Assembly: GCA_050010435.1 (NCBI GenBank)
Contig: JBEKKZ010000008.1
Span: 5,511 to 69,510, forward strand
Reading direction: 5' to 3'
Origin: Verrucomicrobiota bacterium
GTDB taxonomy: Bacteria; Verrucomicrobiota; Verrucomicrobiia; Limisphaerales; UBA11358
Length of the DNA stretch: 64,000 bases
Positions within the stretch are counted from its first letter, which is position 1. Each line of letters opens with the position of its first letter. Below the pieces are notes generated by a model. It did not search any database. It had not been told where the DNA came from and worked only from the letters and a program-made list of their open reading frames with translations. Position numbers and translations under genes: made by a program. Below are positions 1 through 64,000 of this stretch, one piece after another.

Positions 1-224
1 GTGCCTCCTCCGGCGGCGGAAGCCGTATCAATTGTTTTCTGAATGGCGGCGGTGTTCATCGTCCTGCCATTGCCGACCGCGCCGTAGTTGGTGACGTTGA
101 ATGTCGCGTTGGGAATCACCGGCAAAGGTATGCCTTGCGCCGGGACACCGGAGGCGCACGCGAGGACGAAGCCGGCAACCATTGCGGTGACACAAGTTTT
201 GGAAAGACTCGTGAAAAAATTCAT
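1..224 (-). CDS. Partial CDS (N-terminal part; runs off the window): secreted GH28/pectate-lyase-fold glycoside hydrolase-like protein
   Basis: Absent from the ORF track because there is no stop in the window. The reverse complement from ATG 224-222 reads MNFFTSLSKTCVTAMVAGFVLACASGVPAQGIPLPVIPNATFNVTNYGAVGNGRTMNTAAIQKTIDTASAAGGG. That is a signal peptide followed by the FNVxxYGAxGxG...NTxAIQxxID N-terminal motif typical of polygalacturonase-like proteins. Confidence 0.5.
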   Translation of the reverse strand, partial: MNFFTSLSKTCVTAMVAGFVLACASGVPAQGIPLPVIPNATFNVTNYGAVGNGRTMNTAAIQKTIDTASAAGGG

Positions 225-285
225 TTCGCAAGGGTAACGCCGCTCTGAGAAGGGTCAAGGTTTCAGCGCGGTTCACCATGGCACG

Positions 286-825
286 CTATGGCCGCGACAC
301 AAACGGATTGCCTTTGATGTAAAACCGCAAATGCCGCTTCGCCCAATACCGTGCGTAATCCACACCCACGCGCGGGCGCTTCACAATCACCACGGGTCCG
401 GCTTTCGGCGGCGCGGCGATGTAAAAATCGTCACTGAGCAGGTCGTGCGCGTTCAGGCGCCGGTCAATGTGCAGCGCGCGGCAGAGCAGGCCGGGGCCGC
501 ACGTCCGGCCCCCGACATTGCGCACCGGCTCGATGGCCCGCAACAACACGGCAGACGCATGACCTTCGCGCTCCGTCACCACGTTCATGCAGTGATACAT
601 CCCGTAGATGAAATAGACGTAGGCGTGGCCTGGCGGACCGAACATGACCTTGGTCCGCCCGGTCAGCCCCCGGGCCGAATGCGCCGCGAGATCGTGCGGG
701 CCGAGATACGCCTCCACCTCCACAATCCGGCCGACGCGCTCCCCGTGGACCAGGTATTTGCCCAGCAATTCCCTCGCGACTGTAATCGTGTCCCGGTCGT
801 AAAATGAGCGCGGCAACTTTCGCAT
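286..825 (-). CDS. mpg: DNA-3-methyladenine glycosylase (Mpg/AAG family)
   Basis: ORF 286..852; likely start is ATG 825 (MRKLPRSFYDRDT). Family-typical segments: LLGKYLV, IVEVEAYLGPHDLAAHS, GPPGHAYVYFIYGMYHCMNVV. Confidence 0.85.
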   Translation of the reverse strand: MRKLPRSFYDRDTITVARELLGKYLVHGERVGRIVEVEAYLGPHDLAAHSARGLTGRTKVMFGPPGHAYVYFIYGMYHCMNVVTEREGHASAVLLRAIEPVRNVGGRTCGPGLLCRALHIDRRLNAHDLLSDDFYIAAPPKAGPVVIVKRPRVGVDYARYWAKRHLRFYIKGNPFVSRP

Positions 826-1065
826 GGCGGCACTATACCAGAAACCAGGCAAAGAAAAATCTGTAGTGGGTCAGTTTGGTGGGGCGAACATACCCGCGAG
901 CCGTAAACCGAATGAAAGATGTCTTCATTTCGGCTCGCCGGTGGTCTCGCCTCGCCAGTCGCTGTGACACGGAAGTTTACGCGACGGCTTGGAGGCGGTT
1001 TGCGACAGCGGACGGATTGTTCTTGGAGAGAGACTTTGGCGCGGCAGCCGGTTAAATTCGCGCGC

Positions 1066-2373
1066 ATGAGTTCGCGACGGGTCATTGTGGTCGGCGGCGG
1101 CGCGGCGGGTTTTTTTGCCGCCATCACCTGCGCCGAGGCCGCGCCCGATGCCGAAGTGACGGTGCTCGAACGCGGCCCGCAGTTTCTCTCCAAAGTTCGC
1201 ATTTCCGGCGGCGGTCGCTGCAATGTCACTCATGCCTGCTTCGATGCGCGTGAATTGGCCGCCCGCTATCCGCGCGGCGGGCGGGCGTTGCTGGCGCCCT
1301 TCAAAAACTTTCAAGCGGGCGACACGGTGGCGTGGTTCGAATCGCGCGGCGTAAAGCTGAAAACCGAGGCCGACGGCCGGATGTTTCCCGTCAGCGATTC
1401 ATCACAGACCATCATGGATTGCCTGATGAGTGCCGCGAAAGCGGCGGGGGTGAAGTTGCGGCTCAATGCGGGCGTGGAGTCAGTCGTAAAAAATGCGGAT
1501 GGCAAGTTTGTCCTGATGCTTGGTAGGGCGGGCAGTCCTCTGCCCGACGTGGCAACGCGTGCCAACGACGGCGCGCAGGGGACTGCGCGCCCTACCGAAA
1601 AATCCGGCGAAAAAATCGCCTGCGACCGTCTGCTGCTGGCCACGGGCGGATGCCGCGCGGCGGTGGCGGGGCAATTGGCCGTGTCGCTCGGGCACACGCT
1701 GGAAGCGCCCGTGCCGTCGCTGTTCACGTTTCACATTGCAACGCCGTGGCTGCGCGCGCTGGCCGGTATTTCCGTCGAACCGGTCGAAGTATCCGTGCCG
1801 TCGGCAAAACTGCGCGAGTGCGGGCCGTTGCTGGTAACGCACTGGGGCTTGAGTGGCCCGGCGATTCTGCGGTTGTCGGCGTGGGGTGCGCGGGCGTTGC
1901 ACCGGTTGAATTACCGTTTCCCGCTGTTCGTGAACTGGCTGCCGAAACTTTCAACAGAACAAATCACCCGCGAATTTCAGGCCCGGCGCGAGGCGTCGGG
2001 CGCGCGGCTGGTGGTCAACGTGCCGGTGACGCCGTTGCCGGCACGATTGTGGGAACAGCTCGTCCTGGCCGCCGGCATTGCGCGCGACACGCGTTGGGCC
2101 GCGCTTTCGCGGGCCGCGCAACACCGGCTCGTCCAGCAATTGATCCGCACGGAATTCCCGGTCACGGGCAAGAGCCTGAACCAGGACGAATTCGTGACGT
2201 GCGGGGGAGTGCGATTGGGCGAGGTGAATTTCAAGACCATGGAAAGCCGGATTTGCCCCGGTCTGCACTTTGCCGGTGAACTGCTGGACATTGACGGCAT
2301 CACCGGCGGCTTCAATTTCCAGGCCGCGTGGACAACCGGCTGGCTGGCCGGCAAGGCCATGGCCGCGAAGTGA
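1066..2373 (+). CDS. HI0933/YhiN (BaiN)-like NAD(P)/FAD-dependent flavoprotein
   Basis: ORF 919..2373; start moved to ATG 1066 so that the Rossmann motif VIVVGGGAAGFFAAI is N-terminal. Also has RLLLATGG, LGHT and a C-terminal ITGGFNFQAAWTTG. Carries a 25-codon in-frame palindromic insert at 1522-1596. Confidence 0.85.
   Translation: MSSRRVIVVGGGAAGFFAAITCAEAAPDAEVTVLERGPQFLSKVRISGGGRCNVTHACFDARELAARYPRGGRALLAPFKNFQAGDTVAWFESRGVKLKTEADGRMFPVSDSSQTIMDCLMSAAKAAGVKLRLNAGVESVVKNADGKFVLMLGRAGSPLPDVATRANDGAQGTARPTEKSGEKIACDRLLLATGGCRAAVAGQLAVSLGHTLEAPVPSLFTFHIATPWLRALAGISVEPVEVSVPSAKLRECGPLLVTHWGLSGPAILRLSAWGARALHRLNYRFPLFVNWLPKLSTEQITREFQARREASGARLVVNVPVTPLPARLWEQLVLAAGIARDTRWAALSRAAQHRLVQQLIRTEFPVTGKSLNQDEFVTCGGVRLGEVNFKTMESRICPGLHFAGELLDIDGITGGFNFQAAWTTGWLAGKAMAAK
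1522..1596. repeat. 75-bp imperfect palindromic REP-like element (GGTAGGGC family) inside the coding sequence
   Basis: The left arm ggtagggcgggcagtcctctgc pairs with the right arm gcaggggactgcgcgccctacc. The reverse complement of the left arm differs from the right arm at 2 positions. Length is 75 nt, i.e. 25 codons, so the frame is kept. Confidence 0.8.
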
Positions 2374-2442
2374 ACCAAATAGCTGCGGAGCAGCAACAGA
2401 GGGTAGCCCACGGTGAAACCGTGGGTATCAATGGACAAATAG

Positions 2443-2461
2443 AAAAAGCCCCGGACGGGGC
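2443..2461 (-). terminator. Candidate rho-independent terminator of the ECF-fusion gene
   Basis: The minus-strand sense reads GCCCC-GTCC-GGGGC followed by TTTTT, located 25 nt downstream of the stop at 2485. Confidence 0.4.
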
Positions 2462-2484
2462 GAAAGAAATTTCCGTTGGCGAGG

Positions 2485-4857
2485 TCAGACGCGGGCTACT
2501 GTGGTTGCGGGAAGCGTTCGTTTCTTCCTTATCACCCGCCAGAGGATAAAGACCGTGCCCGCCATTAAAATGGAGATATACAGCAGTGCTGTCTTTCGCC
2601 ATGGCACACCATATCCAAAATCCCGGCCTTGAATCGAGGTTTGGAAGGTAATTTTGTTCTCCGCCAGAAGCGCGAGTGTGGATTCATCCGCCGGCGCGAC
2701 AAAGCCGGGGTAGTGCTTGCTCCCGGTCGGAGTAATCCAGAGCTCCTTGGAACCATTACTGTATTCGATGATCTCGAATCGAGTGTCCCGGCGTTCCGTG
2801 ATCATTTTTTGCGCTGACACTGCGGAAAGCGATTGCGTGTGCCAAGGAGTGACCAAACCCAGCAAAATGCCTGTCACGATCATCGGTAACGCAAGGCATA
2901 CGGCAACGGTCTTCGGTGACACCCACCACAGAAGGCGGGCGGCACCCGCTGTCAAAATGAAGATGCACAACAGCGATACCCACCGCCTTGGCCAAGTGTA
3001 TCCGAAATCCCGGCCTTGAACCAGCGTCTTACAAGCAATTCCTTTCTCCGCCAACAGCGCGAGCGTGGATTCGTCCGCCGGAGCAACAAAGTCGGGTCCC
3101 GCCAGAATACCCGCCCGGCTCGGCACGGTAATCCACAACTGCTTCGCTCCATCGTTTAATTGCACAACCTGGAATTGGCCGTCTTTGTAGTCGGTGATGA
3201 TTCTTTGCACCTCCGCCGCGGAAAGAGCCTGGAGAGTCCAGGGAGTGATCCGAACGAACGCCAGGGCTATCGCGAGCATTACCAGCGCAGCACACACGGT
3301 AACTATTTTCTTCTCTCTTCTCTCGACTCGCGGCGTGGTGGTTTCCTGTTGATAAAATTTTTGGGTTCCCGGTCGGCGCAGAAGCAGGACAGTGCCGGCC
3401 ACCACGATGAAGGTTGACAACAGCACCATCCATCCGCGGACGCCGCCGTTGTGGAAGTCCAGGTCTTCAATCAGAGTCGGATAAGTGATCCCCTTGTCGG
3501 TCAGTGCTGCAACCAGAGAGTCATTCAAAGGCGTCCTAAGGATGATCCGGTGATTCTCCGGGAGGGTGATTTCCAAAGACTTCGAGCCATCCCGGAATTG
3601 ACAAACCGTAAATCGGGCATCCTTGCGTTCAGAGATGATGCTCCGCGCCTCCGCCTCGGGAATGTACTTGGAGGACAACGTCCCGCCCGAGAAAAAGAGG
3701 GCAAACAGGAACGTCCCGATTATGCAAGCCGGCCCGATCATTCCCAGCGTAACCCAGAGATTGTACGATTTACTTGTCGTCCGGGTTGTTTCTACTTCGC
3801 TCCGGCGGGCGTCGCGCTTTCGCTGCCACACCCAGATGGCCAGGGCTGCTGTCACCAGCCAGTAAAATGCGGTCAACGACCACGTCTGCGTGTGGAAAAT
3901 CCAGGGATGGGAATGAATCAGCGAGTTGGGAACGAGTATTGGAGGCAGAACGAACACGAAGAAGCCGATGGCCAATGTGCGCCAGAACTGGATGATGCGT
4001 TTGCGCCCCAAGGGAGATTGCTGGCTGGTTCGCCCCATCTTGCGGCCGACCCAGCGGCCAAAGAATCCGAACACGCCAAACAGAGAAAAGAGAATCATCG
4101 CGCCACCCGTCAGGAACGTGCCCAACATTCCCGCGCCGGTTGCGGCCTTGGCGGCCGAGCCGCCCTTGGTCGCGGCAGCGGTTGCCGTCGCTGCCTTGGC
4201 CGTCGTGGCCAGCAATGGCAGGGCCGCAATCACGCCGAGCGTGAAGGTCTTGCCCGGACTGGTCTGCTTCAGCGCGCCGGCGACAAAGGCGAGGAATTGC
4301 TCCTGCAACAGCTTCCGTCCCCGTGACAACCGTTGCTTCACCGCGTCCTCGCTCAACTCCAGATCCTGCGCCACGGCCTCGATGGATTGGTGCTCGCGAT
4401 AAAACAGGACCAGCGGTTCGCGATAGATTTCCGGGATGCGTTCGAGCGAACGCCAGAGAATCGCCTTTTCCTCCTCGCTGATGACCTGGTCCGGCGGCAG
4501 CGGGTCCGGTGAGGCCCATTCATCCACCGCCGCCAGCGATTCGGCGGCATGAACCGGCTCGCGTCCCTGGCGCCGGAACTCCTTGCTGATGAGGAAACGG
4601 GTGATGCTGCACAACCAGGGCCGCAGCTTGGCCGGCTCACGCAGTTCCGCCAGTTGTTTCCAGGCGGACACGAAGGTTTCCTGGGCGAGGTCTTCGCTCT
4701 GGCTCACGTTGCCGGTGGCGCAATACGCCAGCGAGGAAATCAAGGTTTGATACCGTTCAACAATCCGGCGGAAGGCATCCCGGTTTCCGCCCAGGCTTTC
4801 GGCCACCAGCTCGGCATCGTTGAATTCCACAGTGTACATTGCTTCGGTTGTCATCAT
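2485..4857 (-). CDS. ECF (sigma-70 family) sigma factor fused to a polytopic membrane region with three tandem repeat modules
   Basis: ORF 2485..4968; start moved to ATG 4857 (MMTTEAMYTVEF). The N-terminal ~190 aa carry sigma regions 2 and 4 (FRRIVERYQTLISSLAY; EAVAQDLELSEDAVKQRLSRGRKLL). These are followed by hydrophobic segments and three repeat modules (DNA 3229-3666, 2833-3228, 2488-2832). Each module is a ~80-aa soluble domain plus TM helix/helices. Confidence 0.8.
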   Translation of the reverse strand: MMTTEAMYTVEFNDAELVAESLGGNRDAFRRIVERYQTLISSLAYCATGNVSQSEDLAQETFVSAWKQLAELREPAKLRPWLCSITRFLISKEFRRQGREPVHAAESLAAVDEWASPDPLPPDQVISEEEKAILWRSLERIPEIYREPLVLFYREHQSIEAVAQDLELSEDAVKQRLSRGRKLLQEQFLAFVAGALKQTSPGKTFTLGVIAALPLLATTAKAATATAAATKGGSAAKAATGAGMLGTFLTGGAMILFSLFGVFGFFGRWVGRKMGRTSQQSPLGRKRIIQFWRTLAIGFFVFVLPPILVPNSLIHSHPWIFHTQTWSLTAFYWLVTAALAIWVWQRKRDARRSEVETTRTTSKSYNLWVTLGMIGPACIIGTFLFALFFSGGTLSSKYIPEAEARSIISERKDARFTVCQFRDGSKSLEITLPENHRIILRTPLNDSLVAALTDKGITYPTLIEDLDFHNGGVRGWMVLLSTFIVVAGTVLLLRRPGTQKFYQQETTTPRVERREKKIVTVCAALVMLAIALAFVRITPWTLQALSAAEVQRIITDYKDGQFQVVQLNDGAKQLWITVPSRAGILAGPDFVAPADESTLALLAEKGIACKTLVQGRDFGYTWPRRWVSLLCIFILTAGAARLLWWVSPKTVAVCLALPMIVTGILLGLVTPWHTQSLSAVSAQKMITERRDTRFEIIEYSNGSKELWITPTGSKHYPGFVAPADESTLALLAENKITFQTSIQGRDFGYGVPWRKTALLYISILMAGTVFILWRVIRKKRTLPATTVARV

Positions 4858-4921
4858 ATCACCCTGTAAGCACCCGAAAAGGGCCAAAGGGTGACAAAGA
4901 AACGCATCAAAAGTGACGTCG

Positions 4922-4947
4922 TCAGATGGGGTACCGGATCTTGTTCC
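4922..4947 (-). promoter_or_regulatory. Candidate ECF-type promoter upstream of the ECF-fusion gene
   Basis: Minus-strand sense reads GGAAC (4947-4943), a 16-nt spacer, then TCTGA (4926-4922), about 65 nt upstream of ATG 4857. This resembles the RpoE-like GGAACTT-N16-TCTGA architecture. Confidence 0.3.
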
Positions 4948-4997
4948 GTGATAAGCGAGGTCAAACAACGTCCCACAGCCCGGCTGCCACGTTCAAC

Positions 4998-5026
4998 TTT
5001 ACATGCCAGCATTGCGGCCATAATCT
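4998..5026 (+). promoter_or_regulatory. Sigma70-like promoter of lipoprotein paralog 1
   Basis: TTTACA (4998-5003) followed by CATAAT (5019-5024) or TAATCT (5021-5026). The block is conserved almost base for base upstream of paralog 2. The ATG at 5033 lies only 7-9 nt after the -10 box. Confidence 0.45.
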
Positions 5027-5032
5027 CAGCAC

Positions 5033-5779
5033 ATGGCCAACGCGGCTCAACTTCCGAGGCGTTTCGCATTTTACCCGGTGCTCGCGTGTTTTCTTGGCGC
5101 GCTGCTGGTCGCCGGTTGCGGGAAACCGGCTGACGCTCCCAAAAGTCAGGTCACCGCGACCACCAATTCCACGCCGCCGCCGAAGGAAGCCGGTCCTGGC
5201 CCCGGTGAGAAGGTCTGTTTCGCGTGCAAAGGGGAAGGCACGGTGCCGTGTTTTGCGCCCGGTTGTGTGGATGGACAGGTGGATTGTCCGGCGCCTTGCA
5301 TCAAATTGAACAAGGGGGTCTGGGTGAAAATCCCCGGTCGCCCCGACCCAAATGAGACCATGCAATTGATCGTGGTTGATGGAAAGCAGGTGTGGGTTAG
5401 CAGTCATCATCCGGGGGTCACTTATACGTCGCGTGCTGACGGCGGCTGGGACATGCACACCTGCCCGGTTTGTAACGGCACCGGCAAGGTGAAATGCGAT
5501 GTCTGCAAGGGAACGGGAAAAGTAACCTGTCCGGTTTGCAACGGAAAGAAGTTCATTCCAGCCGCCTGGACGCCCACGGACAATCCGTATTTCAACCGCC
5601 AGCCTGACATAATCCGGCTGGCGGACGGGCGGGTGTTGCTGGGCCGGGTGGCGGCGTCGGTGGGCGACGATCGAACGATCGTCACGCGCGACAAAAAAAT
5701 CCTGCACGTGAAAGCCTCGGACATCCTGCCCAAGGCGGGGACAAATTTCCCCGCAGCGCCGGCTTCGCCGGCGAAATGA
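5033..5779 (+). CDS. Lipoprotein with a DnaJ-type cysteine-rich (CxxCxGxG) zinc-finger-like domain, paralog 1
   Basis: Signal peptide with lipobox LLVAGC. Motifs CFACKGEG, CPVCNGTG, CDVCKGTG and CPVCNGKK, plus CFAPGC...CPAPC. Paralogous to 12888..13649. Confidence 0.75.
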   Translation: MANAAQLPRRFAFYPVLACFLGALLVAGCGKPADAPKSQVTATTNSTPPPKEAGPGPGEKVCFACKGEGTVPCFAPGCVDGQVDCPAPCIKLNKGVWVKIPGRPDPNETMQLIVVDGKQVWVSSHHPGVTYTSRADGGWDMHTCPVCNGTGKVKCDVCKGTGKVTCPVCNGKKFIPAAWTPTDNPYFNRQPDIIRLADGRVLLGRVAASVGDDRTIVTRDKKILHVKASDILPKAGTNFPAAPASPAK

Positions 5780-5925
5780 TCGCGCGGGTTTTTACGCGAA
5801 TTGCCCGAATTTTCACGAATTGAATCTGCCGCACGACTTCAACAGTGGCCGCCGTTGAACCGGAGTGGCACCGGCACGTCGGCCTACCGCCTGGCCGCGT
5901 GAGACCGAAGGCCTTTTACGCGGCC

Positions 5926-6000
5926 TTGGCTGGAAAAGACCGGAATTTCCACCCGACCGGACAATTGCCGCCCGACCCGTAGCGCCAGCCGGCATTCGCC
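5926..6000 (+). repeat. ~75-bp repeat element, copy 1
   Basis: ctggctggaaaagaccggaatttccacccgaccggacaattgccgcccgacccgtagcgccagccggcattcgcc. A near-identical copy lies at 11660-11733. Confidence 0.7.
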
Positions 6001-6166
6001 GTCATAGTTTCGTTATTCATGGGGTCGTGCTTTGGCTCACACAATCACCTGAGACCGCTGACCCCTTCCAGTCGCGTCCGGTTCACAACGGAAGGTCGAG
6101 TGCGCTGATTTCGCGCGTGGCGCACATTCACTGACGAAGATTGAAGATGGCGGACGGTGCGCCGGG

Positions 6167-6961
6167 CTAATGGTTGAGGTCTTGTCTCACAAAAAGAATC
6201 AGGCCAACGACGAATGTGACGATGGCGGACACTCCGCATAACTCAATCATCTTCCACACTTCGGGACGCCATTGATAATCCATTCCCTGAGCGATCTGCA
6301 GGAGGTTCAGCCAGGAGTAAGTGATGTAGCGGGTGAAAATGTAGGGATCAAGTCCCGCCAGGTGCTTGGTGAACTCAATGACGAACAAGGTGCTGATGCC
6401 CACCGCCACGGCCGCTCCCGGAGTGCGAACGATGGTGGAGATCAAGATCCCATACATGACGAGGGCCGCCAGCGGAATCCAACTGAGCGCATAAGCCAAC
6501 AAGAATTGTTGCATCACCTGGTTCCGACTATAGACAACTCCTGCGGAATCGCCCACCGCGCCGAAGTGGTAATGGATCTTGGCCAGCGCCGCGGAGAAGA
6601 GCAGAGCGGCGATGGAGAGGACCACCATGTAAAACAACCCGATAACCGCCTTGGCCAGGTACAACTCCCAACGATGCACCGGAGCGGCCAGCGCGGCGCG
6701 GATCGTGCCGGCGCCCGTTTCTTCAGCCAGCAACATGGCGGCGAACACGATGATAAAAATCGGGCCAAGGTCCGTGAAGACCAGTTGCATCGAAAAACTG
6801 ACATAGCCCCAGGCGTTCGCCGTGGCTGTGTTGCTAAGCTGGCCGGCGATAAAATAAATGATCACGCACAACAGACCCACGGCGAAAATGCCGAAGTAAG
6901 GCAGCTTGCGGCGCACGGCCTTCACGACTTCGTTTCGCAATAACGGTACGAATTGGTTCAT
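6167..6961 (-). CDS. ABC-2 family transporter permease
   Basis: 264 aa with about six hydrophobic helices. Directly downstream of the ABC ATPase in the same orientation. Confidence 0.75.
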   Translation of the reverse strand: MNQFVPLLRNEVVKAVRRKLPYFGIFAVGLLCVIIYFIAGQLSNTATANAWGYVSFSMQLVFTDLGPIFIIVFAAMLLAEETGAGTIRAALAAPVHRWELYLAKAVIGLFYMVVLSIAALLFSAALAKIHYHFGAVGDSAGVVYSRNQVMQQFLLAYALSWIPLAALVMYGILISTIVRTPGAAVAVGISTLFVIEFTKHLAGLDPYIFTRYITYSWLNLLQIAQGMDYQWRPEVWKMIELCGVSAIVTFVVGLILFVRQDLNH

Positions 6962-6970
6962 TTTATAAAG

Positions 6971-7098
6971 GGTAGGGCAAAGCTGCCGCTTTGCCTGTTT
7001 TTGCCAGCGAGCGTAGCGATGCTGGCAATCGCAACGAGAAACAGCATCGTTGCGCTCGTTGTTTCAAAGTCAGGGCGGAGCAGCAGTTCCGCCCTCCC
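6971..7098 (+). repeat. ~128-bp GGTAGGGC-family REP/MITE-like element between the ABC ATPase and permease genes
   Basis: Starts ggtagggcaaagctgccgctttgcc (hairpin ggcaaagc/gctttgcc). Has internal hairpins gccagc...gctggc and gggcgga...tccgccc, and ends gccctccc. Homologous to the minus-orientation copy at ~12655-12797. Confidence 0.65.
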
Positions 7099-7114
7099 AT
7101 TTATGAGATGGGTT

Positions 7115-8143
7115 CTAGGCATAAGGTTTATCTCCCGCCGGCGGGGCCGTAGCGTGGCCTTGCGGCGCGTGAAGTCCGGCCTGCGCGGACGGAGCCGGGT
7201 TGATCGAAGATGGCACTTCGGCGCGGCGAAGTCCCGTGATGGATAGGAAAAACTCTTTCAAGGTCTTTTGTTTGGGCGCAATGGCCGAAACCCTGAACCC
7301 CGCCTGCTGCAGACATTGGTTCAGCCACGCGGAATCGTCCTGCGCCAGCGTGATCTCCATGGTATCCGCAGTAATGGTTTCCGCTTTCCGGATCTGTTCG
7401 TGCCGCGAAATGAAATCGCGATCAGGAATCCTGCCCTGGAAGGTGACCCGCACGATCCGTTCGTGCGGTTTCAACAGCTCCTTCACGCGGCCGGAAGCAA
7501 CCAGATGCCCGCGATTGATGACATAGACCGTGTCGCAAAATTCCTCGACTTCGGACATCAGATGGCTGGAAACAAAGATGGTGAGTCCGTCGTTCCTGAC
7601 CTTCTCCCGCAGGAACGAGAGCACTTCGTGGGTTCCCTCGGGATCCATCCCGTTGGTCGGCTCGTCCAGGATCAGGAGGCGTGGCCGGCCCAACAACGCC
7701 CGGCCGATGCCCAGACGCTGTTTCATGCCGGTCGAATAAACCCGCACGCGATCATGCTGCCGCTCCGCCAGGCCGATCCGTTCCAGAATTTCATCTATCT
7801 CACGCGTAGAGACGTGGTCGAGCAAACGGGCGGCGAGTTCGAGGTTCTTTCGGCCGGACAGGTACTCATAAAAAGCCGGCGTTTCCACAGTGATGCCCAC
7901 CGAGCGGATCGCCTTTTTGTAATCCTTCCAGATATCCACGCCGAAGAGGCGGATGCGCCCGTGGGTGGGTCGCACCAGCCGGGGGATGATATAAAGCGTG
8001 GTGCTCTTGCCCGCTCCGTTCGGTCCGAGAAACCCAGCCAGGTGTCCGGGTTCAACCTGCAAGGAAAGATGGTCCACCGCCTGAACGCGCCCAAATCGCT
8101 TGGAGACGTCTTCCAAAACCAGTGCTGGCGGAGATTCCATCAT
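7115..8143 (-). CDS. ABC transporter ATP-binding protein
   Basis: Walker A GPNGAGKST, signature YSTGMKQRLG, Walker B LLILDEPTNGMD. Has a C-terminal Pro/Ala-rich tail. Confidence 0.9.
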   Translation of the reverse strand: MMESPPALVLEDVSKRFGRVQAVDHLSLQVEPGHLAGFLGPNGAGKSTTLYIIPRLVRPTHGRIRLFGVDIWKDYKKAIRSVGITVETPAFYEYLSGRKNLELAARLLDHVSTREIDEILERIGLAERQHDRVRVYSTGMKQRLGIGRALLGRPRLLILDEPTNGMDPEGTHEVLSFLREKVRNDGLTIFVSSHLMSEVEEFCDTVYVINRGHLVASGRVKELLKPHERIVRVTFQGRIPDRDFISRHEQIRKAETITADTMEITLAQDDSAWLNQCLQQAGFRVSAIAPKQKTLKEFFLSITGLRRAEVPSSINPAPSAQAGLHAPQGHATAPPAGDKPYA

Positions 8144-9726
8144 GGGTTTTTACCTTTTGCCTGGCGTGGTGGCGACATGAAAATGGAAAGGTTGGGCTTG
8201 TCCCACTCGTGCCAGATGATATCCGACAATCCATCGCCGTTCAGGTCCTGGATTTCAATATAGCCGTGCGTCGGCACGTCGAAAGTCATGGCAGGTTGCG
8301 ACGCGAACCAGCGTCCGTTCGTCGTGCTGAGAAAAATGTTCCATTGAGTGTCCGAGCGTCTGACCAGAAGATCGAGACGGCCGTCGCCATTGAAGTCTCC
8401 TTGAACCAGGAACGGCCACCCGGCCAAAACTTCCGATGGCAGGATTCCCGTCACCGGCACGGACGCGTCCGGGCTGCGGGAAAAGGCGCCGTTATGGAAC
8501 GACCGGATCGTGAGCGCCCAATCCAATCCGTGTGAGACCACCGTTTCCACCAGTCCGCTCTCGGAGATAATGCGGGTCTTCATTTCGAGCAGAACCAGTT
8601 CGCATACACCATCGCCATCCAGATCATGCACGGGCGACCGCTTTTTCGTGGAACCGATGGGAATCGGGAACCCGCGACAGTGCAGCACTTGCGTCGGCTG
8701 CTCGGGCAACTTTTGGTCCGCGCCGCGCAGGAAGATATAAACGTCGGTTTTGAAATCCAGCTTGCCGCCGGCCTGCCACAGAATCAGGTCTTCCCGGCCA
8801 TCGCCATCCACATCCACGCGGTCCAGTTGTGGCGGACTCGCGGCGGTGGTTTTTTTCATGTCGGCGATGATCTTCCGGATGACTTCATTCTCCGGCTCCT
8901 TGTCCCGCGCCTGCTCCGGTTGGGCGCGAAACGATTGTTCAACGTCCAGGCTGTGCGCGGGATTGGGTCCCAACGCCCAAAAGTCGCGCCACAGGTAGCG
9001 GTTGACGTGCCAGGCCGTTTGTTTCACGTCGAGGGCCAGCGGCGGTCCGGGGCTCCATTCATAAGCGCTGTTCCGATGGTACAGCACGGTCTGCCCCGCG
9101 GAAATCACCGGGATTAAATCGTTCGTTCCGGTTTTGTTCGTGTTCAGCAAAGTCAGGGTCGGCAGGTCGTAGTTGGTGAATCCCTGGCTCACCTCGATGA
9201 GCGGGTGTCGCTCCGATTCGAACAAGCCGGCGTTCTGCCGACAATAAAACAGCCCGGCGGCGGTGGACATCAGCAGTTCGAGGCCGGGATGCGCATCCAC
9301 GTCGCATGGGGCGACCCAGGCGGTTTGTGGCGGCAGGGGGATGACCTGATCGGGTGAGTTGGTGAAGCCGTCCGGGCGCTGGCGATAGTTCAAAAGTTTT
9401 TTCTCCACCGTATCAATTACGAGCAGATTGCAGCGGCCGTTCCCTTCAATATCAACAAAAAGCGGCGCACCGGCGTTGGCTGGGAGTGTGATCAACTGGG
9501 GCAACAGCACCACCGGCTCGGCCCAGCCAACATTCACCGCGAGGAACAGCAATAGAATGGCAGCGCAAACGGAGTGCGGCCGTCCCGGCCGCAGCGTTGG
9601 GAAACTTTGCGGGGGCGTGGAAGTTTCCTGAGCCTTCGCACTCACCTCGTTGCTGCGGCCCGGAGGGCCGCACTCCGGAAGCAGGAGGCTGCCAGCGCTG
9701 GTTTCAGGTTGTGGGAGGAAAAACAT
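8140..9726 (-). CDS. FG-GAP/VCBS-repeat protein (secreted or membrane-anchored)
   Basis: Repeated DxDGDG Ca-binding-type motifs: DVDGDGREDLILW, DLDGDGVCELVLL, DFNGDGRLDLLV, DLNGDGLSDIIW. N-terminal hydrophobic segment. Its stop overlaps the start of the ATPase gene. Confidence 0.75.
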   Translation of the reverse strand: MFFLPQPETSAGSLLLPECGPPGRSNEVSAKAQETSTPPQSFPTLRPGRPHSVCAAILLLFLAVNVGWAEPVVLLPQLITLPANAGAPLFVDIEGNGRCNLLVIDTVEKKLLNYRQRPDGFTNSPDQVIPLPPQTAWVAPCDVDAHPGLELLMSTAAGLFYCRQNAGLFESERHPLIEVSQGFTNYDLPTLTLLNTNKTGTNDLIPVISAGQTVLYHRNSAYEWSPGPPLALDVKQTAWHVNRYLWRDFWALGPNPAHSLDVEQSFRAQPEQARDKEPENEVIRKIIADMKKTTAASPPQLDRVDVDGDGREDLILWQAGGKLDFKTDVYIFLRGADQKLPEQPTQVLHCRGFPIPIGSTKKRSPVHDLDGDGVCELVLLEMKTRIISESGLVETVVSHGLDWALTIRSFHNGAFSRSPDASVPVTGILPSEVLAGWPFLVQGDFNGDGRLDLLVRRSDTQWNIFLSTTNGRWFASQPAMTFDVPTHGYIEIQDLNGDGLSDIIWHEWDKPNLSIFMSPPRQAKGKNP

Positions 9727-9729
9727 GGG

Positions 9730-11358
9730 TTATTTCTGGCTGATGAATATGCGAAAGCCCTTTTGTTTTGCCAGTTTCACGATCAGATCACTGACGCCAT
9801 CGTTGTTCAGGTCCGTGACCTGCCATTCATCAATCGGTTCCGGGCAACTGAACCGCAGGTCCGGTTCCGGGCTGAACCCTTTCTCCCGCGAAACAAAGGA
9901 GTAAACCGAGATCGCATCACTGTGGTCTCGCACCAGCAAATCCGTTTTGCCATCCCCGTTAAAATCGCCGCCGAGTTTGACGTAGCGCCCGAAATATTCG
10001 GGCAGATCCTCCTGCATCTCGGCTCGGTCCAGATGGATGACCACGTCACGTTGACAGTCCGCTTCTTGTGGAAAGCCAATGCCGGGCCGGTAGAAGTAAA
10101 ACCGGAGATTGTAATCGAGCTTTTTGGAGGTGATCATCTTGCGAAGGCCCTCCTTGTCCTCGATGTGACTGTAGCCCAACACCAGGTCTGGAAAACCATC
10201 GCCATCCACGTCCACCACCGGCACCGCGGGCGTCCAGTCGTTCTTGCGAAAGACCTGTTGCGGTTCGGCCGGAATCCGGCCGTGCTCGTCGGCAATATAA
10301 GTGCTCACCAGCACTTTGCCGGAAGGAACTGCTGGTATGAATGAAGGCTCGTTCAGCCAGAGGCCCTTGATCAGATCCACCTTGCCGTCACGGTTCAGAT
10401 CGGCCCAGCAAAGCCATGAGAACGGTTCCACCTTATCCGCGTACGTTAACGCCGGTCCAAGAGCAAACAGTCCATTGGTCTGCTGCAGGTAAAGGCTGTA
10501 GGTGTTGGTCCAGCCATTACTGCGCCTGACCATCAGATCATCACGTCCGTCGCCATTGACGTCGCCCACGCTCAGGTCGAATTCAAACGACGTGGTATAT
10601 CCGGGATTAGCCACTGACGGCCACAGGCCGGCATCGATGGCCTGGCCGATGACTTGTGCCTGACGCCACTCGTCGCGATGTTGCCCGTCCTCCGTAGTCC
10701 CGATGAAATTGGGACGGAGGATGGACCAGACCTGAAGTCCGTCCACCGCCGGCACCAGCAGCAGCGGCCAGTCGCGGCCGGTTTCGACCGACAACGGAAG
10801 GTACATCGCGTTCGTGCCTTCCGCCGCATCCATCGCCTCCGGAACAATCGTGGCTTGCCTGATGATTTGCCGGATGGCGGGAGGACCGGTTCGATTGGTA
10901 AAACAAAGCTCAGTCACTCCGTCGCTGGTCATGACGAGCAAACTCTCGGCCGGCTTGCCCAGTTTGGCCGCCCAGACCAGACACGGCCGGGGCTCGAGAC
11001 GATAGGTTTGTTGCGGTTCGCGAGTGAAGCCGCGTTTGGGATCCTGGTAGAAGATGGATAGATTGGTATCGTCCATCAGAACCAGATCCTTGAGACCGTC
11101 ACCGTCCAGATCGCAGATCATCAACTGCTGGCATGGGCCGGCGATTTCACTGGCGTTGAACTTCGGTTTAGCCTGAGCCGATGAGCAGGCCAGAAGGGAA
11201 AGGCTCAACAGGACTAGCGGGAGTCTTCTCAGCTCCCATCCTCCGTAGCCGTGGCGGTAAGGGCGGGCCGACGCTTCAAGGGCGTCACTGGGAAGGGTGG
11301 ATGCGTCGTCGGCAGCAGCACTGCGGAGGGTGGATGACCTCGCTTCGTTTTGCTTCAT
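9730..11358 (-). CDS. FG-GAP/VCBS-repeat protein with signal peptide
   Basis: ORF 9730..11697. The upstream part of the ORF runs through REP sequence, so the start was moved to ATG 11358 (MKQNEA...RRLPLVLLSLSLLACSSAQA). Motifs DLDGDGLKDLVL, DVNGDGRDDLMV, DLNRDGKVDLI, DVDGDGFPDLVL, DFNGDGKTDLLV, DLNNDGVSDLIV. Confidence 0.75.
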   Translation of the reverse strand: MKQNEARSSTLRSAAADDASTLPSDALEASARPYRHGYGGWELRRLPLVLLSLSLLACSSAQAKPKFNASEIAGPCQQLMICDLDGDGLKDLVLMDDTNLSIFYQDPKRGFTREPQQTYRLEPRPCLVWAAKLGKPAESLLVMTSDGVTELCFTNRTGPPAIRQIIRQATIVPEAMDAAEGTNAMYLPLSVETGRDWPLLLVPAVDGLQVWSILRPNFIGTTEDGQHRDEWRQAQVIGQAIDAGLWPSVANPGYTTSFEFDLSVGDVNGDGRDDLMVRRSNGWTNTYSLYLQQTNGLFALGPALTYADKVEPFSWLCWADLNRDGKVDLIKGLWLNEPSFIPAVPSGKVLVSTYIADEHGRIPAEPQQVFRKNDWTPAVPVVDVDGDGFPDLVLGYSHIEDKEGLRKMITSKKLDYNLRFYFYRPGIGFPQEADCQRDVVIHLDRAEMQEDLPEYFGRYVKLGGDFNGDGKTDLLVRDHSDAISVYSFVSREKGFSPEPDLRFSCPEPIDEWQVTDLNNDGVSDLIVKLAKQKGFRIFISQK

Positions 11359-11659
11359 TTCGAGAATATTTGACCAGACCAGACGGCATTCGTCACGCGG
11401 CTGAACAGCCGCGAAAAATGTTGACCTGCGGCTGGGGCTTTGTCCAGTGTCGGAAACCAGACGTGGCCGCTCCGACGCAAACATTTTAACCACGGATCCC
11501 GCAGAGCGGGACGGATTCACACGGATTGGGCTGGGGAAAAGAATATTCCACACGGTTTTCAAAATTTGATTTTTTGTGAGTTGCTTTTCTCGTTGAAACA
11601 TCGCCTTTTTATCCGTGTCCATCCGTGGTTTCAACAGTTGGCAGCGAATCAAAGCTGCC

Positions 11660-11733
11660 CTGGCTGAAAAGACCGGAATTCCCACCAGACCGGCCAATGG
11701 CCGCCCGACCCGTAGCGCCAGATGGCATCAGCC
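11660..11733 (+). repeat. ~75-bp repeat element, copy 2
   Basis: ctggctgaaaagaccggaattcccaccagaccggccaatggccgcccgacccgtagcgccagatggcatcagcc. Same orientation as the 5926-6000 copy. Confidence 0.7.
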
Positions 11734-11922
11734 GTGTTGCTGCGTGGATCCGCGGCGCACCATCGCGTGAGATACGCGACGCTGCAATTAATTCAACTTG
11801 GACAGTTCGGCTTCCGCCTTCGCCAAGGCTACGATGGACAGGTCGATGGACAGATCGCGGGTCTTGGCCTGCACGACGCCCTTGCCCGGTCGGGATGACC
11901 GGAAAAAAGCTCGCGCGGTTGC

Positions 11923-12522
11923 GTGAAAAGGTGCAGAGGTTTATCCGAAAACATGAGCCGGGAACAGCCCATGTCACCACCAACGAAATCTTTGATCATG
12001 AACACCAGTTTTCAAAACACGTTCGAGACCATGGAAGCCGGCGAACTCCGGCGCTATCTGGAGTTCCTGCTGTGGCATTACAAAGTGGCGGACGCCTTTT
12101 GGTTCATCTACGCCACCGAACGCTTCGGCCAGGGCGTCGCCGAGCAATTGAATGAGCAGGTCTGGGGTCGCGTGGGCGGCATGGCGGCCAAAGAATTGGT
12201 GGCGCGATTCCAGATTCAGGAGAAAGGCCTGAAGGGATTCGTGCGCGCGCTCAAGTTGTATCCCTGGACGATTTTGATCGGATACCAAATCCAGGAATCG
12301 GAGCACGAAGTGGTGCTTACGGTCCCATCCTGTCCCAGCCAGGAAGCGCGGTTGAAGCGCGGATTGGGGGAATATGCGTGCAAGGAAATGCACCGCGCGG
12401 AATTCGAAAGTTTTGCCCGGGCCATTGACGACCGGATTCGCGTGTCCTGTGTCTTCGCCCCGCCGGACCCGCACCCCAAAGAAGCCTTCTGCCAATGGCG
12501 GTTCGTGCTGGAGGCCACGTAA
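11923..12522 (+). CDS. Hypothetical cytosolic protein (possibly ATC-hydrolase-like/DUF6125-like)
   Basis: Clean 199-aa ORF. The start is uncertain; alternative ATGs are at 11953, 11971 and 11998. Motifs [19 protein letters not shown] and [22 protein letters not shown]. The family assignment is from memory only. Confidence 0.45.
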
Positions 12523-12654
12523 AGCTCTGCGCCACGTGGCAGGGATAAACCGACGGCGGCGCGTTTTTGCCCGTCCCTTGGCGCGGCGAAGTGTAACGAA
12601 GACGGCTCGTTCTCGAATTTTCCGGACGTGGATTTTATACCAATCCCCTGAGAC

Positions 12655-12797
12655 CATGCCCTGCCGCGCCGCCCAAACTTCCACCAGAACGAGCGGAGCA
12701 ATGTTCTCGCGTGCGTAGTGCGTAGCCCCATGGTTCCGCCAGCATGGCTGCGCTGGCTGGCGGTGAGATTGGGGCAAACCGGCAGGTTTGCCCTACC
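12655..12797 (-). repeat. GGTAGGGC-family REP/MITE-like element (minus orientation; left boundary approximate)
   Basis: The reverse complement begins ggtagggcaaacctgccggtttgcc. It then follows the same hairpin order as 6971-7098: gccagc..gctggc, aacgagcg, gggcgg. Confidence 0.55.
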
Positions 12798-12852
12798 ATC
12801 GTTGGTGGTTGTGTCAGTTGCACCCGGCGCTCATTCACCGGCCACGTTCAAC

Positions 12853-12881
12853 TTTACATGCCAGCATTGCGGCCATAATCT
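12853..12881 (+). promoter_or_regulatory. Sigma70-like promoter of lipoprotein paralog 2
   Basis: Same TTTACA...CATAAT/TAATCT block as 4998-5026. ATG at 12888. Confidence 0.45.
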
Positions 12882-12887
12882 CAGCGC

Positions 12888-13649
12888 ATGGCCAACGCGG
12901 CTCAACTTTTGAGGCGTTTCGCATTTTGCCCGGTGCTCGCCTGTTTTCTTGGCGCGCTGCTGTTCGTCAGTTGCGGGAAGCAATCCTCCGCGCCCGAAAG
13001 TCAGCCCACCGCGGCCACCAATGCCGCGCCGCCGCCGCCGAAGATGGCCGGCCCAGGCCCTAATGAGAAGGTCTGCTTCGAGTGCAGAGGGAAAGGCACG
13101 GTGGCTTGTCTCATGCCCGGGTGCACCAATGGCGAGGTGGATTGTCCGGGACCTTGTCTCAAACTGTCAAAGGGTGCGTGGATACACATGACCGTGGCCG
13201 GACATGATCCAAAGGAATTGTGGCAGAAATTTCCGAATAAGAATGGCCAGGGGGGATATCAAGCCTGGAACCAGGATCATGTCGGCGAGGTCATCGTGTA
13301 CAAAAATGGCGTGGCGGTGAATATCGGCAAGTGCAAGGTCTGCGGTGGCACCGGCAAGGTGACGTGCAATGTTTGCAAGGGAACGGGAAGGCAAACCTGT
13401 CCGGTTTGCAACGGAACAAAATTTGTTCCGCTCGCCTGGACGCCCACGAATAATCCGTGGTTCAACAGTCAGCCCGATCTGATACGGCTCAAGGACGGAC
13501 GGGTGCTTCTGGGCCGGGTGGCGGTGGCGATTGGCGAAGAGAGAACGATCATAACGCGCGACAAACAAATCCTGCACGTGAAAGCCCCGGACATCCTGCC
13601 CAAGCCGGATACCAACTCTCCCGCAGCCAAAACTTCGTCTTCAAAATGA
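12888..13649 (+). CDS. Lipoprotein with a DnaJ-type cysteine-rich zinc-finger-like domain, paralog 2
   Basis: Lipobox LLFVSC. Motifs CFECRGKG, CKVCGGTG, CNVCKGTG and CPVCNGTK. Collinear with 5033..5779. Confidence 0.75.
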   Translation: MANAAQLLRRFAFCPVLACFLGALLFVSCGKQSSAPESQPTAATNAAPPPPKMAGPGPNEKVCFECRGKGTVACLMPGCTNGEVDCPGPCLKLSKGAWIHMTVAGHDPKELWQKFPNKNGQGGYQAWNQDHVGEVIVYKNGVAVNIGKCKVCGGTGKVTCNVCKGTGRQTCPVCNGTKFVPLAWTPTNNPWFNSQPDLIRLKDGRVLLGRVAVAIGEERTIITRDKQILHVKAPDILPKPDTNSPAAKTSSSK

Positions 13650-13926
13650 TCGCGCGTGCCGGCGCGGGCTCCGTGAACGCAGCTTGACACTGTCCCCGGA
13701 GCGCGAGTTGTCTCAACTCGCAGCAATCGCCTCGGGGGGAACCGGCTGATGGAAAAGATCAAACACCCAAGGCGCTTTCGGGAGTGCTGCGGTTTGGGAC
13801 AAACCGCGCTCCGCATCAGACCGAGTCCTGGTCGGAGGAACAGTGCCCGGATGCGCCCGGACTCCGTGAACGCTTGCGGAACAGATTGCCAGAACGGCGG
13901 CCAAATAATAGTTTGGGCCGGAGCCC

Positions 13927-14403
13927 ATGCCCGGCAATGACAGCACCATGCCAGAGAACATAGAGCCAGAACTGACCTTGGAGCAGTTGCGCACGCTGCT
14001 TCCCCCCGTCGAAATGGATTTCGACACGCCGGAAGGAGCCATTCTCTGTTTGGAGGACGCCTGCCGCCGGCAGAACATCGAATCCGCCTGCGTCTGCAAG
14101 AATTTCATGATCGAGGGAACGCTGAAGCTGCTGGACCTCGACCCAAACCTGGCGCGCGACCCGGAGTTCCGGAAGAAGAACGCCCTGCTTTTGGAGCGGA
14201 CTTACCGGAAGGCAACCACGGAGTCCTGGCCTGACCTCAAGGGCGTGGAAAGTTTTTTCATTGACCGTCAGCTTTACACCGACGGCATCGTGATGGTGAC
14301 GGAGCTTCACCGGTTACGGGACGGCACGTTCAACCAGCTCAAACTGCTCGTGGCAAAAACCAAGGACGGCTGGAAGGTGCTTAATCCGATATCGGATGAC
14401 TAG
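13927..14403 (+). CDS. Hypothetical protein
   Basis: 158-aa ORF with no strong competing ORF. No recognisable motif. Confidence 0.4.
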   Translation: MPGNDSTMPENIEPELTLEQLRTLLPPVEMDFDTPEGAILCLEDACRRQNIESACVCKNFMIEGTLKLLDLDPNLARDPEFRKKNALLLERTYRKATTESWPDLKGVESFFIDRQLYTDGIVMVTELHRLRDGTFNQLKLLVAKTKDGWKVLNPISDD

Positions 14404-14495
14404 GACTGAATGCAGCGTCGAGCCTGTGGCCCGATATGTTAGCGGAGCAGATTCGTGCCCATTCGTGAAATTCGCGTCCCGTCTCCGGCCGGTTC

Positions 14496-15359
14496 TCAAC
14501 CGTAGTAATCCAGCACGAAGGTTTGTTTGGTGATCGGGGGACGAACATATCCTTTGTCAGTCGGGCGTTGGGGCAATTGGATCGGTTTCGGAGTCAGGTC
14601 CTTGTAGGGTATCTGTTCGAGCAGGTGTCGAATGCAATTGAGCCGGGCGCGTTTCTTGTTGTCCGCATTGACCACGTACCAGGGAGATTGCTTGATGTCG
14701 GTATGGGCCATCATTTCATCTTTGGCCCGTGAATAATCCTGCCAGCGCCGGCGCGACTCGAGGTCCATCGGACTGAGCTTCCAATGTTTGGTGGGATCGT
14801 GAATGCGGGACTGGAACCGCCGTTCCTGTTCTTCGTTGCTCACGGAGAACCAGTATTTGATCAGGATGATCCCCGACCGGATCAGCATGCATTCGAACTC
14901 CGGACAGGAGTGGAGAAACTCCTGATATTCGGCCCCGGTGCAAAAGCCCATCACCCGCTCCACCCCGGCCCGGTTGTACCAACTGCGGTCAAACAACACC
15001 ATCTCCCCCGCCGCGGGAAGGTGGGGAGCATAGCGTTGGAAGTACCATTGCGTTTTCTCCTTTTCGGTGGGGGTCCCCAAAGCGACGACGCGGCAGATGC
15101 GCGGGTTCATCCGCTGGCTGATCCGTTTGATGGTGCCGCCTTTGCCGGCGGCGTCGCGCCCCTCGAAAATAACCACGACTTTAAGGTTCTTGTGCTTGAT
15201 CCATTCCTGCAGCTTGACCAGTTCGATTTGCAGCCGCTTCAATTCCTTCCGGTAGAGCTTGTTTTTGATTTTGTGCGGTTTTTCACCGGGCGCGGTGGCC
15301 GGCCGGCCGGCCCCGGCATCGCCTGACGGTTTCGCGCTCGTGTCTTTTTTCCTTGTCAT
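14496..15359 (-). CDS. ppk2: Polyphosphate kinase 2 (PPK2 family)
   Basis: ORF 14496..15395; probable start is ATG 15359 (MTRKKD). PPK2 Walker A-like VVVIFEGRDAAGKGGTIKRI, then FDRSWYNRAGVERVMGF and KHWKLSPMD. Confidence 0.9.
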   Translation of the reverse strand: MTRKKDTSAKPSGDAGAGRPATAPGEKPHKIKNKLYRKELKRLQIELVKLQEWIKHKNLKVVVIFEGRDAAGKGGTIKRISQRMNPRICRVVALGTPTEKEKTQWYFQRYAPHLPAAGEMVLFDRSWYNRAGVERVMGFCTGAEYQEFLHSCPEFECMLIRSGIILIKYWFSVSNEEQERRFQSRIHDPTKHWKLSPMDLESRRRWQDYSRAKDEMMAHTDIKQSPWYVVNADNKKRARLNCIRHLLEQIPYKDLTPKPIQLPQRPTDKGYVRPPITKQTFVLDYYG

Positions 15360-15627
15360 GGCGCCTTTCCCGAAACCGGTGCTGGTTTCAACCAAGCCGG
15401 CACCGCTTCAACTCTTTTTGAATTTCCACGCCGAATCGAGCATCTCCTTCGTAAGAATGAATGTTATTGGTTCACGTTTGTTTGGTTGCGAACGGCTTGA
15501 ATCACCCGCATGCGAAACCCGCAAAAGTTGTAGCACCAGCCCGGACATTGTCAGCAACAATTTACATAATGCCAAAACACCCTTTTGGTTCACCCGCCGT
15601 TGGCGTGACCATGACAAGGAGAAGACT

Positions 15628-16194
15628 TCAATGCTTCACTTCACAACAAGAACCGGAGGCACAGCCTGACTTTTGGTTCCACGGCAGCTTCGCCAGCAGC
15701 AGGCCCATGCCGCACCAGTCGGTGACGCCGGCAAAAACGAGTCCCGCGCCCACAAACGCCGAAAGTCCGAAAAATCCGCCGTGCACCAACCAGCCGAGCA
15801 ATACCCCGATCAGCACCAGCGAGCCGGCGGCAATGCGCACCTGGCGTTCGAGGCTGATGACCCTGGCGGCGCCGCGGGTCACCGGCAGTCCGGCCTCAAT
15901 CCACGCCTGCGTGCCGCCTTCGACGATGATGCCTTGATCGAATCCTTCCCGGGTGAACTGTTCCGCCGCCTTGGTGGCGCGTCCGCCCGAACGGCAAAGG
16001 AGATAAACCGGCTGGCCTTTGGGCAGTTGGCCCGCGTCGAACAGCGCCTTCGGCGAAAGTTTATCGAGCGGCACATTGCGCGCCTGCGGGACATGCACCT
16101 CCGCGTATTCCACGAGCGTGCGGACATCCAGCAATGGCAGGCCGGGTTGGGCGGCCAGAAGTTTTTGGAGTTCAGCCGGAGCGATGGTTTTCAT
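15628..16194 (-). CDS. Rhodanese-domain sulfurtransferase with a C-terminal YgaP/DUF2892-like membrane domain
   Basis: Rhodanese core with active-site loop LLCRSGGRATKAA, followed by two hydrophobic helices (VLIGVLLGWLV; GAGLVFAGVTDWCGM). Confidence 0.8.
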   Translation of the reverse strand: MKTIAPAELQKLLAAQPGLPLLDVRTLVEYAEVHVPQARNVPLDKLSPKALFDAGQLPKGQPVYLLCRSGGRATKAAEQFTREGFDQGIIVEGGTQAWIEAGLPVTRGAARVISLERQVRIAAGSLVLIGVLLGWLVHGGFFGLSAFVGAGLVFAGVTDWCGMGLLLAKLPWNQKSGCASGSCCEVKH

Positions 16195-16298
16195 ATCAGT
16201 GGCGGCAATATATCATTTTTGCGCGGCAAGTGAAGTTGGATTGGCAGGGACGGGCCGCCGAGACAATCTCCGCCGGCTCATCCGGACGTGCGGGCCGC

Positions 16299-16350
16299 GC
16301 GCATTTGAAGGTGGCCGATCTCGAACATTCGTTCGCGTTTTATCAGGACG
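16299..16350 (+). pseudogene. N-terminal remnant of a VOC/glyoxalase-family gene
   Basis: 16301-16326 (gcatttgaaggtggccgatctcgaac) is identical to 17525-17550 of the intact VOC gene. It encodes HLKVADLEHSFAFYQD versus HLKVADLERAMGFYRD, and similarity ends after ~50 nt. Confidence 0.7.
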
Positions 16351-16416
16351 GCGATAATTCCAATGCTATAATGGCTCCGTGAACGGACGGTGATTGAAAA
16401 CAAAACCTGACCAACC

Positions 16417-17439
16417 ATGAAAGTTCTCTTCCTTGGCGGCACCGGCATCATCAGCACGGCCTGCACCCAACTGGCGGTGGCGCGCGGGTTTCACGTGACC
16501 CTGCTCAATCGCGCCCGGCGGGAGTCGTTGCCGGGCATACATCAGATCACCGCTGACATGGCCGATCCCGCTGCCACGGCGACGGCGATGGGTAACCAGC
16601 GATGGGACGCCGTGGTGGATTTCATCGCCTTTACCCCGGCGGAGATCGGGCAACGCATTGCGCTCTTCCGGGGTCGCGCCGGCCAATACGTTTTCATCAG
16701 CTCGGCCAGCGCCTATCAGAAGCCGCTCGCGCATTACCTCATCACCGAGTCCACGCCGCTGGCGAACCCGTTCTGGGATTATTCGCGGAACAAGGCTGCT
16801 GGTGAGGAACGCCTGCTGCGCGCGCTGCGCGAGGAAGCGTTTCCGGTGACGACGGTGCGTCCGTCGTTGACCTATGGAGACACGGTCGTGCCGCTGGCGG
16901 TGAACAGCTGGCTCAAGAGTTACACGGCCGTGGACCGGATGCGGCGGGGGAAGCCGGTGATTGTGCCCGGCGACGGGCTTTCGCTCTGGACCATCACTCA
17001 TAACAGTGATTTCGCCAAGGGGCTGGTCGGGCTGCTCGGCCAGCAAGGCGCGATCGGTCAAGCCTTCCAGATTACCTCCGACGAGGTCCTGACCTGGAAC
17101 CAGATTTATCAATTCACGGCGGAAGCGGCGGGCGTTCCGTCCCCCCGGTTGGTGCACATTGCCTCGGATTTCATCACCGCCTGTATTCCGGAAGATACGG
17201 GGACGTTGCTGGGCGACAAGTCGCACTCCGCCGTGTTCGACAACGCCAAGATCAAACGCTTCGTGCCCGATTTTGTCTGCACCACGCGATTCCGCGACGG
17301 CATCGCCCGCACCGTGGCCTGGTTTGACGCCGACCCGGTGCGCCGGCAGATTGATGATGAAGCCAGCGCCGCGTGGGATCGGCTGATTGCCGCCTATGAA
17401 CGCGGGCTTGAGACCGCCCGGCACGAGTTTGGGCATTGA
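16417..17439 (+). CDS. NAD-dependent epimerase/dehydratase (extended SDR family)
   Basis: N-terminal MKVLFLGGTGIISTA Rossmann motif; 340 aa. Confidence 0.85.
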   Translation: MKVLFLGGTGIISTACTQLAVARGFHVTLLNRARRESLPGIHQITADMADPAATATAMGNQRWDAVVDFIAFTPAEIGQRIALFRGRAGQYVFISSASAYQKPLAHYLITESTPLANPFWDYSRNKAAGEERLLRALREEAFPVTTVRPSLTYGDTVVPLAVNSWLKSYTAVDRMRRGKPVIVPGDGLSLWTITHNSDFAKGLVGLLGQQGAIGQAFQITSDEVLTWNQIYQFTAEAAGVPSPRLVHIASDFITACIPEDTGTLLGDKSHSAVFDNAKIKRFVPDFVCTTRFRDGIARTVAWFDADPVRRQIDDEASAAWDRLIAAYERGLETARHEFGH

Positions 17440-17475
17440 ATATTTGTTCCAAGGAAACACAACTCATGGAAAATC

Positions 17476-17967
17476 ATGGCTCATAACACTCCTCCGATTG
17501 ATTCAAAGGTCCGGATTGGCCACGTGCATTTGAAGGTGGCCGATCTCGAACGGGCGATGGGTTTCTATCGTGACGTGCTCGGCTTCGAACTGACACAGCG
17601 TTTTGGGCGGCAGGCGGCATTTGTCTCCGCCGGCGGTTATCATCATCACATCGGCCTCAACACTTGGGAAAGCGCGGGCGGTTCGCCGCCGCTGCCGGGC
17701 ATGACCGGTTTATATCACGTGGCGATTGTGTATCCGACCCGCGCGCTGCTGGCCGATGCGTTGCGTCGCGTGCTGGCGGCGGGGATTGAACTGGATGGAG
17801 CGTCAGATCACGGCGTGAGCGAAGCGCTTTATCTGCGCGACCCGGATGGCAACGGCGTGGAGCTTTATTGGGATCGTCCGCAGGAGCAATGGCCGCGCAC
17901 GCCCGACGGCGGCCTGGCGATGTTCACACGCACGCTGGACTTGAATGCGTTGCTCAAGGAAAAATGA
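17476..17967 (+). CDS. VOC (glyoxalase/bleomycin-resistance/extradiol dioxygenase) family protein
   Basis: IGHVHLKVADLERAMGFYRDVLGFEL, GGYHHHIGLNTWES, LYLRDPDGNGVELYWD. Confidence 0.85.
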   Translation: MAHNTPPIDSKVRIGHVHLKVADLERAMGFYRDVLGFELTQRFGRQAAFVSAGGYHHHIGLNTWESAGGSPPLPGMTGLYHVAIVYPTRALLADALRRVLAAGIELDGASDHGVSEALYLRDPDGNGVELYWDRPQEQWPRTPDGGLAMFTRTLDLNALLKEK

Positions 17968-18040
17968 CCCTCCGCGCCCGGGCGCGAGGCGGAAGAAAAA
18001 GCTCGCCAACGAATTCAGAACGGGCAGAAATTATTGCGAC

Positions 18041-18259
18041 ATGAGTGCAAGCGGTCCAATGGCGAAGAAGAAAATGGATCCGGAAAAGCGCGCGCCCGGC
18101 TGGCAGATTCGTTGCTTGAAGTGCGACTTCACCGAGCCGTGGGGCAAATACGGCATCCGGCTCAAGGCCGTTGGCCGGACATACACCTTCGGCCGCTGTC
18201 CGCAGTGCAAACGCATCCGCATGCACGTCATCGAGAAGGTTCCGCCGGCGGAAGCTTGA
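18041..18259 (+). CDS. Small zinc-ribbon protein (CxxC...CxxC)
   Basis: ORF 17945..18259 trimmed to ATG 18041 (MSASGPMAKKK). Has IRCLKCDF and FGRCPQCKR cysteine pairs; 72 aa. Confidence 0.5.
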   Translation: MSASGPMAKKKMDPEKRAPGWQIRCLKCDFTEPWGKYGIRLKAVGRTYTFGRCPQCKRIRMHVIEKVPPAEA

Positions 18260-18281
18260 AGCCGGGGTGCGGGACTTCCGA

Positions 18282-18318
18282 CGATGTTCACACGCGCACT
18301 GGACTTGAATGCGTTGCT
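18282..18318 (+). pseudogene. C-terminal remnant of a VOC-family gene
   Basis: cgatgttcacacgcgcactggacttgaatgcgttgct matches the 3' end of the intact VOC gene (about 17918-17954) except at 2 positions. It encodes MFTRALDLNALL versus MFTRTLDLNALL. It overlaps, in antisense, the last codons of the NMO gene. Confidence 0.65.
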
Positions 18319-19763
18319 GAAACCCTGGCTCCGTTGGCGGGCAGCGCCTCGTCCAACAAACAGCGTATGACGTCCGCGGCGGTGTAAGTGTCGCAACCCG
18401 GCTTGAGAAACCGCGCGACTTGCGCGACGTCGTCACCGGCGGTCATCAACGCCAATTCCTGTTCCATTTCGGAGCGCACCTGGTTGAGGCCGATGTTGGC
18501 GAGCAGTCCATTGCAAAGGCATTTGCGGCCTTGCGCGTCAGCGACAGTCCCGCCTTTTTTGACATAATCATCCACTGGCTCGGCCGGGCAACGGTAGCCC
18601 AGTGTCCCGTCCGGTTTGCGATAAAGATGCCGGAGATAACCCAGGTCGCAGATGCGCGTCCGGGCCGCATACTGATCGGCTTCTGAAAGCGTGCCGGGCA
18701 TCCGAACAACCTTGAACGGAAAACCGGTGGGCGAGGCAATCGGGTCGGTGAAAATATGCGCGGTGCCGGCGCGGCTCATTTGCAGAGCCTGCTGTTTGAG
18801 TTCGGGGCGCAGGCCGGATTCATTGCAAAACGCAAATGCCGTTCCCACCTGAATGCCGGATGCGCCAAGTCGCAAGGCCTCGGCCAGCCGGCCCGGCCGC
18901 CCATACGACCCGGCCAGCCAGAAGGGCCGGCCCAGCTCGCGGATTTTTTCGAGGTCAACGACATCGCGCGGGCCATATATCGGTTCGCCGATGGCGTTGA
19001 GTTGCAGCGGGCCGCGCGGCGGGGCGTTGTGTCCGCCGGCGGTGTCGCCCTCGACGACGAAGCCGTCCACGTGTCCGCTGGCCTTTTTGGCCAAAGCCAT
19101 GGCGAGGGTTACCGAGGCGACAATGCCGAGGAATTGCGGACGTTTCACCGCCGGGAGCTGGCCTTTGCAGAAGGCGCGCGGGTCAAACGAGGAAAGGAAT
19201 TCCTCGCCGGGCAACGCGCCGATGACGTCAATTTTTATTTGAGCCGGTTCGCCTTCCGCCAGACGGTCCAGCGCGCCGGGAATGGCGCGCGGTATGCCGG
19301 CGCCCATGAGCACGTAATCCACGTTGGCGAGCATCGCGCCATAGAGCGAGGGCAGGGTAGGCAGCTGGATTTTTTCGAGAAAATTAATTCCGACCAATCC
19401 GCCGTGGCCTTCCTTGGCCAGGAACACTTCCACGAAATTGGCCATGACCGTCAATTCGACGAGCGCCGGGCCGGGGCGGAGCGTCGGCATGGGAGCGATT
19501 TTGAATGGCGTGGCCGGAGATTTTCCGCCGGGAACGAAGTTTTGCGCCAGCACGCGCGCGGCGACTCCGGGAATCGGAAACTGTTGCACTGCACGGCGCA
19601 GGTGGCCCTGGGGATCGCCCATCTGAAGGGCGCGCGAGAAAACGATGGCCAGTCCCGTCCCGGAAACGACGCCAAGTTGCCCCAATTTGGAAACGGTGCG
19701 CGCCAAAGTCCAGCCGGACACGGCCACGCCCATCCCGCCCTGAATAATCTTCGGCTGTGACAT
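18288..19763 (-). CDS. Nitronate monooxygenase / 2-nitropropane dioxygenase family flavoprotein (long form)
   Basis: N-terminal IIQGGMGVAVSGWTLARTVSKLGQLGVVSGTG. Later FVVEGDTAGGHN and IQVGTAF. Confidence 0.8.
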   Translation of the reverse strand: MSQPKIIQGGMGVAVSGWTLARTVSKLGQLGVVSGTGLAIVFSRALQMGDPQGHLRRAVQQFPIPGVAARVLAQNFVPGGKSPATPFKIAPMPTLRPGPALVELTVMANFVEVFLAKEGHGGLVGINFLEKIQLPTLPSLYGAMLANVDYVLMGAGIPRAIPGALDRLAEGEPAQIKIDVIGALPGEEFLSSFDPRAFCKGQLPAVKRPQFLGIVASVTLAMALAKKASGHVDGFVVEGDTAGGHNAPPRGPLQLNAIGEPIYGPRDVVDLEKIRELGRPFWLAGSYGRPGRLAEALRLGASGIQVGTAFAFCNESGLRPELKQQALQMSRAGTAHIFTDPIASPTGFPFKVVRMPGTLSEADQYAARTRICDLGYLRHLYRKPDGTLGYRCPAEPVDDYVKKGGTVADAQGRKCLCNGLLANIGLNQVRSEMEQELALMTAGDDVAQVARFLKPGCDTYTAADVIRCLLDEALPANGARVSATHSSPVRV

Positions 19764-20261
19764 AATATAAACCGCACCACCAGCGCTTCACTCCCCAAGG
19801 AGAAAAGCTCACGACAGAAAAGTCAGGAATCACCGGAAAGGTGTTCCTTGAAACACCCTGGCGGGAATCCGTCGGAAACCGACGCTGGAAAAATTTAGGC
19901 TGGTTGCCGGTGGATAGAAAGCATTGTTTTGAAAAATCAGCGCCTTCTTTGAGTGTATGCGCAAGGCGCGCTCATTCCGTTTTTCCTGCTTTTCCTGAGG
20001 GCCGCTGATTTCAAGACGGGAGCTAAATCCATTATCCGGCCTGACAAAACCGGCGGCAAACGAGGTCAAGCATGCGCCAAAATCCGGTGAGACGTTCCTC
20101 ATCCGGCGCAGGATGGGGCTGTGGCTTTTGTCGGCAGGTTTTTTCAGAAAAAATGGAGCTTGCCCCTGCCAATAAAGGAATTAAACTCAAATCACACTAT
20201 GAAAGTGCAACCAATAGCACTTCACTTCTTAGGCTCACTTAACCGTTCGACAATGTAGCGT

Positions 20262-20564
20262 ATGGCTTTCAACCCGAGCGTTAAGGCGAAAATCGTGAAG
20301 GACTCCGCAGGGCAGTACATTCCCTGTGTGATGTGCGGTAGGTCTTTTCCACCACCAGATGCCGCTCATATCGTCGGCGAGGAGGAGTGGGTCCAGAAGA
20401 TTGGAACCGACTCCCAGGTCAACGGCCTGCCTCTTTGCAAGACGTGCCACACCGTGTTTGACGATTATCTCCGCAGCCGGCTGTACGCGGCATTGAAGGA
20501 GTTCGGCACCACGGGATTGCCGAAGTCTTGGGAAGTCAGTCCCAAGAAGCAGTTAAAGGAATGA
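20262..20564 (+). CDS. Small HNH (His-Me finger) nuclease-like protein; putative cassette A
   Basis: CVMCGRS...AAHIVGEEEW...NGLPLCKTCHTVFD gives the CxxC, H, N and CxxCH spacing of an HNH motif. 100 aa, in an AT-richer stretch. Confidence 0.6.
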   Translation: MAFNPSVKAKIVKDSAGQYIPCVMCGRSFPPPDAAHIVGEEEWVQKIGTDSQVNGLPLCKTCHTVFDDYLRSRLYAALKEFGTTGLPKSWEVSPKKQLKE

Positions 20565-20578
20565 GAATGTCGAAATCG

Positions 20579-20672
20579 CTCCAGCCAACCGGCATTGACG
20601 CCGTGAGTTTGTCCGTGAGCCACTCGGCTGTTCCGAGCCTCCGCGGTGCCGGTGGCTGAGTTGACGTTAGGC
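20579..20672 (+). other. attC-like imperfect palindrome 1 (R' = GTTAGGC; R'' degenerate)
   Basis: ctccagccaaccggc (20579-20593) pairs with gccggtggctgag (20648-20660), with extra unpaired bases on the left arm. Ends in GTTAGGC (20666-20672), which fits GTTRRRY. Confidence 0.45.
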
Positions 20673-20693
20673 GGCATCACACACTCACAAAAG

Positions 20694-21092
20694 ATGACCA
20701 CTATGAAAAATACAACGAGCATAATAGCATCAGTCGCCATCCTCTGGATGGTCGCGGTCGCTGGCTGTGCAGGGCCAGAGGGTAGAGTGAAGACGGCACT
20801 TTACGACACAGCACCCCGGTCAGCATCTACGCGACTAGATGTTTTTCAGGTCGGTGAGAAGCCCACGAAAGCCTTCCACGTCATTGCCTTTTTTACTGCG
20901 GAGGGCGCAGCGCACGACGAGGCCGAGTGTGTGCAGGGCATGGTTATTCGCGCCCGCCAAATTGGCGCAGACGGATTGGTGATTCTCGAACCGGAAGCGC
21001 CCAACAAGAGCATAGTTTTCAAGCATGGTCTGATTGGCCCGTCCCCGGACGCCCGCGTCTTTAAGGGCAACGCCATAACTTACGACAAGTGA
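20694..21092 (+). CDS. Small lipoprotein, unknown function; putative cassette B
   Basis: ORF 20646..21092 trimmed to ATG 20694 (MTTMKNTTSIIASVAILWMVAVAGC, which contains a lipobox). Confidence 0.6.
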   Translation: MTTMKNTTSIIASVAILWMVAVAGCAGPEGRVKTALYDTAPRSASTRLDVFQVGEKPTKAFHVIAFFTAEGAAHDEAECVQGMVIRARQIGADGLVILEPEAPNKSIVFKHGLIGPSPDARVFKGNAITYDK

Positions 21093-21108
21093 AGACCACA
21101 ACCCCGCC

Positions 21109-21261
21109 GCCTAACTGCGCTCCAGCGAACCGCCGTTATGCTTCTTCCGCCGTCGCTCAGAAGCTATGGCGGGACAGGCCGCTCGGTGCGGAGCGGCAAA
21201 CGCGCTCCCGCCATTGCGGGACTCAACCCTGCTCGCCAGCGGCGGTCGCTGGTCGTTAGGC
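21109..21261 (+). other. attC-like imperfect palindrome 2 (R'' GCCTAAC ... R' GTTAGGC)
   Basis: GCCTAAC (21109-21115; fits RYYYAAC) and GTTAGGC (21255-21261; fits GTTRRRY) are exact complements. The inner arms ccagcgaaccgccg and cggcggtcgctgg pair with one bulged base. The left spacer is longer than the right. Confidence 0.55.
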
Positions 21262-21268
21262 AAAGATC

Positions 21269-21721
21269 ATGAACCTTCCTCCCTTCGACGATCTGCTTGG
21301 CCGTGCTACCGATTGGGCTGAGCGCGAAAGCGCGCAAATTCTAGCGCGGGGCGCGCCGCTGTCGCCAGCCGGATTAGTACTCGCGCAGAAAGTTGGCGTC
21401 CGATGCCCGGAGAAGATCAGAATCGCGATTGTCCCCGCAGTCCCGTTTCCAGAAGATCCCGTTCTCCGAGCAATCGCGCGCGAGAAGAAGATGATCGCCG
21501 AGGATACCGGCGGAATGACCCTGTTCTACGGAATCTTCATCCGCGACGATCAGAAGCAAAGAAAGGATATTTGGCCGCATGAGTATCGGCACGTTGCTCA
21601 GTATGAGTGCTGCGGCTCGATACGGACCTTTCTCTCCTTCTATTTACGAGAAGTGATTCACTTCGAGTATGGACCTGGTCCATTTGAGGTAGATGCAAGA
21701 AAGGCGGAAGAAAATGCCTAA
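21269..21721 (+). CDS. Small HExxH protein (DUF4157-like putative metallopeptidase fold); putative cassette C
   Basis: GMTLFYGIFIRDDQKQRKDIWPHEYRHVAQYE resembles the DUF4157 pattern (Gly-hydrophobic stretch, then HExxHxxQ). The start is 7 nt after GTTAGGC. Confidence 0.55.
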   Translation: MNLPPFDDLLGRATDWAERESAQILARGAPLSPAGLVLAQKVGVRCPEKIRIAIVPAVPFPEDPVLRAIAREKKMIAEDTGGMTLFYGIFIRDDQKQRKDIWPHEYRHVAQYECCGSIRTFLSFYLREVIHFEYGPGPFEVDARKAEENA

Positions 21722-21737
21722 CCAGTCATCGTTAGGC
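21716..21737 (+). other. Collapsed attC-like mini-palindrome GCCTAAC-N8-GTTAGGC
   Basis: Perfect 7-bp inverted boxes separated by cagtcatc. The GCCTAAC box overlaps the TAA stop of 21269..21721. Confidence 0.45.
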
Positions 21738-21841
21738 TTCCAGAGTCTGCCTGCGCGGAGACGCCAGAGCTACAATGGTTCATTACAAAACAGCCAGATA
21801 CCAAAAACAAAACCTATTATTGGAAATACCGGAGCAAAATC

Positions 21842-22255
21842 ATGTGCTATTTCATGAAGGATGTTGCCGTTCCCATCATTACAACACTGCTCGGCACAGT
21901 CGGTGGATTTGTGTCTGGTGTTCTTCTCGAACGCTGGGCTAGCCGCCGAAGAGTTTGGCATGATTTCGCCATCGAGATTTGGTCTGTCATTCAGGAATTG
22001 AAGGCACGGGGAGAGAATCTGGATGAGGGATTTTTGAAATGGCATGATGATTCCATTCGACGACTTTCCGTCCATGTGGGATATTTTGCCATCAGCGAGC
22101 CCAAGTGGTGGGCAAGCGTTGAGCCCGCATGGAAAGAGTATGAGATGGCCAGCGAGAAAAAGACTCTTGAATCTTTCATGGCACACGACATTACACAGAA
22201 GAAGCTCCTTGCCCGTCTTTATGCGCTGCGAAAATCCATACAGGATGCCTCTTGA
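21842..22255 (+). CDS. Hypothetical protein with an N-terminal TM helix; putative cassette D
   Basis: VAVPIITTLLGTVGGFVSGVLL hydrophobic helix followed by a charged helical region. An antisense ORF (21770..22186) is less protein-like. Confidence 0.45.
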   Translation: MCYFMKDVAVPIITTLLGTVGGFVSGVLLERWASRRRVWHDFAIEIWSVIQELKARGENLDEGFLKWHDDSIRRLSVHVGYFAISEPKWWASVEPAWKEYEMASEKKTLESFMAHDITQKKLLARLYALRKSIQDAS

Positions 22256-22596
22256 GTGCGCAGATATGCAAACCCTTGATTATCAATCAGACCGCCATTT
22301 CTGCGCACTCGCGTCATTGCCCCAGCCAAAGGCTGGTTGGTGTGCTAACAAGGTCGGGAGCCTATGTGAAAACTCCCGGCGGGATTGACGGTTAAAAGCG
22401 GCGGCGAGAAGTGTTTTTTGCGGTTCGAGGTTTTTCCGCCCCGATGAAAAGTTCCGGTCGGGCCGTGGTGGGAGCGTTCACCGGAGTGGTGGGAACCAAG
22501 GACTGAGGTTTTTCCAGCCCGTGACGGTGCACTGGGCCTTGGCAAATCTTTGAACCGGGAAATCCCGCCGGTGTGGCTTGCGGAGTGCCAGCCGTA

Positions 22597-23127
22597 TCAC
22601 GCCTTGCGGTCGAAGAATGGATTTTTGCCGGTCACGCTCAATGGAATGCCGAGCGCCTGTTTGACCTTTGGCCCGAACATTCCCAAATCCATGCACGCCC
22701 GGCCGATGGAATACATGATGCGGTTGTCAATGTGGAACCGGCCGGCCACTTCCGCCGCCGACATGGTGGCGATGCCGAGGTCAATCGAGTTGAATGTGCA
22801 TGTCCCGCCGGCCATCTCCAGCGCTTCACAGGTCGGCTTGCCGCAGAACCCGCAGTTCAAGCCCGCGGGGTTGGGTTCCACGCCGATGATCACCAGCGCG
22901 GGCGAGTTCTCGATGTTGCCGGCGTCGCGCGCGAGGCCGGGCCGGCTTTCCTTTGTGGCAATCTCGCGCATCCTGGAGATGACCTTTTGCTTCGTCGGTT
23001 CGTCGTCAATCGCGGCGGTCTTGATGTTGTCAATGCCGCACGTCTTGGGCGCCGTCCGCGCCGCCGCGGCCATCAGCGCGGCGACCTGCAGTGCCGCCGA
23101 TTTTTCCAGTTCAGCCGGGGTTTTCAT
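22597..23127 (-). CDS. DUF2148-like ferredoxin-domain protein
   Basis: ORF trimmed to ATG 23127 (MKTPAELEKSA). Has the GLNCGFCGKPTCEAL cysteine cluster and the LSVTGKNPFFDRK tail typical of that family (recalled, not searched). Confidence 0.6.
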   Translation of the reverse strand: MKTPAELEKSAALQVAALMAAAARTAPKTCGIDNIKTAAIDDEPTKQKVISRMREIATKESRPGLARDAGNIENSPALVIIGVEPNPAGLNCGFCGKPTCEALEMAGGTCTFNSIDLGIATMSAAEVAGRFHIDNRIMYSIGRACMDLGMFGPKVKQALGIPLSVTGKNPFFDRKA

Positions 23128-23296
23128 GGCGGAAAAATACGAACCGTGTCGGGGGGAAACAAATGAAAAACGCAGGGGGAACATCGAATAATTTATAGCC
23201 GGTCAGAGACCGGCAAAGTGTGGGGCTTGTGTAACTCGCCCCTCCGATAAAACAATCGCCGCTTGCGACGGCGGGGGGAATGCCTAAATTAACCGT

Positions 23297-25069
23297 ATGG
23301 CTGCCGATGCCAAACTTTTGACGTTCAACCCGGCGCGCGAGATTTCCACCTCGCCGGCCCCCGGCCCCGCCGCAAATCCGCTGACGCCGGTTTTGCCGGC
23401 GGATTTGCCGGCGTCGCGCAGTGCCATCTCGCTGCTGGGCGTGGATTACATAAACGTGAAGACGGCGGACGGCGGCGACCTGTATCTCACGCGTTTCGGG
23501 CTGCCGTTCTGGAAAAACCTGCTGCCGGAGAACTGGTATGCGCGCGAGTGGTTTGAGGCCAAGCGCGAGCGGCTGGAGGGCACGAGCACGGTCTATAAAG
23601 TGCCGACGCGCCCGGTGAACGGCAAGGTGTTGAATCTGGTCGTCAAATGGTCGCGCGTGGGCGAAATGGTCCCGTTCGACACCCTCACGGTCAACAAGTT
23701 CATTCAGGCGGAATTCAACAGTCCGTTCGAGGAATTTTCGCTGCTCATGGAGTTGCGCCGGGGCGAGGCCGGGCCGGCGGCCATCCGCATCCGCACGCAA
23801 CGCCCGCTGGCGATCTATGTGCCGAGCGAGCGATTGCAGCTCTGGCAGACGGGCCGTTCCGAGGACAAAATCCGTGCGAAGGTGACGCGTCATCCCGGTG
23901 TGGAGATTGATATCCTGCGGCAATACGTTGTGCTGTTCGGCTGGATCAAGGGCCTGGACGCGGTGGAGACGGCGGAAAAATTCGGGCTGGAAGGCCGGGC
24001 ACAGGCGGAATTTCTCGCCCGCGTCACCAGCCTGGTTACGCATGAGTTGTGGCAGAAAGGCTGCCGGGTGGTTGATATGAAACCGGCGCACATCATTCTA
24101 CGCCCGCAGCCGGACAAGTCGTTGTTGCGCGACCACAACGATCAATTTGCCTACGCGCTGGTGGACTACGAATTGCTCGAACGGACCCCCGAACACGAAC
24201 AGGCCGTGCGAAGCGTCAACCGGCAACTTTACCTCAAACACATGGCCCGCCGGTTCGACACGGACGCCGCCAATCCGCTGCCGGCGCATCTCCGCGCCAC
24301 GAATGTCCTGGGTGTGGATTACATTTTTGGCCGCGCCGAAAGCACGGGGGGATTGCTCTGGGTTGTGGGCAAGGACCCGGACCTGTTTAATTATTTTCTG
24401 CCGGAACGCTGGCGCCGCACGCCGAAGAAAAAATTGTCCTCCCGCAACCAGATTTTCCACACCCGCACCAAGGACAACATCAACCTGGTGTGGAAGGTCT
24501 CGCGCATGGGCGACTCGCCGTGGTTGAAGAATCCCGATGCCCACAAGGAGACAGCGCAGGCCTACGGCTTCAACAGTCCTTTCGAGGAATTTGCCTTTGC
24601 GTTTGAAATGAGCCGTCACGGCGTAAGGACGGTCTATCCGCGCGCCATTTACATGACCGGCCGCCAGCGCGGCCCCGCCCGCCAGGTGTCCGACGAACGG
24701 CGTTACGCCGCGCTGGCTGATTTCCTCACGCCCGACGGCGCCCCGGTCGTTCGCAAGGAATACGACTACATCACCATCTGGGGTTTTTGGAACGGCCCGG
24801 ACGAACTGCTCGCGGCGCAGGATGGAAAATACTACCAGGCCGTCAACGTCAAACGCGCCTTTACCAACAAACTGATTTCCGAACAAACGTCAACGGAGCT
24901 GACGCAGATGGTGGCGCGCAGACAGGCTCATTGCGGTTTTGAGGACCTCAATCTCAAACCCGATCACCTGCTGATTTCCTTCGATTCGGAGCAACAACTG
25001 GTGCTCGACACCACGGGCAAACCCGAAGTGCGGCTTTGCAATTTCGAACTTATCCGCCGCAGACCATGA
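23297..25069 (+). CDS. Tandem atypical protein-kinase-like (Kdo/WaaP/RIO-like fold) protein
   Basis: Two collinear ~290-aa halves. Half 1: LNLVVKWSRVGE, FNSPFEEFSLLMEL, VVDMKPAHIIL, LVDYELLE. Half 2: INLVWKVSRMGD, FNSPFEEFAFAFEM, DLNLKPDHLLI, LCNFELIR. Confidence 0.55.
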   Translation: MAADAKLLTFNPAREISTSPAPGPAANPLTPVLPADLPASRSAISLLGVDYINVKTADGGDLYLTRFGLPFWKNLLPENWYAREWFEAKRERLEGTSTVYKVPTRPVNGKVLNLVVKWSRVGEMVPFDTLTVNKFIQAEFNSPFEEFSLLMELRRGEAGPAAIRIRTQRPLAIYVPSERLQLWQTGRSEDKIRAKVTRHPGVEIDILRQYVVLFGWIKGLDAVETAEKFGLEGRAQAEFLARVTSLVTHELWQKGCRVVDMKPAHIILRPQPDKSLLRDHNDQFAYALVDYELLERTPEHEQAVRSVNRQLYLKHMARRFDTDAANPLPAHLRATNVLGVDYIFGRAESTGGLLWVVGKDPDLFNYFLPERWRRTPKKKLSSRNQIFHTRTKDNINLVWKVSRMGDSPWLKNPDAHKETAQAYGFNSPFEEFAFAFEMSRHGVRTVYPRAIYMTGRQRGPARQVSDERRYAALADFLTPDGAPVVRKEYDYITIWGFWNGPDELLAAQDGKYYQAVNVKRAFTNKLISEQTSTELTQMVARRQAHCGFEDLNLKPDHLLISFDSEQQLVLDTTGKPEVRLCNFELIRRRP

Positions 25070-25217
25070 TCTTCGGTGAAGCTGTTGGTAAGAAACTTTG
25101 GCGCGACCCCCCGCCGCTTTCGCGCGAATGAATTCGCGACGGAACTTCATTTGTTTCACGGGTCGTGAACCGATTAATTGAGCCGGGTTGACGGGGTATT
25201 TACAAACCGGAACCGGT

Positions 25218-25601
25218 TTACTTTGTTCGACCGCACCAGGTGCAGGTATAGAGTCCCCGCGAATCGAGAACGAAGGTGGATTTGACCGAGAAGGAGTTAC
25301 AGCAACTACAGGTGGCCTTGTAAACCCCAAGTATGGGAGGCAGGCACAAAATCTCCCGGTCGCAAAAGGCGCAAACAATCCGATCCTTCTTGATTAAGAA
25401 ATCCGCGGTATCCTTTATCGAGCACTTGCAGGCCAAATGTGTCAGGCTTCCATGTAACAAATTGGCCAAGCCACTGTTTGCATTTTCCCGAGGCAACGGA
25501 TTTGCCTGTTGGATGGCGGTATTGTCTACCATAAACTTCATGGAAGCTGCGACTTTACTCTCCACCGCTCTACAGTAATCACTGCCCTCAATCTGAAACA
25601 A
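25218..25601 (-). CDS. Hypothetical Cys-rich (zinc-ribbon-like) protein; start uncertain
   Basis: Cysteine pairs CKC, CAFC, CSCC and CTWC. The stop is followed directly by the palindrome aaaccggttccggttt (sense strand). Lies in an AT-rich region. Alternative start at ATG 25541. Confidence 0.35.
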   Translation of the reverse strand: MFQIEGSDYCRAVESKVAASMKFMVDNTAIQQANPLPRENANSGLANLLHGSLTHLACKCSIKDTADFLIKKDRIVCAFCDREILCLPPILGVYKATCSCCNSFSVKSTFVLDSRGLYTCTWCGRTK

Positions 25602-25780
25602 CTTCCAAACTGATCGTGTTACAATAGTGCTGCCAATGTTTCATTTCTCAGCGACCAGATTTTCTGGAAGCATGACATTCCGAATTTTTTCCAGGAGCAA
25701 AACCTTCTCCAAATCTTTTGCCCGTGGCGGATACGAGCAGTGTAGATTTTTATGACATTTTTGTCAACAAATCATTACAT

Positions 25781-25817
25781 ATTGTGAATAACTTTCCTAA
25801 ATTGTGAATAACTTTTC
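25781..25817 (+). promoter_or_regulatory. Two phased direct repeats ATTGTGAATAACTTTYC (20-bp period) in an AT-rich intergenic region
   Basis: attgtgaataactttcc at 25781-25797 and attgtgaataacttttc at 25801-25817. Related half-sites ttgtgagcattta (~25892) and attgtgaacatgaaatc (25912-25928). Confidence 0.4.
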
Positions 25818-26045
25818 AAATGGTAAATAGTCCTTCCGATTCCGATGTGGAATGTGGATATCCCGCCTTGTGGTCAATAACCCCGGTCATTTTGTGAGCA
25901 TTTAATGGCCAATTGTGAACATGAAATCATTGTAAGTGCTCCGGCTTCCGACGACAACAGTAGGTGTGAAAATAAGAGGCAGTGTGCCTTGGATTAAACG
26001 GCGCGCGTGCAAACGGAAAGCCGCATAAAAGCAGTTTTAGAAAAC

Positions 26046-26210
26046 ATGAAAGAAACCATATCGGTGCCCGAGCCTTCCAGCCTCGGCCTGTTGATTTCCA
26101 GCCTCGGCCTGTTAATTGGCGGGTTGGGTCTGCTGATTTGGACCCATAGCACGCGGCGGCGGAATCTTCCGATCAAACCCCGTCGGGCGTTTACTGATTT
26201 TCGTGGATGA
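26046..26210 (+). pseudogene. PEP-CTERM anchor-only remnant (deletion derivative of the next gene)
   Basis: MKETIS is followed directly by VPEPSSLGLLISSLGLLIGGLGLLIWTHSTRRRNLPIKP. The leader (25995-26045) and the downstream tactgattttcgtggatgaacac block match those of gene 26331..26963. Contains a 21-bp tandem duplication (26076-26096 and 26097-26117). Confidence 0.6.
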
Positions 26211-26330
26211 ACACGGCATTACACAACGTAGAAAAAAGGGCAGCCGATCTAACGGCGCGTGCAAGCGAAAAGCCGCATAAAAGCAGCTTTAGACAACAGG
26301 AAAGCAATTAGACAACAGGAAAGCAACCAT

Positions 26331-26963
26331 ATGAAAACTTTAGCTATGAAAACCTTCATTACCGGGCTGGTACTCGCAGGATTCGTCGTGGCGTTCGCCG
26401 GCGCGGCAAATGCACAAATGATGACTGGGTCCATGGGTGTTGCTGCGGACCCGTTTGTAACTTTCACCGGTTCTTGGACCGCCTCCTCGCTCACAATGAG
26501 CGCCATCAATCTTATTACGACCAGCGAACAAGGCACCTTTCTTGCCCTAGTGCCCTCACACAGCGACCTTACGGCTTACACCACAACAATTACTGGTCTC
26601 TCTACCAGTCCTACGGCAGAAAACATTCCTGACTTTTTCGTCTTTTCTACGCCTGACGTCACATTTGCGACTTCAGGGACAACGCCTAACAACCGGTTTG
26701 AGTTCAACTTGGCCACAATTACGGACGTGGGGGGAGGTGTTTTCACCGGAACGGGAACGCTTGTCGACACCACAGCGGCCTACGCTAACACGCCAGGTAT
26801 ATTCACCCTTAGCTTCCCTGATGATGTCTACTCATTCACTATAGCGGCAGTGCCTGAGCCTTCCAGCCTCTGCCTGTTGATTGGCGGGTTGGGTCTGCTG
26901 GTTTGGACCAATCATGCGCGTCGCCGGAATCTTCCGATTAAACCCTCTCAGCGTGGTTACTGA
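26331..26963 (+). CDS. PEP-CTERM sorting-domain protein
   Basis: ORF trimmed to ATG 26331. Signal peptide MKTLAMKTFITGLVLAGFVVAFAGAANA. C-terminal VPEPSSLCLLIGGLGLLVWTNHARRR. Confidence 0.8.
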   Translation: MKTLAMKTFITGLVLAGFVVAFAGAANAQMMTGSMGVAADPFVTFTGSWTASSLTMSAINLITTSEQGTFLALVPSHSDLTAYTTTITGLSTSPTAENIPDFFVFSTPDVTFATSGTTPNNRFEFNLATITDVGGGVFTGTGTLVDTTAAYANTPGIFTLSFPDDVYSFTIAAVPEPSSLCLLIGGLGLLVWTNHARRRNLPIKPSQRGY

Positions 26964-26972
26964 TTTTCGTGG

Positions 26973-27644
26973 ATGAACACCGCATTACACAACGGAGAGG
27001 AAGTGATGGCCAATGTTGGCCGGGCCAACGGTGGCGCACGATACATGCCCCGGTTCGACCAAGACGGTCAAGACGGGTTGGGCAACGGTTTCACATCAGC
27101 CAAAGTCGAGGAGAGCTGTTGCGGTGAGGAATTAAAGCCTTTCTGGCTGGAGGACGGGCGTTTTGGCGCGGTGTGCAGAAAGTGCGGCCAGCAGTTCGCG
27201 GACAACACTCAGGTGCGGTATGGCGGTTCCCCGTGGATTGGGGTGGATCTGGACGGGACACTGGCCCGCGACCTTGGCAGCACGCGAGGGGACGAGATTG
27301 GCAGTCCGATTGAGCCGATGCTGGTCCGCGTGCAGAAATGGATTGCCGAAGGACGCACCGTAAAAATTTTCACCGCGCGCGCCTCCTCACCCAGGCAGGT
27401 GGTGGCGATAAAAGAATGGCTCGTCAGTTGTGGATTGCCGGATTTGGAAGTGACCAATGTAAAAGACCAGCGAATGATTGAGTTGTGGGACGATCGTTGC
27501 GTGCAAGTAACGACCAATTTGGGGGAACCCATCGGCAAAAAGGCGGGATTCAGGCACCCGAGACAGGCGAGGATGCGGGAAGAAGATCGGCAGGGAATAT
27601 CCTTGGGATTGTTCAACCGTCTCAGAATTTTATTGGCTCTATAG
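26973..27644 (+). CDS. Zinc-ribbon + HAD-superfamily phosphatase-like protein
   Basis: The N-terminal part has CCGEE...CRKCGQQF. This is followed by HAD motif I IGVDLDGTLA and KIFTARASS (motif II-like). The start is uncertain. Confidence 0.55.
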   Translation: MNTALHNGEEVMANVGRANGGARYMPRFDQDGQDGLGNGFTSAKVEESCCGEELKPFWLEDGRFGAVCRKCGQQFADNTQVRYGGSPWIGVDLDGTLARDLGSTRGDEIGSPIEPMLVRVQKWIAEGRTVKIFTARASSPRQVVAIKEWLVSCGLPDLEVTNVKDQRMIELWDDRCVQVTTNLGEPIGKKAGFRHPRQARMREEDRQGISLGLFNRLRILLAL

Positions 27645-27683
27645 TTCATGATTAATTTGAACCCAAAACCATTTCTTGGCGCA

Positions 27684-27762
27684 GGAATCGTGGCGTGTGA
27701 CCAGGATTCAAGCGGGCCCCCGCAAAAAAACTAATCAAAAAAAACAAAACTCGAATCAGAAA
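27684..27762 (+). repeat. Conserved ~80-bp leader block upstream of a PEP-CTERM gene, copy 1
   Basis: ggaatcgtggcg..ggattcaagcgggcccccgcaaaaaaactaatcaaaaaaaacaaaactcgaatcagaaaa. Compare with 28480-28557. Confidence 0.65.
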
Positions 27763-27767
27763 AGTTT

Positions 27768-28364
27768 ATGAAAATTAGAACGCTTGCAATTATGGCCGCG
27801 TTGCTGGCGGGTGCCGGTTTCAGCCGGGCGGATATCACGGGTATCAACATCTGGGATTATAACAACTCTGTTTTGACTTGTTCTTATGGCCCTCTAACAG
27901 GCAGCTCCGGTAACTACCAGTATGGCATTGATGGGACGCAGCTCGCATGGGCCGTGGGGAGCATGGGAGGCACTATCTCTACGGATGGGGACCCAACGCT
28001 GCAACTCGGCGAGCAAATTAATAATGATACCGGGTCAACTTGGAACGACTACCACGTCACGATTACGATGAGCCAGTCGTTTTCATTTTCCAATGTCGGC
28101 GTGACCAATGGTGGGTGGACAGACATTGTCACCGCGCCGACCTTGGTTGGCAGCGACTGGGTTGGGCACATCGACTATTATGCCGGCAATCTGGTTCCAA
28201 ATGGCGGCACGCTGGATTTTAGTCTTTCAATAGCCTTCACTGGAACTACGAGTTTTGAGGAAGATCTGATGCCCTCCACGGTCCCCGAGCCCGGGACATT
28301 CGCACTCATGGTTTGTGGGCTGACAGGTCTGTTGGTCATGCGGCGGCGTTCGGCCATGAAATAA
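27768..28364 (+). CDS. PEP-CTERM sorting-domain protein
   Basis: Signal peptide MKIRTLAIMAALLAGAGFSRA. C-terminal VPEPGTFALMVCGLTGLLVMRRR. Confidence 0.8.
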   Translation: MKIRTLAIMAALLAGAGFSRADITGINIWDYNNSVLTCSYGPLTGSSGNYQYGIDGTQLAWAVGSMGGTISTDGDPTLQLGEQINNDTGSTWNDYHVTITMSQSFSFSNVGVTNGGWTDIVTAPTLVGSDWVGHIDYYAGNLVPNGGTLDFSLSIAFTGTTSFEEDLMPSTVPEPGTFALMVCGLTGLLVMRRRSAMK

Positions 28365-28479
28365 CCAGATAACCATTAAAACCCGCCGTATTATGCGTAT
28401 TCCAGAGAACCCAATCAATCCCATGTCACTCCTTTGGTATCTGGATTACGCACTGGCCCTCTTTTTGATTTTTGTCACC

Positions 28480-28594
28480 GGAATCCTGGCGGGCAGCCGG
28501 GATTCAAAAAAAGCCCCCGCAAAAAGCTAATCAGAAAAACAAAACTCGAATCAGAAATGTATTCAAGCAGGCCCCCGCAAAAAACCAACTGAAG
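28480..28594 (+). repeat. Leader block copy 2, plus a third partial copy of the attcaagc-ggcccccgcaaaaaa motif
   Basis: ggaatcctggcgggcagccgggattcaaaaaaagcccccgcaaaaagctaatcagaaaaacaaaactcgaatcagaaatg, followed by attcaagcaggcccccgcaaaaaacc (28561-28586). Confidence 0.65.
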
Positions 28595-28630
28595 AAAAGT
28601 TAACAACAGCAACAAAAACAGAAAGGGAAT

Positions 28631-29290
28631 ATGACAGTACGGAAATTACAACTGGCGATCATGGCGGCCGGTTTGGCCGGTGCGATGAGTGCGAGCGCCG
28701 TAACCCTTACATTTGATAATGTAGACCCCTCCCAAACGGTAAATCTCACCGATCCTTGGATCTCAAGTGGAGCAAATGCCGGAATATACAATCTGACCGT
28801 GGATGGAGTGGCGACCCCCTCATTCTGCATTGATGTAGCTGACGAAAATAACGGGAATACGTTCAGCGACTACTATTATAGCGACCTTGCATCTGCTCCG
28901 CTGGCTCCCGCCGGTCCCATGGGCGCTACTGCCGCAACCGATGTCGAGAAACTATGGGCAGCGTACTACTCTCCCTCCATGGACAGCCTGGATGCCGCAG
29001 CCCTGCAGGTGGCCATGTGGGAGGACATAGCCGCGAAGGCCATAACTCCATACAGCATCACCGTGAGTGGCAATGATCCGGTTACAACCGAAGCCACCGC
29101 CATGATAGCCAACCTCGTTAACCTCAGTGCTCAGGCAGATCTGGTGGGTTTGGTGGGTCCCAATGGCCCCAGTGGTGAACAGAGTTATGTTGTGGCCGTT
29201 CCCGAGCCCACGACGGCTGGCTGTTTTCTGCTGGGCTTGGGTGCCTTGGCTTGTTTCCTGGTGCTTGAGACAAAAAGCCGGCGCGTTTGA
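28631..29290 (+). CDS. PEP-CTERM sorting-domain protein
   Basis: Signal peptide MTVRKLQLAIMAAGLAGAMSASA. C-terminal VPEPTTAGCFLLGLGALACFLVLETKSRR. Confidence 0.8.
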   Translation: MTVRKLQLAIMAAGLAGAMSASAVTLTFDNVDPSQTVNLTDPWISSGANAGIYNLTVDGVATPSFCIDVADENNGNTFSDYYYSDLASAPLAPAGPMGATAATDVEKLWAAYYSPSMDSLDAAALQVAMWEDIAAKAITPYSITVSGNDPVTTEATAMIANLVNLSAQADLVGLVGPNGPSGEQSYVVAVPEPTTAGCFLLGLGALACFLVLETKSRRV

Positions 29291-29349
29291 TTTCTGGCAC
29301 TCGAAATAATCCACAAACTTTCAATCCAAACAAACAAAACCTATCAGTT

Positions 29350-30228
29350 ATGGAAAATTCTAAATCAGGAAACCGCCCGTGTAACGCCAAAGTGAAACCA
29401 TCCATCAGTTGCGGGTATTTGATAGCCGCATTGCTGTTAACAGCAATGGCAGGTGTTTCCCACGGTGGCACGGTTGTGGTCACCCCTGGAAATATGGACG
29501 GCTGGGCTTTCTTGACCACGGACGCCGACGGTGTCGCGGCTCCAGGAAACGGCAATACCGCTCAAATGGTCACCGGGCCCGCCACTCCGCCGCTGGGCAC
29601 AGGAAGCGCTCAATTGGGCACGGCATCGGGTCAAGGCGATACATCTTCCCAAATCCGCAACACTGCCTACGCGGGCACCCCCCTAGCTGATCTAACTGTA
29701 CTTAGCTACTCGACCTACATGACCGCCAACAACGGCCAGCAGTTTCCCTATATCGAGTTGAATATCGCCACAACCGGCTCCGGCGCGCCGGACGACATAC
29801 TCTTTTTTGAGCCGCCCTATCAGACCCCCACCAGCGGCAATCCCAACCTTCTAAATCAGGGCGATTCTGTCCTCAACACATGGCAGACATGGAATGCTTT
29901 GGCGGGCGGCTGGTGGGACAACAATGGCGTCCTGAATCCAGGTACGGGCGTTGGTTCACTCGCTGACTATCTGGTCACCTACCCGGATGCAACAATTGAA
30001 AACTCGTCGGCCGGATACGGCGGCGTCCGCCTGACCGTTGGCTTTGCCTCCCCGGAAGACAATTTCAACGGCTACGTTGATAATGTCACCATCGGCACAA
30101 CCGGTGGAACAACCACCTACGACTTTGAACCAGCCACCGTTCCCGAGCCCACGACGGCTGGCTGTTTTCTGCTGGGCTTGGGTGCCTTGGTTTATTTCCA
30201 ACGCTTTACCCAAAAGCGACGTTCCTGA
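29350..30228 (+). CDS. PEP-CTERM sorting-domain protein
   Basis: ORF 29287..30228 trimmed to ATG 29350 (MENSKSG...YLIAALLLTAMAGVSHG). C-terminal VPEPTTAGCFLLGLGALVYFQRFTQKRR. Confidence 0.75.
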   Translation: MENSKSGNRPCNAKVKPSISCGYLIAALLLTAMAGVSHGGTVVVTPGNMDGWAFLTTDADGVAAPGNGNTAQMVTGPATPPLGTGSAQLGTASGQGDTSSQIRNTAYAGTPLADLTVLSYSTYMTANNGQQFPYIELNIATTGSGAPDDILFFEPPYQTPTSGNPNLLNQGDSVLNTWQTWNALAGGWWDNNGVLNPGTGVGSLADYLVTYPDATIENSSAGYGGVRLTVGFASPEDNFNGYVDNVTIGTTGGTTTYDFEPATVPEPTTAGCFLLGLGALVYFQRFTQKRRS

Positions 30229-30409
30229 TTCAGCGTAACATTCAAAATGCAGCAACATTCATTTGTTCTGTAAAAATGGGCACCGTATTGGGTCGGTTCA
30301 AAAATAAACAACAATAGGGCAATCGTGTGAAAGAAAGACTTCTGGATTAGGCGTCGAGCCAGAAGTCGCTTTCCGCGGTGGTCGAAAACAGAAGGTAAAC
30401 ATGAAAAAA
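30139..30409 (+). repeat. Conserved anchor+leader module A (PEP-CTERM codons, stop, ~170-nt intergenic leader, next ATG)
   Basis: Near-identical by eye to 31142-31413. Starts gttcccgagcccacgacggctggctgttttctgctgggcttgggtgccttgg and ends ...gtcgaaaacagaaggtaaacatgaaaaaa. Confidence 0.8.
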
Positions 30410-31231
30410 CTACAAATAGCAATATTCGCGATCAGTTTGGCCGGCGCAATGACCGCCAGCGCGCAGGTAACCATCACCGTCGATGCGACCATGGCCCCGA
30501 ACGGTTGGGGCTCGCCATCCTACGATACTTGGGCTGCAAACGGTATTTACGCCATGGAAAACGGTTTGACTTCGTATGGCGCCGCCGGTCCCGCGCAATT
30601 CAATGTCACGACCAGCCCGTTGCCCGTCGCCGCCAACTTCGCGACTGGTTTCAACTCTTGGTTGGGGCAAGCGCCGGGGCCGTACGCAGGCGAGCTTGGT
30701 AATCGGGCCTCTTTTGTGGCCGTGATCAACGGTAATGGCAGCTTGATAAACATGAATAACTTCGGCATGACCATGAGCAGTACCGACCCGGGAAATGCGC
30801 TTGGTTGGAGCTGGCCAAATAACAGTATTCTTCCGGGTGACTGGACTTACGACGCTGGTGACATCGGACTCATTTTCAATAATGGCGTCAATACTGCCGG
30901 CGGATTCACGGTTGTCAACAGTGGCGATCCCGGGCAAATGGTCAATGAAATCATCAGCATAGGAGCAGGCAACGCTTACGCTAGTTACGACACACTCGCA
31001 ACAGGCGATGACGACCCTAATCCTAGTGATACCGATCAACAAATCCTCAACTATGATATCGCGCAAGTAGGTAGTTATGACTTCACCGGCACTTTCACGT
31101 GCGGCGATGCCAGTGGCTCCGCCACCTTTGATTTCACCGCCGTTCCCGAGCCCACGACGGCTGGCTGTTTTCTGCTGGGCTTGGGTGCCTTGGTTTGTTT
31201 CCAACGCTTTACCCAAAAGCAACGTTCCTGA
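30401..31231 (+). CDS. PEP-CTERM sorting-domain protein
   Basis: Signal peptide MKKLQIAIFAISLAGAMTASA. C-terminal VPEPTTAGCFLLGLGALVCFQRFTQKQR. Confidence 0.8.
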   Translation: MKKLQIAIFAISLAGAMTASAQVTITVDATMAPNGWGSPSYDTWAANGIYAMENGLTSYGAAGPAQFNVTTSPLPVAANFATGFNSWLGQAPGPYAGELGNRASFVAVINGNGSLINMNNFGMTMSSTDPGNALGWSWPNNSILPGDWTYDAGDIGLIFNNGVNTAGGFTVVNSGDPGQMVNEIISIGAGNAYASYDTLATGDDDPNPSDTDQQILNYDIAQVGSYDFTGTFTCGDASGSATFDFTAVPEPTTAGCFLLGLGALVCFQRFTQKQRS

Positions 31232-31413
31232 TCCAGCGGGACATTCAAAAGGCAGCAACATTCATTTGTTCTGTAAAAATGGGCACCGTATTGGGTCGGT
31301 TCAAAAATAAACAACATTAGGGCAATCGTGTGAAAGAAAGAATTCCGGATTAGATGTCGAGCCAGAAGTCGCTTTCCGCGATGGTCGAAATCAAGAAAGG
31401 AAACATGAAAAAA
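31142..31413 (+). repeat. Conserved anchor+leader module B
   Basis: See 30139-30409. A third, anchor-only copy lies at 29198-29249. Confidence 0.8.
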
Positions 31414-32220
31414 ACATTAGTAGTACTTGCGATCCTGCTGACTGCTGGTTTATCGACCAGGATTTTCGGTTCGGTCGTGGTCTTGGGACCCAGTGATGCC
31501 GCTAACGGCCCCATCAGCAACGGCAGCGCTGCCATTGATACCACAACCAGTGAGGCCATGATCGGCACAGGAGCATGGCAAGCCAACGGGACCGCAGCGT
31601 CTCAGTATTATCTTTATGCCAACGCCAACAGTTCTACCGAACTAGGTCTTGGTCAGCTCACGATCAGCGAGCTGAGCGGGCTCAGCTTTTCCACCTTTAA
31701 CACCACGGCGGTAGTGGGCAACTGGTATCTGATCATTTACACTGCTCCTTACTCTGGCGGCGAAGCATCGTGGTATGGCAATCGCCTGATACTGGAGCCA
31801 TATCTCGCGAACAATTATAGCAACCCGCTCAACCAGTGGGTTACCTTCTCAACCGCGTCCGGTGCCAATCAATTGAGGCTCGATGATAGTGGCCTTTCAG
31901 GGAACCAGGGGTTCTATGGTCAGCCGACGTTGGCAAACATCCAAGGCGGCTCGATCACCTGGAGTGCTTATACCACCGGCGGAAGTTCTACGCCTATTAA
32001 TTACGGGGGCCAGAACATCGAGGGCATTGTATTAGCAACGGGGTCAGGGTGGGCGGCCGGGTTCACTGGCTTGGTTGATAACGTTAACATTGACACTACC
32101 CAGGGAAATGTGCAATTCGATCTCGAATCCGTACCCGAGCCCACGACGATGACGATTATTATCGCGGGCGCGTTGCTGCTGCTGCCCCTGCGGATGCTGC
32201 GCAAGACCCGCACGGGCTAA
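31405..32220 (+). CDS. PEP-CTERM sorting-domain protein
   Basis: ORF trimmed to ATG 31405 (MKKTLVVLAILLTAGLSTRIFG). C-terminal VPEPTTMTIIIAGALLLLPLRMLRKTR. Confidence 0.8.
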   Translation: MKKTLVVLAILLTAGLSTRIFGSVVVLGPSDAANGPISNGSAAIDTTTSEAMIGTGAWQANGTAASQYYLYANANSSTELGLGQLTISELSGLSFSTFNTTAVVGNWYLIIYTAPYSGGEASWYGNRLILEPYLANNYSNPLNQWVTFSTASGANQLRLDDSGLSGNQGFYGQPTLANIQGGSITWSAYTTGGSSTPINYGGQNIEGIVLATGSGWAAGFTGLVDNVNIDTTQGNVQFDLESVPEPTTMTIIIAGALLLLPLRMLRKTRTG

Positions 32221-32365
32221 AAGTTGATCAAGTTGGATTTTCGAATCGTTGTTCACCAATCAGGCCGGTCCTCGAAACCGGCCTGATTATTTTGCGGAGC
32301 TTGACCGCTGCGCACAAATTCCGCGGCACCGATGTGCCCGACCTGCCGCGACCTGTCGAGCTAGT

Positions 32366-34315
32366 TCACGGATCAAGGTGGTAGCGGCGGTTCATGTAGA
32401 GTTCATCCGCCACCTGAAAAATGGCCTCGGCGTTTTTCTCCAGTTCCAAATCTTCCGGCGTGGGCTGCGGCGTCAGTTCCAAATTCACGGCGTGCGGGTT
32501 CCCGGCATAGAATTTGACCGTTTTTTGCAGGCCCAGCACCACCATCCGGTCATGGGCGAACATCCCGATGTCGCGGTTGTGATTCAGCAAGGCATGGAAT
32601 GTGTCCGGCGGGTCGTGCAAAAGGTCGCGTCCCAGAAACAGGCTTTCATAGGGACGGCCAATCAGGCCGAGAATCGTCGGCGGCACGTCCAACGAGCAGC
32701 CGGGCGCGGGGAGGCGTTGCGGTTGGGGCGCGACCGCCGGGCCGAGGATCACGAGCGGGATTTCGTAGGAAAAAATCGGGATGTCCTGGCTGCCATAGAC
32801 CCGCGCGCCATGGTCGGCCACGACGACAAAAATGGTGTTCGTCCAAAATGCCTCCGGTTTCGCGGCCTTGAAAAACTGGCCGAGACACCAGTCGGTGTAT
32901 TTGACAACGTTGTCGCGTGTGCCATTCGGGTTTTCGGGAATGCGGCCCTGGGGATAAGTGTAAGGCTTGTGGTTCGACACTGACAGGAGGGTGGCGAAGA
33001 ACGGTTTGTGGGTCTGGCTCAAGGCGCAGAATTGCCGGATGGCGCCCGCGTATAAATCCTCGTCGCTCACGCCCCAGACGGTCACGAAGGCCGGATTGGG
33101 AAAATCCTTTTGATCCACAATGCGGTCATAGCCATTGGCGGCCAGGAACGGTTTCATGTTGTCGAACATGGCGTGCCCGCCGTAGAGGAACAGCGTGTCA
33201 TAGCCGTCGCGCTTGAGCACGCGCGCAATGGTCTCGACGTTTTCGGAGCGGTCGCGGTGCACAATCGCATCGCCGGGCAGCGGTGGGAACGACGACAGCG
33301 CGCCTTCCATGCCGCGCACGGTGCGGTTGCCGGAGGCGTAAATGTTGTCGAACAATAGGCCTTCCTGCGTGACGAGCCGGTCCATTTCCGGCGTCAGCGT
33401 GTTCGTGCGGCCGAGGCAGCCCCAGAATTCCGAGCCGAGGCTCTCTTCGAGCAAAATCACGACGTTCAAGCGCGGGCGATTGGGATCGCCGGAAATTTTT
33501 CGTTCGATGCTGAAATTATCGCCGATGAAGGTCGCATTGGTCGAGGCCAGCAGGCGATGCACGCGGGCGTAGGCTTCATCTCGCGGCAGGGTTTTGTAAA
33601 AGGTGGGATAATCGAGATTGCGCGTCCACGCGGCGGCGAAAAAGGAGAGCGCGCCATTGTTGGCAATTTCGTTGAGCGTGCGGTCTTCGCTGACGTGCGG
33701 CGGATTCAAATTGGCCGTCCGGCTCAGGCCGGCAAACAAAATCAACGCGCTGGCGAACCAGAGAAACCGCGTTCCGATCCAGACCGGCTTCATCCACATT
33801 GTTTTGAACAATCGCCCTGCCAGCCACGTCCACGCCGCGCCGATGAACAGGCAGCCGGCGACGACCGCCGGGACGGGATAGGCGTCCCAGATGTTGATGA
33901 ACACCTCGCGCGGATAAATCAGATAGTCCACGGCGACGGGATTGAAGCGCGATTTGAATTCCGCGAAGAAATAAAATTCCGCCGCGAGCAAAAACACCTG
34001 CACGGCCCAGAGCAGGGTCATGAAAAACCGGAACCAGAGGCGGTGGATGAGCGACGCGAACGGGCGGTTGCCGACGATGAAACACCAAAACAGCGGCGGC
34101 AGCATGAACCACAGCGCGGCGATGACGTCGCGGTAAAAGCCGGCGGCAAAGGCCAGCAGAATGTTCCAGGGCGCGGCGGAAGGCGGGCCGAATTGAAGCA
34201 GCAACACGAGACGCAAAACGGTGAAGGCGGCCAGCAGCGATACAGAACAGAACACGAGGAAGCCATAGCGCGAGCGCGGTTTTTTCTGAAAACGCGATGC
34301 TGGATTTTTGTTCAT
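32366..34315 (-). CDS. LTA-synthase/sulfatase-family membrane protein (phosphoglycerol/phosphoethanolamine transferase-like)
   Basis: The N-terminal ~200 aa are polytopic. The extracytoplasmic sulfatase-like domain has VVILLEESLG, NIYASGNRTVRG and SNHKPY. Confidence 0.8.
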   Translation of the reverse strand: MNKNPASRFQKKPRSRYGFLVFCSVSLLAAFTVLRLVLLLQFGPPSAAPWNILLAFAAGFYRDVIAALWFMLPPLFWCFIVGNRPFASLIHRLWFRFFMTLLWAVQVFLLAAEFYFFAEFKSRFNPVAVDYLIYPREVFINIWDAYPVPAVVAGCLFIGAAWTWLAGRLFKTMWMKPVWIGTRFLWFASALILFAGLSRTANLNPPHVSEDRTLNEIANNGALSFFAAAWTRNLDYPTFYKTLPRDEAYARVHRLLASTNATFIGDNFSIERKISGDPNRPRLNVVILLEESLGSEFWGCLGRTNTLTPEMDRLVTQEGLLFDNIYASGNRTVRGMEGALSSFPPLPGDAIVHRDRSENVETIARVLKRDGYDTLFLYGGHAMFDNMKPFLAANGYDRIVDQKDFPNPAFVTVWGVSDEDLYAGAIRQFCALSQTHKPFFATLLSVSNHKPYTYPQGRIPENPNGTRDNVVKYTDWCLGQFFKAAKPEAFWTNTIFVVVADHGARVYGSQDIPIFSYEIPLVILGPAVAPQPQRLPAPGCSLDVPPTILGLIGRPYESLFLGRDLLHDPPDTFHALLNHNRDIGMFAHDRMVVLGLQKTVKFYAGNPHAVNLELTPQPTPEDLELEKNAEAIFQVADELYMNRRYHLDP

Positions 34316-34488
34316 ATTTTAGTCCGGCAAACTGGCCAGCGTTCCCCAAATCGGGCCGCGCTGGACTTGAAACCCTGACCAAATGAGCTTAGAGGCGTTC
34401 AGCTTTTTGTCCAAGCCGGTTTTCGGCGGGCATGGTTCAGATTTGACAGTGCGCGGTTTGTGCGCAGAATGTAATGCCGGTCTCGGTT

Positions 34489-34565
34489 GCCAGCGTAGCT
34501 CAGTTGGTTAGAGCGTGGGACTCATAAGCCCGAGGTCACTGGTTCGATTCCAGTCGCTGGCACCA
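34489..34565 (+). tRNA. tRNA-Met (anticodon CAT; elongator type, tRNA-Ile2/lysidine not excluded)
   Basis: Manual cloverleaf: acceptor GCCAGCG/CGCTGGC, D arm GCTC/GAGC, anticodon loop CTCATAA, T arm ACTGG-TTCGATT-CCAGT, encoded CCA. The G1-C72 pair argues against an initiator. One A/G mismatch closes the anticodon stem. Confidence 0.85.
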
Positions 34566-34740
34566 GTCTTCGCTCGAAGCGCAGCGCAGGGCGAAGACTG
34601 CCGCGCCGTAGCGTGCAACGCGAAGGGGGGCTGAAGCTGTCGTTCCGTGATGCGCTTCGAGCTTCGACCTGGCAGGCCATTTATTCGCTGCTTGACCTTT
34701 TTGGACGTAATGGATTAACTGTGCGGCGTTAGGCAAATTC

Positions 34741-35769
34741 ATGTTTGCGCAATTCAAAAGCCTGTTTTCCAACGATATTGGAATAGACCTGGGCACAGCC
34801 AATTGCCTCGTCTACGTGCGGGACCGCGGAATCGTCCTGCGCGAACCTTCGGTTGTAGCCATTCAGGCGGGCACGACCAACGTGCTGGCCGTCGGTGCTG
34901 AAGCCAAACGAATGCTGGGCCGCACGCCCGGCAACATCGTGGCCATCCGGCCCATGAAAGACGGCGTGATCGCCGACTTCGAAATCACCGAGGCCATGCT
35001 CCGCCACTTCATCCAAAAGGTTCACCATCGCAAATTGATTGCGCCACGAGTCGTGGTCGCAGTGCCTTCGGGCATCACGGAAGTGGAAAAACGGGCCGTC
35101 AAAGATTCCGCCACCCACGCCGGCGCGCGGGAGGTGTATTTGATTGAGCAACCGATGGCCTCAGCCATCGGCGTCGGTTTGCCGGTGCATGAGCCGGCGG
35201 GCAACATGATCGTGGACATCGGCGGCGGGACTTGCGAAATCGCCATCATCTCCCTCGCCGGGATCGTCTTCTGCCGCAGCCTGCGGGTGGGCGGAGACGA
35301 ATTTGACGAAACGATCACTGCGCACATGAAACGCGCCTACAACATGTTGATAGGTGAACGCACCGCGGAAGAAATCAAGATACGCATCGGCTCCGCGTTT
35401 CCGTTGGAACAGGAATTGACCATGGATGTCAAAGGCCGCGACCTGGGTTCCGGCCTGCCCAAAACCTTAACCATTCGTTCCGAGGAAATTCGCGAAGCGT
35501 TGCAAGAACCGCTGTCGAGCATTTTGGAGTCCGTCCGCCTCACGCTGGAACGCTGTCCGCCCGAACTCGCCGCCGACCTTGTGGATCGCGGCCTGGTCAT
35601 GGCCGGCGGCGGCTCGCTGTTGCGCGGCATAGACCGGCTGGTGGCCGAGGAAACCGGCTTGCCGGTCCACCTCGCGGACGACCCCATGAGCGCCGTTGCC
35701 GAAGGCACCGGCCGCGTCTTGCAGGAAATCGAATTCCTCAAGCGCGTCGCGACCAACGCCAAATATTGA
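34741..35769 (+). CDS. mreB: Rod-shape-determining actin homolog MreB
   Basis: [53 protein letters not shown]. Confidence 0.97.
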
Positions 35770-35862
35770 TTTCCCGCCTTTGCGTGGCCGAAGCCCCGCC
35801 TGGCGGGGTGAAGGCCCGCGCGTTCGCCTGCGCGCCCCGACACGTTTGTCGGGAGTTGCAGG

Positions 35863-36666
35863 ATGTTTAGGAAAAAAAATTATCTCGCGCTTGGCGCGGT
35901 GACGCTGCTGGCACTGCTGATTTTCAGCCTGCCGCCGCGCGTGACCGCCCATCTCAAGCTCACCATCGGCAGTTTGTTTTTGCCGCTGTTCGGGCTGGCC
36001 AACACCAGCCAACAACTTCCCGCCGATTTGGCCGACAGCGTCCTGCCCCGGCGCGAATTGTTCCAACAAATTGACCGGCTTCGGCGGGAAAATGAACAGT
36101 TCAAGGCCCAGGCCATCCAGACTGCCGCCATCGCGCGCGAAAACGACCAGCTCCGTTCGCTGTTCGGCTGGCAGCAGCAGGCGCCGTGGAAACTCAAACT
36201 CGCCAACGTCGTCATGCGTGACCCGGCCAATTGGTGGCGCACCGTGCAGATTGACCTCGGCAGCCGCGACGGGCTCCGGGAAAATTTGCCCGTGCTCACC
36301 GCCGAAGGTCTGGTCGGCCGCGTCTCATCCGTCGGTCTCACGCGCTCGCAAGTTGTTTTGATGGGCGACCCGAATTGCCACGTCTCCGCGCTCGTTGAAA
36401 ATCCGGCGCACGACATGGGCATCGTCAGCGCGAGCGGCCCGCTGGATACTTCGCTCGTGGATTTGACCTATCTTTCCGGCAGCGCCAGTTTGAAACCCGG
36501 CCAGAACGTCATCACCAGCGGCCTCGGCGGCGTTTTTCCCAAAGGCATTCCTGTCGGCCAGGTGGTGGATTCGCGCCCGGTTGAATTTGGCCTTTACACC
36601 GAGGCGCGTGTGAAACTTTCGGCGAATCTCGGAGCGCTCGAACAAGTCTGGGTTTTGTTTCCATGA
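35863..36666 (+). CDS. mreC: Rod-shape-determining protein MreC
   Basis: Follows mreB. N-terminal TM, a coiled-coil (RLRRENEQFKAQ), and VLTAEGLVGRVSSV and VITSGLGGVFPKGIPVG motifs. Confidence 0.9.
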   Translation: MFRKKNYLALGAVTLLALLIFSLPPRVTAHLKLTIGSLFLPLFGLANTSQQLPADLADSVLPRRELFQQIDRLRRENEQFKAQAIQTAAIARENDQLRSLFGWQQQAPWKLKLANVVMRDPANWWRTVQIDLGSRDGLRENLPVLTAEGLVGRVSSVGLTRSQVVLMGDPNCHVSALVENPAHDMGIVSASGPLDTSLVDLTYLSGSASLKPGQNVITSGLGGVFPKGIPVGQVVDSRPVEFGLYTEARVKLSANLGALEQVWVLFP

Positions 36667-36675
36667 AAAATCAAT

Positions 36676-36747
36676 CGAGAGTCGAACGTCGAGAGTCGAG
36701 AGCCAAAACGCTCTTGCGCCCTCGACTTTCGTCTCTCGACCCTCGAC
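36676..36747. repeat. REP-like hairpin (cgagagtcgag type) between mreC and mreD
   Basis: The left arm cgagagtcgaacgtcgagagtcgagag is opposed to ctcgactttcgtctctcgaccctcgac. It ends 5 nt before the mreD start. Confidence 0.7.
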
Positions 36748-36751
36748 CCAA

Positions 36752-37306
36752 TTGATGAACGTGTTTCGGACCATTCTGATTCTGGCCGCCGCGTTTCTAG
36801 CGGTGTTTGGCGAAGCAACGCTTCCCGTCCTGCACCGCTGGCTCGGCGCGCAGGTGGATTTGCTGCCGGTGCTGATGGTTTATGCAGCGTTGAACGAGGA
36901 CATCGCAACGGTCTCATTGCTCGCCGTGCTGGGCGGTTTATGGTTCGACGCGCTGTCGGCCAATCCGCTCGGGATCAGCATCCTGCCGCTTTTTGCCGTC
37001 GGATTCGTGATTTATCTGCGGCGCGACTTGATTTTGCGCGAGCTGTCGTTCGCGCAACTCGTCCTCGGCACCATGGCCAGCGCCATCGTGCCGGTGCTGT
37101 CCATTTTGCTTTTGTTGACCGCCGGGAAACAACCCCTGCTGGGCTGGGGTTCGATCTGGCAATGGCTGGTGATGACCGCGGGCGGCGCGGCGGCGACGCC
37201 GTTTGTTTTTGCGCTGTTCAATTGGTGCAATCGCTCGCTCGGCTATCAGCCGAGAATTGAACCTGGTTTCCGTCCCGACCGGGAAATCCGTCGGGGAAGA
37301 ATATGA
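36752..37306 (+). CDS. mreD: Rod-shape-determining protein MreD
   Basis: Position after mreC. A small, very hydrophobic multi-TM protein. Confidence 0.8.
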   Translation: MMNVFRTILILAAAFLAVFGEATLPVLHRWLGAQVDLLPVLMVYAALNEDIATVSLLAVLGGLWFDALSANPLGISILPLFAVGFVIYLRRDLILRELSFAQLVLGTMASAIVPVLSILLLLTAGKQPLLGWGSIWQWLVMTAGGAAATPFVFALFNWCNRSLGYQPRIEPGFRPDREIRRGRI

Positions 37307-37332
37307 ATATGAAACACGGAATAACCCAAAAC

Positions 37333-37425
37333 GGAGTGATGGAGTGTTGGAGTAATGGAGTATTGGAAGCCAGCCTCTGGTGTCTTTCCCATCTCTCCAT
37401 CACTCCATTGCTCCATCATCCCATT
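37333..37425. repeat. REP-like hairpin (ggagtgatggag type) between mreD and mrdA
   Basis: ggagtgatggag (37333-37344) is the exact reverse complement of ctccatcactcc (37395-37406). Flanked by further ggagt/ctcca units. Confidence 0.75.
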
Positions 37426-37433
37426 CCGTTCCC

Positions 37434-39428
37434 ATGCTGATTTTTGACGAACTGAAAAAGAACGATCCGCAGCTCCGCCTCCTGGCGGTGGCGCTGGCGG
37501 GCGGCCTGTTTGTTTTACTGGCCGGCCTGTGGTGGGTGCAGGTCGTTTCCGCGCGCAAATATGAAAGCCATTTGGAGACGCAGTCGTATCGCACCGTCCG
37601 CATCCCTGCTGTGCGCGGGAAAATTCTCGACCGCAACGGCCGGGTGCTGGCTGAAAATCGTCCGCGCTACAGCCTCAGCCTTTACCTCGATGATTTGCGC
37701 CGGCAATTCGACGCCGCTTACGGTGCGGCCATCGCGCAGGCGCGGGCCGGCCAGAAACAGCGCATTGCCGCGCAGGAGAAACAACTTGGCCGGTCGCTGA
37801 CCAAAGCCGAACGAAAGCAATTCTCGCTCGCGACCGATCAATTGAAACAGCTTCGTGAACAAACGCGTTTTCAAGTGGCGGACAGCGTGGTGGAACAGGT
37901 CGGCCAGCGGCTCGGCCAGCCGCTGGTGCTCGATCCGGCGACGTTCAAACGCCACTACGATACGCGGCTCGCGCTGCCGTATCCGTTGCTGCCCAATCTC
38001 AATGAGATGCAAATCGCGCGCTTTGAGGAGCAATATCCCGGCGGCCTGGGCGTGGATTTGGACTTGCAGCCTGTTCGCTCTTATCCGTTTGGCACAACGG
38101 CGGCGCATTTGCTCGGTTATGTGCTGCGCGATGACAGTTCGTCAGAGGGCGAAGACGCCTTTTTCTCGTATCGGCTGCCGGATTATCGCGGCGCGGTCGG
38201 CATCGAAGCCGGGTTCGACGCGCAATTGCACGGACGCGCGGGCGCGGAGGCCGTGCTCGTCAACAATCTCGGCTATCGCCAGACCGAAAACGTGTGGAGC
38301 CAGCCGGAACCGGGCCACAACGTCGTGCTGACACTTGACCTCGACATCCAGCAGGCGGCGGAACGTTCGCTGGCGGCGCATCGGGGCGCGGACGCGCGCG
38401 CGGCGATCGTCGTGATGGATGTGCGCTCGGGGGACGTGCTGGCGATGGTTTCGTCGCCGGCCATCAACCCGGATTATTCCTCCAACGAACCGGCGTGGAT
38501 GAACGATCCGAAATTGCGTCCGCAATCCAATCGCGCGACTTATGAAAATTACGCGCCCGGCTCGATTTTCAAACCCATCGTCGGGCTGGCCGCCCTCCAG
38601 GCCGGCTTGGATCCGGACGCTCTTGTTGACAATCCGGGTTATGTCTATGTCGGGCGGCGGCACATCGCGGATCTGGCACCGCCGGGCCAATACAATCTCC
38701 GGCGCGCCATCATTTTCTCCAGCAATACCTATTTCATCACCGTCGGCCTGCGCACGGGAATTGAGAATGTAGTTCGCATGGCCGAGAAATTTCATTTTGG
38801 CGAACGCACCGGCCTGCCGACGCGGCAAGAGACGAAGGGTATTTTCCCGACGTTGAAGCAGGTGCAAAGCCCTGACTGGCGTGATGGCGACTCGGCAAAC
38901 ATTTGTTTCGGGCAGGGTGAAATGGCCGTGACGCCGATGCAAATGGCCGTCGCGTATGCGGCCATCGCCAACGGCGGCACGGTTCTCTGGCCGCGGCTGG
39001 TCGAGCGCATCGAGCCGCAGGACCCGGCTTCCGGCGAAGCCATGACCAATTTCTCGACCGGCCTCGTGCGAGATCATCTCGGCGTCAGCGCCCGTAATTT
39101 GAAAATTTTGCGCGACGCGATGCTGGCGGAAACCGTAGAAGGCACCGGGCAGGCCGCACAAGTGCCCGGTCTACAGATTTGCGGGAAGACCGGCACGGGA
39201 CAGGTAATGAACTCGCGGAACCAGGAGATTGACCGCACCACCTGGTTTGCCTCGTTTGCGCCGTATGAAAATCCGCGCTACGCCGTCGTGGTCATGGTCG
39301 AAAGCGGCACTTATGGCGGCCCGACCTGCGCGCCAATCGCGCATGACATTTACGAGGCAATTTTGAAAAGCGAAGAGCCGGACGCACCCGGCCTGGCGGC
39401 GGCGCGCCGCGAAGGACCGGCGAATTAA
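37434..39428 (+). CDS. mrdA: Penicillin-binding protein 2 (elongasome transpeptidase)
   Basis: ORF trimmed to ATG 37434 (MLIFDELKK + TM). Has RGKILDRNG, the active-site context PGSIFKP (SxxK), SSN, and KTGTGQ (KTG). Confidence 0.93.
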   Translation: MLIFDELKKNDPQLRLLAVALAGGLFVLLAGLWWVQVVSARKYESHLETQSYRTVRIPAVRGKILDRNGRVLAENRPRYSLSLYLDDLRRQFDAAYGAAIAQARAGQKQRIAAQEKQLGRSLTKAERKQFSLATDQLKQLREQTRFQVADSVVEQVGQRLGQPLVLDPATFKRHYDTRLALPYPLLPNLNEMQIARFEEQYPGGLGVDLDLQPVRSYPFGTTAAHLLGYVLRDDSSSEGEDAFFSYRLPDYRGAVGIEAGFDAQLHGRAGAEAVLVNNLGYRQTENVWSQPEPGHNVVLTLDLDIQQAAERSLAAHRGADARAAIVVMDVRSGDVLAMVSSPAINPDYSSNEPAWMNDPKLRPQSNRATYENYAPGSIFKPIVGLAALQAGLDPDALVDNPGYVYVGRRHIADLAPPGQYNLRRAIIFSSNTYFITVGLRTGIENVVRMAEKFHFGERTGLPTRQETKGIFPTLKQVQSPDWRDGDSANICFGQGEMAVTPMQMAVAYAAIANGGTVLWPRLVERIEPQDPASGEAMTNFSTGLVRDHLGVSARNLKILRDAMLAETVEGTGQAAQVPGLQICGKTGTGQVMNSRNQEIDRTTWFASFAPYENPRYAVVVMVESGTYGGPTCAPIAHDIYEAILKSEEPDAPGLAAARREGPAN

Positions 39429-39429
39429 A

Positions 39430-40650
39430 ATGATCAACGTTCCCATCAACGAACCGCACCGAAAGATCGACCGGTTGCAACTGGCCGTGCTGGCCGGTTT
39501 GATGCTGATTGGCACGGCGTTCGTTTACAGCGCCACGATGGCGAATGCAACGGCGACGACGCTGCCGTGGTATGACCAAAGCTGGGTGCGGCAGATCGTC
39601 TGGTATGCGCTCGGCATCGGCGCGGGCGCGGCGTTATGTCTGGTGGACTATCACACGCTGTCGCGCTGGTCGTTTGTGGCGTATTGGGCGACGATCTTTT
39701 GCCTGGTCGCCGTGATGATTCCGCACATCGGCTCGATGCGCTTTGGCGCGCGGCGGTGGATTGATCTGGGATTTTTCCAATTTCAACCGAGTGAATTCGC
39801 CAAGCTCGCGTTCATTCTGGCGATGGCGCATTTCTTGAGCCGGCCGGAGGATGAATTGCGGCAGCCGTCAATTTTCTGGAAAGGCATCGGGCTTTTGTTG
39901 CTGCCGTTCGCGCTGATTTTGAAGGAACCGGATTTGGGTTCGGCACTCGTATTATTGCCAACGGGTTTGGTAATGATGTTCGTTGCCGGCACGCCCAAAG
40001 AATATCTGCTACAGCTGGTCGGCGCGGTTGGCTTGCTGGCCGCGCTATTTTTGGCGGACATGCTGTTCATGCCGCCGGGCTGGTGGCAGATTTCGATGCA
40101 GCCGTATCAGCGCGACCGGCTGCTGGTTTATTTTGGACGGGATTACACCCATTTTGCTCCGCCGAATGCCACACCGGCGGAGTTGCAACGCCTGCGACAA
40201 CAACAACTGGACGATGAATATAATGTCCGGCAGGCGCTGATTTCCGTCGGCTCCGGCGGGCTGGCGGGCAAAGGCTGGCGGCAGGGCACCCAGAACGCCC
40301 TCGGTTATTTGCCGCGAGCAGTGGCTCATAACGACTTCATTTTCTCCGTGATTGCCGAGGAGGAAGGATTCGTCGGCAGCGTGATGGTGATCGCGCTGTA
40401 TGCGGTGATTCTCTTCACGGGATTGAGAATCGCCGGCCAGGCGCGCGACCGCCTGGGCAAACTCGTGGCGGTGGGCGTCGTGACGCTCATTTTCAGCCAC
40501 GTCTTCATCAATATCGGCATGAACATTCGCATCATGCCCGTGACGGGCGTCCCACTGCCGCTGCTTTCCTACGGCGGGTCTTCAGTGCTGTGCTCGTTGA
40601 TCGCACTGGGCTTGATGCAAAACATATACATCCATCGAAAAGGATACTGA
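39430..40650 (+). CDS. rodA: Rod-shape peptidoglycan glycosyltransferase RodA (SEDS family)
   Basis: Directly follows mrdA. SEDS motifs FQPSEFAKL, DFIFSVIAEEEGFVG, PVTGVPLPLLSYGGSS. Confidence 0.93.
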   Translation: MINVPINEPHRKIDRLQLAVLAGLMLIGTAFVYSATMANATATTLPWYDQSWVRQIVWYALGIGAGAALCLVDYHTLSRWSFVAYWATIFCLVAVMIPHIGSMRFGARRWIDLGFFQFQPSEFAKLAFILAMAHFLSRPEDELRQPSIFWKGIGLLLLPFALILKEPDLGSALVLLPTGLVMMFVAGTPKEYLLQLVGAVGLLAALFLADMLFMPPGWWQISMQPYQRDRLLVYFGRDYTHFAPPNATPAELQRLRQQQLDDEYNVRQALISVGSGGLAGKGWRQGTQNALGYLPRAVAHNDFIFSVIAEEEGFVGSVMVIALYAVILFTGLRIAGQARDRLGKLVAVGVVTLIFSHVFINIGMNIRIMPVTGVPLPLLSYGGSSVLCSLIALGLMQNIYIHRKGY

Positions 40651-40652
40651 CT

Positions 40653-42629
40653 ATGAGTAATAACAATTTTTCACGGCGGCGCCGCGGAATGCGTTTCCGC
40701 CCCAAAGGTGGCTTCGGCCAGACCCAGCAAAAACCCGACCGCGAAGCCGTCCAGGCTCGCGCCGACGTGGTGACGGAGCAGGGCGGTGCGGAGCACGTGT
40801 TCGAAAAACGGCACACGAACGAAATCGAGCGCGCCGAAAACATCGCCGCCGGCCTGCCGCCGCAGGGAGCGCCGGAAAACAAAACGCCGGATTCCGGCGC
40901 GGACAAAAAAGAATTCCGCGAGTCAAAGATCAAAACTCCGGCCCCCGTGGAGGAGGAAAAACCCTTCGTGCCGGTGCCCGTGGCGGAACAGCCCAAAGGC
41001 ATTTTGGACACCATCAAATTCGCCGCGACCAATCTCGTGAAGAAGGTTCAGCGGCTCATCCGGCCGGAGAAGAAAACTCACAAGGAAGTCGTCATCAACG
41101 CCGAGACGCTCGAAACGCGCGTCGCCGTGCTCGAAGACGGACGGTTGGAGGAATTCAACATCGAACGCACCACGGAGGAACGCCTCGTCGGCAGCATTTT
41201 CAAGGGCAAGGTGCGCAACCTCGAAGACGGCCTCAAAGCCGCATTCGTGGACATCGGCTTCGAGAAAAATGCGTTCCTGCATTATTGGGACATCGTGCCG
41301 AACCAGTTCGACAGTGGCGTGGAAATCGTCGAACGTCCCGCAGGGCGGGACCGCCGGCCGGCCCGGCCAAAGATCACGCAAAAGGACATCCCGCGGCTTT
41401 ACCCGCCGGGCAGTGAAATCATCGTGCAAGTCACGAAAGGTCCGATTGGCACGAAAGGCCCGCGCATCACGACCAACCTGGTTTTACCGGGACGTTATCT
41501 GGTGCTGCTGCCGAATGCGGATCAAAGCGGCATTTCGCGCAAAATTGAAAACCAGGAGGAACGCAAGCGGCTGAAAAAAATCCTGCGCGAACTGGCGATT
41601 CCCGATGGCATGGGCGTCATCATGCGCACCGCCGGCGAAGGCCAGCAGAAACGTTATTTCGTCCGCGACCTCGCGTTGCTGCTCGAAGAGTGGCGCGGCG
41701 TGCAGGAGCGCATGAAGAACCAGCCGCCGGCGACGTGCGTTTTCCAGGAACCGGATTTGATTGAGCGCACCGTGCGCGACTTTTTGACCGAAGACGTCGA
41801 ACGCATTGTCGTGGACAATCAAAAAGCCCACGACCGGATGCGGGAGATGGTCGCCAGGATTTCACGGCGCTCGGCCGACAAGGTAAAGCTCTACACCGAC
41901 GCCCAGCCGATTTTTGACCGGTTCAACATCAGCAAGCAATTGGAGAACGCCTTCTCGCGCCAGGTGCATTTGAAGAGCGGCGGCTACATCGTCATTGACG
42001 AAACGGAGGCGCTGGTGGCGATTGACGTGAACACGGGCCGGCACAAGGGCAGCCGCGACCAGGAAGCCACGATCCTGAAGGTGAACCTCGAAGCCGCCGA
42101 GGAAATTTGCCGCCAACTCCGGCTGCGCAACATGGGCGGACTCATCGTGCTCGATTTCATTGACATGAAGTCGCGCCGCGACCAGCAGTCCGTGTATCAG
42201 CGCGTCAAGGAAGGTCTGCGCCGCGACAAGGCCAAGACCCACATCCTGCCCATTTCGCAGCTCGGCTTGATGGAAATGACGCGCCAGCGCCACACCGAAA
42301 GCGTGCGGTCGGCGGTGTATGACGATTGCCCGTACTGCAAAGGCCGTGGCAAGGTGAAAAGCACGTTGACGATGAGCGTGGAAATCCAGCGCAAGCTGCA
42401 GGAGATTTTGAAAACGCGCGAGCGCGATGAGTCGGATTTTCAACTGCGCATCGTGGTGAATCCGACCGTGCTGGAACGGCTCCGCACCGAGGACGAAAAA
42501 CATCTCATCGAGATGGAAAAACGCTACTTCGGCAAGCTGTCATTCCGCGCCGACACCGGCATGCACGCCGAACAGTTCAAGATTGTGAACGTTGAAAACA
42601 ACGAGGAACTGGCGAGCGTCGGCGCTTGA
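40653..42629 (+). CDS. rng: RNase E/G family ribonuclease (Rng-like) with a ~170-aa low-complexity N-terminal extension
   Basis: ORF trimmed to ATG 40653. S1 domain GSIFKGKVRNLEDGLKAAFVDIG. Catalytic core VIDETEALVAIDVNTG and NMGGLIVLDFIDM. CPYCKGRG zinc link. Positioned after the mre/mrd genes, as in E. coli. Confidence 0.88.
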   Translation: MSNNNFSRRRRGMRFRPKGGFGQTQQKPDREAVQARADVVTEQGGAEHVFEKRHTNEIERAENIAAGLPPQGAPENKTPDSGADKKEFRESKIKTPAPVEEEKPFVPVPVAEQPKGILDTIKFAATNLVKKVQRLIRPEKKTHKEVVINAETLETRVAVLEDGRLEEFNIERTTEERLVGSIFKGKVRNLEDGLKAAFVDIGFEKNAFLHYWDIVPNQFDSGVEIVERPAGRDRRPARPKITQKDIPRLYPPGSEIIVQVTKGPIGTKGPRITTNLVLPGRYLVLLPNADQSGISRKIENQEERKRLKKILRELAIPDGMGVIMRTAGEGQQKRYFVRDLALLLEEWRGVQERMKNQPPATCVFQEPDLIERTVRDFLTEDVERIVVDNQKAHDRMREMVARISRRSADKVKLYTDAQPIFDRFNISKQLENAFSRQVHLKSGGYIVIDETEALVAIDVNTGRHKGSRDQEATILKVNLEAAEEICRQLRLRNMGGLIVLDFIDMKSRRDQQSVYQRVKEGLRRDKAKTHILPISQLGLMEMTRQRHTESVRSAVYDDCPYCKGRGKVKSTLTMSVEIQRKLQEILKTRERDESDFQLRIVVNPTVLERLRTEDEKHLIEMEKRYFGKLSFRADTGMHAEQFKIVNVENNEELASVGA

Positions 42630-42680
42630 AATTCCGTTAAACAAAAACGCCCTGCGCCAAAACGCGGGGCGTTTTCTTTT

Positions 42681-43343
42681 TTACAATTTTCCCTTGGTGC
42701 TCGGCAATTGGCCGGCAATGCGCGGGTCGCGCCGGCACGCCGCGTCCGTGGCGCGGGCAAACGCCTTGAACAGCGCCTCGACGATGTGATGCGGCTCGTC
42801 GCCGTAGAGCAGTTCCAAGTGCAGGTTGCAGCGGGCTTCGTTGGCGAAGGCCTGGAAAAATTCGCGGGCGAGGCCGAACCGAAATGCGCTCGACGGGTCC
42901 TGGAATTTTTCGGATTTGGCGACGCGCTTTTGGGCAAATTCGTTCAGTCCGCGCCAGACCAGATGCGGTCGCCCGCCAAAATCAATGACGCAACGCGCGA
43001 GGCATTCGTCCATGGGCACATAAGCTTCGCCGGTGAACGGGTTTTTTGGATGAAACCCCGCTCCGTAACGGCGGATGCCCTTTTTGTCGCCGAGCGCGAG
43101 CGTGAACGCCTGGCCGAGCGCGATGCCGCAATCCTCGACCGTGTGATGGGCGTCCACTTCCAAATCGCCGCGGCAGCGCAAATGCAAATCCACCGTCGCG
43201 TGCTTCGCGAAGAGCGTGAGCATGTGGTCGAAGAATGGGATGCCGGTTTTGACCGAGGATTTTCCCCTGCCGTCGAGGTTGAGGGTGACGGCGATGCGGG
43301 TTTCCCTGGTGTTGCGCGAGATTTTTGCCTGCCGGGCTTTCAT
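42681..43343 (-). CDS. hisB: Imidazoleglycerol-phosphate dehydratase
   Basis: ORF trimmed to ATG 43343 (MKARQAKISRNTRETRIAVTLNLDG). Has DAHHTVEDCGIALG and HHIVEALFKAFARA. Confidence 0.93.
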   Translation of the reverse strand: MKARQAKISRNTRETRIAVTLNLDGRGKSSVKTGIPFFDHMLTLFAKHATVDLHLRCRGDLEVDAHHTVEDCGIALGQAFTLALGDKKGIRRYGAGFHPKNPFTGEAYVPMDECLARCVIDFGGRPHLVWRGLNEFAQKRVAKSEKFQDPSSAFRFGLAREFFQAFANEARCNLHLELLYGDEPHHIVEALFKAFARATDAACRRDPRIAGQLPSTKGKL

Positions 43344-43406
43344 GGCGGCGATTAAACCAGAGCGGCGCGCGAAAAACAAAGCGCAATCTCAACCGTAGGC
43401 GCCGGG

Positions 43407-43522
43407 GTCACGAGGCTCTGACTGAATTTACGATATGCGATATGCGATTTACGAGTCCTTCTACAATCCCCGCCCGCCGCGTAAATCGCATATCGTAAAT
43501 CGAAAATAATGAGCCTCCTGAC
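43407..43522 (+). repeat. ~115-bp MITE/REP-like element with terminal inverted repeats, copy 1
   Basis: gtcacgaggctc ... atttacgatatgcgatatgcgatttacg ... cgtaaatcgcatatcgtaaatcg ... gagcctcctgac. The second copy is at 57849-57963. Confidence 0.75.
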
Positions 43523-43554
43523 GCCGGCTCCTGCAATTTTTGGACGCGCCCTCA

Positions 43555-44418
43555 CTACGGCTGGCTGTTTGTGGGGGATGGTTGCGCCGCCATTTTCTTT
43601 TTGATTTCGTCAATCCGCTGTTGCAGGGCGTTCGGGTCCGGCGCAACTTTCTGGGCGGCTTGAAACCAATAGATGGCCTGCTGCCAGTTGCCGGCGTCCC
43701 GTTCGAGCTGGGCGAGGTGATCGGTGATTTCCTCAAAGCCGAGTTTGTTTTCCTTTTGGGTTTTGGGGTCTTGTTGCAGCCAGCGGCGGAGGGCAAGCTG
43801 CCAGACGTCGCGCGCGCGGCCGATATCGTGATCATTTTCGTCGTAAAGCCGGCCCAACTCGAACAAAATTTCGTAACTGTTCGGATTATTTCGCAATCCT
43901 TCGCGCAAAAACGCTTCGGCTTCCCGCGGCTTGTTGAGGTGCGTGCGCATAAAGAATGAACCGACGGTATAGGTATCAATCTTTTGCGGGTTCATTTCCG
44001 CCGCCAGCCGCAGCCAGGGCAAAATTTCACGTTCATTGCTGTGTTCCAGATGAGTATGTTCGGTGATGCGGAAATGGCGGCCGAACCGGTCAATCCAATC
44101 CTTCGGTTTGCCGAGAAAGTCCTCCTTTAGTTCGTCCTCCGGACTGTCGGTGTGGCCGTGGCTTTCGGCGACGATTTCCGCCGGGCCTTCTTCGCGCAGG
44201 TCGAAAACGGATGGGTAATAGCCGCTGTGATAATAAACATCCGCCATGGTGAAGAATTGGTTCGCGAACAGCTGCCGTCCGTCGCCGAGCAGCACGCTGA
44301 AAACATTGTTTGATTTGGCACGGTTGCTCTTCATTCCGGTACGGAGTTCCATGCCGGTTGCCAGCGTGAAGCACACCGTCAGCACCAGGGCCAGAACCAG
44401 ATACGGGGACGCCTTCAT
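43555..44418 (-). CDS. TPR-repeat membrane-anchored protein
   Basis: ORF trimmed to ATG 44418, which overlaps the upstream stop by 1 nt. N-terminal TM MKASPYLVLALVLTVCFTLA. C-terminal TPR-like helices. Confidence 0.65.
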   Translation of the reverse strand: MKASPYLVLALVLTVCFTLATGMELRTGMKSNRAKSNNVFSVLLGDGRQLFANQFFTMADVYYHSGYYPSVFDLREEGPAEIVAESHGHTDSPEDELKEDFLGKPKDWIDRFGRHFRITEHTHLEHSNEREILPWLRLAAEMNPQKIDTYTVGSFFMRTHLNKPREAEAFLREGLRNNPNSYEILFELGRLYDENDHDIGRARDVWQLALRRWLQQDPKTQKENKLGFEEITDHLAQLERDAGNWQQAIYWFQAAQKVAPDPNALQQRIDEIKKKMAAQPSPTNSQP

Positions 44419-45197
44419 CACGTGTTCAAACTTTTGCGCCGGAAACCAAGCCAGGTGAGCAGCAAAAACAGTCCGGTGTAAGCCGTCGCGTAAAGCGTCG
44501 CCAGCACGCAATCCAGCCAGTCCACCAAACCCCAGTCATAAATCACACGGTCGCGGATATCGAACCATTCCAGATGGGGAATTAAAAAGTAGATCGTGTA
44601 AAAAATGGTTTGCAGCGGCTGCGGTTGGTGGAGCGCCACCGTGTTCAAATGGCCCCCAACCAGCAAAATGCCGGCAACGGCGATGAAACAAATCGTCGTG
44701 GTGGACGATGGCGCGGCGGTAATGATCGAGGCGAGCAGCGACAGGGCGATGACCACGGCGAGCATGGCCCATTGCAGCCAGATGGCTTGCAAATAGGTCA
44801 GCCACGGCCAGTACTGTTCGCGCGAGCCGGTGATGATGGCAAAGAAAACGTAGAAGACGAGCAACGCCATGCCGGTGGCCAGCCAGCAGCCGAAAAATTT
44901 CCCCAGGATGAATTGCGCGCGCGTGACCGGCTTGGCCAGCAGCGGAAAAATGGTGCGGCTTTCGCGTTCGGCGGGAATCTGCCGCGCCGTGGTCACGAGG
45001 GCGATGATCAGCGCCGAAATCCAAATGAGCAACATGCAAATGTCTTTGACGTAGCGCACGATTTTCGGGTCGTCAAAAAAATTGACCATGCCGGCGGCGA
45101 CGGTGATGAGCGCCGTGAGGACGAACAGAACATAGAAATCCTTGCGGCGGTAAAGCTCTTTGATGACGATGCCGGCCAATGCCCAAATCGTATTCAT
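44418..45197 (-). CDS. ABC-2 family transporter permease
   Basis: 259 aa, six hydrophobic helices. Overlaps the ATPase gene stop by 4 nt. Confidence 0.75.
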   Translation of the reverse strand: MNTIWALAGIVIKELYRRKDFYVLFVLTALITVAAGMVNFFDDPKIVRYVKDICMLLIWISALIIALVTTARQIPAERESRTIFPLLAKPVTRAQFILGKFFGCWLATGMALLVFYVFFAIITGSREQYWPWLTYLQAIWLQWAMLAVVIALSLLASIITAAPSSTTTICFIAVAGILLVGGHLNTVALHQPQPLQTIFYTIYFLIPHLEWFDIRDRVIYDWGLVDWLDCVLATLYATAYTGLFLLLTWLGFRRKSLNT

Positions 45198-45949
45198 GAC
45201 GCGGATTGTGTTTGATAGCCGATGATGTCCAGAAAGGCCTTTTCCAAATTAGCCTGGTGCCGGGTCACGAGATCGCTGACACGCCCCGTCGCCTTGAGTT
45301 CGCCCTCATTGATGATGGCCACGCGGTCGCAAACGGTTTCCACTTCGCCCAACTCGTGCGACGAAAAGAACACCGTCTTGCCCTCGTTTTTCAGGCGTTG
45401 GATGATTTCACGGACTTTCATGCGGCCCAGCGGGTCGAGGCCGCTGGTCGGTTCGTCGAGAATCAATAAATCGGGATTGTTGATGAGCGCCTGCGCGAGG
45501 CCGACGCGCTGCTGCATTCCTTTGGAATAGGATTTGATGGGACGTTTGCGCGCCTGCTCCAGTTCAACAAGCTTGAGCAGTTGGTCAATGCGCTTGTCCG
45601 CTTCCGTTCGCGGCAGGCCAAAGATGCGCGCGTAAAACCGGAGCAACTCCTCGGCGGTGAGAAACTTGTAGTAATACGTCATCTCCGGCAAATAGCCGAT
45701 GCGCTGGCGCGCAATGGGTTGGCGCACGTCAATGCCAAAAAGATACGCCGCGCCACGGGTCGGTGGCACGAAGCCGAGCAGGACGTTGATGGCCGTGGTT
45801 TTGCCCGCGCCGTTCGGTCCGAGAAAGCCGAAGACTTCGCCGACGTTCACCTCCAAATCGAGATTGCCCAGCGCGACTTTGGTTGTCTGGCGCAATTCAC
45901 CGCTGGTGAACTCAACGCGCAATTTTTCCGTTTTTAGAATGATGCTCAT
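45194..45949 (-). CDS. ABC transporter ATP-binding protein
   Basis: ORF trimmed to ATG 45949 (MSIILKTEKL). GPNGAGKTT, YSKGMQQRVG, LLILDEPTSGLD. Confidence 0.9.
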   Translation of the reverse strand: MSIILKTEKLRVEFTSGELRQTTKVALGNLDLEVNVGEVFGFLGPNGAGKTTAINVLLGFVPPTRGAAYLFGIDVRQPIARQRIGYLPEMTYYYKFLTAEELLRFYARIFGLPRTEADKRIDQLLKLVELEQARKRPIKSYSKGMQQRVGLAQALINNPDLLILDEPTSGLDPLGRMKVREIIQRLKNEGKTVFFSSHELGEVETVCDRVAIINEGELKATGRVSDLVTRHQANLEKAFLDIIGYQTQSAS

Positions 45950-46077
45950 GCCCGACTTGAATGACCGGCAAATTCCGGTCTTTCTCCTAACCCAAACGAT
46001 TCTCGAAGTCAACCGCCGCCGGATTAAAAATAAAAGGCACAAGATATCCCCTGTGCCTTGAGCAAGCCGGGCAGTGG

Positions 46078-46458
46078 TTACTGCAGGACATGCGGGGGGT
46101 TAACCGTTGTGCCGAGTGAACAAACCGCCTGCGGAATCGTGCCCACAGTCTGCAGACTGTATTCGCCAAGGGCGGGGCAGGGGGGAATTGACCCTGCGGA
46201 ATTCAATTTGATGTAGGCTGTAATATCATCGGGATAATTGACCGTGTCCCCGACGTGCAATCCTTTTTCGATCGCAACCTGTTGGACTGCGGATTCAATC
46301 TGTCGCAGATTGTTGATGCAGGCGTTGGCTTGCGAAACGGTGCGGGCATGCAAAAAGCTGGGAATGCCAATTGCCGCCAAGATGCCTATGATGGCCACGA
46401 CAATCATGATTTCCACGAGCGTGAAGCCCGCCAAGAGCGAAGCTTTGGAGGTTTTCAT
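46078..46458 (-). CDS. Prepilin-type N-terminal cleavage/methylation domain protein (pseudopilin 1)
   Basis: ORF trimmed to ATG 46458. Has MKTSKASLLAGFTLVEIMIVVAIIGILAAI followed by ANACINNLRQIE. Confidence 0.85.
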   Translation of the reverse strand: MKTSKASLLAGFTLVEIMIVVAIIGILAAIGIPSFLHARTVSQANACINNLRQIESAVQQVAIEKGLHVGDTVNYPDDITAYIKLNSAGSIPPCPALGEYSLQTVGTIPQAVCSLGTTVNPPHVLQ

Positions 46459-46570
46459 ACTATATTTTCTTTCGGTTATGCGGCGTGAACCACGCAACGG
46501 GCGAGTTATAATGTAATGATTACGGTTACGTTCACTAATTGCCCATTGCGACCGCAATTCGATATTTAAT
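46459..46570 (-). promoter_or_regulatory. Conserved structured 5' leader of pseudopilin 1
   Basis: Plus-strand coordinates of the four pairing segments: 46485-46490, 46495-46502, 46530-46535, 46541-46548. See the finding on the leader. Confidence 0.45.
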
Positions 46571-46587
46571 TAGCAGTACCAATGCCA
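46571..46587 (-). promoter_or_regulatory. Sigma54-type (-24/-12) promoter
   Basis: Sense strand TGGCATtggtaCTGCTA. GG and GC are spaced as in TGGCAC-N5-TTGCW. Confidence 0.55.
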
Positions 46588-46640
46588 AAATCCAAGTGAA
46601 AAACAGGAGATTTTTTTGAGAATCAGCTTGCCTGGGTTCA

Positions 46641-46677
46641 AAAAAGCAAAAAGGCCCGAAGCCTTTCGCTTCGAGCC
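46641..46677 (-). terminator. Rho-independent terminator after pseudopilin 2
   Basis: Sense strand GGCTCGAAGC-GAAAG-GCTTCGGGCC followed by TTTTTGCTTTTTT. Confidence 0.75.
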
Positions 46678-46698
46678 TTTGAATCAAACCCGGTATTA

Positions 46699-47073
46699 TT
46701 ACGGCAGAATGTGGGGGTTGCTGGTAAGGGTACTCAGCGAGCAAGTCGGAACATCGCCCACATTAGCGAGAGTGTAATCGCCGCCAGCCGGACACGGAGG
46801 AATGCTGCTGGCAGAGTTCAACTTGATGTAGGGCGTCAAGTCGGTGTTCATAACAATTGCATCACCGGTCTTTTTGCCTTGTTCCAGCGCGAATTGATGC
46901 GCGGCGGCGTCAATCTGGCGCAGGTTGTTGATGCAAGCATTCATCTGCGAGGTGGCGCGGGCTTTCACGAAGTTGGGAATGGCGATGGCTGCCAAGAGGC
47001 CGATAATGGCCACGACAATCATGATTTCCACCAATGTGAAACCTGCCTTGCGGGGGGTTTTGGAATTTTTCAT
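46699..47073 (-). CDS. Prepilin-type N-terminal cleavage/methylation domain protein (pseudopilin 2)
   Basis: MKNSKTPRKAGFTLVEIMIVVAIIGLLAAI, MNACINNLRQIDAAAHQFALEQGKK. Confidence 0.88.
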   Translation of the reverse strand: MKNSKTPRKAGFTLVEIMIVVAIIGLLAAIAIPNFVKARATSQMNACINNLRQIDAAAHQFALEQGKKTGDAIVMNTDLTPYIKLNSASSIPPCPAGGDYTLANVGDVPTCSLSTLTSNPHILP

Positions 47074-47184
47074 TTTTATTTTTCTTTCCGTTTATTGCGG
47101 CGTGAGCAGATCAACAGGCAGGTTACAATGAGTACGTTTTTGCCCACGAGATTGCCTGTTGCAACCACAACTTATTTAGAAGGT
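47074..47184 (-). promoter_or_regulatory. Conserved structured 5' leader of pseudopilin 2
   Basis: Pairing segments at 47102-47108, 47112-47120, 47141-47147 and 47153-47161. Confidence 0.45.
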
Positions 47185-47201
47185 TAGCACTCGCAGTGCC
47201 A
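47185..47201 (-). promoter_or_regulatory. Sigma54-type (-24/-12) promoter
   Basis: Sense strand TGGCACtgcgaGTGCTA. Confidence 0.6.
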
Positions 47202-47256
47202 AAGTCCAAGCAAACCGAACCGACCATTATCTCAAAAATGGCCATTTGTGTTAAAA

Positions 47257-48716
47257 AGTCGGTCCTGAAGAACGCGCAGGCACTTGGCGGGAGTTGTGTC
47301 AGGCGAAGAGACACATAAAAGTTTTCGACCGGAAAATTGAATTAAGGCTGCAAAATCCGGTCGAAAGGAACGATGCAAGCCAAGCTCTCTGCCACCGGCC
47401 AGACTTCGTTCCTGATGCCCACGCTGGCTGAACAACTGGATCCGCGCCAACCGATCAAACAACTGGCCGACACGCTGCCCTGGCCGGAGTTCGAGCAGGT
47501 CTTCGGAAAGTATTACAGCCCGGACGGTCGCCCGGCCAAGCCGGTGCGGCTGATGGTGGGTCTGCTGTTGCTCAAGCAGATGTTCAATCAGGGCGACGAG
47601 ACGGTGGTGGCCGCCTGGGTGCAGAACCCCTACTGGCAATACTTCTGCGGGATGAGCGAGTTTCAGTGGCAGGCACCCTGTGATCCCAGTGACTTGGTCT
47701 ATTTTCGCGACCGAATCGGCGAAGCCGGGATGCAGCGCATTCTCCGAGTCAGCGCGCAATTGCACGGAGACAAGGCACAAGAGCCGGAAGTGGTGGTGGA
47801 CACGACGGTGCAGGAAAAGAACATCACCCATCCCACCGACACGAAACTGGCCCACAAAATCATCCGCCGCTGCTGGAAGCTGGCGGATCGCAACGGGGTC
47901 AAACTACGTCGTCGCTACCGCAAGGCCGTGCGGCATTGTGTGATGGCCCAACGCTGGCGCAGAGACCCGAAGAAGCGGAAGACGGCCCACCGGGCCTTAC
48001 GGAAAATGAAAGTCATCGCGGGCCGCCTGATCCGTGAGCTGGAGCGCAAATTGCCGGAGGCGGCGCACGCGGAACAACGGAGGAACTTCGCATTGTATCG
48101 GCGCGTGTTGCGCCAACAACCCTCCGACAGGGACAAGATTTACTCGCTGCACGAACCGCAGGTCTATTGCCTGAGCAAAGGCAAGGAACACAAGAAGTAT
48201 GAGTTTGGCAGCAAAGCCTCGGTGGTGATGACCAAGACAGCCGGAGTGATCGTGGGCGCGGTCGCCCATGAGGAGAATCTTTACGATGGCGACGCGCTAC
48301 GACCCGCGCTCCAACAAACCAAAATCATCACCGGCCAACAACCGGCCAAAGCGATTGTGGATCGTGGCTACCGCGGGCGCAAAACCGTGGACGGCACGGA
48401 AGTGTTGCTGCCTGGTAAACCCAAACCAGGCCAGAGCAAGTCGATGAGCGCAAAGATGAGAGCACGATTTCGGCGGCGGGCGGCGATTGAACCGGTGATC
48501 AGCCACTTGAAACACCAGTATCGGCTGGCACGCTGCTTCCTCAAAGGGTTCGTGGGGGATCAAGTGAATCTGTTGCTGGCCGCAGCGGCGTGGAATTTAC
48601 GGAAGTGGCTGCGGGCGGCGGCCCTTTTTTGGCTTCAATTGTTTCGATGGTTTGCCAACCAGCAAATACCCCTCACAGCCTCGCCTTATTCCTGAAAGAG
48701 TTTTTCAGGAACGACT
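47257..48716 (+). mobile_element. Intact IS5-family insertion sequence (~1.46 kb)
   Basis: Terminal inverted repeats agtcggtcctgaagaacgc (47257-47275) and the reverse complement of 48698-48716 (agtcgttcctgaaaaactc) match at 16 of 19 positions. Single transposase ORF. The A-rich flanks make the target duplication ambiguous. Confidence 0.8.
47373..48695 (+). CDS. IS5-family DDE transposase
   Basis: N-terminal InsH/DUF772-like region (GRPAKPVRLMVGLLLLKQMFNQGDE), VVVDTTVQEKNITHPTD, IVDRGYRG, and the C-terminal GDQVNLLLAAAAWNLRKW typical of IS5/IS4-type DDE enzymes. Confidence 0.88.
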   Translation: MQAKLSATGQTSFLMPTLAEQLDPRQPIKQLADTLPWPEFEQVFGKYYSPDGRPAKPVRLMVGLLLLKQMFNQGDETVVAAWVQNPYWQYFCGMSEFQWQAPCDPSDLVYFRDRIGEAGMQRILRVSAQLHGDKAQEPEVVVDTTVQEKNITHPTDTKLAHKIIRRCWKLADRNGVKLRRRYRKAVRHCVMAQRWRRDPKKRKTAHRALRKMKVIAGRLIRELERKLPEAAHAEQRRNFALYRRVLRQQPSDRDKIYSLHEPQVYCLSKGKEHKKYEFGSKASVVMTKTAGVIVGAVAHEENLYDGDALRPALQQTKIITGQQPAKAIVDRGYRGRKTVDGTEVLLPGKPKPGQSKSMSAKMRARFRRRAAIEPVISHLKHQYRLARCFLKGFVGDQVNLLLAAAAWNLRKWLRAAALFWLQLFRWFANQQIPLTASPYS

Positions 48717-48720
48717 AAAT

Positions 48721-48754
48721 AATAAAAAAGGCCCGAAGCCTTTCGCTTCGAGCC
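48721..48754 (-). terminator. Rho-independent terminator after pseudopilin 3
   Basis: Same hairpin as 46641-46677, followed by a T-run on the sense strand. Confidence 0.75.
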
Positions 48755-48775
48755 TTTGAATCAAACCCAGTCTTA

Positions 48776-49153
48776 TTACGGCAGAATGTGGGGTGGAGTA
48801 ACCGTGGTCAACGAGCAAGTGATTTGCGGAATGGCACCCACAGTACCCACAGTATAGCTGCCGCCAGCCGGACACGGAGGAATGCTGCTGGCAGAGTTCA
48901 ACTTGATGTAGGGCGTCAAGTCGCTCGGCCAAGTGATGGAGTCACCGGTCTTTTTGCCTTTTTCCAGCGCGAATTCATTCGCCGCGGCGTCAATCTGACG
49001 CATGTTGTTGATGCAAGCATTGGCTTGCGAGGTGGCACGGGCCTTCACGAAGTTGGGAATGGCAATCGCCGCCAACAGGCCGATAATGGCCACGACAATC
49101 ATGATTTCCACCAATGTGAAACCTGCCTTGCGGGGGGTTTTGGTATTTTTCAT
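48776..49153 (-). CDS. Prepilin-type N-terminal cleavage/methylation domain protein (pseudopilin 3)
   Basis: ORF trimmed to ATG 49153. MKNTKTPRKAGFTLVEIMIVVAIIGLLAAI, ANACINNMRQIDAAANEFALEKGKK. Confidence 0.88.
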   Translation of the reverse strand: MKNTKTPRKAGFTLVEIMIVVAIIGLLAAIAIPNFVKARATSQANACINNMRQIDAAANEFALEKGKKTGDSITWPSDLTPYIKLNSASSIPPCPAGGSYTVGTVGAIPQITCSLTTVTPPHILP

Positions 49154-49262
49154 TTTTATTTTTCTTTCCATTTTATGCGGCGTGAACAAGACAACAGGCG
49201 GGTTACAATGATTACACTTTGTTCACTGATTGCCTGCTGCAACCGCACCTTATTTGGCAGGT
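49154..49262 (-). promoter_or_regulatory. Conserved structured 5' leader of pseudopilin 3
   Basis: Pairing segments at 49182-49189, 49192-49199, 49219-49226 and 49232-49239. Confidence 0.45.
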
Positions 49263-49279
49263 TAGCACTCGCAGTGCCA
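49263..49279 (-). promoter_or_regulatory. Sigma54-type (-24/-12) promoter
   Basis: Sense strand TGGCACtgcgaGTGCTA, identical to the 47185-47201 site. Confidence 0.6.
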
Positions 49280-49535
49280 AAGCCAAAGGAGAAAATGCGT
49301 CTGCCTTTGGCGTCCGTCAACCAATCCAGTGCACTGAATAAAGCGAAATAAGGATTCAACGGCCAGGAACTGTGTGGTTTTCCTGTGAAAACCGCCATGC
49401 GCGTTTTGTTGCGATGTCTCAACTTGAAGCGCTCTGTAGGATTTTTGGACATGGTGGAGGCAAATAACTTGCACCGTTTTAGTTCAATCCGCGCCTTCGC
49501 TTCTTGCTTCGGCGCGGCAAGTTGTGGCTTAATCA

Positions 49536-50282
49536 ATGCCCGTGAACACGATTGGTATCGTTCCCGCACGTTATGCTTCAACGCGGTTTCCCGGCAAACC
49601 GCTCGCGCTCATCGCCGGCAAGCCGCTGATTCAGCACGTCGTCGAGCAATGCCAGAAAGCCAGGTCGCTGAGCGAAGTCATCGTGGCGACGGACGACACA
49701 CGGATCTGGGAAGTGGCACAGAATTTCTGTCGCGCGGAAATGACGCGACCGGATCATCCGAGCGGTTCCGATCGCATCGCCGAAGTCGCCGGGCGTTGCA
49801 CCTGCGACGCGGTGGTGAACATCCAGGGCGACGAACCGTTGATTGACCCGGCGGTGATTGACGCGGTTGCCGGCGCACTCGCGCGCGACGAAATGTCCAC
49901 TGCTGCCACGCGTATCAAAAATCCTGAAGAACTCGACAATCCGAATGTCGTAAAAGTCGTTGTCAGCGCCACTGGCCGCGCGTTATATTTTTCCCGGCGC
50001 ACGATTCCGCATCTGCGCGCGGCCGCCAGCCGTTCAGCGAGCGAACGGTTGGCGGCATTTGCTTTTTTGAAGCACCTCGGCATTTACGGCTACCGGCGCG
50101 AGACGCTGCTGCGGCTGGTGAAATTCCCGGTGTCGCCGCTGGAAAACGCGGAGAAACTGGAGCAGTTGCGCGCGCTGGAAAATGGCATTCAAATCGCGGT
50201 CGTAAAAGTGGATTACGACAGCGTGGGCGTGGATGGGCCGAAAGACGTGGCGCGGGTGGAGAAGTTGCTCCGCAACAAATGA
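49536..50282 (+). CDS. kdsB: 3-deoxy-manno-octulosonate cytidylyltransferase (CMP-Kdo synthetase)
   Basis: IVPARYASTRFPGKPL, VIVATDD, VNIQGDEPLI, GIYGYRRETL. Confidence 0.93.
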   Translation: MPVNTIGIVPARYASTRFPGKPLALIAGKPLIQHVVEQCQKARSLSEVIVATDDTRIWEVAQNFCRAEMTRPDHPSGSDRIAEVAGRCTCDAVVNIQGDEPLIDPAVIDAVAGALARDEMSTAATRIKNPEELDNPNVVKVVVSATGRALYFSRRTIPHLRAAASRSASERLAAFAFLKHLGIYGYRRETLLRLVKFPVSPLENAEKLEQLRALENGIQIAVVKVDYDSVGVDGPKDVARVEKLLRNK

Positions 50283-50404
50283 CGAATGACGAAGCGCTAA
50301 TGACTAAAGAATGAGCAAGCCTGAATGATCAAAGTCGCGGGGCATTCTGAAATTTGTCATTTGTCATTATTTCATCATTAGGGTTTAGTAATTAGTCATT
50401 TTTT
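50283..50404. repeat. REP-like inverted-repeat element (aatgac/gtcatt type) between kdsB and pyrG
   Basis: aatgacgaagcgctaatgactaaag ... tttgtcatttgtcattatttcatcatt ... tttagtaattagtcatt. It abuts the pyrG ATG. Confidence 0.6.
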
Positions 50405-52018
50405 ATGAAGTACATTTTTGTCACAGGCGGGGTGGTGAGTTCGCTGGGCAAGGGGTTGACGGCGGCGTCGCTCGGCACGCTGCTCGAAAATCGCGGGCTG
50501 AAAGTCGCGCTCCAGAAGTTCGATCCCTACCTCAACGTGGATCCGGGCACGATGAATCCGTATCAGCACGGCGAGGTTTATGTGCTCGACGACGGCGCGG
50601 AAACGGACCTCGACCTCGGCCATTACGAGCGCTTCACCAACGTCAAACTCACGCGCTTCAACAACCTCACCAGCGGCCAGGTTTATCAGACCGTGCTCAA
50701 CAACGAACGCGAAGGCCGTTACCTCGGCAAAACCGTCCAGGTGATTCCGCACGTCACGGACGAAATCAAAAACCGCATCCATCTGCTGGCCGAACAGACC
50801 AAAGCCGACGTGATCATCACCGAAATCGGCGGGACGACGGGCGACATTGAGGGTCTGCCGTTTTTGGAGGCGATCCGCGAGTTCGCGCTGGAAGCCGGCT
50901 CCAACAACGTGATTTTTGTTCACGTCACCTACGTGCCGTTCATCAAGGCGGCGGGCGAATTGAAAACGAAACCCACGCAGCAGTCGGTCGCCAAGCTGCG
51001 GGAAATCGGCATCACACCCCACCTCATCGTCTGCCGCTGTGAAAAGCCGCTGGAAAAGGAGCTGCGCCAGAAAATTTCGTTGTTCTGCAACGTGCCCATG
51101 GAAGCGGTGATTGAAGAGCAGGACGTGGAACACTCGATTTACGAAGTGCCGCTCATGCTCCAGCGCGAGCGCGCCGACGACCTGATCTGCGGGCTGCTGC
51201 GCCTCGACGTGCCGCCCGCCAACATGACGCACTGGCAGGAAATCATCCGCAAAATCATCGCGCCGCAGCATCGCGTCCGCATCGGCGTGGTCGGCAAATA
51301 CATCGGCCTGCAGGATGCCTACAAGTCCGTGTATGAAGCCATCAGCCACGGCGGCATTGGCAACGATTGCGGCGTGGAAATCGTGCGCGTGGATTCGGAG
51401 GAGATTGAAAAAGAAGGCGCGGCCAAAATCCTCAAGGGATTGGGCGGCATCTTGGTGCCCGGCGGTTTTGGCGAGCGCGGCATCGAAGGCAAAATCAAGG
51501 CCGTGCAATACGCGCGTGAAAACAAAATTCCCTATCTCGGCCTCTGCCTCGGAATGCAAATCGCCACCATCGAATTTGCGCGGCACGTTTTGAAATTGGA
51601 AAAGGCGCACTCGACCGAGTTTGACCCGGCCACGCCGCATCCGGTCATCGCCATGCTCGACGAACAAAGGCGCGTGACCAAAAAGGGCGGTACGATGCGG
51701 CTCGGCGCGCAGCCGTGCCAGTTGGCGCTCGGCACGAAGGCGGCGGAACTCTACGGCTCGTTCGTGGTCAACGAACGCCACCGCCACCGCTACGAATTCA
51801 ACAACGCCTACCGCGAAAAATTTGAAAAGGCCGGGTTCGTGTTCAGCGGCTTGTCGCCCGACGGCAAACTCGTCGAGGTGATCGAACTCAAGGACCATCC
51901 ATTCTTCATCGCGAGCCAGTTTCACCCGGAGTTTTTGAGCAAACCGCACCAGCCGCATCCGCTGTTTAAAGGCTTCATCGCCGCCGCGCATGCGCGGCTG
52001 CATCAGAAGCCGTTGTAA
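50405..52018 (+). CDS. pyrG: CTP synthase
   Basis: [30 protein letters not shown], and the glutaminase domain GLCLGMQ with HRHRYEFN. Confidence 0.97.
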
Positions 52019-52030
52019 GCCACCAAGCTC

Positions 52031-52567
52031 ATGGGATTGTTTCAAACAATCAACCTTGAAGCGCGCAACCGCAAACTGGAGTTCTTGGTTATTGGCGGAC
52101 TGGCGGTGAATTTTCACGGCTATTCCCGTGACTCGGCGGATTTGGACCTGCTCATCCGGCGTGAAGCCCGCGAACAATGGCTGGCCTTGTTTGCTGAACT
52201 TGATTACTCGGTGGACAAGGAAAAAGACGCCTTCATCCAGCTTTCGCCGCCAAAAGAGGGGGCTTGGCCGGTGGATTTGATGATGGTGCGCGAACCGACC
52301 TTCCGCCCCATGTTTGAAAATGGCAAGCGGGTTGAAATGTATGGCGCGCGGCTGTTGATTCCCTGCCTGGAGCATCTCCTTGCGCTCAAACTGCACGCTT
52401 TGAAACACTCGCATCTTGGCCGTTACCTGAAAGACTTCCTTGATGTCGAAAATCTTGTCCGGGTGAACAAAGTGGATCTGCGTTCGGATAAAATCCGCCA
52501 ATTATTTGCCAAATATGGTACGATGGAACTGTATGAAAAAATATCCCAAGCCTGCGCTGGCGAATGA
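52031..52567 (+). CDS. Nucleotidyltransferase-fold protein (DUF2204/AbiEii-like)
   Basis: LVIGGLAVNFHGYSRDSADLDLLI matches the GG.A....G..R.T.D.D minimal-NTase pattern. 178 aa. Confidence 0.45.
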   Translation: MGLFQTINLEARNRKLEFLVIGGLAVNFHGYSRDSADLDLLIRREAREQWLALFAELDYSVDKEKDAFIQLSPPKEGAWPVDLMMVREPTFRPMFENGKRVEMYGARLLIPCLEHLLALKLHALKHSHLGRYLKDFLDVENLVRVNKVDLRSDKIRQLFAKYGTMELYEKISQACAGE

Positions 52568-52760
52568 TTCATTGAAAGAAACTCCGCTTGCGGATCCGCT
52601 GGAATTTCCAGTTGCGCCTGACTTCGTTTCACGCCCGCCAAGAATTAATCCGCAAGTCATGCTCCGGCGCATTGAGGAAACCATGCCGTGGCGAAATAAG
52701 CGGCCAGGTGAAAAAGAACGGCGGTTGGCAGAAAAAATTCCGGTGGAATTTGTACTTTGA
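52533..52760 (+). CDS. Small hypothetical protein overlapping the 3' end of the NTase-like gene
   Basis: ORF 52506..52760; likely start is ATG 52533 (MKKYPKPAL). No recognisable domain. Confidence 0.3.
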   Translation: MKKYPKPALANDSLKETPLADPLEFPVAPDFVSRPPRINPQVMLRRIEETMPWRNKRPGEKERRLAEKIPVEFVL

Positions 52761-52815
52761 GGCGAGGACAATCTTCCGACAAAACGGAATACGACATCAC
52801 TTTCACTGTCGAACG

Positions 52816-54117
52816 ATGACATACTCCGAGGCCATCCAATTTCTCTACGGTCTCCGGCTTTTTGGTGCGAAGTTCGGATTGGAAAACACCTTCAAGCTCG
52901 CCGCGATGGCGGGCAATCCGCAGGATCGGATGCGTTTCATCCATGTCGCCGGCACGAACGGCAAGGGTTCGACCTGCGCTATGCTGGAAAGCATTTACCG
53001 GGCAGCTGGTTTGCGCGTCGGGCTGTTTACTTCGCCACACCTGATCTCATTTCGCGAACGCATTCAGATGAATCGCCAGTTGATTCCGGAAGTCGCAGTT
53101 GTCCGGCTGGTCGGGGAATTGCAGCCATTGCTTGAACAATTTCCGACTGGCCATCACCCGACATTTTTTGAAGTCGTCACCGTGATGGCATTGAAATTTT
53201 TCGCGGAACAAAAATGCGATTTGGTGATTTGGGAAACCGGTTTGGGTGGGCGGCTCGACGCCACGAACATTGTTATGCCGTTGACCGCTGTCATCACGAA
53301 CATCGCCCTGGATCACCAGCAATGGTTGGGCGACACGCTCGAAAAAATCGCCGCCGAAAAAGCGGGCATCATCAAGCCGGGCGTGCCGGTTATCACTGCG
53401 GCGGATGAGCCGGAGGCGCTGGCCGTCATCGAAAAAACGGCGCGGGAGAAGCATGCGCCGCTGATTAAAGTGGGACAGGTTTCCAGCCGGTCATCGGCAG
53501 GCAAGATGCCTGCCCCACACTTGATTGGTGATCATCAGAAATTAAATGCCGCGCTGGCACTGGCCACGGTCGAGGTGTTGCAGGATAAAATTCCAGTGAG
53601 CGATGCAGCCATGCGCAATGGTTTGCAAAACGTCAATTGGCCGGGGCGGTTGCAATTGGTCACGCGCCCGTCCGGACAAAAAATTTTGCTGGACGGCGCG
53701 CACAATGTGGCCGGAGCAAAGGTTCTGCGCCAGGCGTTGGAGAAATATTTCGGCGGAACGAGGCGACTATTGATTCTGGGGGTGCTGCAGGACAAGGATT
53801 GGCGGCACATATGCGAAACGCTCGCGCCACTGGCTGTGCGAATTTCGACCGTTCCGGTTTCCAGCGAACGCACCGCCGACGCGCGCAAACTGGCGGCAGC
53901 CTGCCGTGCAGTGAATTCGACGGCTGAGATTGTCGCCTGTGATTCTTTGCGTGAGGCATTGGAAAAAATTGCAGGCGATGATTTCGTGGTCATCACCGGC
54001 TCGCTTTACCTGGTGGGCGAGGCGCTGGAATCCTTCGGGCTTTCACCGGCAACCAGCGATGAGCGCGCATTGAATGAATGGGGCGCGTGTCCACAGCCGC
54101 TTTACACAACCGGATAG
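52816..54117 (+). CDS. folC: Bifunctional folylpolyglutamate synthase / dihydrofolate synthase
   Basis: ORF trimmed to ATG 52816 (MTYSEAIQFLYGL). HVAGTNGKGST, WETGLGGRLDATN, DGAHN. Confidence 0.92.
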   Translation: MTYSEAIQFLYGLRLFGAKFGLENTFKLAAMAGNPQDRMRFIHVAGTNGKGSTCAMLESIYRAAGLRVGLFTSPHLISFRERIQMNRQLIPEVAVVRLVGELQPLLEQFPTGHHPTFFEVVTVMALKFFAEQKCDLVIWETGLGGRLDATNIVMPLTAVITNIALDHQQWLGDTLEKIAAEKAGIIKPGVPVITAADEPEALAVIEKTAREKHAPLIKVGQVSSRSSAGKMPAPHLIGDHQKLNAALALATVEVLQDKIPVSDAAMRNGLQNVNWPGRLQLVTRPSGQKILLDGAHNVAGAKVLRQALEKYFGGTRRLLILGVLQDKDWRHICETLAPLAVRISTVPVSSERTADARKLAAACRAVNSTAEIVACDSLREALEKIAGDDFVVITGSLYLVGEALESFGLSPATSDERALNEWGACPQPLYTTG

Positions 54118-54351
54118 GATGAGGTCAGGCGCAAAACTGCTGCATCAACCGTTTGTGATGGAACCAACTGCATTATGGGCGTGAATCAGCAGTTCAAGTC
54201 GGAGTCGAAAATTCCGCAAAAAAGGGCAGGTTGATGTAACGGCACTTGAAAATCTGCGCTTCTTATACTTGCAGGGTATTGCAGGGCCGATTTGACGCGA
54301 CAGCCCTCGGGCGATAGACTCCGAGTTTGTGGTTCCCTGAGTACGGGCTTC

Positions 54352-55119
54352 ATGAATTTTTTGATGAAAATCTGGAATTCTTCCCTCGGGAAGAAATACA
54401 TCATGGGCATCAGCGGCTTCGTGCTGGTGTTCTTCATCGTCACGCACATGATGGGAAACTTCCAGATATTCCTCGGCCCCTATTGGATCAACACCTACGG
54501 CCAGTTTCTGCACGAACGCCACGAAATCCTCTGGCCCGCGCGCATCGTCCTGTTCACGCTGGTCGTGCTGCACATCTGGTCGGCATTCAAGTTGCGGGCC
54601 GAGAACCGGGCCGCCCGGCCCGTGGGCTACGCCGGCGCCCCGGCGCCCCTTGCCGCAAGCTATGCCTCGCGCACGATCATGATGAGCGGCATCATCATCG
54701 CGGCCTTCGTCATTTTCCATCTGCTCCACTACGCGCTCGGGGTGCGTGCGGTCAACCTGACGGGCATTGATTTCAGCGCGCTGCGAGATTCCGCAGGCCG
54801 TCCGGACATCTATCTGATGTTGCTGCTTGGTTTCAGCAAATGGCCGGTCGCCGTCTTCTACATCATTGCCGTTGGGCTGCTCTGCCTGCATCTGAGCCAT
54901 GGCATGCGCGCGATGTTCCAGTCGGTCGGCTGGAAATGGACGTTCGGGGGCGTTTCCAAGCTTCCCGACCGGATTGCCCGGTGGTTTGCCGTGGTGATTT
55001 TCATCATATACACGTCGGTACCGGTCGCCGTGATGTGCGGTTTTGGCAGGGCTTACCGGGAGGCCGCCGTCCAGCACCTTGCCGCGAGCGCGGTTTCCGG
55101 AAAGGAGGTTGACCGGTGA
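54352..55119 (+). CDS. sdhC: Succinate dehydrogenase/fumarate reductase cytochrome b subunit (b558 family)
   Basis: ORF trimmed to ATG 54352 ([22 protein letters not shown]). Five hydrophobic helices with conserved His residues. Directly precedes sdhA. Confidence 0.85.
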
Positions 55120-55120
55120 C

Positions 55121-57037
55121 ATGAGTCTCAACGCCAAAATTCCCTCCGGCCCGCTTGCGCAAAAGTGGGACCGCTACAAATCCGACATGAAGCTGGTCAA
55201 CCCCGCCAACAAACGGAAGTTTGACGTGATCGTGGTGGGCACGGGGCTGTCAGGCGCCGCCGCCGCCGCCACGCTGGCCGAACTTGGTTACCCGGTGAAG
55301 GCGTTCTGTTTCCAGGACAGTCCGCGGCGGGCGCACTCCATCGCCGCCCAAGGCGGCATCAACGCAGCGAAGAATTATCAGAACGACGGCGACTCCGTTT
55401 TCCGCCTGTTCCACGACACCCTCAAGGGCGGCGATTTTCGCGCGCGCGAGGCGAACGTTTTCCGGCTCGCCCTGGTGAGCGCCAGCATCATTGACCAGTG
55501 CGCGGCGCAGGGTGTGCCGTTCGCCCGCGAATACGGCGGCACGCTGACGAACCGCTCGTTCGGCGGTGCGCAGGTGTCCCGCACGTTTTACGCGCGCGGC
55601 CAGACCGGCCAGCAGCTTTTGCTCGGCGCTTACCAGGCAATGTGCCGGCAGGTCAGCCTGGGCAACATTCGCATGTATCCCCGCACGGAAATGCTCGACC
55701 TGGTGGTCGTGGATGGCGCGGCCCGGGGCATCGTGGTCCGCAACCTGGTCACCGGCGAAATTTCCCTGCATTCGGCCGATGCCGTGGTGCTGGCGACCGG
55801 CGGTTACGCCAACGTCTTTTTCCTCTCCACGAACGCCATCGGCTGCAATGTAACAGCGACGTATCGTGCCTACAAGCAGGGTGCGTTTTTCGCCAACCCG
55901 TGCTACACGCAAGTTCATCCCACGTGCATCCCCGTCAGTGGCGACCATCAGGCGAAGCTCACGCTCATGTCCGAGTCGCTGCGCAACGACGGTCGGGTCT
56001 GGGTGCCGAAGCGCAAGGAGGATTGTGGCAAGGGGCCGGAGGCGGTCCCCGAACCGGACCGCGATTACTATCTGGAGCGGAAGTACCCGAGCTACGGCAA
56101 CCTCGCGCCGCGCGACATTGCTTCGCGCGCGGCGAAGGAGGTTTGCGATGCCGGGCGCGGGGTCGGCCCCGGCGGGCGGGGTGTTTATCTTGATCTTTCG
56201 AATGCCATCCAACGGCTGGGGGAAGACACCATCCGTGACCGTTACGGCAACCTGTTTGAAATGTATGAACGCATCACCGGCGAAAACGCCTACCGGCAGC
56301 CGATGCGCATTTACCCGGCCGTGCATTACACGATGGGCGGCACCTGGGTGGATTACGGTTTGATGAGCACGCTGCCGGGCTTGTTCATTATCGGCGAGGC
56401 GAATTTCTCCGACCACGGCGCCAACCGGCTCGGGGCGAGCGGGCTGATGCAGGGATTGGCCGACGGCTATTTCATTTTGCCTTACACGATCGGGCATTAT
56501 TTTGCCTCGACGAAGCCGGAAAAAATCCCGGTGAGCCATGCCGAATTCAAAAAGGCGGAGGAAGGCGTGCGCCAGTTCACGCGGCGGCTTTTGTCCATCA
56601 ACGGCAAACGCAGCGCGACGAACTTCCACAAGGAACTCGGCCGGCTGATGTGGGAAAACTGCGGCATGGCGCGCACCCGTCAGAGCCTGGAGACCAACCT
56701 CAAACGCATCCCGGAATTGCGCGAAGAATTTTGGAAAAACGTCAAGGTGACGGGTTCAGGCGAAGAGTTGAATCAGAACCTCGAGCACGCCGGCCGCGTG
56801 GCGGACTTCCTTGAATTTGCCGAATTATTGTGTCTGGACGCGCTGCACCGCGAGGAATCCTGCGGCGGCCATTTCCGCGTGGAGCATCAAACCGAGGACG
56901 GCGAGGCCAAACGCGACGATGCGAACTTTGCCTATGTAGCCGCGTGGGAATTCAAAGGAGCGGACAGGAAACCGGAGTTGCACAAGGAACCGCTGGGGTA
57001 CGAGGAAGTTCACATGGCGACGCGTAGTTACAAATGA
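55121..57037 (+). CDS. sdhA: Succinate dehydrogenase/fumarate reductase flavoprotein subunit
   Basis: ATG 55121, preceded by AAAGGAGG (55101-55108). [43 protein letters not shown]. Confidence 0.96.
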
Positions 57038-57810
57038 ACCTCACACTCAAAATCTGGCGGCAGAAGAACGCGGCGTCACCCGGATGCTTCGAGATGCACG
57101 AGGCGCGCGACGTCAGCCCGGACATGTCGTTCCTCGAAATGCTCGACATGGTCAACGAGCGCATCATCGCCGGAGGCCAGGAACCGTTTGTGTTCGACAG
57201 CGATTGCCGCGAAGGCATCTGCGGCACGTGTTCATTGGTCATCAACGGCATCCCGCATGGCGGTCGCAAAGGCACGACCGTCTGCCAGCTTCACCTGCGG
57301 CATTTCAAGGACGGCCAGACCGTCACCATCGAACCCTGGCGCGCGCGGGCGTTCCCGATTGTGAAAGACCTGATCGTGGATCGCGCCGCGTTCGATCGCA
57401 TTATGCAGGCAGGCGGTTTCATTTCGGTGAACACCGGCAATGCGCCGGAAGCCAATGCGCTCCCGGTGTCGAAGGAGATTGCCGACCTGGCAATGGATGC
57501 GGCCGCGTGCATTGGTTGCGGCGCGTGCGTAGCCGTCTGCAAAAACGCCAGCGCGATGCTTTTTGTTGCGGCAAAGGTTTCCCACCTCAATTACCTCCCG
57601 CAGGGCCAGGCCGAAAAGGATCGCCGGGTCAAAAACATGGTGTTGCAAATGGACAAGGAAGGGTTCGGCAACTGCACCGTCACCGGCTCGTGCGAAGCCG
57701 TTTGCCCGAAGGAAATCAGCCTCGACTTCATTGCCAAGATGAACCGCGACTACGCTGTGGCCGTGGTCAAGGGTGAACTCAAAAAAAACACTGACGGTGG
57801 AGTAGGTTAG
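57034..57810 (+). CDS. sdhB: Succinate dehydrogenase/fumarate reductase iron-sulfur subunit
   Basis: [10 protein letters not shown] (2Fe-2S), [11 protein letters not shown] and [12 protein letters not shown] clusters. Overlaps the sdhA stop. Confidence 0.95.
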
Positions 57811-57848
57811 CCGCCCGTTAAAAAACGTCCTCTCTCGTAGCAGCCGAG

Positions 57849-57963
57849 GTAACGAGGCTCACCATTTCAGATTTACGATATACGATTTACGCAATATGCC
57901 TGGATGGTGGCAAGACTCGTCAATCGTAAATCCCATATCGTAAATAAATCAGAGCCTCCTCAC
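57849..57963 (+). repeat. ~115-bp MITE/REP-like element, copy 2
   Basis: gtaacgaggctc ... atttacgatatacgatttacg ... cgtaaatcccatatcgtaaat ... gagcctcctcac. Same orientation as 43407-43522. Confidence 0.75.
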
Positions 57964-58023
57964 CAATCTTCGCACCAAGTGCTGCGACCCGGCAGGCGTT
58001 GGCTGCGACTCTTTGACGGGCTG

Positions 58024-58236
58024 CTATACGGCGAAGCCTTCCCGCTCGGCTTCCATCGTTGCCACCAGGTCCTTTTCAGCCAACACCCAATTTTCCAGTG
58101 TCAACGGATGATCCGGCAGTTTGTCGCGATACAGGCGATACGCATGTTCGCGCACCATGCTCTTGGTGACACCCGGAGTGAACGGGCTGGGTTGTTCCAT
58201 GATTTTTGCTGTTTGGCTTTTTGTCTTCATAGGCAA
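58024..58236 (-). CDS. DUF2934-like small protein
   Basis: REHAYRLYRDKLPDHPLTLENWVLAEKDL matches the DUF2934 pattern (R.RAY..W...G...G....DW..AE). Confidence 0.6.
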   Translation of the reverse strand: MPMKTKSQTAKIMEQPSPFTPGVTKSMVREHAYRLYRDKLPDHPLTLENWVLAEKDLVATMEAEREGFAV

Positions 58237-58327
58237 CTCCTCGCCTCTGATTTAAAATAAGCCTCCCCGCCGGCTCTGCAAGTGGACCCGACATCAAGGT
58301 AAAGTTGGAACCGTCGTTCGGGCACAA

Positions 58328-59863
58328 TCAATAGACCGGGCGGTTTCGGGCGATTCCCTGAATCATCTCCTCGGCGTGCGCGCGAAGTTTCGCGTCCACG
58401 TTGGGCAGCAGCAGCGGTTGCAGGGTGTGGCGCGCGGCGTCGAGGTTGTGGTTTCGCAGTTGCACCTGTGCCAGCGAAAACAGATACGACGGGTTTTCGG
58501 GTTCCAGTTGGATGGCACGTTGCAGGTGTTGTTCCGCCAACGCGAGGTTTTCGCCCTGGACCATCTCGAAGAAGCCCAATAGTTCATGAGCCGGTCCGAA
58601 GTCCGGCATCAGCGCGAGGGATTTCCGGAGTTCACCGCGGATTTCCGCCGCCGCCTCGTTTTTGAGCGGGGCATACCGGTCCTGCGCATCCGCCGTGAGC
58701 CGGTATTTCTCCCGGGCATGGACATAATAGGCCAGGAAGCTGGTCGAACCGCGCTGGAGCGCCTCCTGTAAATCGCGCAAGGCTTCATCGTGCTGTTTCC
58801 GCTCGGTGGCGAGCAGACCCAATCCCTCGTAAGGCAGGGGACTGGCGGACGCGAGTTTTTGCGCCTGCGTAAAATACAGTTCAGCGGTGTCGGGACGGTT
58901 AATCCGGAGCAGTTCGTCGCCCAGGCGAAAATAATTTTCCACGGGGGTGATGGGCCGCGTGGTCAGGGTTATGGGTGAGGAGATATCCGCCGCCAGCACC
59001 AGTTCAATGGGGGTAAACCGGCCCTGCCGGAGGTAGCGGCGGAGTTCAGCTTCCACCGCTGGCAAGGTGGTCTGCATCGCGTTGGTGAAGGCCTGTTCTG
59101 GAAACTGGCCTTGGCGGAGGAGATCCATGAACTGTCCGAAACAGGCCTTGTAGGCGGGGTTGTCGCCCGCCATCAGGAAATGCGTGAGCAGCCACGATTC
59201 GGCATAGAAGATTCCCTGCCGTTCGCGCTCATTGTATTGGGGCGAGTCGTGAGTGATGGCAAACAGCTCGGCCAGCGGCAGCAGGGGTTGTTGCGCCAGC
59301 AGGCGCAAATGATGGCCGATCGGGTCGCCGATGCGGGCGTTGTAGCCGGTCGTTTCGAAGGTGGAATAGACTTCGGCCATTCCCTCCTTGAGCCAGAGCG
59401 GCCAGACGCGGTCGTTATGCCGGAACAGCAGATGGGTGTATTCGTGAAAGATGACTTCCATGTCGGTGTAGGCCGAATTGGTGCCGGGCAGGGCAAGCAC
59501 GATCAGGTTTTCGTCGCTGCCGCGCTGGAAGAAGGCCGCCAGATTGGCGGGCTGGCCCTGGTAAAGCGGCAGGAACGGCTTCATCGTTTCGTGGTCGGGA
59601 AAAGCCATCACCACAATCGGCGGGGAGGCCACCGCCTGCGCCCCGGCCAAGAGGGTGTAAGCCTGGCAAAACTGCTCCAGGCGCGCGGAGAGTTTGTAAA
59701 CATCCTGGGGCGCACCGCAACTGTAGATGTTGAAATGCGCGGTGCGCGTCTCGAACCAGCGCCTTTGCACGAGCGGAACGTCATTCGATTGGGCAGGGGC
59801 GGTGCAAATCCCCAACTCCAAAAGCGCGGCTAAAACCAAAAGCGGGCAACGGATCATAGACAA
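58328..59863 (-). CDS. Secreted DUF1570/MA-clan peptidase-like protein with C-terminal TPR repeats
   Basis: Signal peptide MSMIRCPLLVLAALLELGICTAPAQS. HExxH in VIFHEYTHLLF, followed by WLKEGMAEVY. TPR-like C-terminal half. Confidence 0.7.
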   Translation of the reverse strand: MSMIRCPLLVLAALLELGICTAPAQSNDVPLVQRRWFETRTAHFNIYSCGAPQDVYKLSARLEQFCQAYTLLAGAQAVASPPIVVMAFPDHETMKPFLPLYQGQPANLAAFFQRGSDENLIVLALPGTNSAYTDMEVIFHEYTHLLFRHNDRVWPLWLKEGMAEVYSTFETTGYNARIGDPIGHHLRLLAQQPLLPLAELFAITHDSPQYNERERQGIFYAESWLLTHFLMAGDNPAYKACFGQFMDLLRQGQFPEQAFTNAMQTTLPAVEAELRRYLRQGRFTPIELVLAADISSPITLTTRPITPVENYFRLGDELLRINRPDTAELYFTQAQKLASASPLPYEGLGLLATERKQHDEALRDLQEALQRGSTSFLAYYVHAREKYRLTADAQDRYAPLKNEAAAEIRGELRKSLALMPDFGPAHELLGFFEMVQGENLALAEQHLQRAIQLEPENPSYLFSLAQVQLRNHNLDAARHTLQPLLLPNVDAKLRAHAEEMIQGIARNRPVY

Positions 59864-59940
59864 ATTGACTCTAAGGGATCATTGAAGAAATGTCACTTGG
59901 CGACAAATGGAACTTGGCTGGCTTGAGTGTTTTGCCCTCC

Positions 59941-60089
59941 GCTTGGAATGGCTGGCTTGCCGGGTCGTAGCTCGCAGCGGTGTTGGATGTCATCTGTCAT
60001 GCCCGCCTGCGCGCTATCGCGCTTCGGCGCGGCAGTCTTTGCTCTCCGCTCTGGAAAGACTTGGCTCGCCGAGCCGTAGCTCGCAGCGG
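59941..60089. repeat. Two ~38-bp direct repeats ending in cgtagctcgcagcgg, next to tRNA-Val
   Basis: cgtagctcgcagcgg occurs at 59966-59980 and 60075-60089 with similar upstream context. A related ccgtagcgtgcaacgcgaagg lies beside tRNA-Met at ~34610. Confidence 0.6.
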
Positions 60090-60105
60090 AGCGAAGGGCG
60101 AAGGA

Positions 60106-60181
60106 TGGTGCGCGGTACAAGACTTGAACTTGTGACCCCTACCGTGTCGAGGTAGTGCTCTGCCAACTGAGCTAACCGCGC
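60106..60181 (-). tRNA. tRNA-Val (anticodon GAC)
   Basis: The reverse complement folds manually. Acceptor GCGCGGT/ACCGCGC, D arm GCTC/GAGC, anticodon arm CTACC-TCGACAC-GGTAG, T arm ACAAG-TTCAAGT-CTTGT, encoded CCA. Confidence 0.92.
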
Positions 60182-60340
60182 GCTAAAAAATTAAAACTGG
60201 CAGTCCCGCCGCGTCTTGGCAAGCGTGAATTGGCTGGACAGCTTTTCATTTAAGTGCAGAATTTTCAAACAATTCTGCAAAAGACGTATGGCGTTTCGGC
60301 GGACGAATCTGTTACATTGCCAGTCTTTAAACAAAGCATA

Positions 60341-61603
60341 ATGAATAAATATTTGTCACTGGGGAAATTTTCATTTGGCATGGGCGACCGTTTTGCGCAT
60401 CAGGGCAAGGCCCAACTGAGCGCGTGTGTCTTGGCCACCAAACTCGGCGCGGACATCGTACCCGTCTGGAACAAATCGAACCGCGAACACACGCTCATCG
60501 GCACCGAACCGTCCAGTTCGCGCGCCGAGGCGGATGCGACGGTGAAGGCGCTCGGTTGGAAAAAACCGTATCACGTGGACGCCGACCACATCCGGCTCGA
60601 AACCGTGGATCGTTTCATCGCGCCTTCGGATTTCTTCACGATTGACGTGGCCGACTCGATTGGCAAACCCGCCGATCCCAAAAGCGTGAAGGCGTTTGTC
60701 GATCATCACCCCGAACTGCTAGGCAAGATTGTCATCCCGCAGATTGACCGCCCGTTCGAAACGACGCGCGCTGAAATTGAACGCGTTGCCAACAAGTTTT
60801 TGCTCGCCGTGCAGGACGTCGGGAAAATTTATCGCCACATCGCCCAGGCCAAAGGCGAGGCCAACTTCGTCACGGAAGTTTCGATGGATGAAACCGACAG
60901 TCCGCAAACACCGCCGGAACTGCTCATCATTCTCGCGGCGCTCGCCGATGAAAAAATTCCGATACAAACCATCGCGCCGAAATTCACCGGTCGTTTCAAC
61001 AAGGGCGTGGATTACGTCGGCGATTTGAAACAGTTCGAGCAGGAATTCAACGAAGACCTCGCTGTCATCGCGTTTGCCATCAAGAAATACGGCCTGCCGG
61101 CCTCGCTCAAACTCAGCGTCCATTCCGGCAGCGACAAGTTTTCCATTTGCGCGCCGATCCGCCGCGCATTAAAAAAATTCAACGCCGGCCTGCACCTTAA
61201 GACGGCCGGCACGACATGGCTTGAAGAAGTCATCGGCCTCGCCGAAGCGGGCGGTGATGGCCTCGCGCTGGCGAAGGAAATTTATTCCGATGCGCTTGAT
61301 CACGTGGACGAACTTTGCGCGCCGTACGCAACGGTCATTGACATTGACCGCAAGCAACTGCCGACGAAGGAGACCGTCAATGGCTGGGCTTCCGGACAAT
61401 TTGTTTCCGCGCTCCGGCACGATCCGAAAAACAAGGCTTTCAATTCAAGCTTCCGGCAATTGATCCACGTCGGTTTCAAAATCGCCGCGAAGAAAGGCGA
61501 CCGTTATCTCAACGCGCTCAAGAAGCATGAAGCTGTCATCGCCAAAAACGTCACTGAAAATCTGTTCGAGCGGCACATGAAACCGCTGCTGCTCGGCCAA
61601 TAG
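60341..61603 (+). CDS. uxaE: Tagaturonate/fructuronate epimerase (UxaE family)
   Basis: ORF 60254..61603 (GTG) trimmed to ATG 60341. Matches remembered UxaE blocks: VDADH, EVSMDETDSPQTP, NKGVDYVGDLKQFEQEF, SVHSGSDKFS, HLKTAGTTWLE. Adjacent to uxaC. Confidence 0.8.
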   Translation: MNKYLSLGKFSFGMGDRFAHQGKAQLSACVLATKLGADIVPVWNKSNREHTLIGTEPSSSRAEADATVKALGWKKPYHVDADHIRLETVDRFIAPSDFFTIDVADSIGKPADPKSVKAFVDHHPELLGKIVIPQIDRPFETTRAEIERVANKFLLAVQDVGKIYRHIAQAKGEANFVTEVSMDETDSPQTPPELLIILAALADEKIPIQTIAPKFTGRFNKGVDYVGDLKQFEQEFNEDLAVIAFAIKKYGLPASLKLSVHSGSDKFSICAPIRRALKKFNAGLHLKTAGTTWLEEVIGLAEAGGDGLALAKEIYSDALDHVDELCAPYATVIDIDRKQLPTKETVNGWASGQFVSALRHDPKNKAFNSSFRQLIHVGFKIAAKKGDRYLNALKKHEAVIAKNVTENLFERHMKPLLLGQ

Positions 61604-61612
61604 CCCTGTTTT

Positions 61613-63061
61613 ATGCCATTCATCCACGAAGATTTTTTGTTGAGCACCAAGACGGCCTGCAAGCTTTACCACAAATACGCCGAGGCCGAGCCAATTTTCG
61701 ACTATCACTGCCACATTTCACCGCGCGACATCGCCGCCAACCGCCAGTTCGAAAACCTTTTTGAAATCTGGCTGGAAGGCGACCATTACAAATGGCGGGC
61801 CATGCGGGCCAACGGCGTGGCGGAACGTTTTTGCACGGGCAACGCCGATCCGTTTGACAAGTTCAAGGCTTGGGCGGCGACCGTGCCGCACACGCTCCGC
61901 AACCCGCTCTATCAGTGGACCCATCTGGAACTGAAGCGTTATTTCGGCATCATCGATCTGCTCGACGAAAAAACCACCGACAAAATCTGGAAAAAGGCGA
62001 ACGAAAAACTGGCCACCCCCGAACTGACCACGCAGGGCATACTGAAGAAATTCAAAGTCAAGGTCGTTTGCACCACGGACGATCCGGTGGACAATCTGGA
62101 ACATCACCGCGCGTTCGCGTCACAGGGCCATCCGACGAAAATGTTGCCTGCGTTCCGGCCCGACGAGGCGCTGACGGTCAATCAGCCCGCCAGTTTCAAC
62201 CAGTGGGTGGAACAGCTTGCCGCTGCCAGCAACGTGGACATCAACGGCTTTTCCGCGTTCGTCACCGCGCTGCGAAAGCGTCACGACTTTTTCCATTCAC
62301 AAGGCTGCCGTTTGTCCGATCACGGCATGAACCATTGTTTTGCCGACTTTTGTTCCGAGAAGGTTGCCGCCGAAATTTTTGCCAAGGCGCGACGCGGCGA
62401 AGCGGTTTCACCGCCGGAGCACGGACAATTCACCTCGTTCATGATGCTTTTTTTCGGCCGGCTCGACGCAAAACGCGGTTGGACGAAACAGCTTCACATC
62501 GGCGCGCTGCGCAACGCCAACACCCGCCTGCTCAAACAGCTCGGCCCGGACACCGGCTTCGATTCCATCGGTGACCGGCCGCAATGCTCCGCCCTCGCGG
62601 CTTACCTCGACCAGCTCGACCAGGAAAATGCGCTCCCGAAAACCATCATTTACAACGTGAACCCGGCGGACAATTACGCCTTTGCCGCGATGATCGGGAA
62701 TTTCCAGGACGGCACGATCCCGGGCAAACTTCAGTTCGGCTCCGGCTGGTGGTTTTTGGACCAAATGGAGGGCATGGAGTGGCAGATGAACGCGCTGTCA
62801 AACCTCGGCCTGCTCTCGCGCTTTGTCGGCATGATCACCGACTCGCGCTCGTTCATGTCGTATCCGCGCCATGAATATTTCCGGCGCACGCTCTGTAATT
62901 TGATCGGTCGCGACATGGAAAGCGGCCTGATTCCCAACGATGAAAAACTGGTCGGGATGATGATTCGCAACATCTGCTATGCCAACGCCAAACAGTACAT
63001 GGCTTTTCCGATGGGTGAGACCACTGCCGGCCGCCGGCGGTTTCCGGTGCGGGCGAAGTAA
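61613..63061 (+). CDS. uxaC: Glucuronate isomerase
   Basis: MPFIHEDFLL, IFDYHCHISPRDIA, GDHYKWRAMRANGV, QLHIGALRN, SRSFMSYPRHEYFRR. Confidence 0.95.
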   Translation: MPFIHEDFLLSTKTACKLYHKYAEAEPIFDYHCHISPRDIAANRQFENLFEIWLEGDHYKWRAMRANGVAERFCTGNADPFDKFKAWAATVPHTLRNPLYQWTHLELKRYFGIIDLLDEKTTDKIWKKANEKLATPELTTQGILKKFKVKVVCTTDDPVDNLEHHRAFASQGHPTKMLPAFRPDEALTVNQPASFNQWVEQLAAASNVDINGFSAFVTALRKRHDFFHSQGCRLSDHGMNHCFADFCSEKVAAEIFAKARRGEAVSPPEHGQFTSFMMLFFGRLDAKRGWTKQLHIGALRNANTRLLKQLGPDTGFDSIGDRPQCSALAAYLDQLDQENALPKTIIYNVNPADNYAFAAMIGNFQDGTIPGKLQFGSGWWFLDQMEGMEWQMNALSNLGLLSRFVGMITDSRSFMSYPRHEYFRRTLCNLIGRDMESGLIPNDEKLVGMMIRNICYANAKQYMAFPMGETTAGRRRFPVRAK

Positions 63062-63224
63062 TTCGCGATCAAGGCACAACGCTGTCGCGGAATTGTGCCG
63101 TCAGGACGTGGCTCTTTTAACTTTGAGTGAGGGCAACCAACAGTTGCCAGAAGGGAAAAGTTTCGCCTGCGGCCCCCAATCTGAACGCGCCTGATCGGCA
63201 TGGGCACTGTTGTAAACGGGCAGG

Positions 63225-63998
63225 TCATTTCGGGCTTCTTTTCCGGTAGTCGCCGCGGCTGAAATACTTTTCCAGCCAGATATAAAGGCAGATGAAAAGG
63301 TAACGGCTGCCCATCTCGCGCATCATCAGCTTCGCCTCGCCGGTGCGCCGGTTGCGCCAGGTGACGGGAATGACGGCCCATGAAAATCCGCGCACGATGG
63401 CCTTGAGCGGCAGTTCAACGGTGAGATTGAAGTGGGGCGAGATCAGCGGGCGACACCCGTCAATCACTTCGCGCCGGTAGGCTTTAAAAGCGTTGGTCGT
63501 GTCGTTCAGGCGGATGGCAAAGAGGATTTTGAGAAAGAAGTTGGCAATACGATTGATGACCAGCTTGATTTTGGGATAGTCAACCGTGCCGCCGCCCTTG
63601 ACAAAGCGGCTGCCGAATACACAGTCCCAGCCCTTGTTCAGTTCTTCCCAGTAGCGCACCACGTCGCGGCAATCATCGGATTCGTCCGCCATCATGATGA
63701 CCACGGCGTCGCCCTTCATGTGGTCGAGACCACGGACGACCGCGCGACCGAAGCCGTGCAGGTCTTCGTTTTTCACCGGAACCAGCTCGGGAAGTTTGGC
63801 TTTGATCCGGGCAAGCAGTTCCCAGGTTCGATCGGTGCTGCCATCGTCAACGACGATAATCTCGTGCGGCACGTTATGCAGCCGCAGTTCCAAATGAAGG
63901 TGCTCCACCGTGGAACAGATGCAGCCTTCCTCGTTGCGCGCCGGAATGACCACCGATAGTAACGAAAGCGGGCGGGATGGGGGAGTCGGATCACTCAT
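63225..63998 (-). CDS. Family-2 glycosyltransferase (polyprenol-phosphate sugar transferase-like)
   Basis: LSVVIPARNEE, IIVVDDGSTDRT, VVIMMADESDD (DxD-type). C-terminal hydrophobic segment. Confidence 0.85.
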   Translation of the reverse strand: MSDPTPPSRPLSLLSVVIPARNEEGCICSTVEHLHLELRLHNVPHEIIVVDDGSTDRTWELLARIKAKLPELVPVKNEDLHGFGRAVVRGLDHMKGDAVVIMMADESDDCRDVVRYWEELNKGWDCVFGSRFVKGGGTVDYPKIKLVINRIANFFLKILFAIRLNDTTNAFKAYRREVIDGCRPLISPHFNLTVELPLKAIVRGFSWAVIPVTWRNRRTGEAKLMMREMGSRYLFICLYIWLEKYFSRGDYRKRSPK

Positions 63999-64000
63999 GT

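Follow-up and report, generated by a model that had tools for sequence, protein, structure and literature searches.

The leaders of three prepilin-type genes in the analysed window (the whole stretch of 64,000 nucleotides from a Verrucomicrobiota contig) carry a real, previously undescribed cis-acting RNA motif, for which searches of Rfam 15 and of the literature gave no match. Its fold, its conservation, its nature as an RNA of the pilin strand, and its restriction to pilin genes are directly evident from more than 200 copies found in Verrucomicrobia of soil and peat.

The three genes are all encoded on the minus strand, as are all leader elements and terminators described here, and comprise the ORFs of gene 1 (46078–46458, 126 amino acids), gene 2 (46699–47073, 124 amino acids), and gene 3 (48776–49153, 125 amino acids; type IV pilin/pseudopilin-like). 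The start of gene 1 is at 46458, one position off the 46459 implied by the first-pass annotation. In profile searches, the pilin-like ORFs of the window scored above the cut-offs of PF07963 (N_methyl; found in each of the three) and TIGR02532, and below those of the GspG, PilA, and ComGC equivalog models; they contain the prepilin N-terminal cleavage/methylation motif (GFTLVE followed by a hydrophobic helix). The layout upstream is common to the three genes, with a sigma-54-type box, a structured core of 74–80 nt, an A-rich spacer of ~20 nt, and the AUG codon, and each ORF is followed by an intrinsic terminator (46034–46059, 46650–46680, and 48727–48757 for genes 1, 2, and 3, respectively). 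Each gene is likely to constitute its own transcription unit, composed of a sigma-54-type promoter, a leader of ~100 nt, a prepilin ORF of ~125 codons, and an intrinsic terminator. Genes 2 and 3 arose by recent duplication and have even their terminators in common, and the three leaders are 79% identical to one another. The spacer between the motif and the AUG codon (49154–49174 in gene 3) has a mean length of 20 nt and an A content of 59% across the leaders, and is unpaired in minimum-free-energy folds and not sequestered.

The core of the leader, ~75 nt in length, contains the three helices P0, S1, and S2, which probably form a pseudoknot. In gene 3, the 5′ strand of P0 (GUGCGGU, 49242–49248) pairs with GCCGCAU (49175–49181); the 5′ strand of S1 (GCAGCAGGC, 49232–49240) pairs with GCCTGTTGT, also given as GCCUGUUGU (49191–49199); and the 5′ strand of S2 (GUGAACA, GTGAACA in the DNA, 49220–49226), located inside the S1 loop, pairs with UGUUCAC (TGTTCAC, 49182–49188). 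The corresponding core of gene 2 (47095–47170; 78.5 bits with the covariance model R1) contains P0 (47164–47170 with 47095–47101), S1 (GCAACAGGC with GCCTGTTGA, 47154–47162 with 47111–47119), and S2 (GTGGGCA with TGCTCAC, 47141–47147 with 47102–47108), and that of gene 1 (46478–46557; 84.9 bits with the same model) contains P0 (46551–46557 with 46478–46484), S1 (GCAATGGGC with GCCCGTTGC, 46541–46549 with 46494–46502), and S2 (GTGAAC with GTTCAC, 46530–46535 with 46485–46490). The S1 and S2 segments lie where the first-pass annotation had placed them, when read on the minus strand, and in the order S1a–S2a–S1b–S2b that it gave; the two compensatory changes that it quoted, from A-T in gene 2 to G-C in gene 1 within S1 and from A-T in gene 3 to G-C in gene 2 within S2, are also correct. 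It had recognized these two interleaved helices and overlooked both the closing helix P0 (UGCGGU...GCCGCA) and the sigma-54-type box upstream of the structure. The GTAATCATT(A/G) core, which it described as palindrome-like, is no palindrome and reads GTACTCATTG in gene 2.

The most conserved positions of the motif are unpaired nucleotides (column entropy, 0.0–0.3 bit). G47, U51, A53, U54, A70, A71, and C74 all fall below 0.3 bit, and ~20 near-invariant unpaired or junction nucleotides stand beside freely covarying stems. The near-invariant unpaired stretches AAU, GUAAUCAU, and UAACCC are found between the helices, and the conserved unpaired block of gene 3 (GUAAUCAUUGUAACCC, 49200–49215) shows low column entropy. 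The segment connecting S2a to S1b is 20–35 nt long.

Covariation was tested on alignments of 106–116 distinct sequences, in which P0, S1, and S2 all covary, with ~92–95% of cells paired, double changes in 17–21 of the 22–23 pairs, and 155–220 compensatory double changes. In alignment A3, 92.2% of cells were paired and compensatory double changes occurred in 20 of 23 pairs; the covariation score was 0.314 versus 0.174 for shuffled alignments, none of 500 shuffles reached the observed value, and shifted-register controls collapsed to 0.03–0.09. Alignment A4, made on P0 and S2, showed double changes in seven of seven pairs of S2, eight of nine of S1, and six of seven of P0. The independent metagenome set gave a similar picture (95.1% paired; double changes in 17 of 22 pairs; 0 of 500 shuffles). 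The pairs of S1, S2, and P0 also came out on top of a structure-blind ranking of mutual information, all columns against all, and RNAalifold predicted P0 and S1 unaided. The first-pass annotation had named a lack of covariation in a larger alignment as grounds for abandoning its claim of a conserved structure; the covariation is strong, and the claim clearly stands.

G-U pairs far outnumber A-C combinations in P0 (96:12 and 118:14) and S1 (82:19 and 72:9), showing that the structure is one of RNA and of the pilin strand, on which all leader matches are also located. The same asymmetry points to a single-stranded RNA from one of the strands, and a DNA palindrome or operator was rejected on this ground. 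That the leaders represent a DNA-level element (an operator or recombination site) or a leftover of duplication without RNA structure has next to no likelihood: the identity among the three window copies and the recent duplication of genes 2 and 3, with their common terminators, are what such an origin would leave behind, but the compensatory double changes and the G-U excess speak against it, as does the retention of the motif in ~55 species-level genomes before pilins only 37–46% identical to gene 3.

In a covariance-model search, 109 further leaders were found in ~55 species-level genomes of Verrucomicrobia subdivision 3 (Limisphaerales), and 121 more in metagenome contigs. A prepilin ORF lies directly downstream of 108 of the 109 genome copies and of all 113 assessable metagenome copies, which were retrieved with a search pattern that specified no gene; over both sets, this holds for 221 of 221 assessable copies. 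The pilins behind homologous leaders diverge down to 37–46% identity with gene 3, and this divergence, together with the breadth of ~55 genomes, rules out recent duplication as the source of the conservation. Conversely, among the 130 pilin paralogues in the genome loci examined, 108 (about four in five) carry the motif. In the remaining 22, no motif was detectable; they include paralogues with a plain 5′ hairpin and paralogues without a leader.

The strand order of S1 and S2 permits either a pseudoknot or two mutually exclusive folds that toggle expression, the latter being the switch logic proposed in the first-pass annotation. While the interleaving of two covarying helices would suit such a toggle, S1 and S2 consist of disjoint nucleotides, are interleaved only in strand order, and do not compete for any strand. 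Moreover, P0+S1 is more stable than P0+S2 by a mean of 6.2 kcal/mol, and in 98% of 106 sequences, so that no strand is common to two helices of comparable stability, as a two-state switch would require. Neither of the two involves a terminator or reaches into the start region; no terminator-like site was found in the leaders, which rules out an attenuator, and the spacer and start region lie outside the fold. A two-state switch is therefore quite improbable, and of the earlier interpretation the conserved structured RNA with interleaved helices stands, whereas the switch logic finds no support in view of the disjoint strands and the energy gap. A change of fold driven by a ligand or protein is still conceivable, but the sequences give no sign of one. 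The lack of common nucleotides and the stability lead of S1 favour the pseudoknot. In addition, S2 could hardly form as an equilibrium alternative, yet it is under selection for pairing, which fits a pseudoknot containing both helices. From these observations, we infer that S1 and S2 form together in this manner.

Upstream of the structured core, at a distance of 13–14 nt in the window leaders, is a box with the consensus TGGCAY-N6-TGCT (GG-N10-GC), matched at 46572–46587 in gene 1 (TGGCATTGGTACTGCT), 47186–47201 in gene 2, and 49264–49279 in gene 3 (TGGCACTGCGAGTGCT). These three matches, one for each leader, compare with 0.16 expected. The box shows the GG at –24 and the GC at –12, ten bases apart, by which a sigma-54 promoter was recognized (context, TGGCAC-N5-TTGC). 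It recurs in 180 of 216 distinct leaders, and at least 8 of 11 sigma-54 consensus bases are found in 81% of leaders versus 2% of random windows. The distance from the –12 C to model position 1 is 8–20 nt, mostly 13–14 nt. Judging from consensus and spacing, the box is probably a sigma-54 promoter, from which transcription of gene 3 is predicted to start near 49253. Among ten large ORFs checked in the window, all with housekeeping functions, there was no linked sigma-54 activator or pilus machinery. The pilA genes of Pseudomonas and Myxococcus have sigma-54-dependent promoters under the control of PilS–PilR, and likewise a GG-N10-GC box before a type IV pilin gene; however, those systems are described as transcriptional only, and are not known to include a conserved structured leader behind the promoter.

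The leaders were compared with all 4227 covariance models of Rfam 15, a search that the first-pass annotation had proposed, and matched no family. At the gathering threshold, only two tRNAs were found in the whole window, and at E ≤ 10 in the region 46000–49600, nothing was found inside the leaders. A survey of the literature on pilin and pseudopilin RNA motifs, structured RNAs of Verrucomicrobia, and pilins of Limisphaerales yielded nothing relevant, and a Pelobacter genome paper proved to be unrelated.

Pseudoknots form riboswitch aptamers such as SAM-II, preQ1-II, and fluoride, which resemble the motif in size, interleaved helices, and the combination of conserved loops with covarying stems. 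In these aptamers, the ribosome-binding site is usually hidden within the pseudoknot, whereas the start region of the motif is outside the fold, and the topology of the motif also differs in the additional closing helix P0 and the 20–35-nt S2a–S1b segment. We considered a small-molecule riboswitch, in which a pseudoknot aptamer would bind a ligand, e.g. a second messenger of surface behaviour such as c-di-GMP, and thereby alter the translation or decay of the pilin mRNA. The aptamer-like size and pseudoknot, and the near-invariant unpaired nucleotides alongside covarying stems, agree with this explanation, for which there is a precedent in the class II c-di-GMP riboswitch (Cdi-2-4) that controls the major type IV pilin gene pilA1 in Clostridioides difficile (PMC6366702), likewise a pseudoknot-containing 5′ UTR RNA that adds RNA-level control to the supply of a pilus subunit. 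In contrast to Cdi-2-4, the motif has no terminator/antiterminator platform, and it matches none of the c-di-GMP riboswitch models, nor any other riboswitch, in Rfam. Furthermore, c-di-GMP riboswitches precede many types of genes, whereas all assessable copies of the motif lie before genes of one structural family and before no others, an unusual pattern for a general signal. Two further complementarities between conserved segments, S2a GUGA with the loop UCAU and the P0 5′ strand GCGGUU with AACC(C)GC, are possible in ~90% of sequences each and could represent alternative pairings, but their covariation does not exceed that of shuffles. The leaders contain neither a terminator/antiterminator nor a sequestered ribosome-binding site or start region that might serve as an expression platform. 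On balance, a riboswitch appears unlikely, though not markedly so.

Another possibility is that the motif acts as a passive 5′-terminal fold, which would block 5′-end-dependent decay and insulate the A-rich region, keeping it unpaired, with no trans-acting reader. The 5′-terminal stem-loop of the Escherichia coli ompA leader is an established mRNA stabilizer of this type, and the motif would share with it a stable structure located a few nucleotides from the 5′ end (P0 begins a few nucleotides from the predicted +1) of a highly abundant mRNA for an envelope protein, provided that the predicted start is correct. In agreement with a protective role, some paralogues without the motif have a plain long 5′ hairpin in its position, with the A-rich spacer again behind it; with 22 of 130 paralogues lacking the motif, and some having a plain hairpin or no leader at all, simple protection could suffice. 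Decay that depends on the 5′ end, via RppH and enzymes of the RNase E/G type, is a general process, and short homologues of RNase E/G are present in Verrucomicrobia (PMC3071783). On the other hand, a stabilizer needs just a stable helix, and those of the ompA type are simple hairpins with little sequence constraint, whereas the unpaired nucleotides are here the most conserved and the pseudoknot is kept across pilins of 37–100% identity, which is more constraint than protection requires. We thus regard purely passive protection as rather unlikely. Trimming of the pilin mRNA at its 5′ end, by self-cleavage as a ribozyme or through a processing signal, would also be compatible with a compact pseudoknotted fold, invariant unpaired nucleotides, and a 5′ position, but is a purely speculative and very improbable idea, as no Rfam ribozyme family was matched and no cleavage-site signature was identified.

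The motif itself is real, and the mechanism that we tentatively favour, at a little short of an even chance, is that of a cis-acting 5′ UTR motif of subdivision-3 pilin-paralogue mRNAs whose invariant loops are read by a trans-acting factor. The first ~80 nt of the transcript would fold into a compact three-helix pseudoknot, in which the closing helix P0 (6–7 bp) begins ~5–7 nt after the predicted 5′ end, the 5′ strand of P0 leads on into S1 (9 bp), and S2 (7 bp) is formed between a segment of the S1 loop and the stretch immediately preceding the 3′ strand of P0. The invariant loops may then provide the recognition surface for the factor, most likely a protein, whose target would be the unstructured A-rich region for ribosome loading directly 3′ of P0, and which would jointly set the translation or stability of all members of the pilin-paralogue family. 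No gene for an RNA-binding protein was linked to the loci, the window neighbours checked being housekeeping genes. The leader of phage T4 gene 32, in which a 5′ pseudoknot serves as the nucleation site for a protein that goes on to cover the start site, has the same architecture of a 5′ pseudoknot followed by an unpaired A-rich stretch (A/U-rich in T4) running into the start codon. Its sequence is unrelated to the motif, however, and gene 32 is autoregulated by a single-strand-binding protein, whereas a membrane pilin is unlikely to bind RNA. A point against the factor is that base pairs of the motif do not include the start region, which leaves occupancy without an obvious route to altered expression.

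Verrucomicrobia of subdivision 3 abound in soils, peat, and lakes, and are barely cultured; to our knowledge, almost nothing has been reported about their gene regulation, and hardly any regulation by RNA is known from their phylum. Their genomes encode many small pilin paralogues. It is conceivable, if doubtful, that the motif represents a new class of ligand- or protein-sensing RNA that imposes one post-transcriptional signal on dozens of sigma-54-driven pilin paralogues per genome; if so, it might be, for example, a new second-messenger riboswitch, or a 5′ pseudoknot that blocks decay and is recognized by a dedicated factor. With more than 200 diverse examples and clear covariation, the motif could enter RNA family databases, and it points to a common RNA-level control of the supply of surface-filament subunits, on top of the control by sigma-54.

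The three pilin genes of the window are prepilin-type ORFs on the minus strand (gene 1, 46078–46458; gene 2, 46699–47073; gene 3, 48776–49153), each with PF07963 and TIGR02532 matches and the N-terminal GFTLVEIMIVVAIIG motif; all three score under the cut-offs of the GspG, PilA, and ComGC equivalog models. A separate intrinsic terminator lies downstream of every ORF on the same strand (46034–46059, 46650–46680, and 48727–48757, respectively). An IS5-family transposase ORF (47373–48695, plus strand; NF033578, 455 bits) separates the gene 3 terminator from the predicted gene 2 promoter. Genes 2 and 3 have almost the same 3′ UTR and terminator sequences as far as the T-run and diverge beyond it, which places an edge of the IS5 insertion near 48700. 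The neighboring genes are of housekeeping type (ABC transporter, kdsB-like, pyrG, Mur ligase, penicillin-binding protein, and uxaC), with no pilus machinery or sigma-54 activator seen among the ten large ORFs checked in the window. Rfam gathering-level matches across the whole window are confined to two tRNA genes (34489–34562, plus strand; 60109–60181, minus strand).

The upstream regions of the three genes show 79% identity when aligned, and the segments of two interleaved helices, S1 and S2 (strand order S1a–S2a–S1b–S2b; a and b denote 5′ and 3′ strands), were found where the first-pass annotation had placed them. Two further features had been overlooked. One is a sigma-54-type GG-N10-GC box (TGGCAY-N6-TGCT) ahead of each leader (46572–46587, 47186–47201, and 49264–49279 for genes 1–3, minus strand), matched three times in the window versus 0.16 expected by chance. 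The other is a closing helix, P0 (UGCGGU...GCCGCA), that surrounds both S1 and S2. If the transcript starts ~12 nt past the GC of the box, the untranslated leader is predicted to be ~100 nt long, with P0 beginning ~5–7 nt from the predicted 5′ end. Of 216 distinct leaders, 180 have the box, with 8–20 nt (most often 13–14 nt) between its GC and the model start; provided that it is the promoter, the motif would sit at the transcript start. The spacer of ~20 nt between motif and AUG is 59% A and left unpaired by the motif, and no terminator was found within the leader. The 5′ strand of P0 together with the linker, UGCGGUUG (49242–49250, 47164–47172, and homologues), is similar to the 3′-side strand of helix 45 in 16S rRNA, CUGCGGUUGG, and AACC(C)G of the motif is also present in the opposite strand of that helix; both may be coincidence.

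Scanning genomes with the protein of gene 3 as query yielded 79 loci in about 55 species-level genomes; almost all carry the label Verrucomicrobia subdivision 3 or Limisphaerales. Verrucomicrobia-type pilin loci also occur in MAGs labeled Bifidobacteriaceae, Acidoferrum, Acidiferrales, or Sulfotelmatobacter (L011, L015, L016, L030, L032, L034, L040, L045, L047, and L067), bins that are probably mislabeled or contaminated. A covariance model built from 33 leaders with the P0+S1 structure detected 109 matches across the window and the genome loci, every one on the pilin strand; 108 of them have a prepilin ORF 6–29 nt downstream (most often 21 nt), and the motif is carried by 108 of the 130 prepilin-like ORFs of the genome loci. 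Metagenome contigs, scanned with a gene-agnostic DNA pattern and then with the covariance model, added 121 matches, and all 113 assessable ones precede a prepilin ORF. Among the assessable copies, the motif is linked exclusively to pilin paralogues. Recent duplication as the source of leader conservation is ruled out, because the linked pilins diverge down to 37–46% identity with gene 3.

Some pilin paralogues in the related genomes lack the pseudoknot. At L012:3810–4000, L014:4485–4675, L029:4970–5161, and L036:4970–5158, the same sigma-54 box leads directly into a long, plain hairpin, AGUUUGCUG...CAGCAAACU, and then an A-rich spacer, i.e., the layout of the motif leaders with a simpler 5′ structure. 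In a 130-residue pilin subfamily (MRSKRTIKAS...AFTLVE), the box lies ~14 nt ahead of the ATG (L070:3960–3992, L072, L077, and L079), and the mRNAs would be essentially leaderless. A degenerate relic (L076:1531–1592) has lost S1b and S2, and its conserved AACCCGCCC pairs instead with GGGCGGGGUU upstream.

The claim of a structured leader supported by covariation proved real in three alignments, none of whose observed values was matched by 500 shuffles, a control that takes no account of phylogeny. The genome alignment on P0+S1 (106 distinct sequences) has 92.2% of cells paired, double changes in 20 of 23 pairs, and a covariation score of 0.314 versus 0.174 shuffled (all five measures unmatched). 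Re-aligned on P0+S2 (108 sequences), the corresponding values are 92.5%, 21 of 23, and 0.321 versus 0.174, with compensatory double changes in 7/7 pairs of S2, 8/9 of S1, and 6/7 of P0. The metagenome alignment (116 distinct sequences), for which the search pattern held parts of S1b and S2b fixed, gave 95.1%, 17 of 22, and 0.235 versus 0.144. Model-fitted alignments are biased towards the structure of their model. Moving the 3′ partners of the P0+S1 alignment by 1–3 columns lowered pairing to 31–50% and the score to 0.03–0.09. Mutual information ranked over all column pairs, with average-product correction and no structure supplied, placed S1 pairs 16–89, 19–86, and 17–88 at the top, S2 pair 35–100 next, and P0 pairs 3–110 and 2–111 at ranks 6 and 7; RNAalifold independently predicted P0+S1. 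G-U pairs are in large excess over A-C pairs in P0 (96:12 and 118:14) and S1 (82:19 and 72:9), and in smaller excess in S2 (30:18 and 22:11), an asymmetry expected only of RNA transcribed from the pilin strand. Despite the caveats, pair counts and types, shifted registers, and the structure-blind ranking agree on the fold.

The first-pass annotation had left open a pseudoknot or two mutually exclusive folds and read the arrangement as a switch; the pseudoknot is favored, and the switch logic found no support. S1 and S2 are disjoint in their nucleotides, interleaved without competing for a shared segment. Folds with P0+S1 enforced exceed those with P0+S2 enforced in stability by a mean of 6.2 kcal/mol, and P0+S1 is the better of the two in 98% of 106 sequences; it is also the unconstrained minimum-energy fold of the window copies. 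As a mere equilibrium alternative, S2 would almost never form according to these energies, yet its pairing is selected; most simply, S2 would form in addition to S1. Linker lengths leave room for both helices (S1a–S2a, 5–8 nt; S2a–S1b, 20–35 nt; S1b–S2b, 3–6 nt), S1a follows the P0 5′ strand almost immediately, and S2b is directly continuous with the P0 3′ strand. Two further complementarities, GUGA/UCAU and GCGGUU/AACC(C)GC, are pairable in ~90% of sequences, with covariation not above shuffles. We are highly confident that the element is a real, conserved pseudoknot of RNA that acts in cis on the mRNAs of the pilins.

Conservation within the element is highest at unpaired nucleotides (AAU after S1a, G..U.AU of GUAAUCAU, and AACCC; entropy 0.0–0.3 bit). 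A purely protective 5′ structure is a serious rival explanation, as decay dependent on the 5′ end is general (PMC3071783) and paralogues without the motif have, in its place, either a plain long hairpin or no leader at all; however, loops this conserved are more than a hairpin would need for protection, and they suggest a specific tertiary fold that may be an object of recognition. A small-molecule riboswitch of the general type has a precedent in the class II c-di-GMP riboswitch preceding pilA1 in C. difficile (PMC6366702), but here all assessable copies precede a single structural gene family and an expression platform is absent, which ranks it below a trans-acting factor. A dedicated factor of that kind, most likely a protein, may recognize the motif and target either the neighboring ribosome-loading region or the decay of the mRNA. 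Taken together with this specific factor-binding mechanism, the overall proposal is tentative, being slightly more apt to fail than to hold.

At thresholds as permissive as E ≤ 10, Rfam 15 gave no match to the leaders, and full-text literature searches found no description of the motif. The motif is a new family of RNA belonging to a familiar type, that of conserved, structured elements in 5′ UTRs, and stands out by its unusually clean covariation and by its unusual setting, in which sigma-54-type promoters are combined with a multi-copy family of pilins in Verrucomicrobia.
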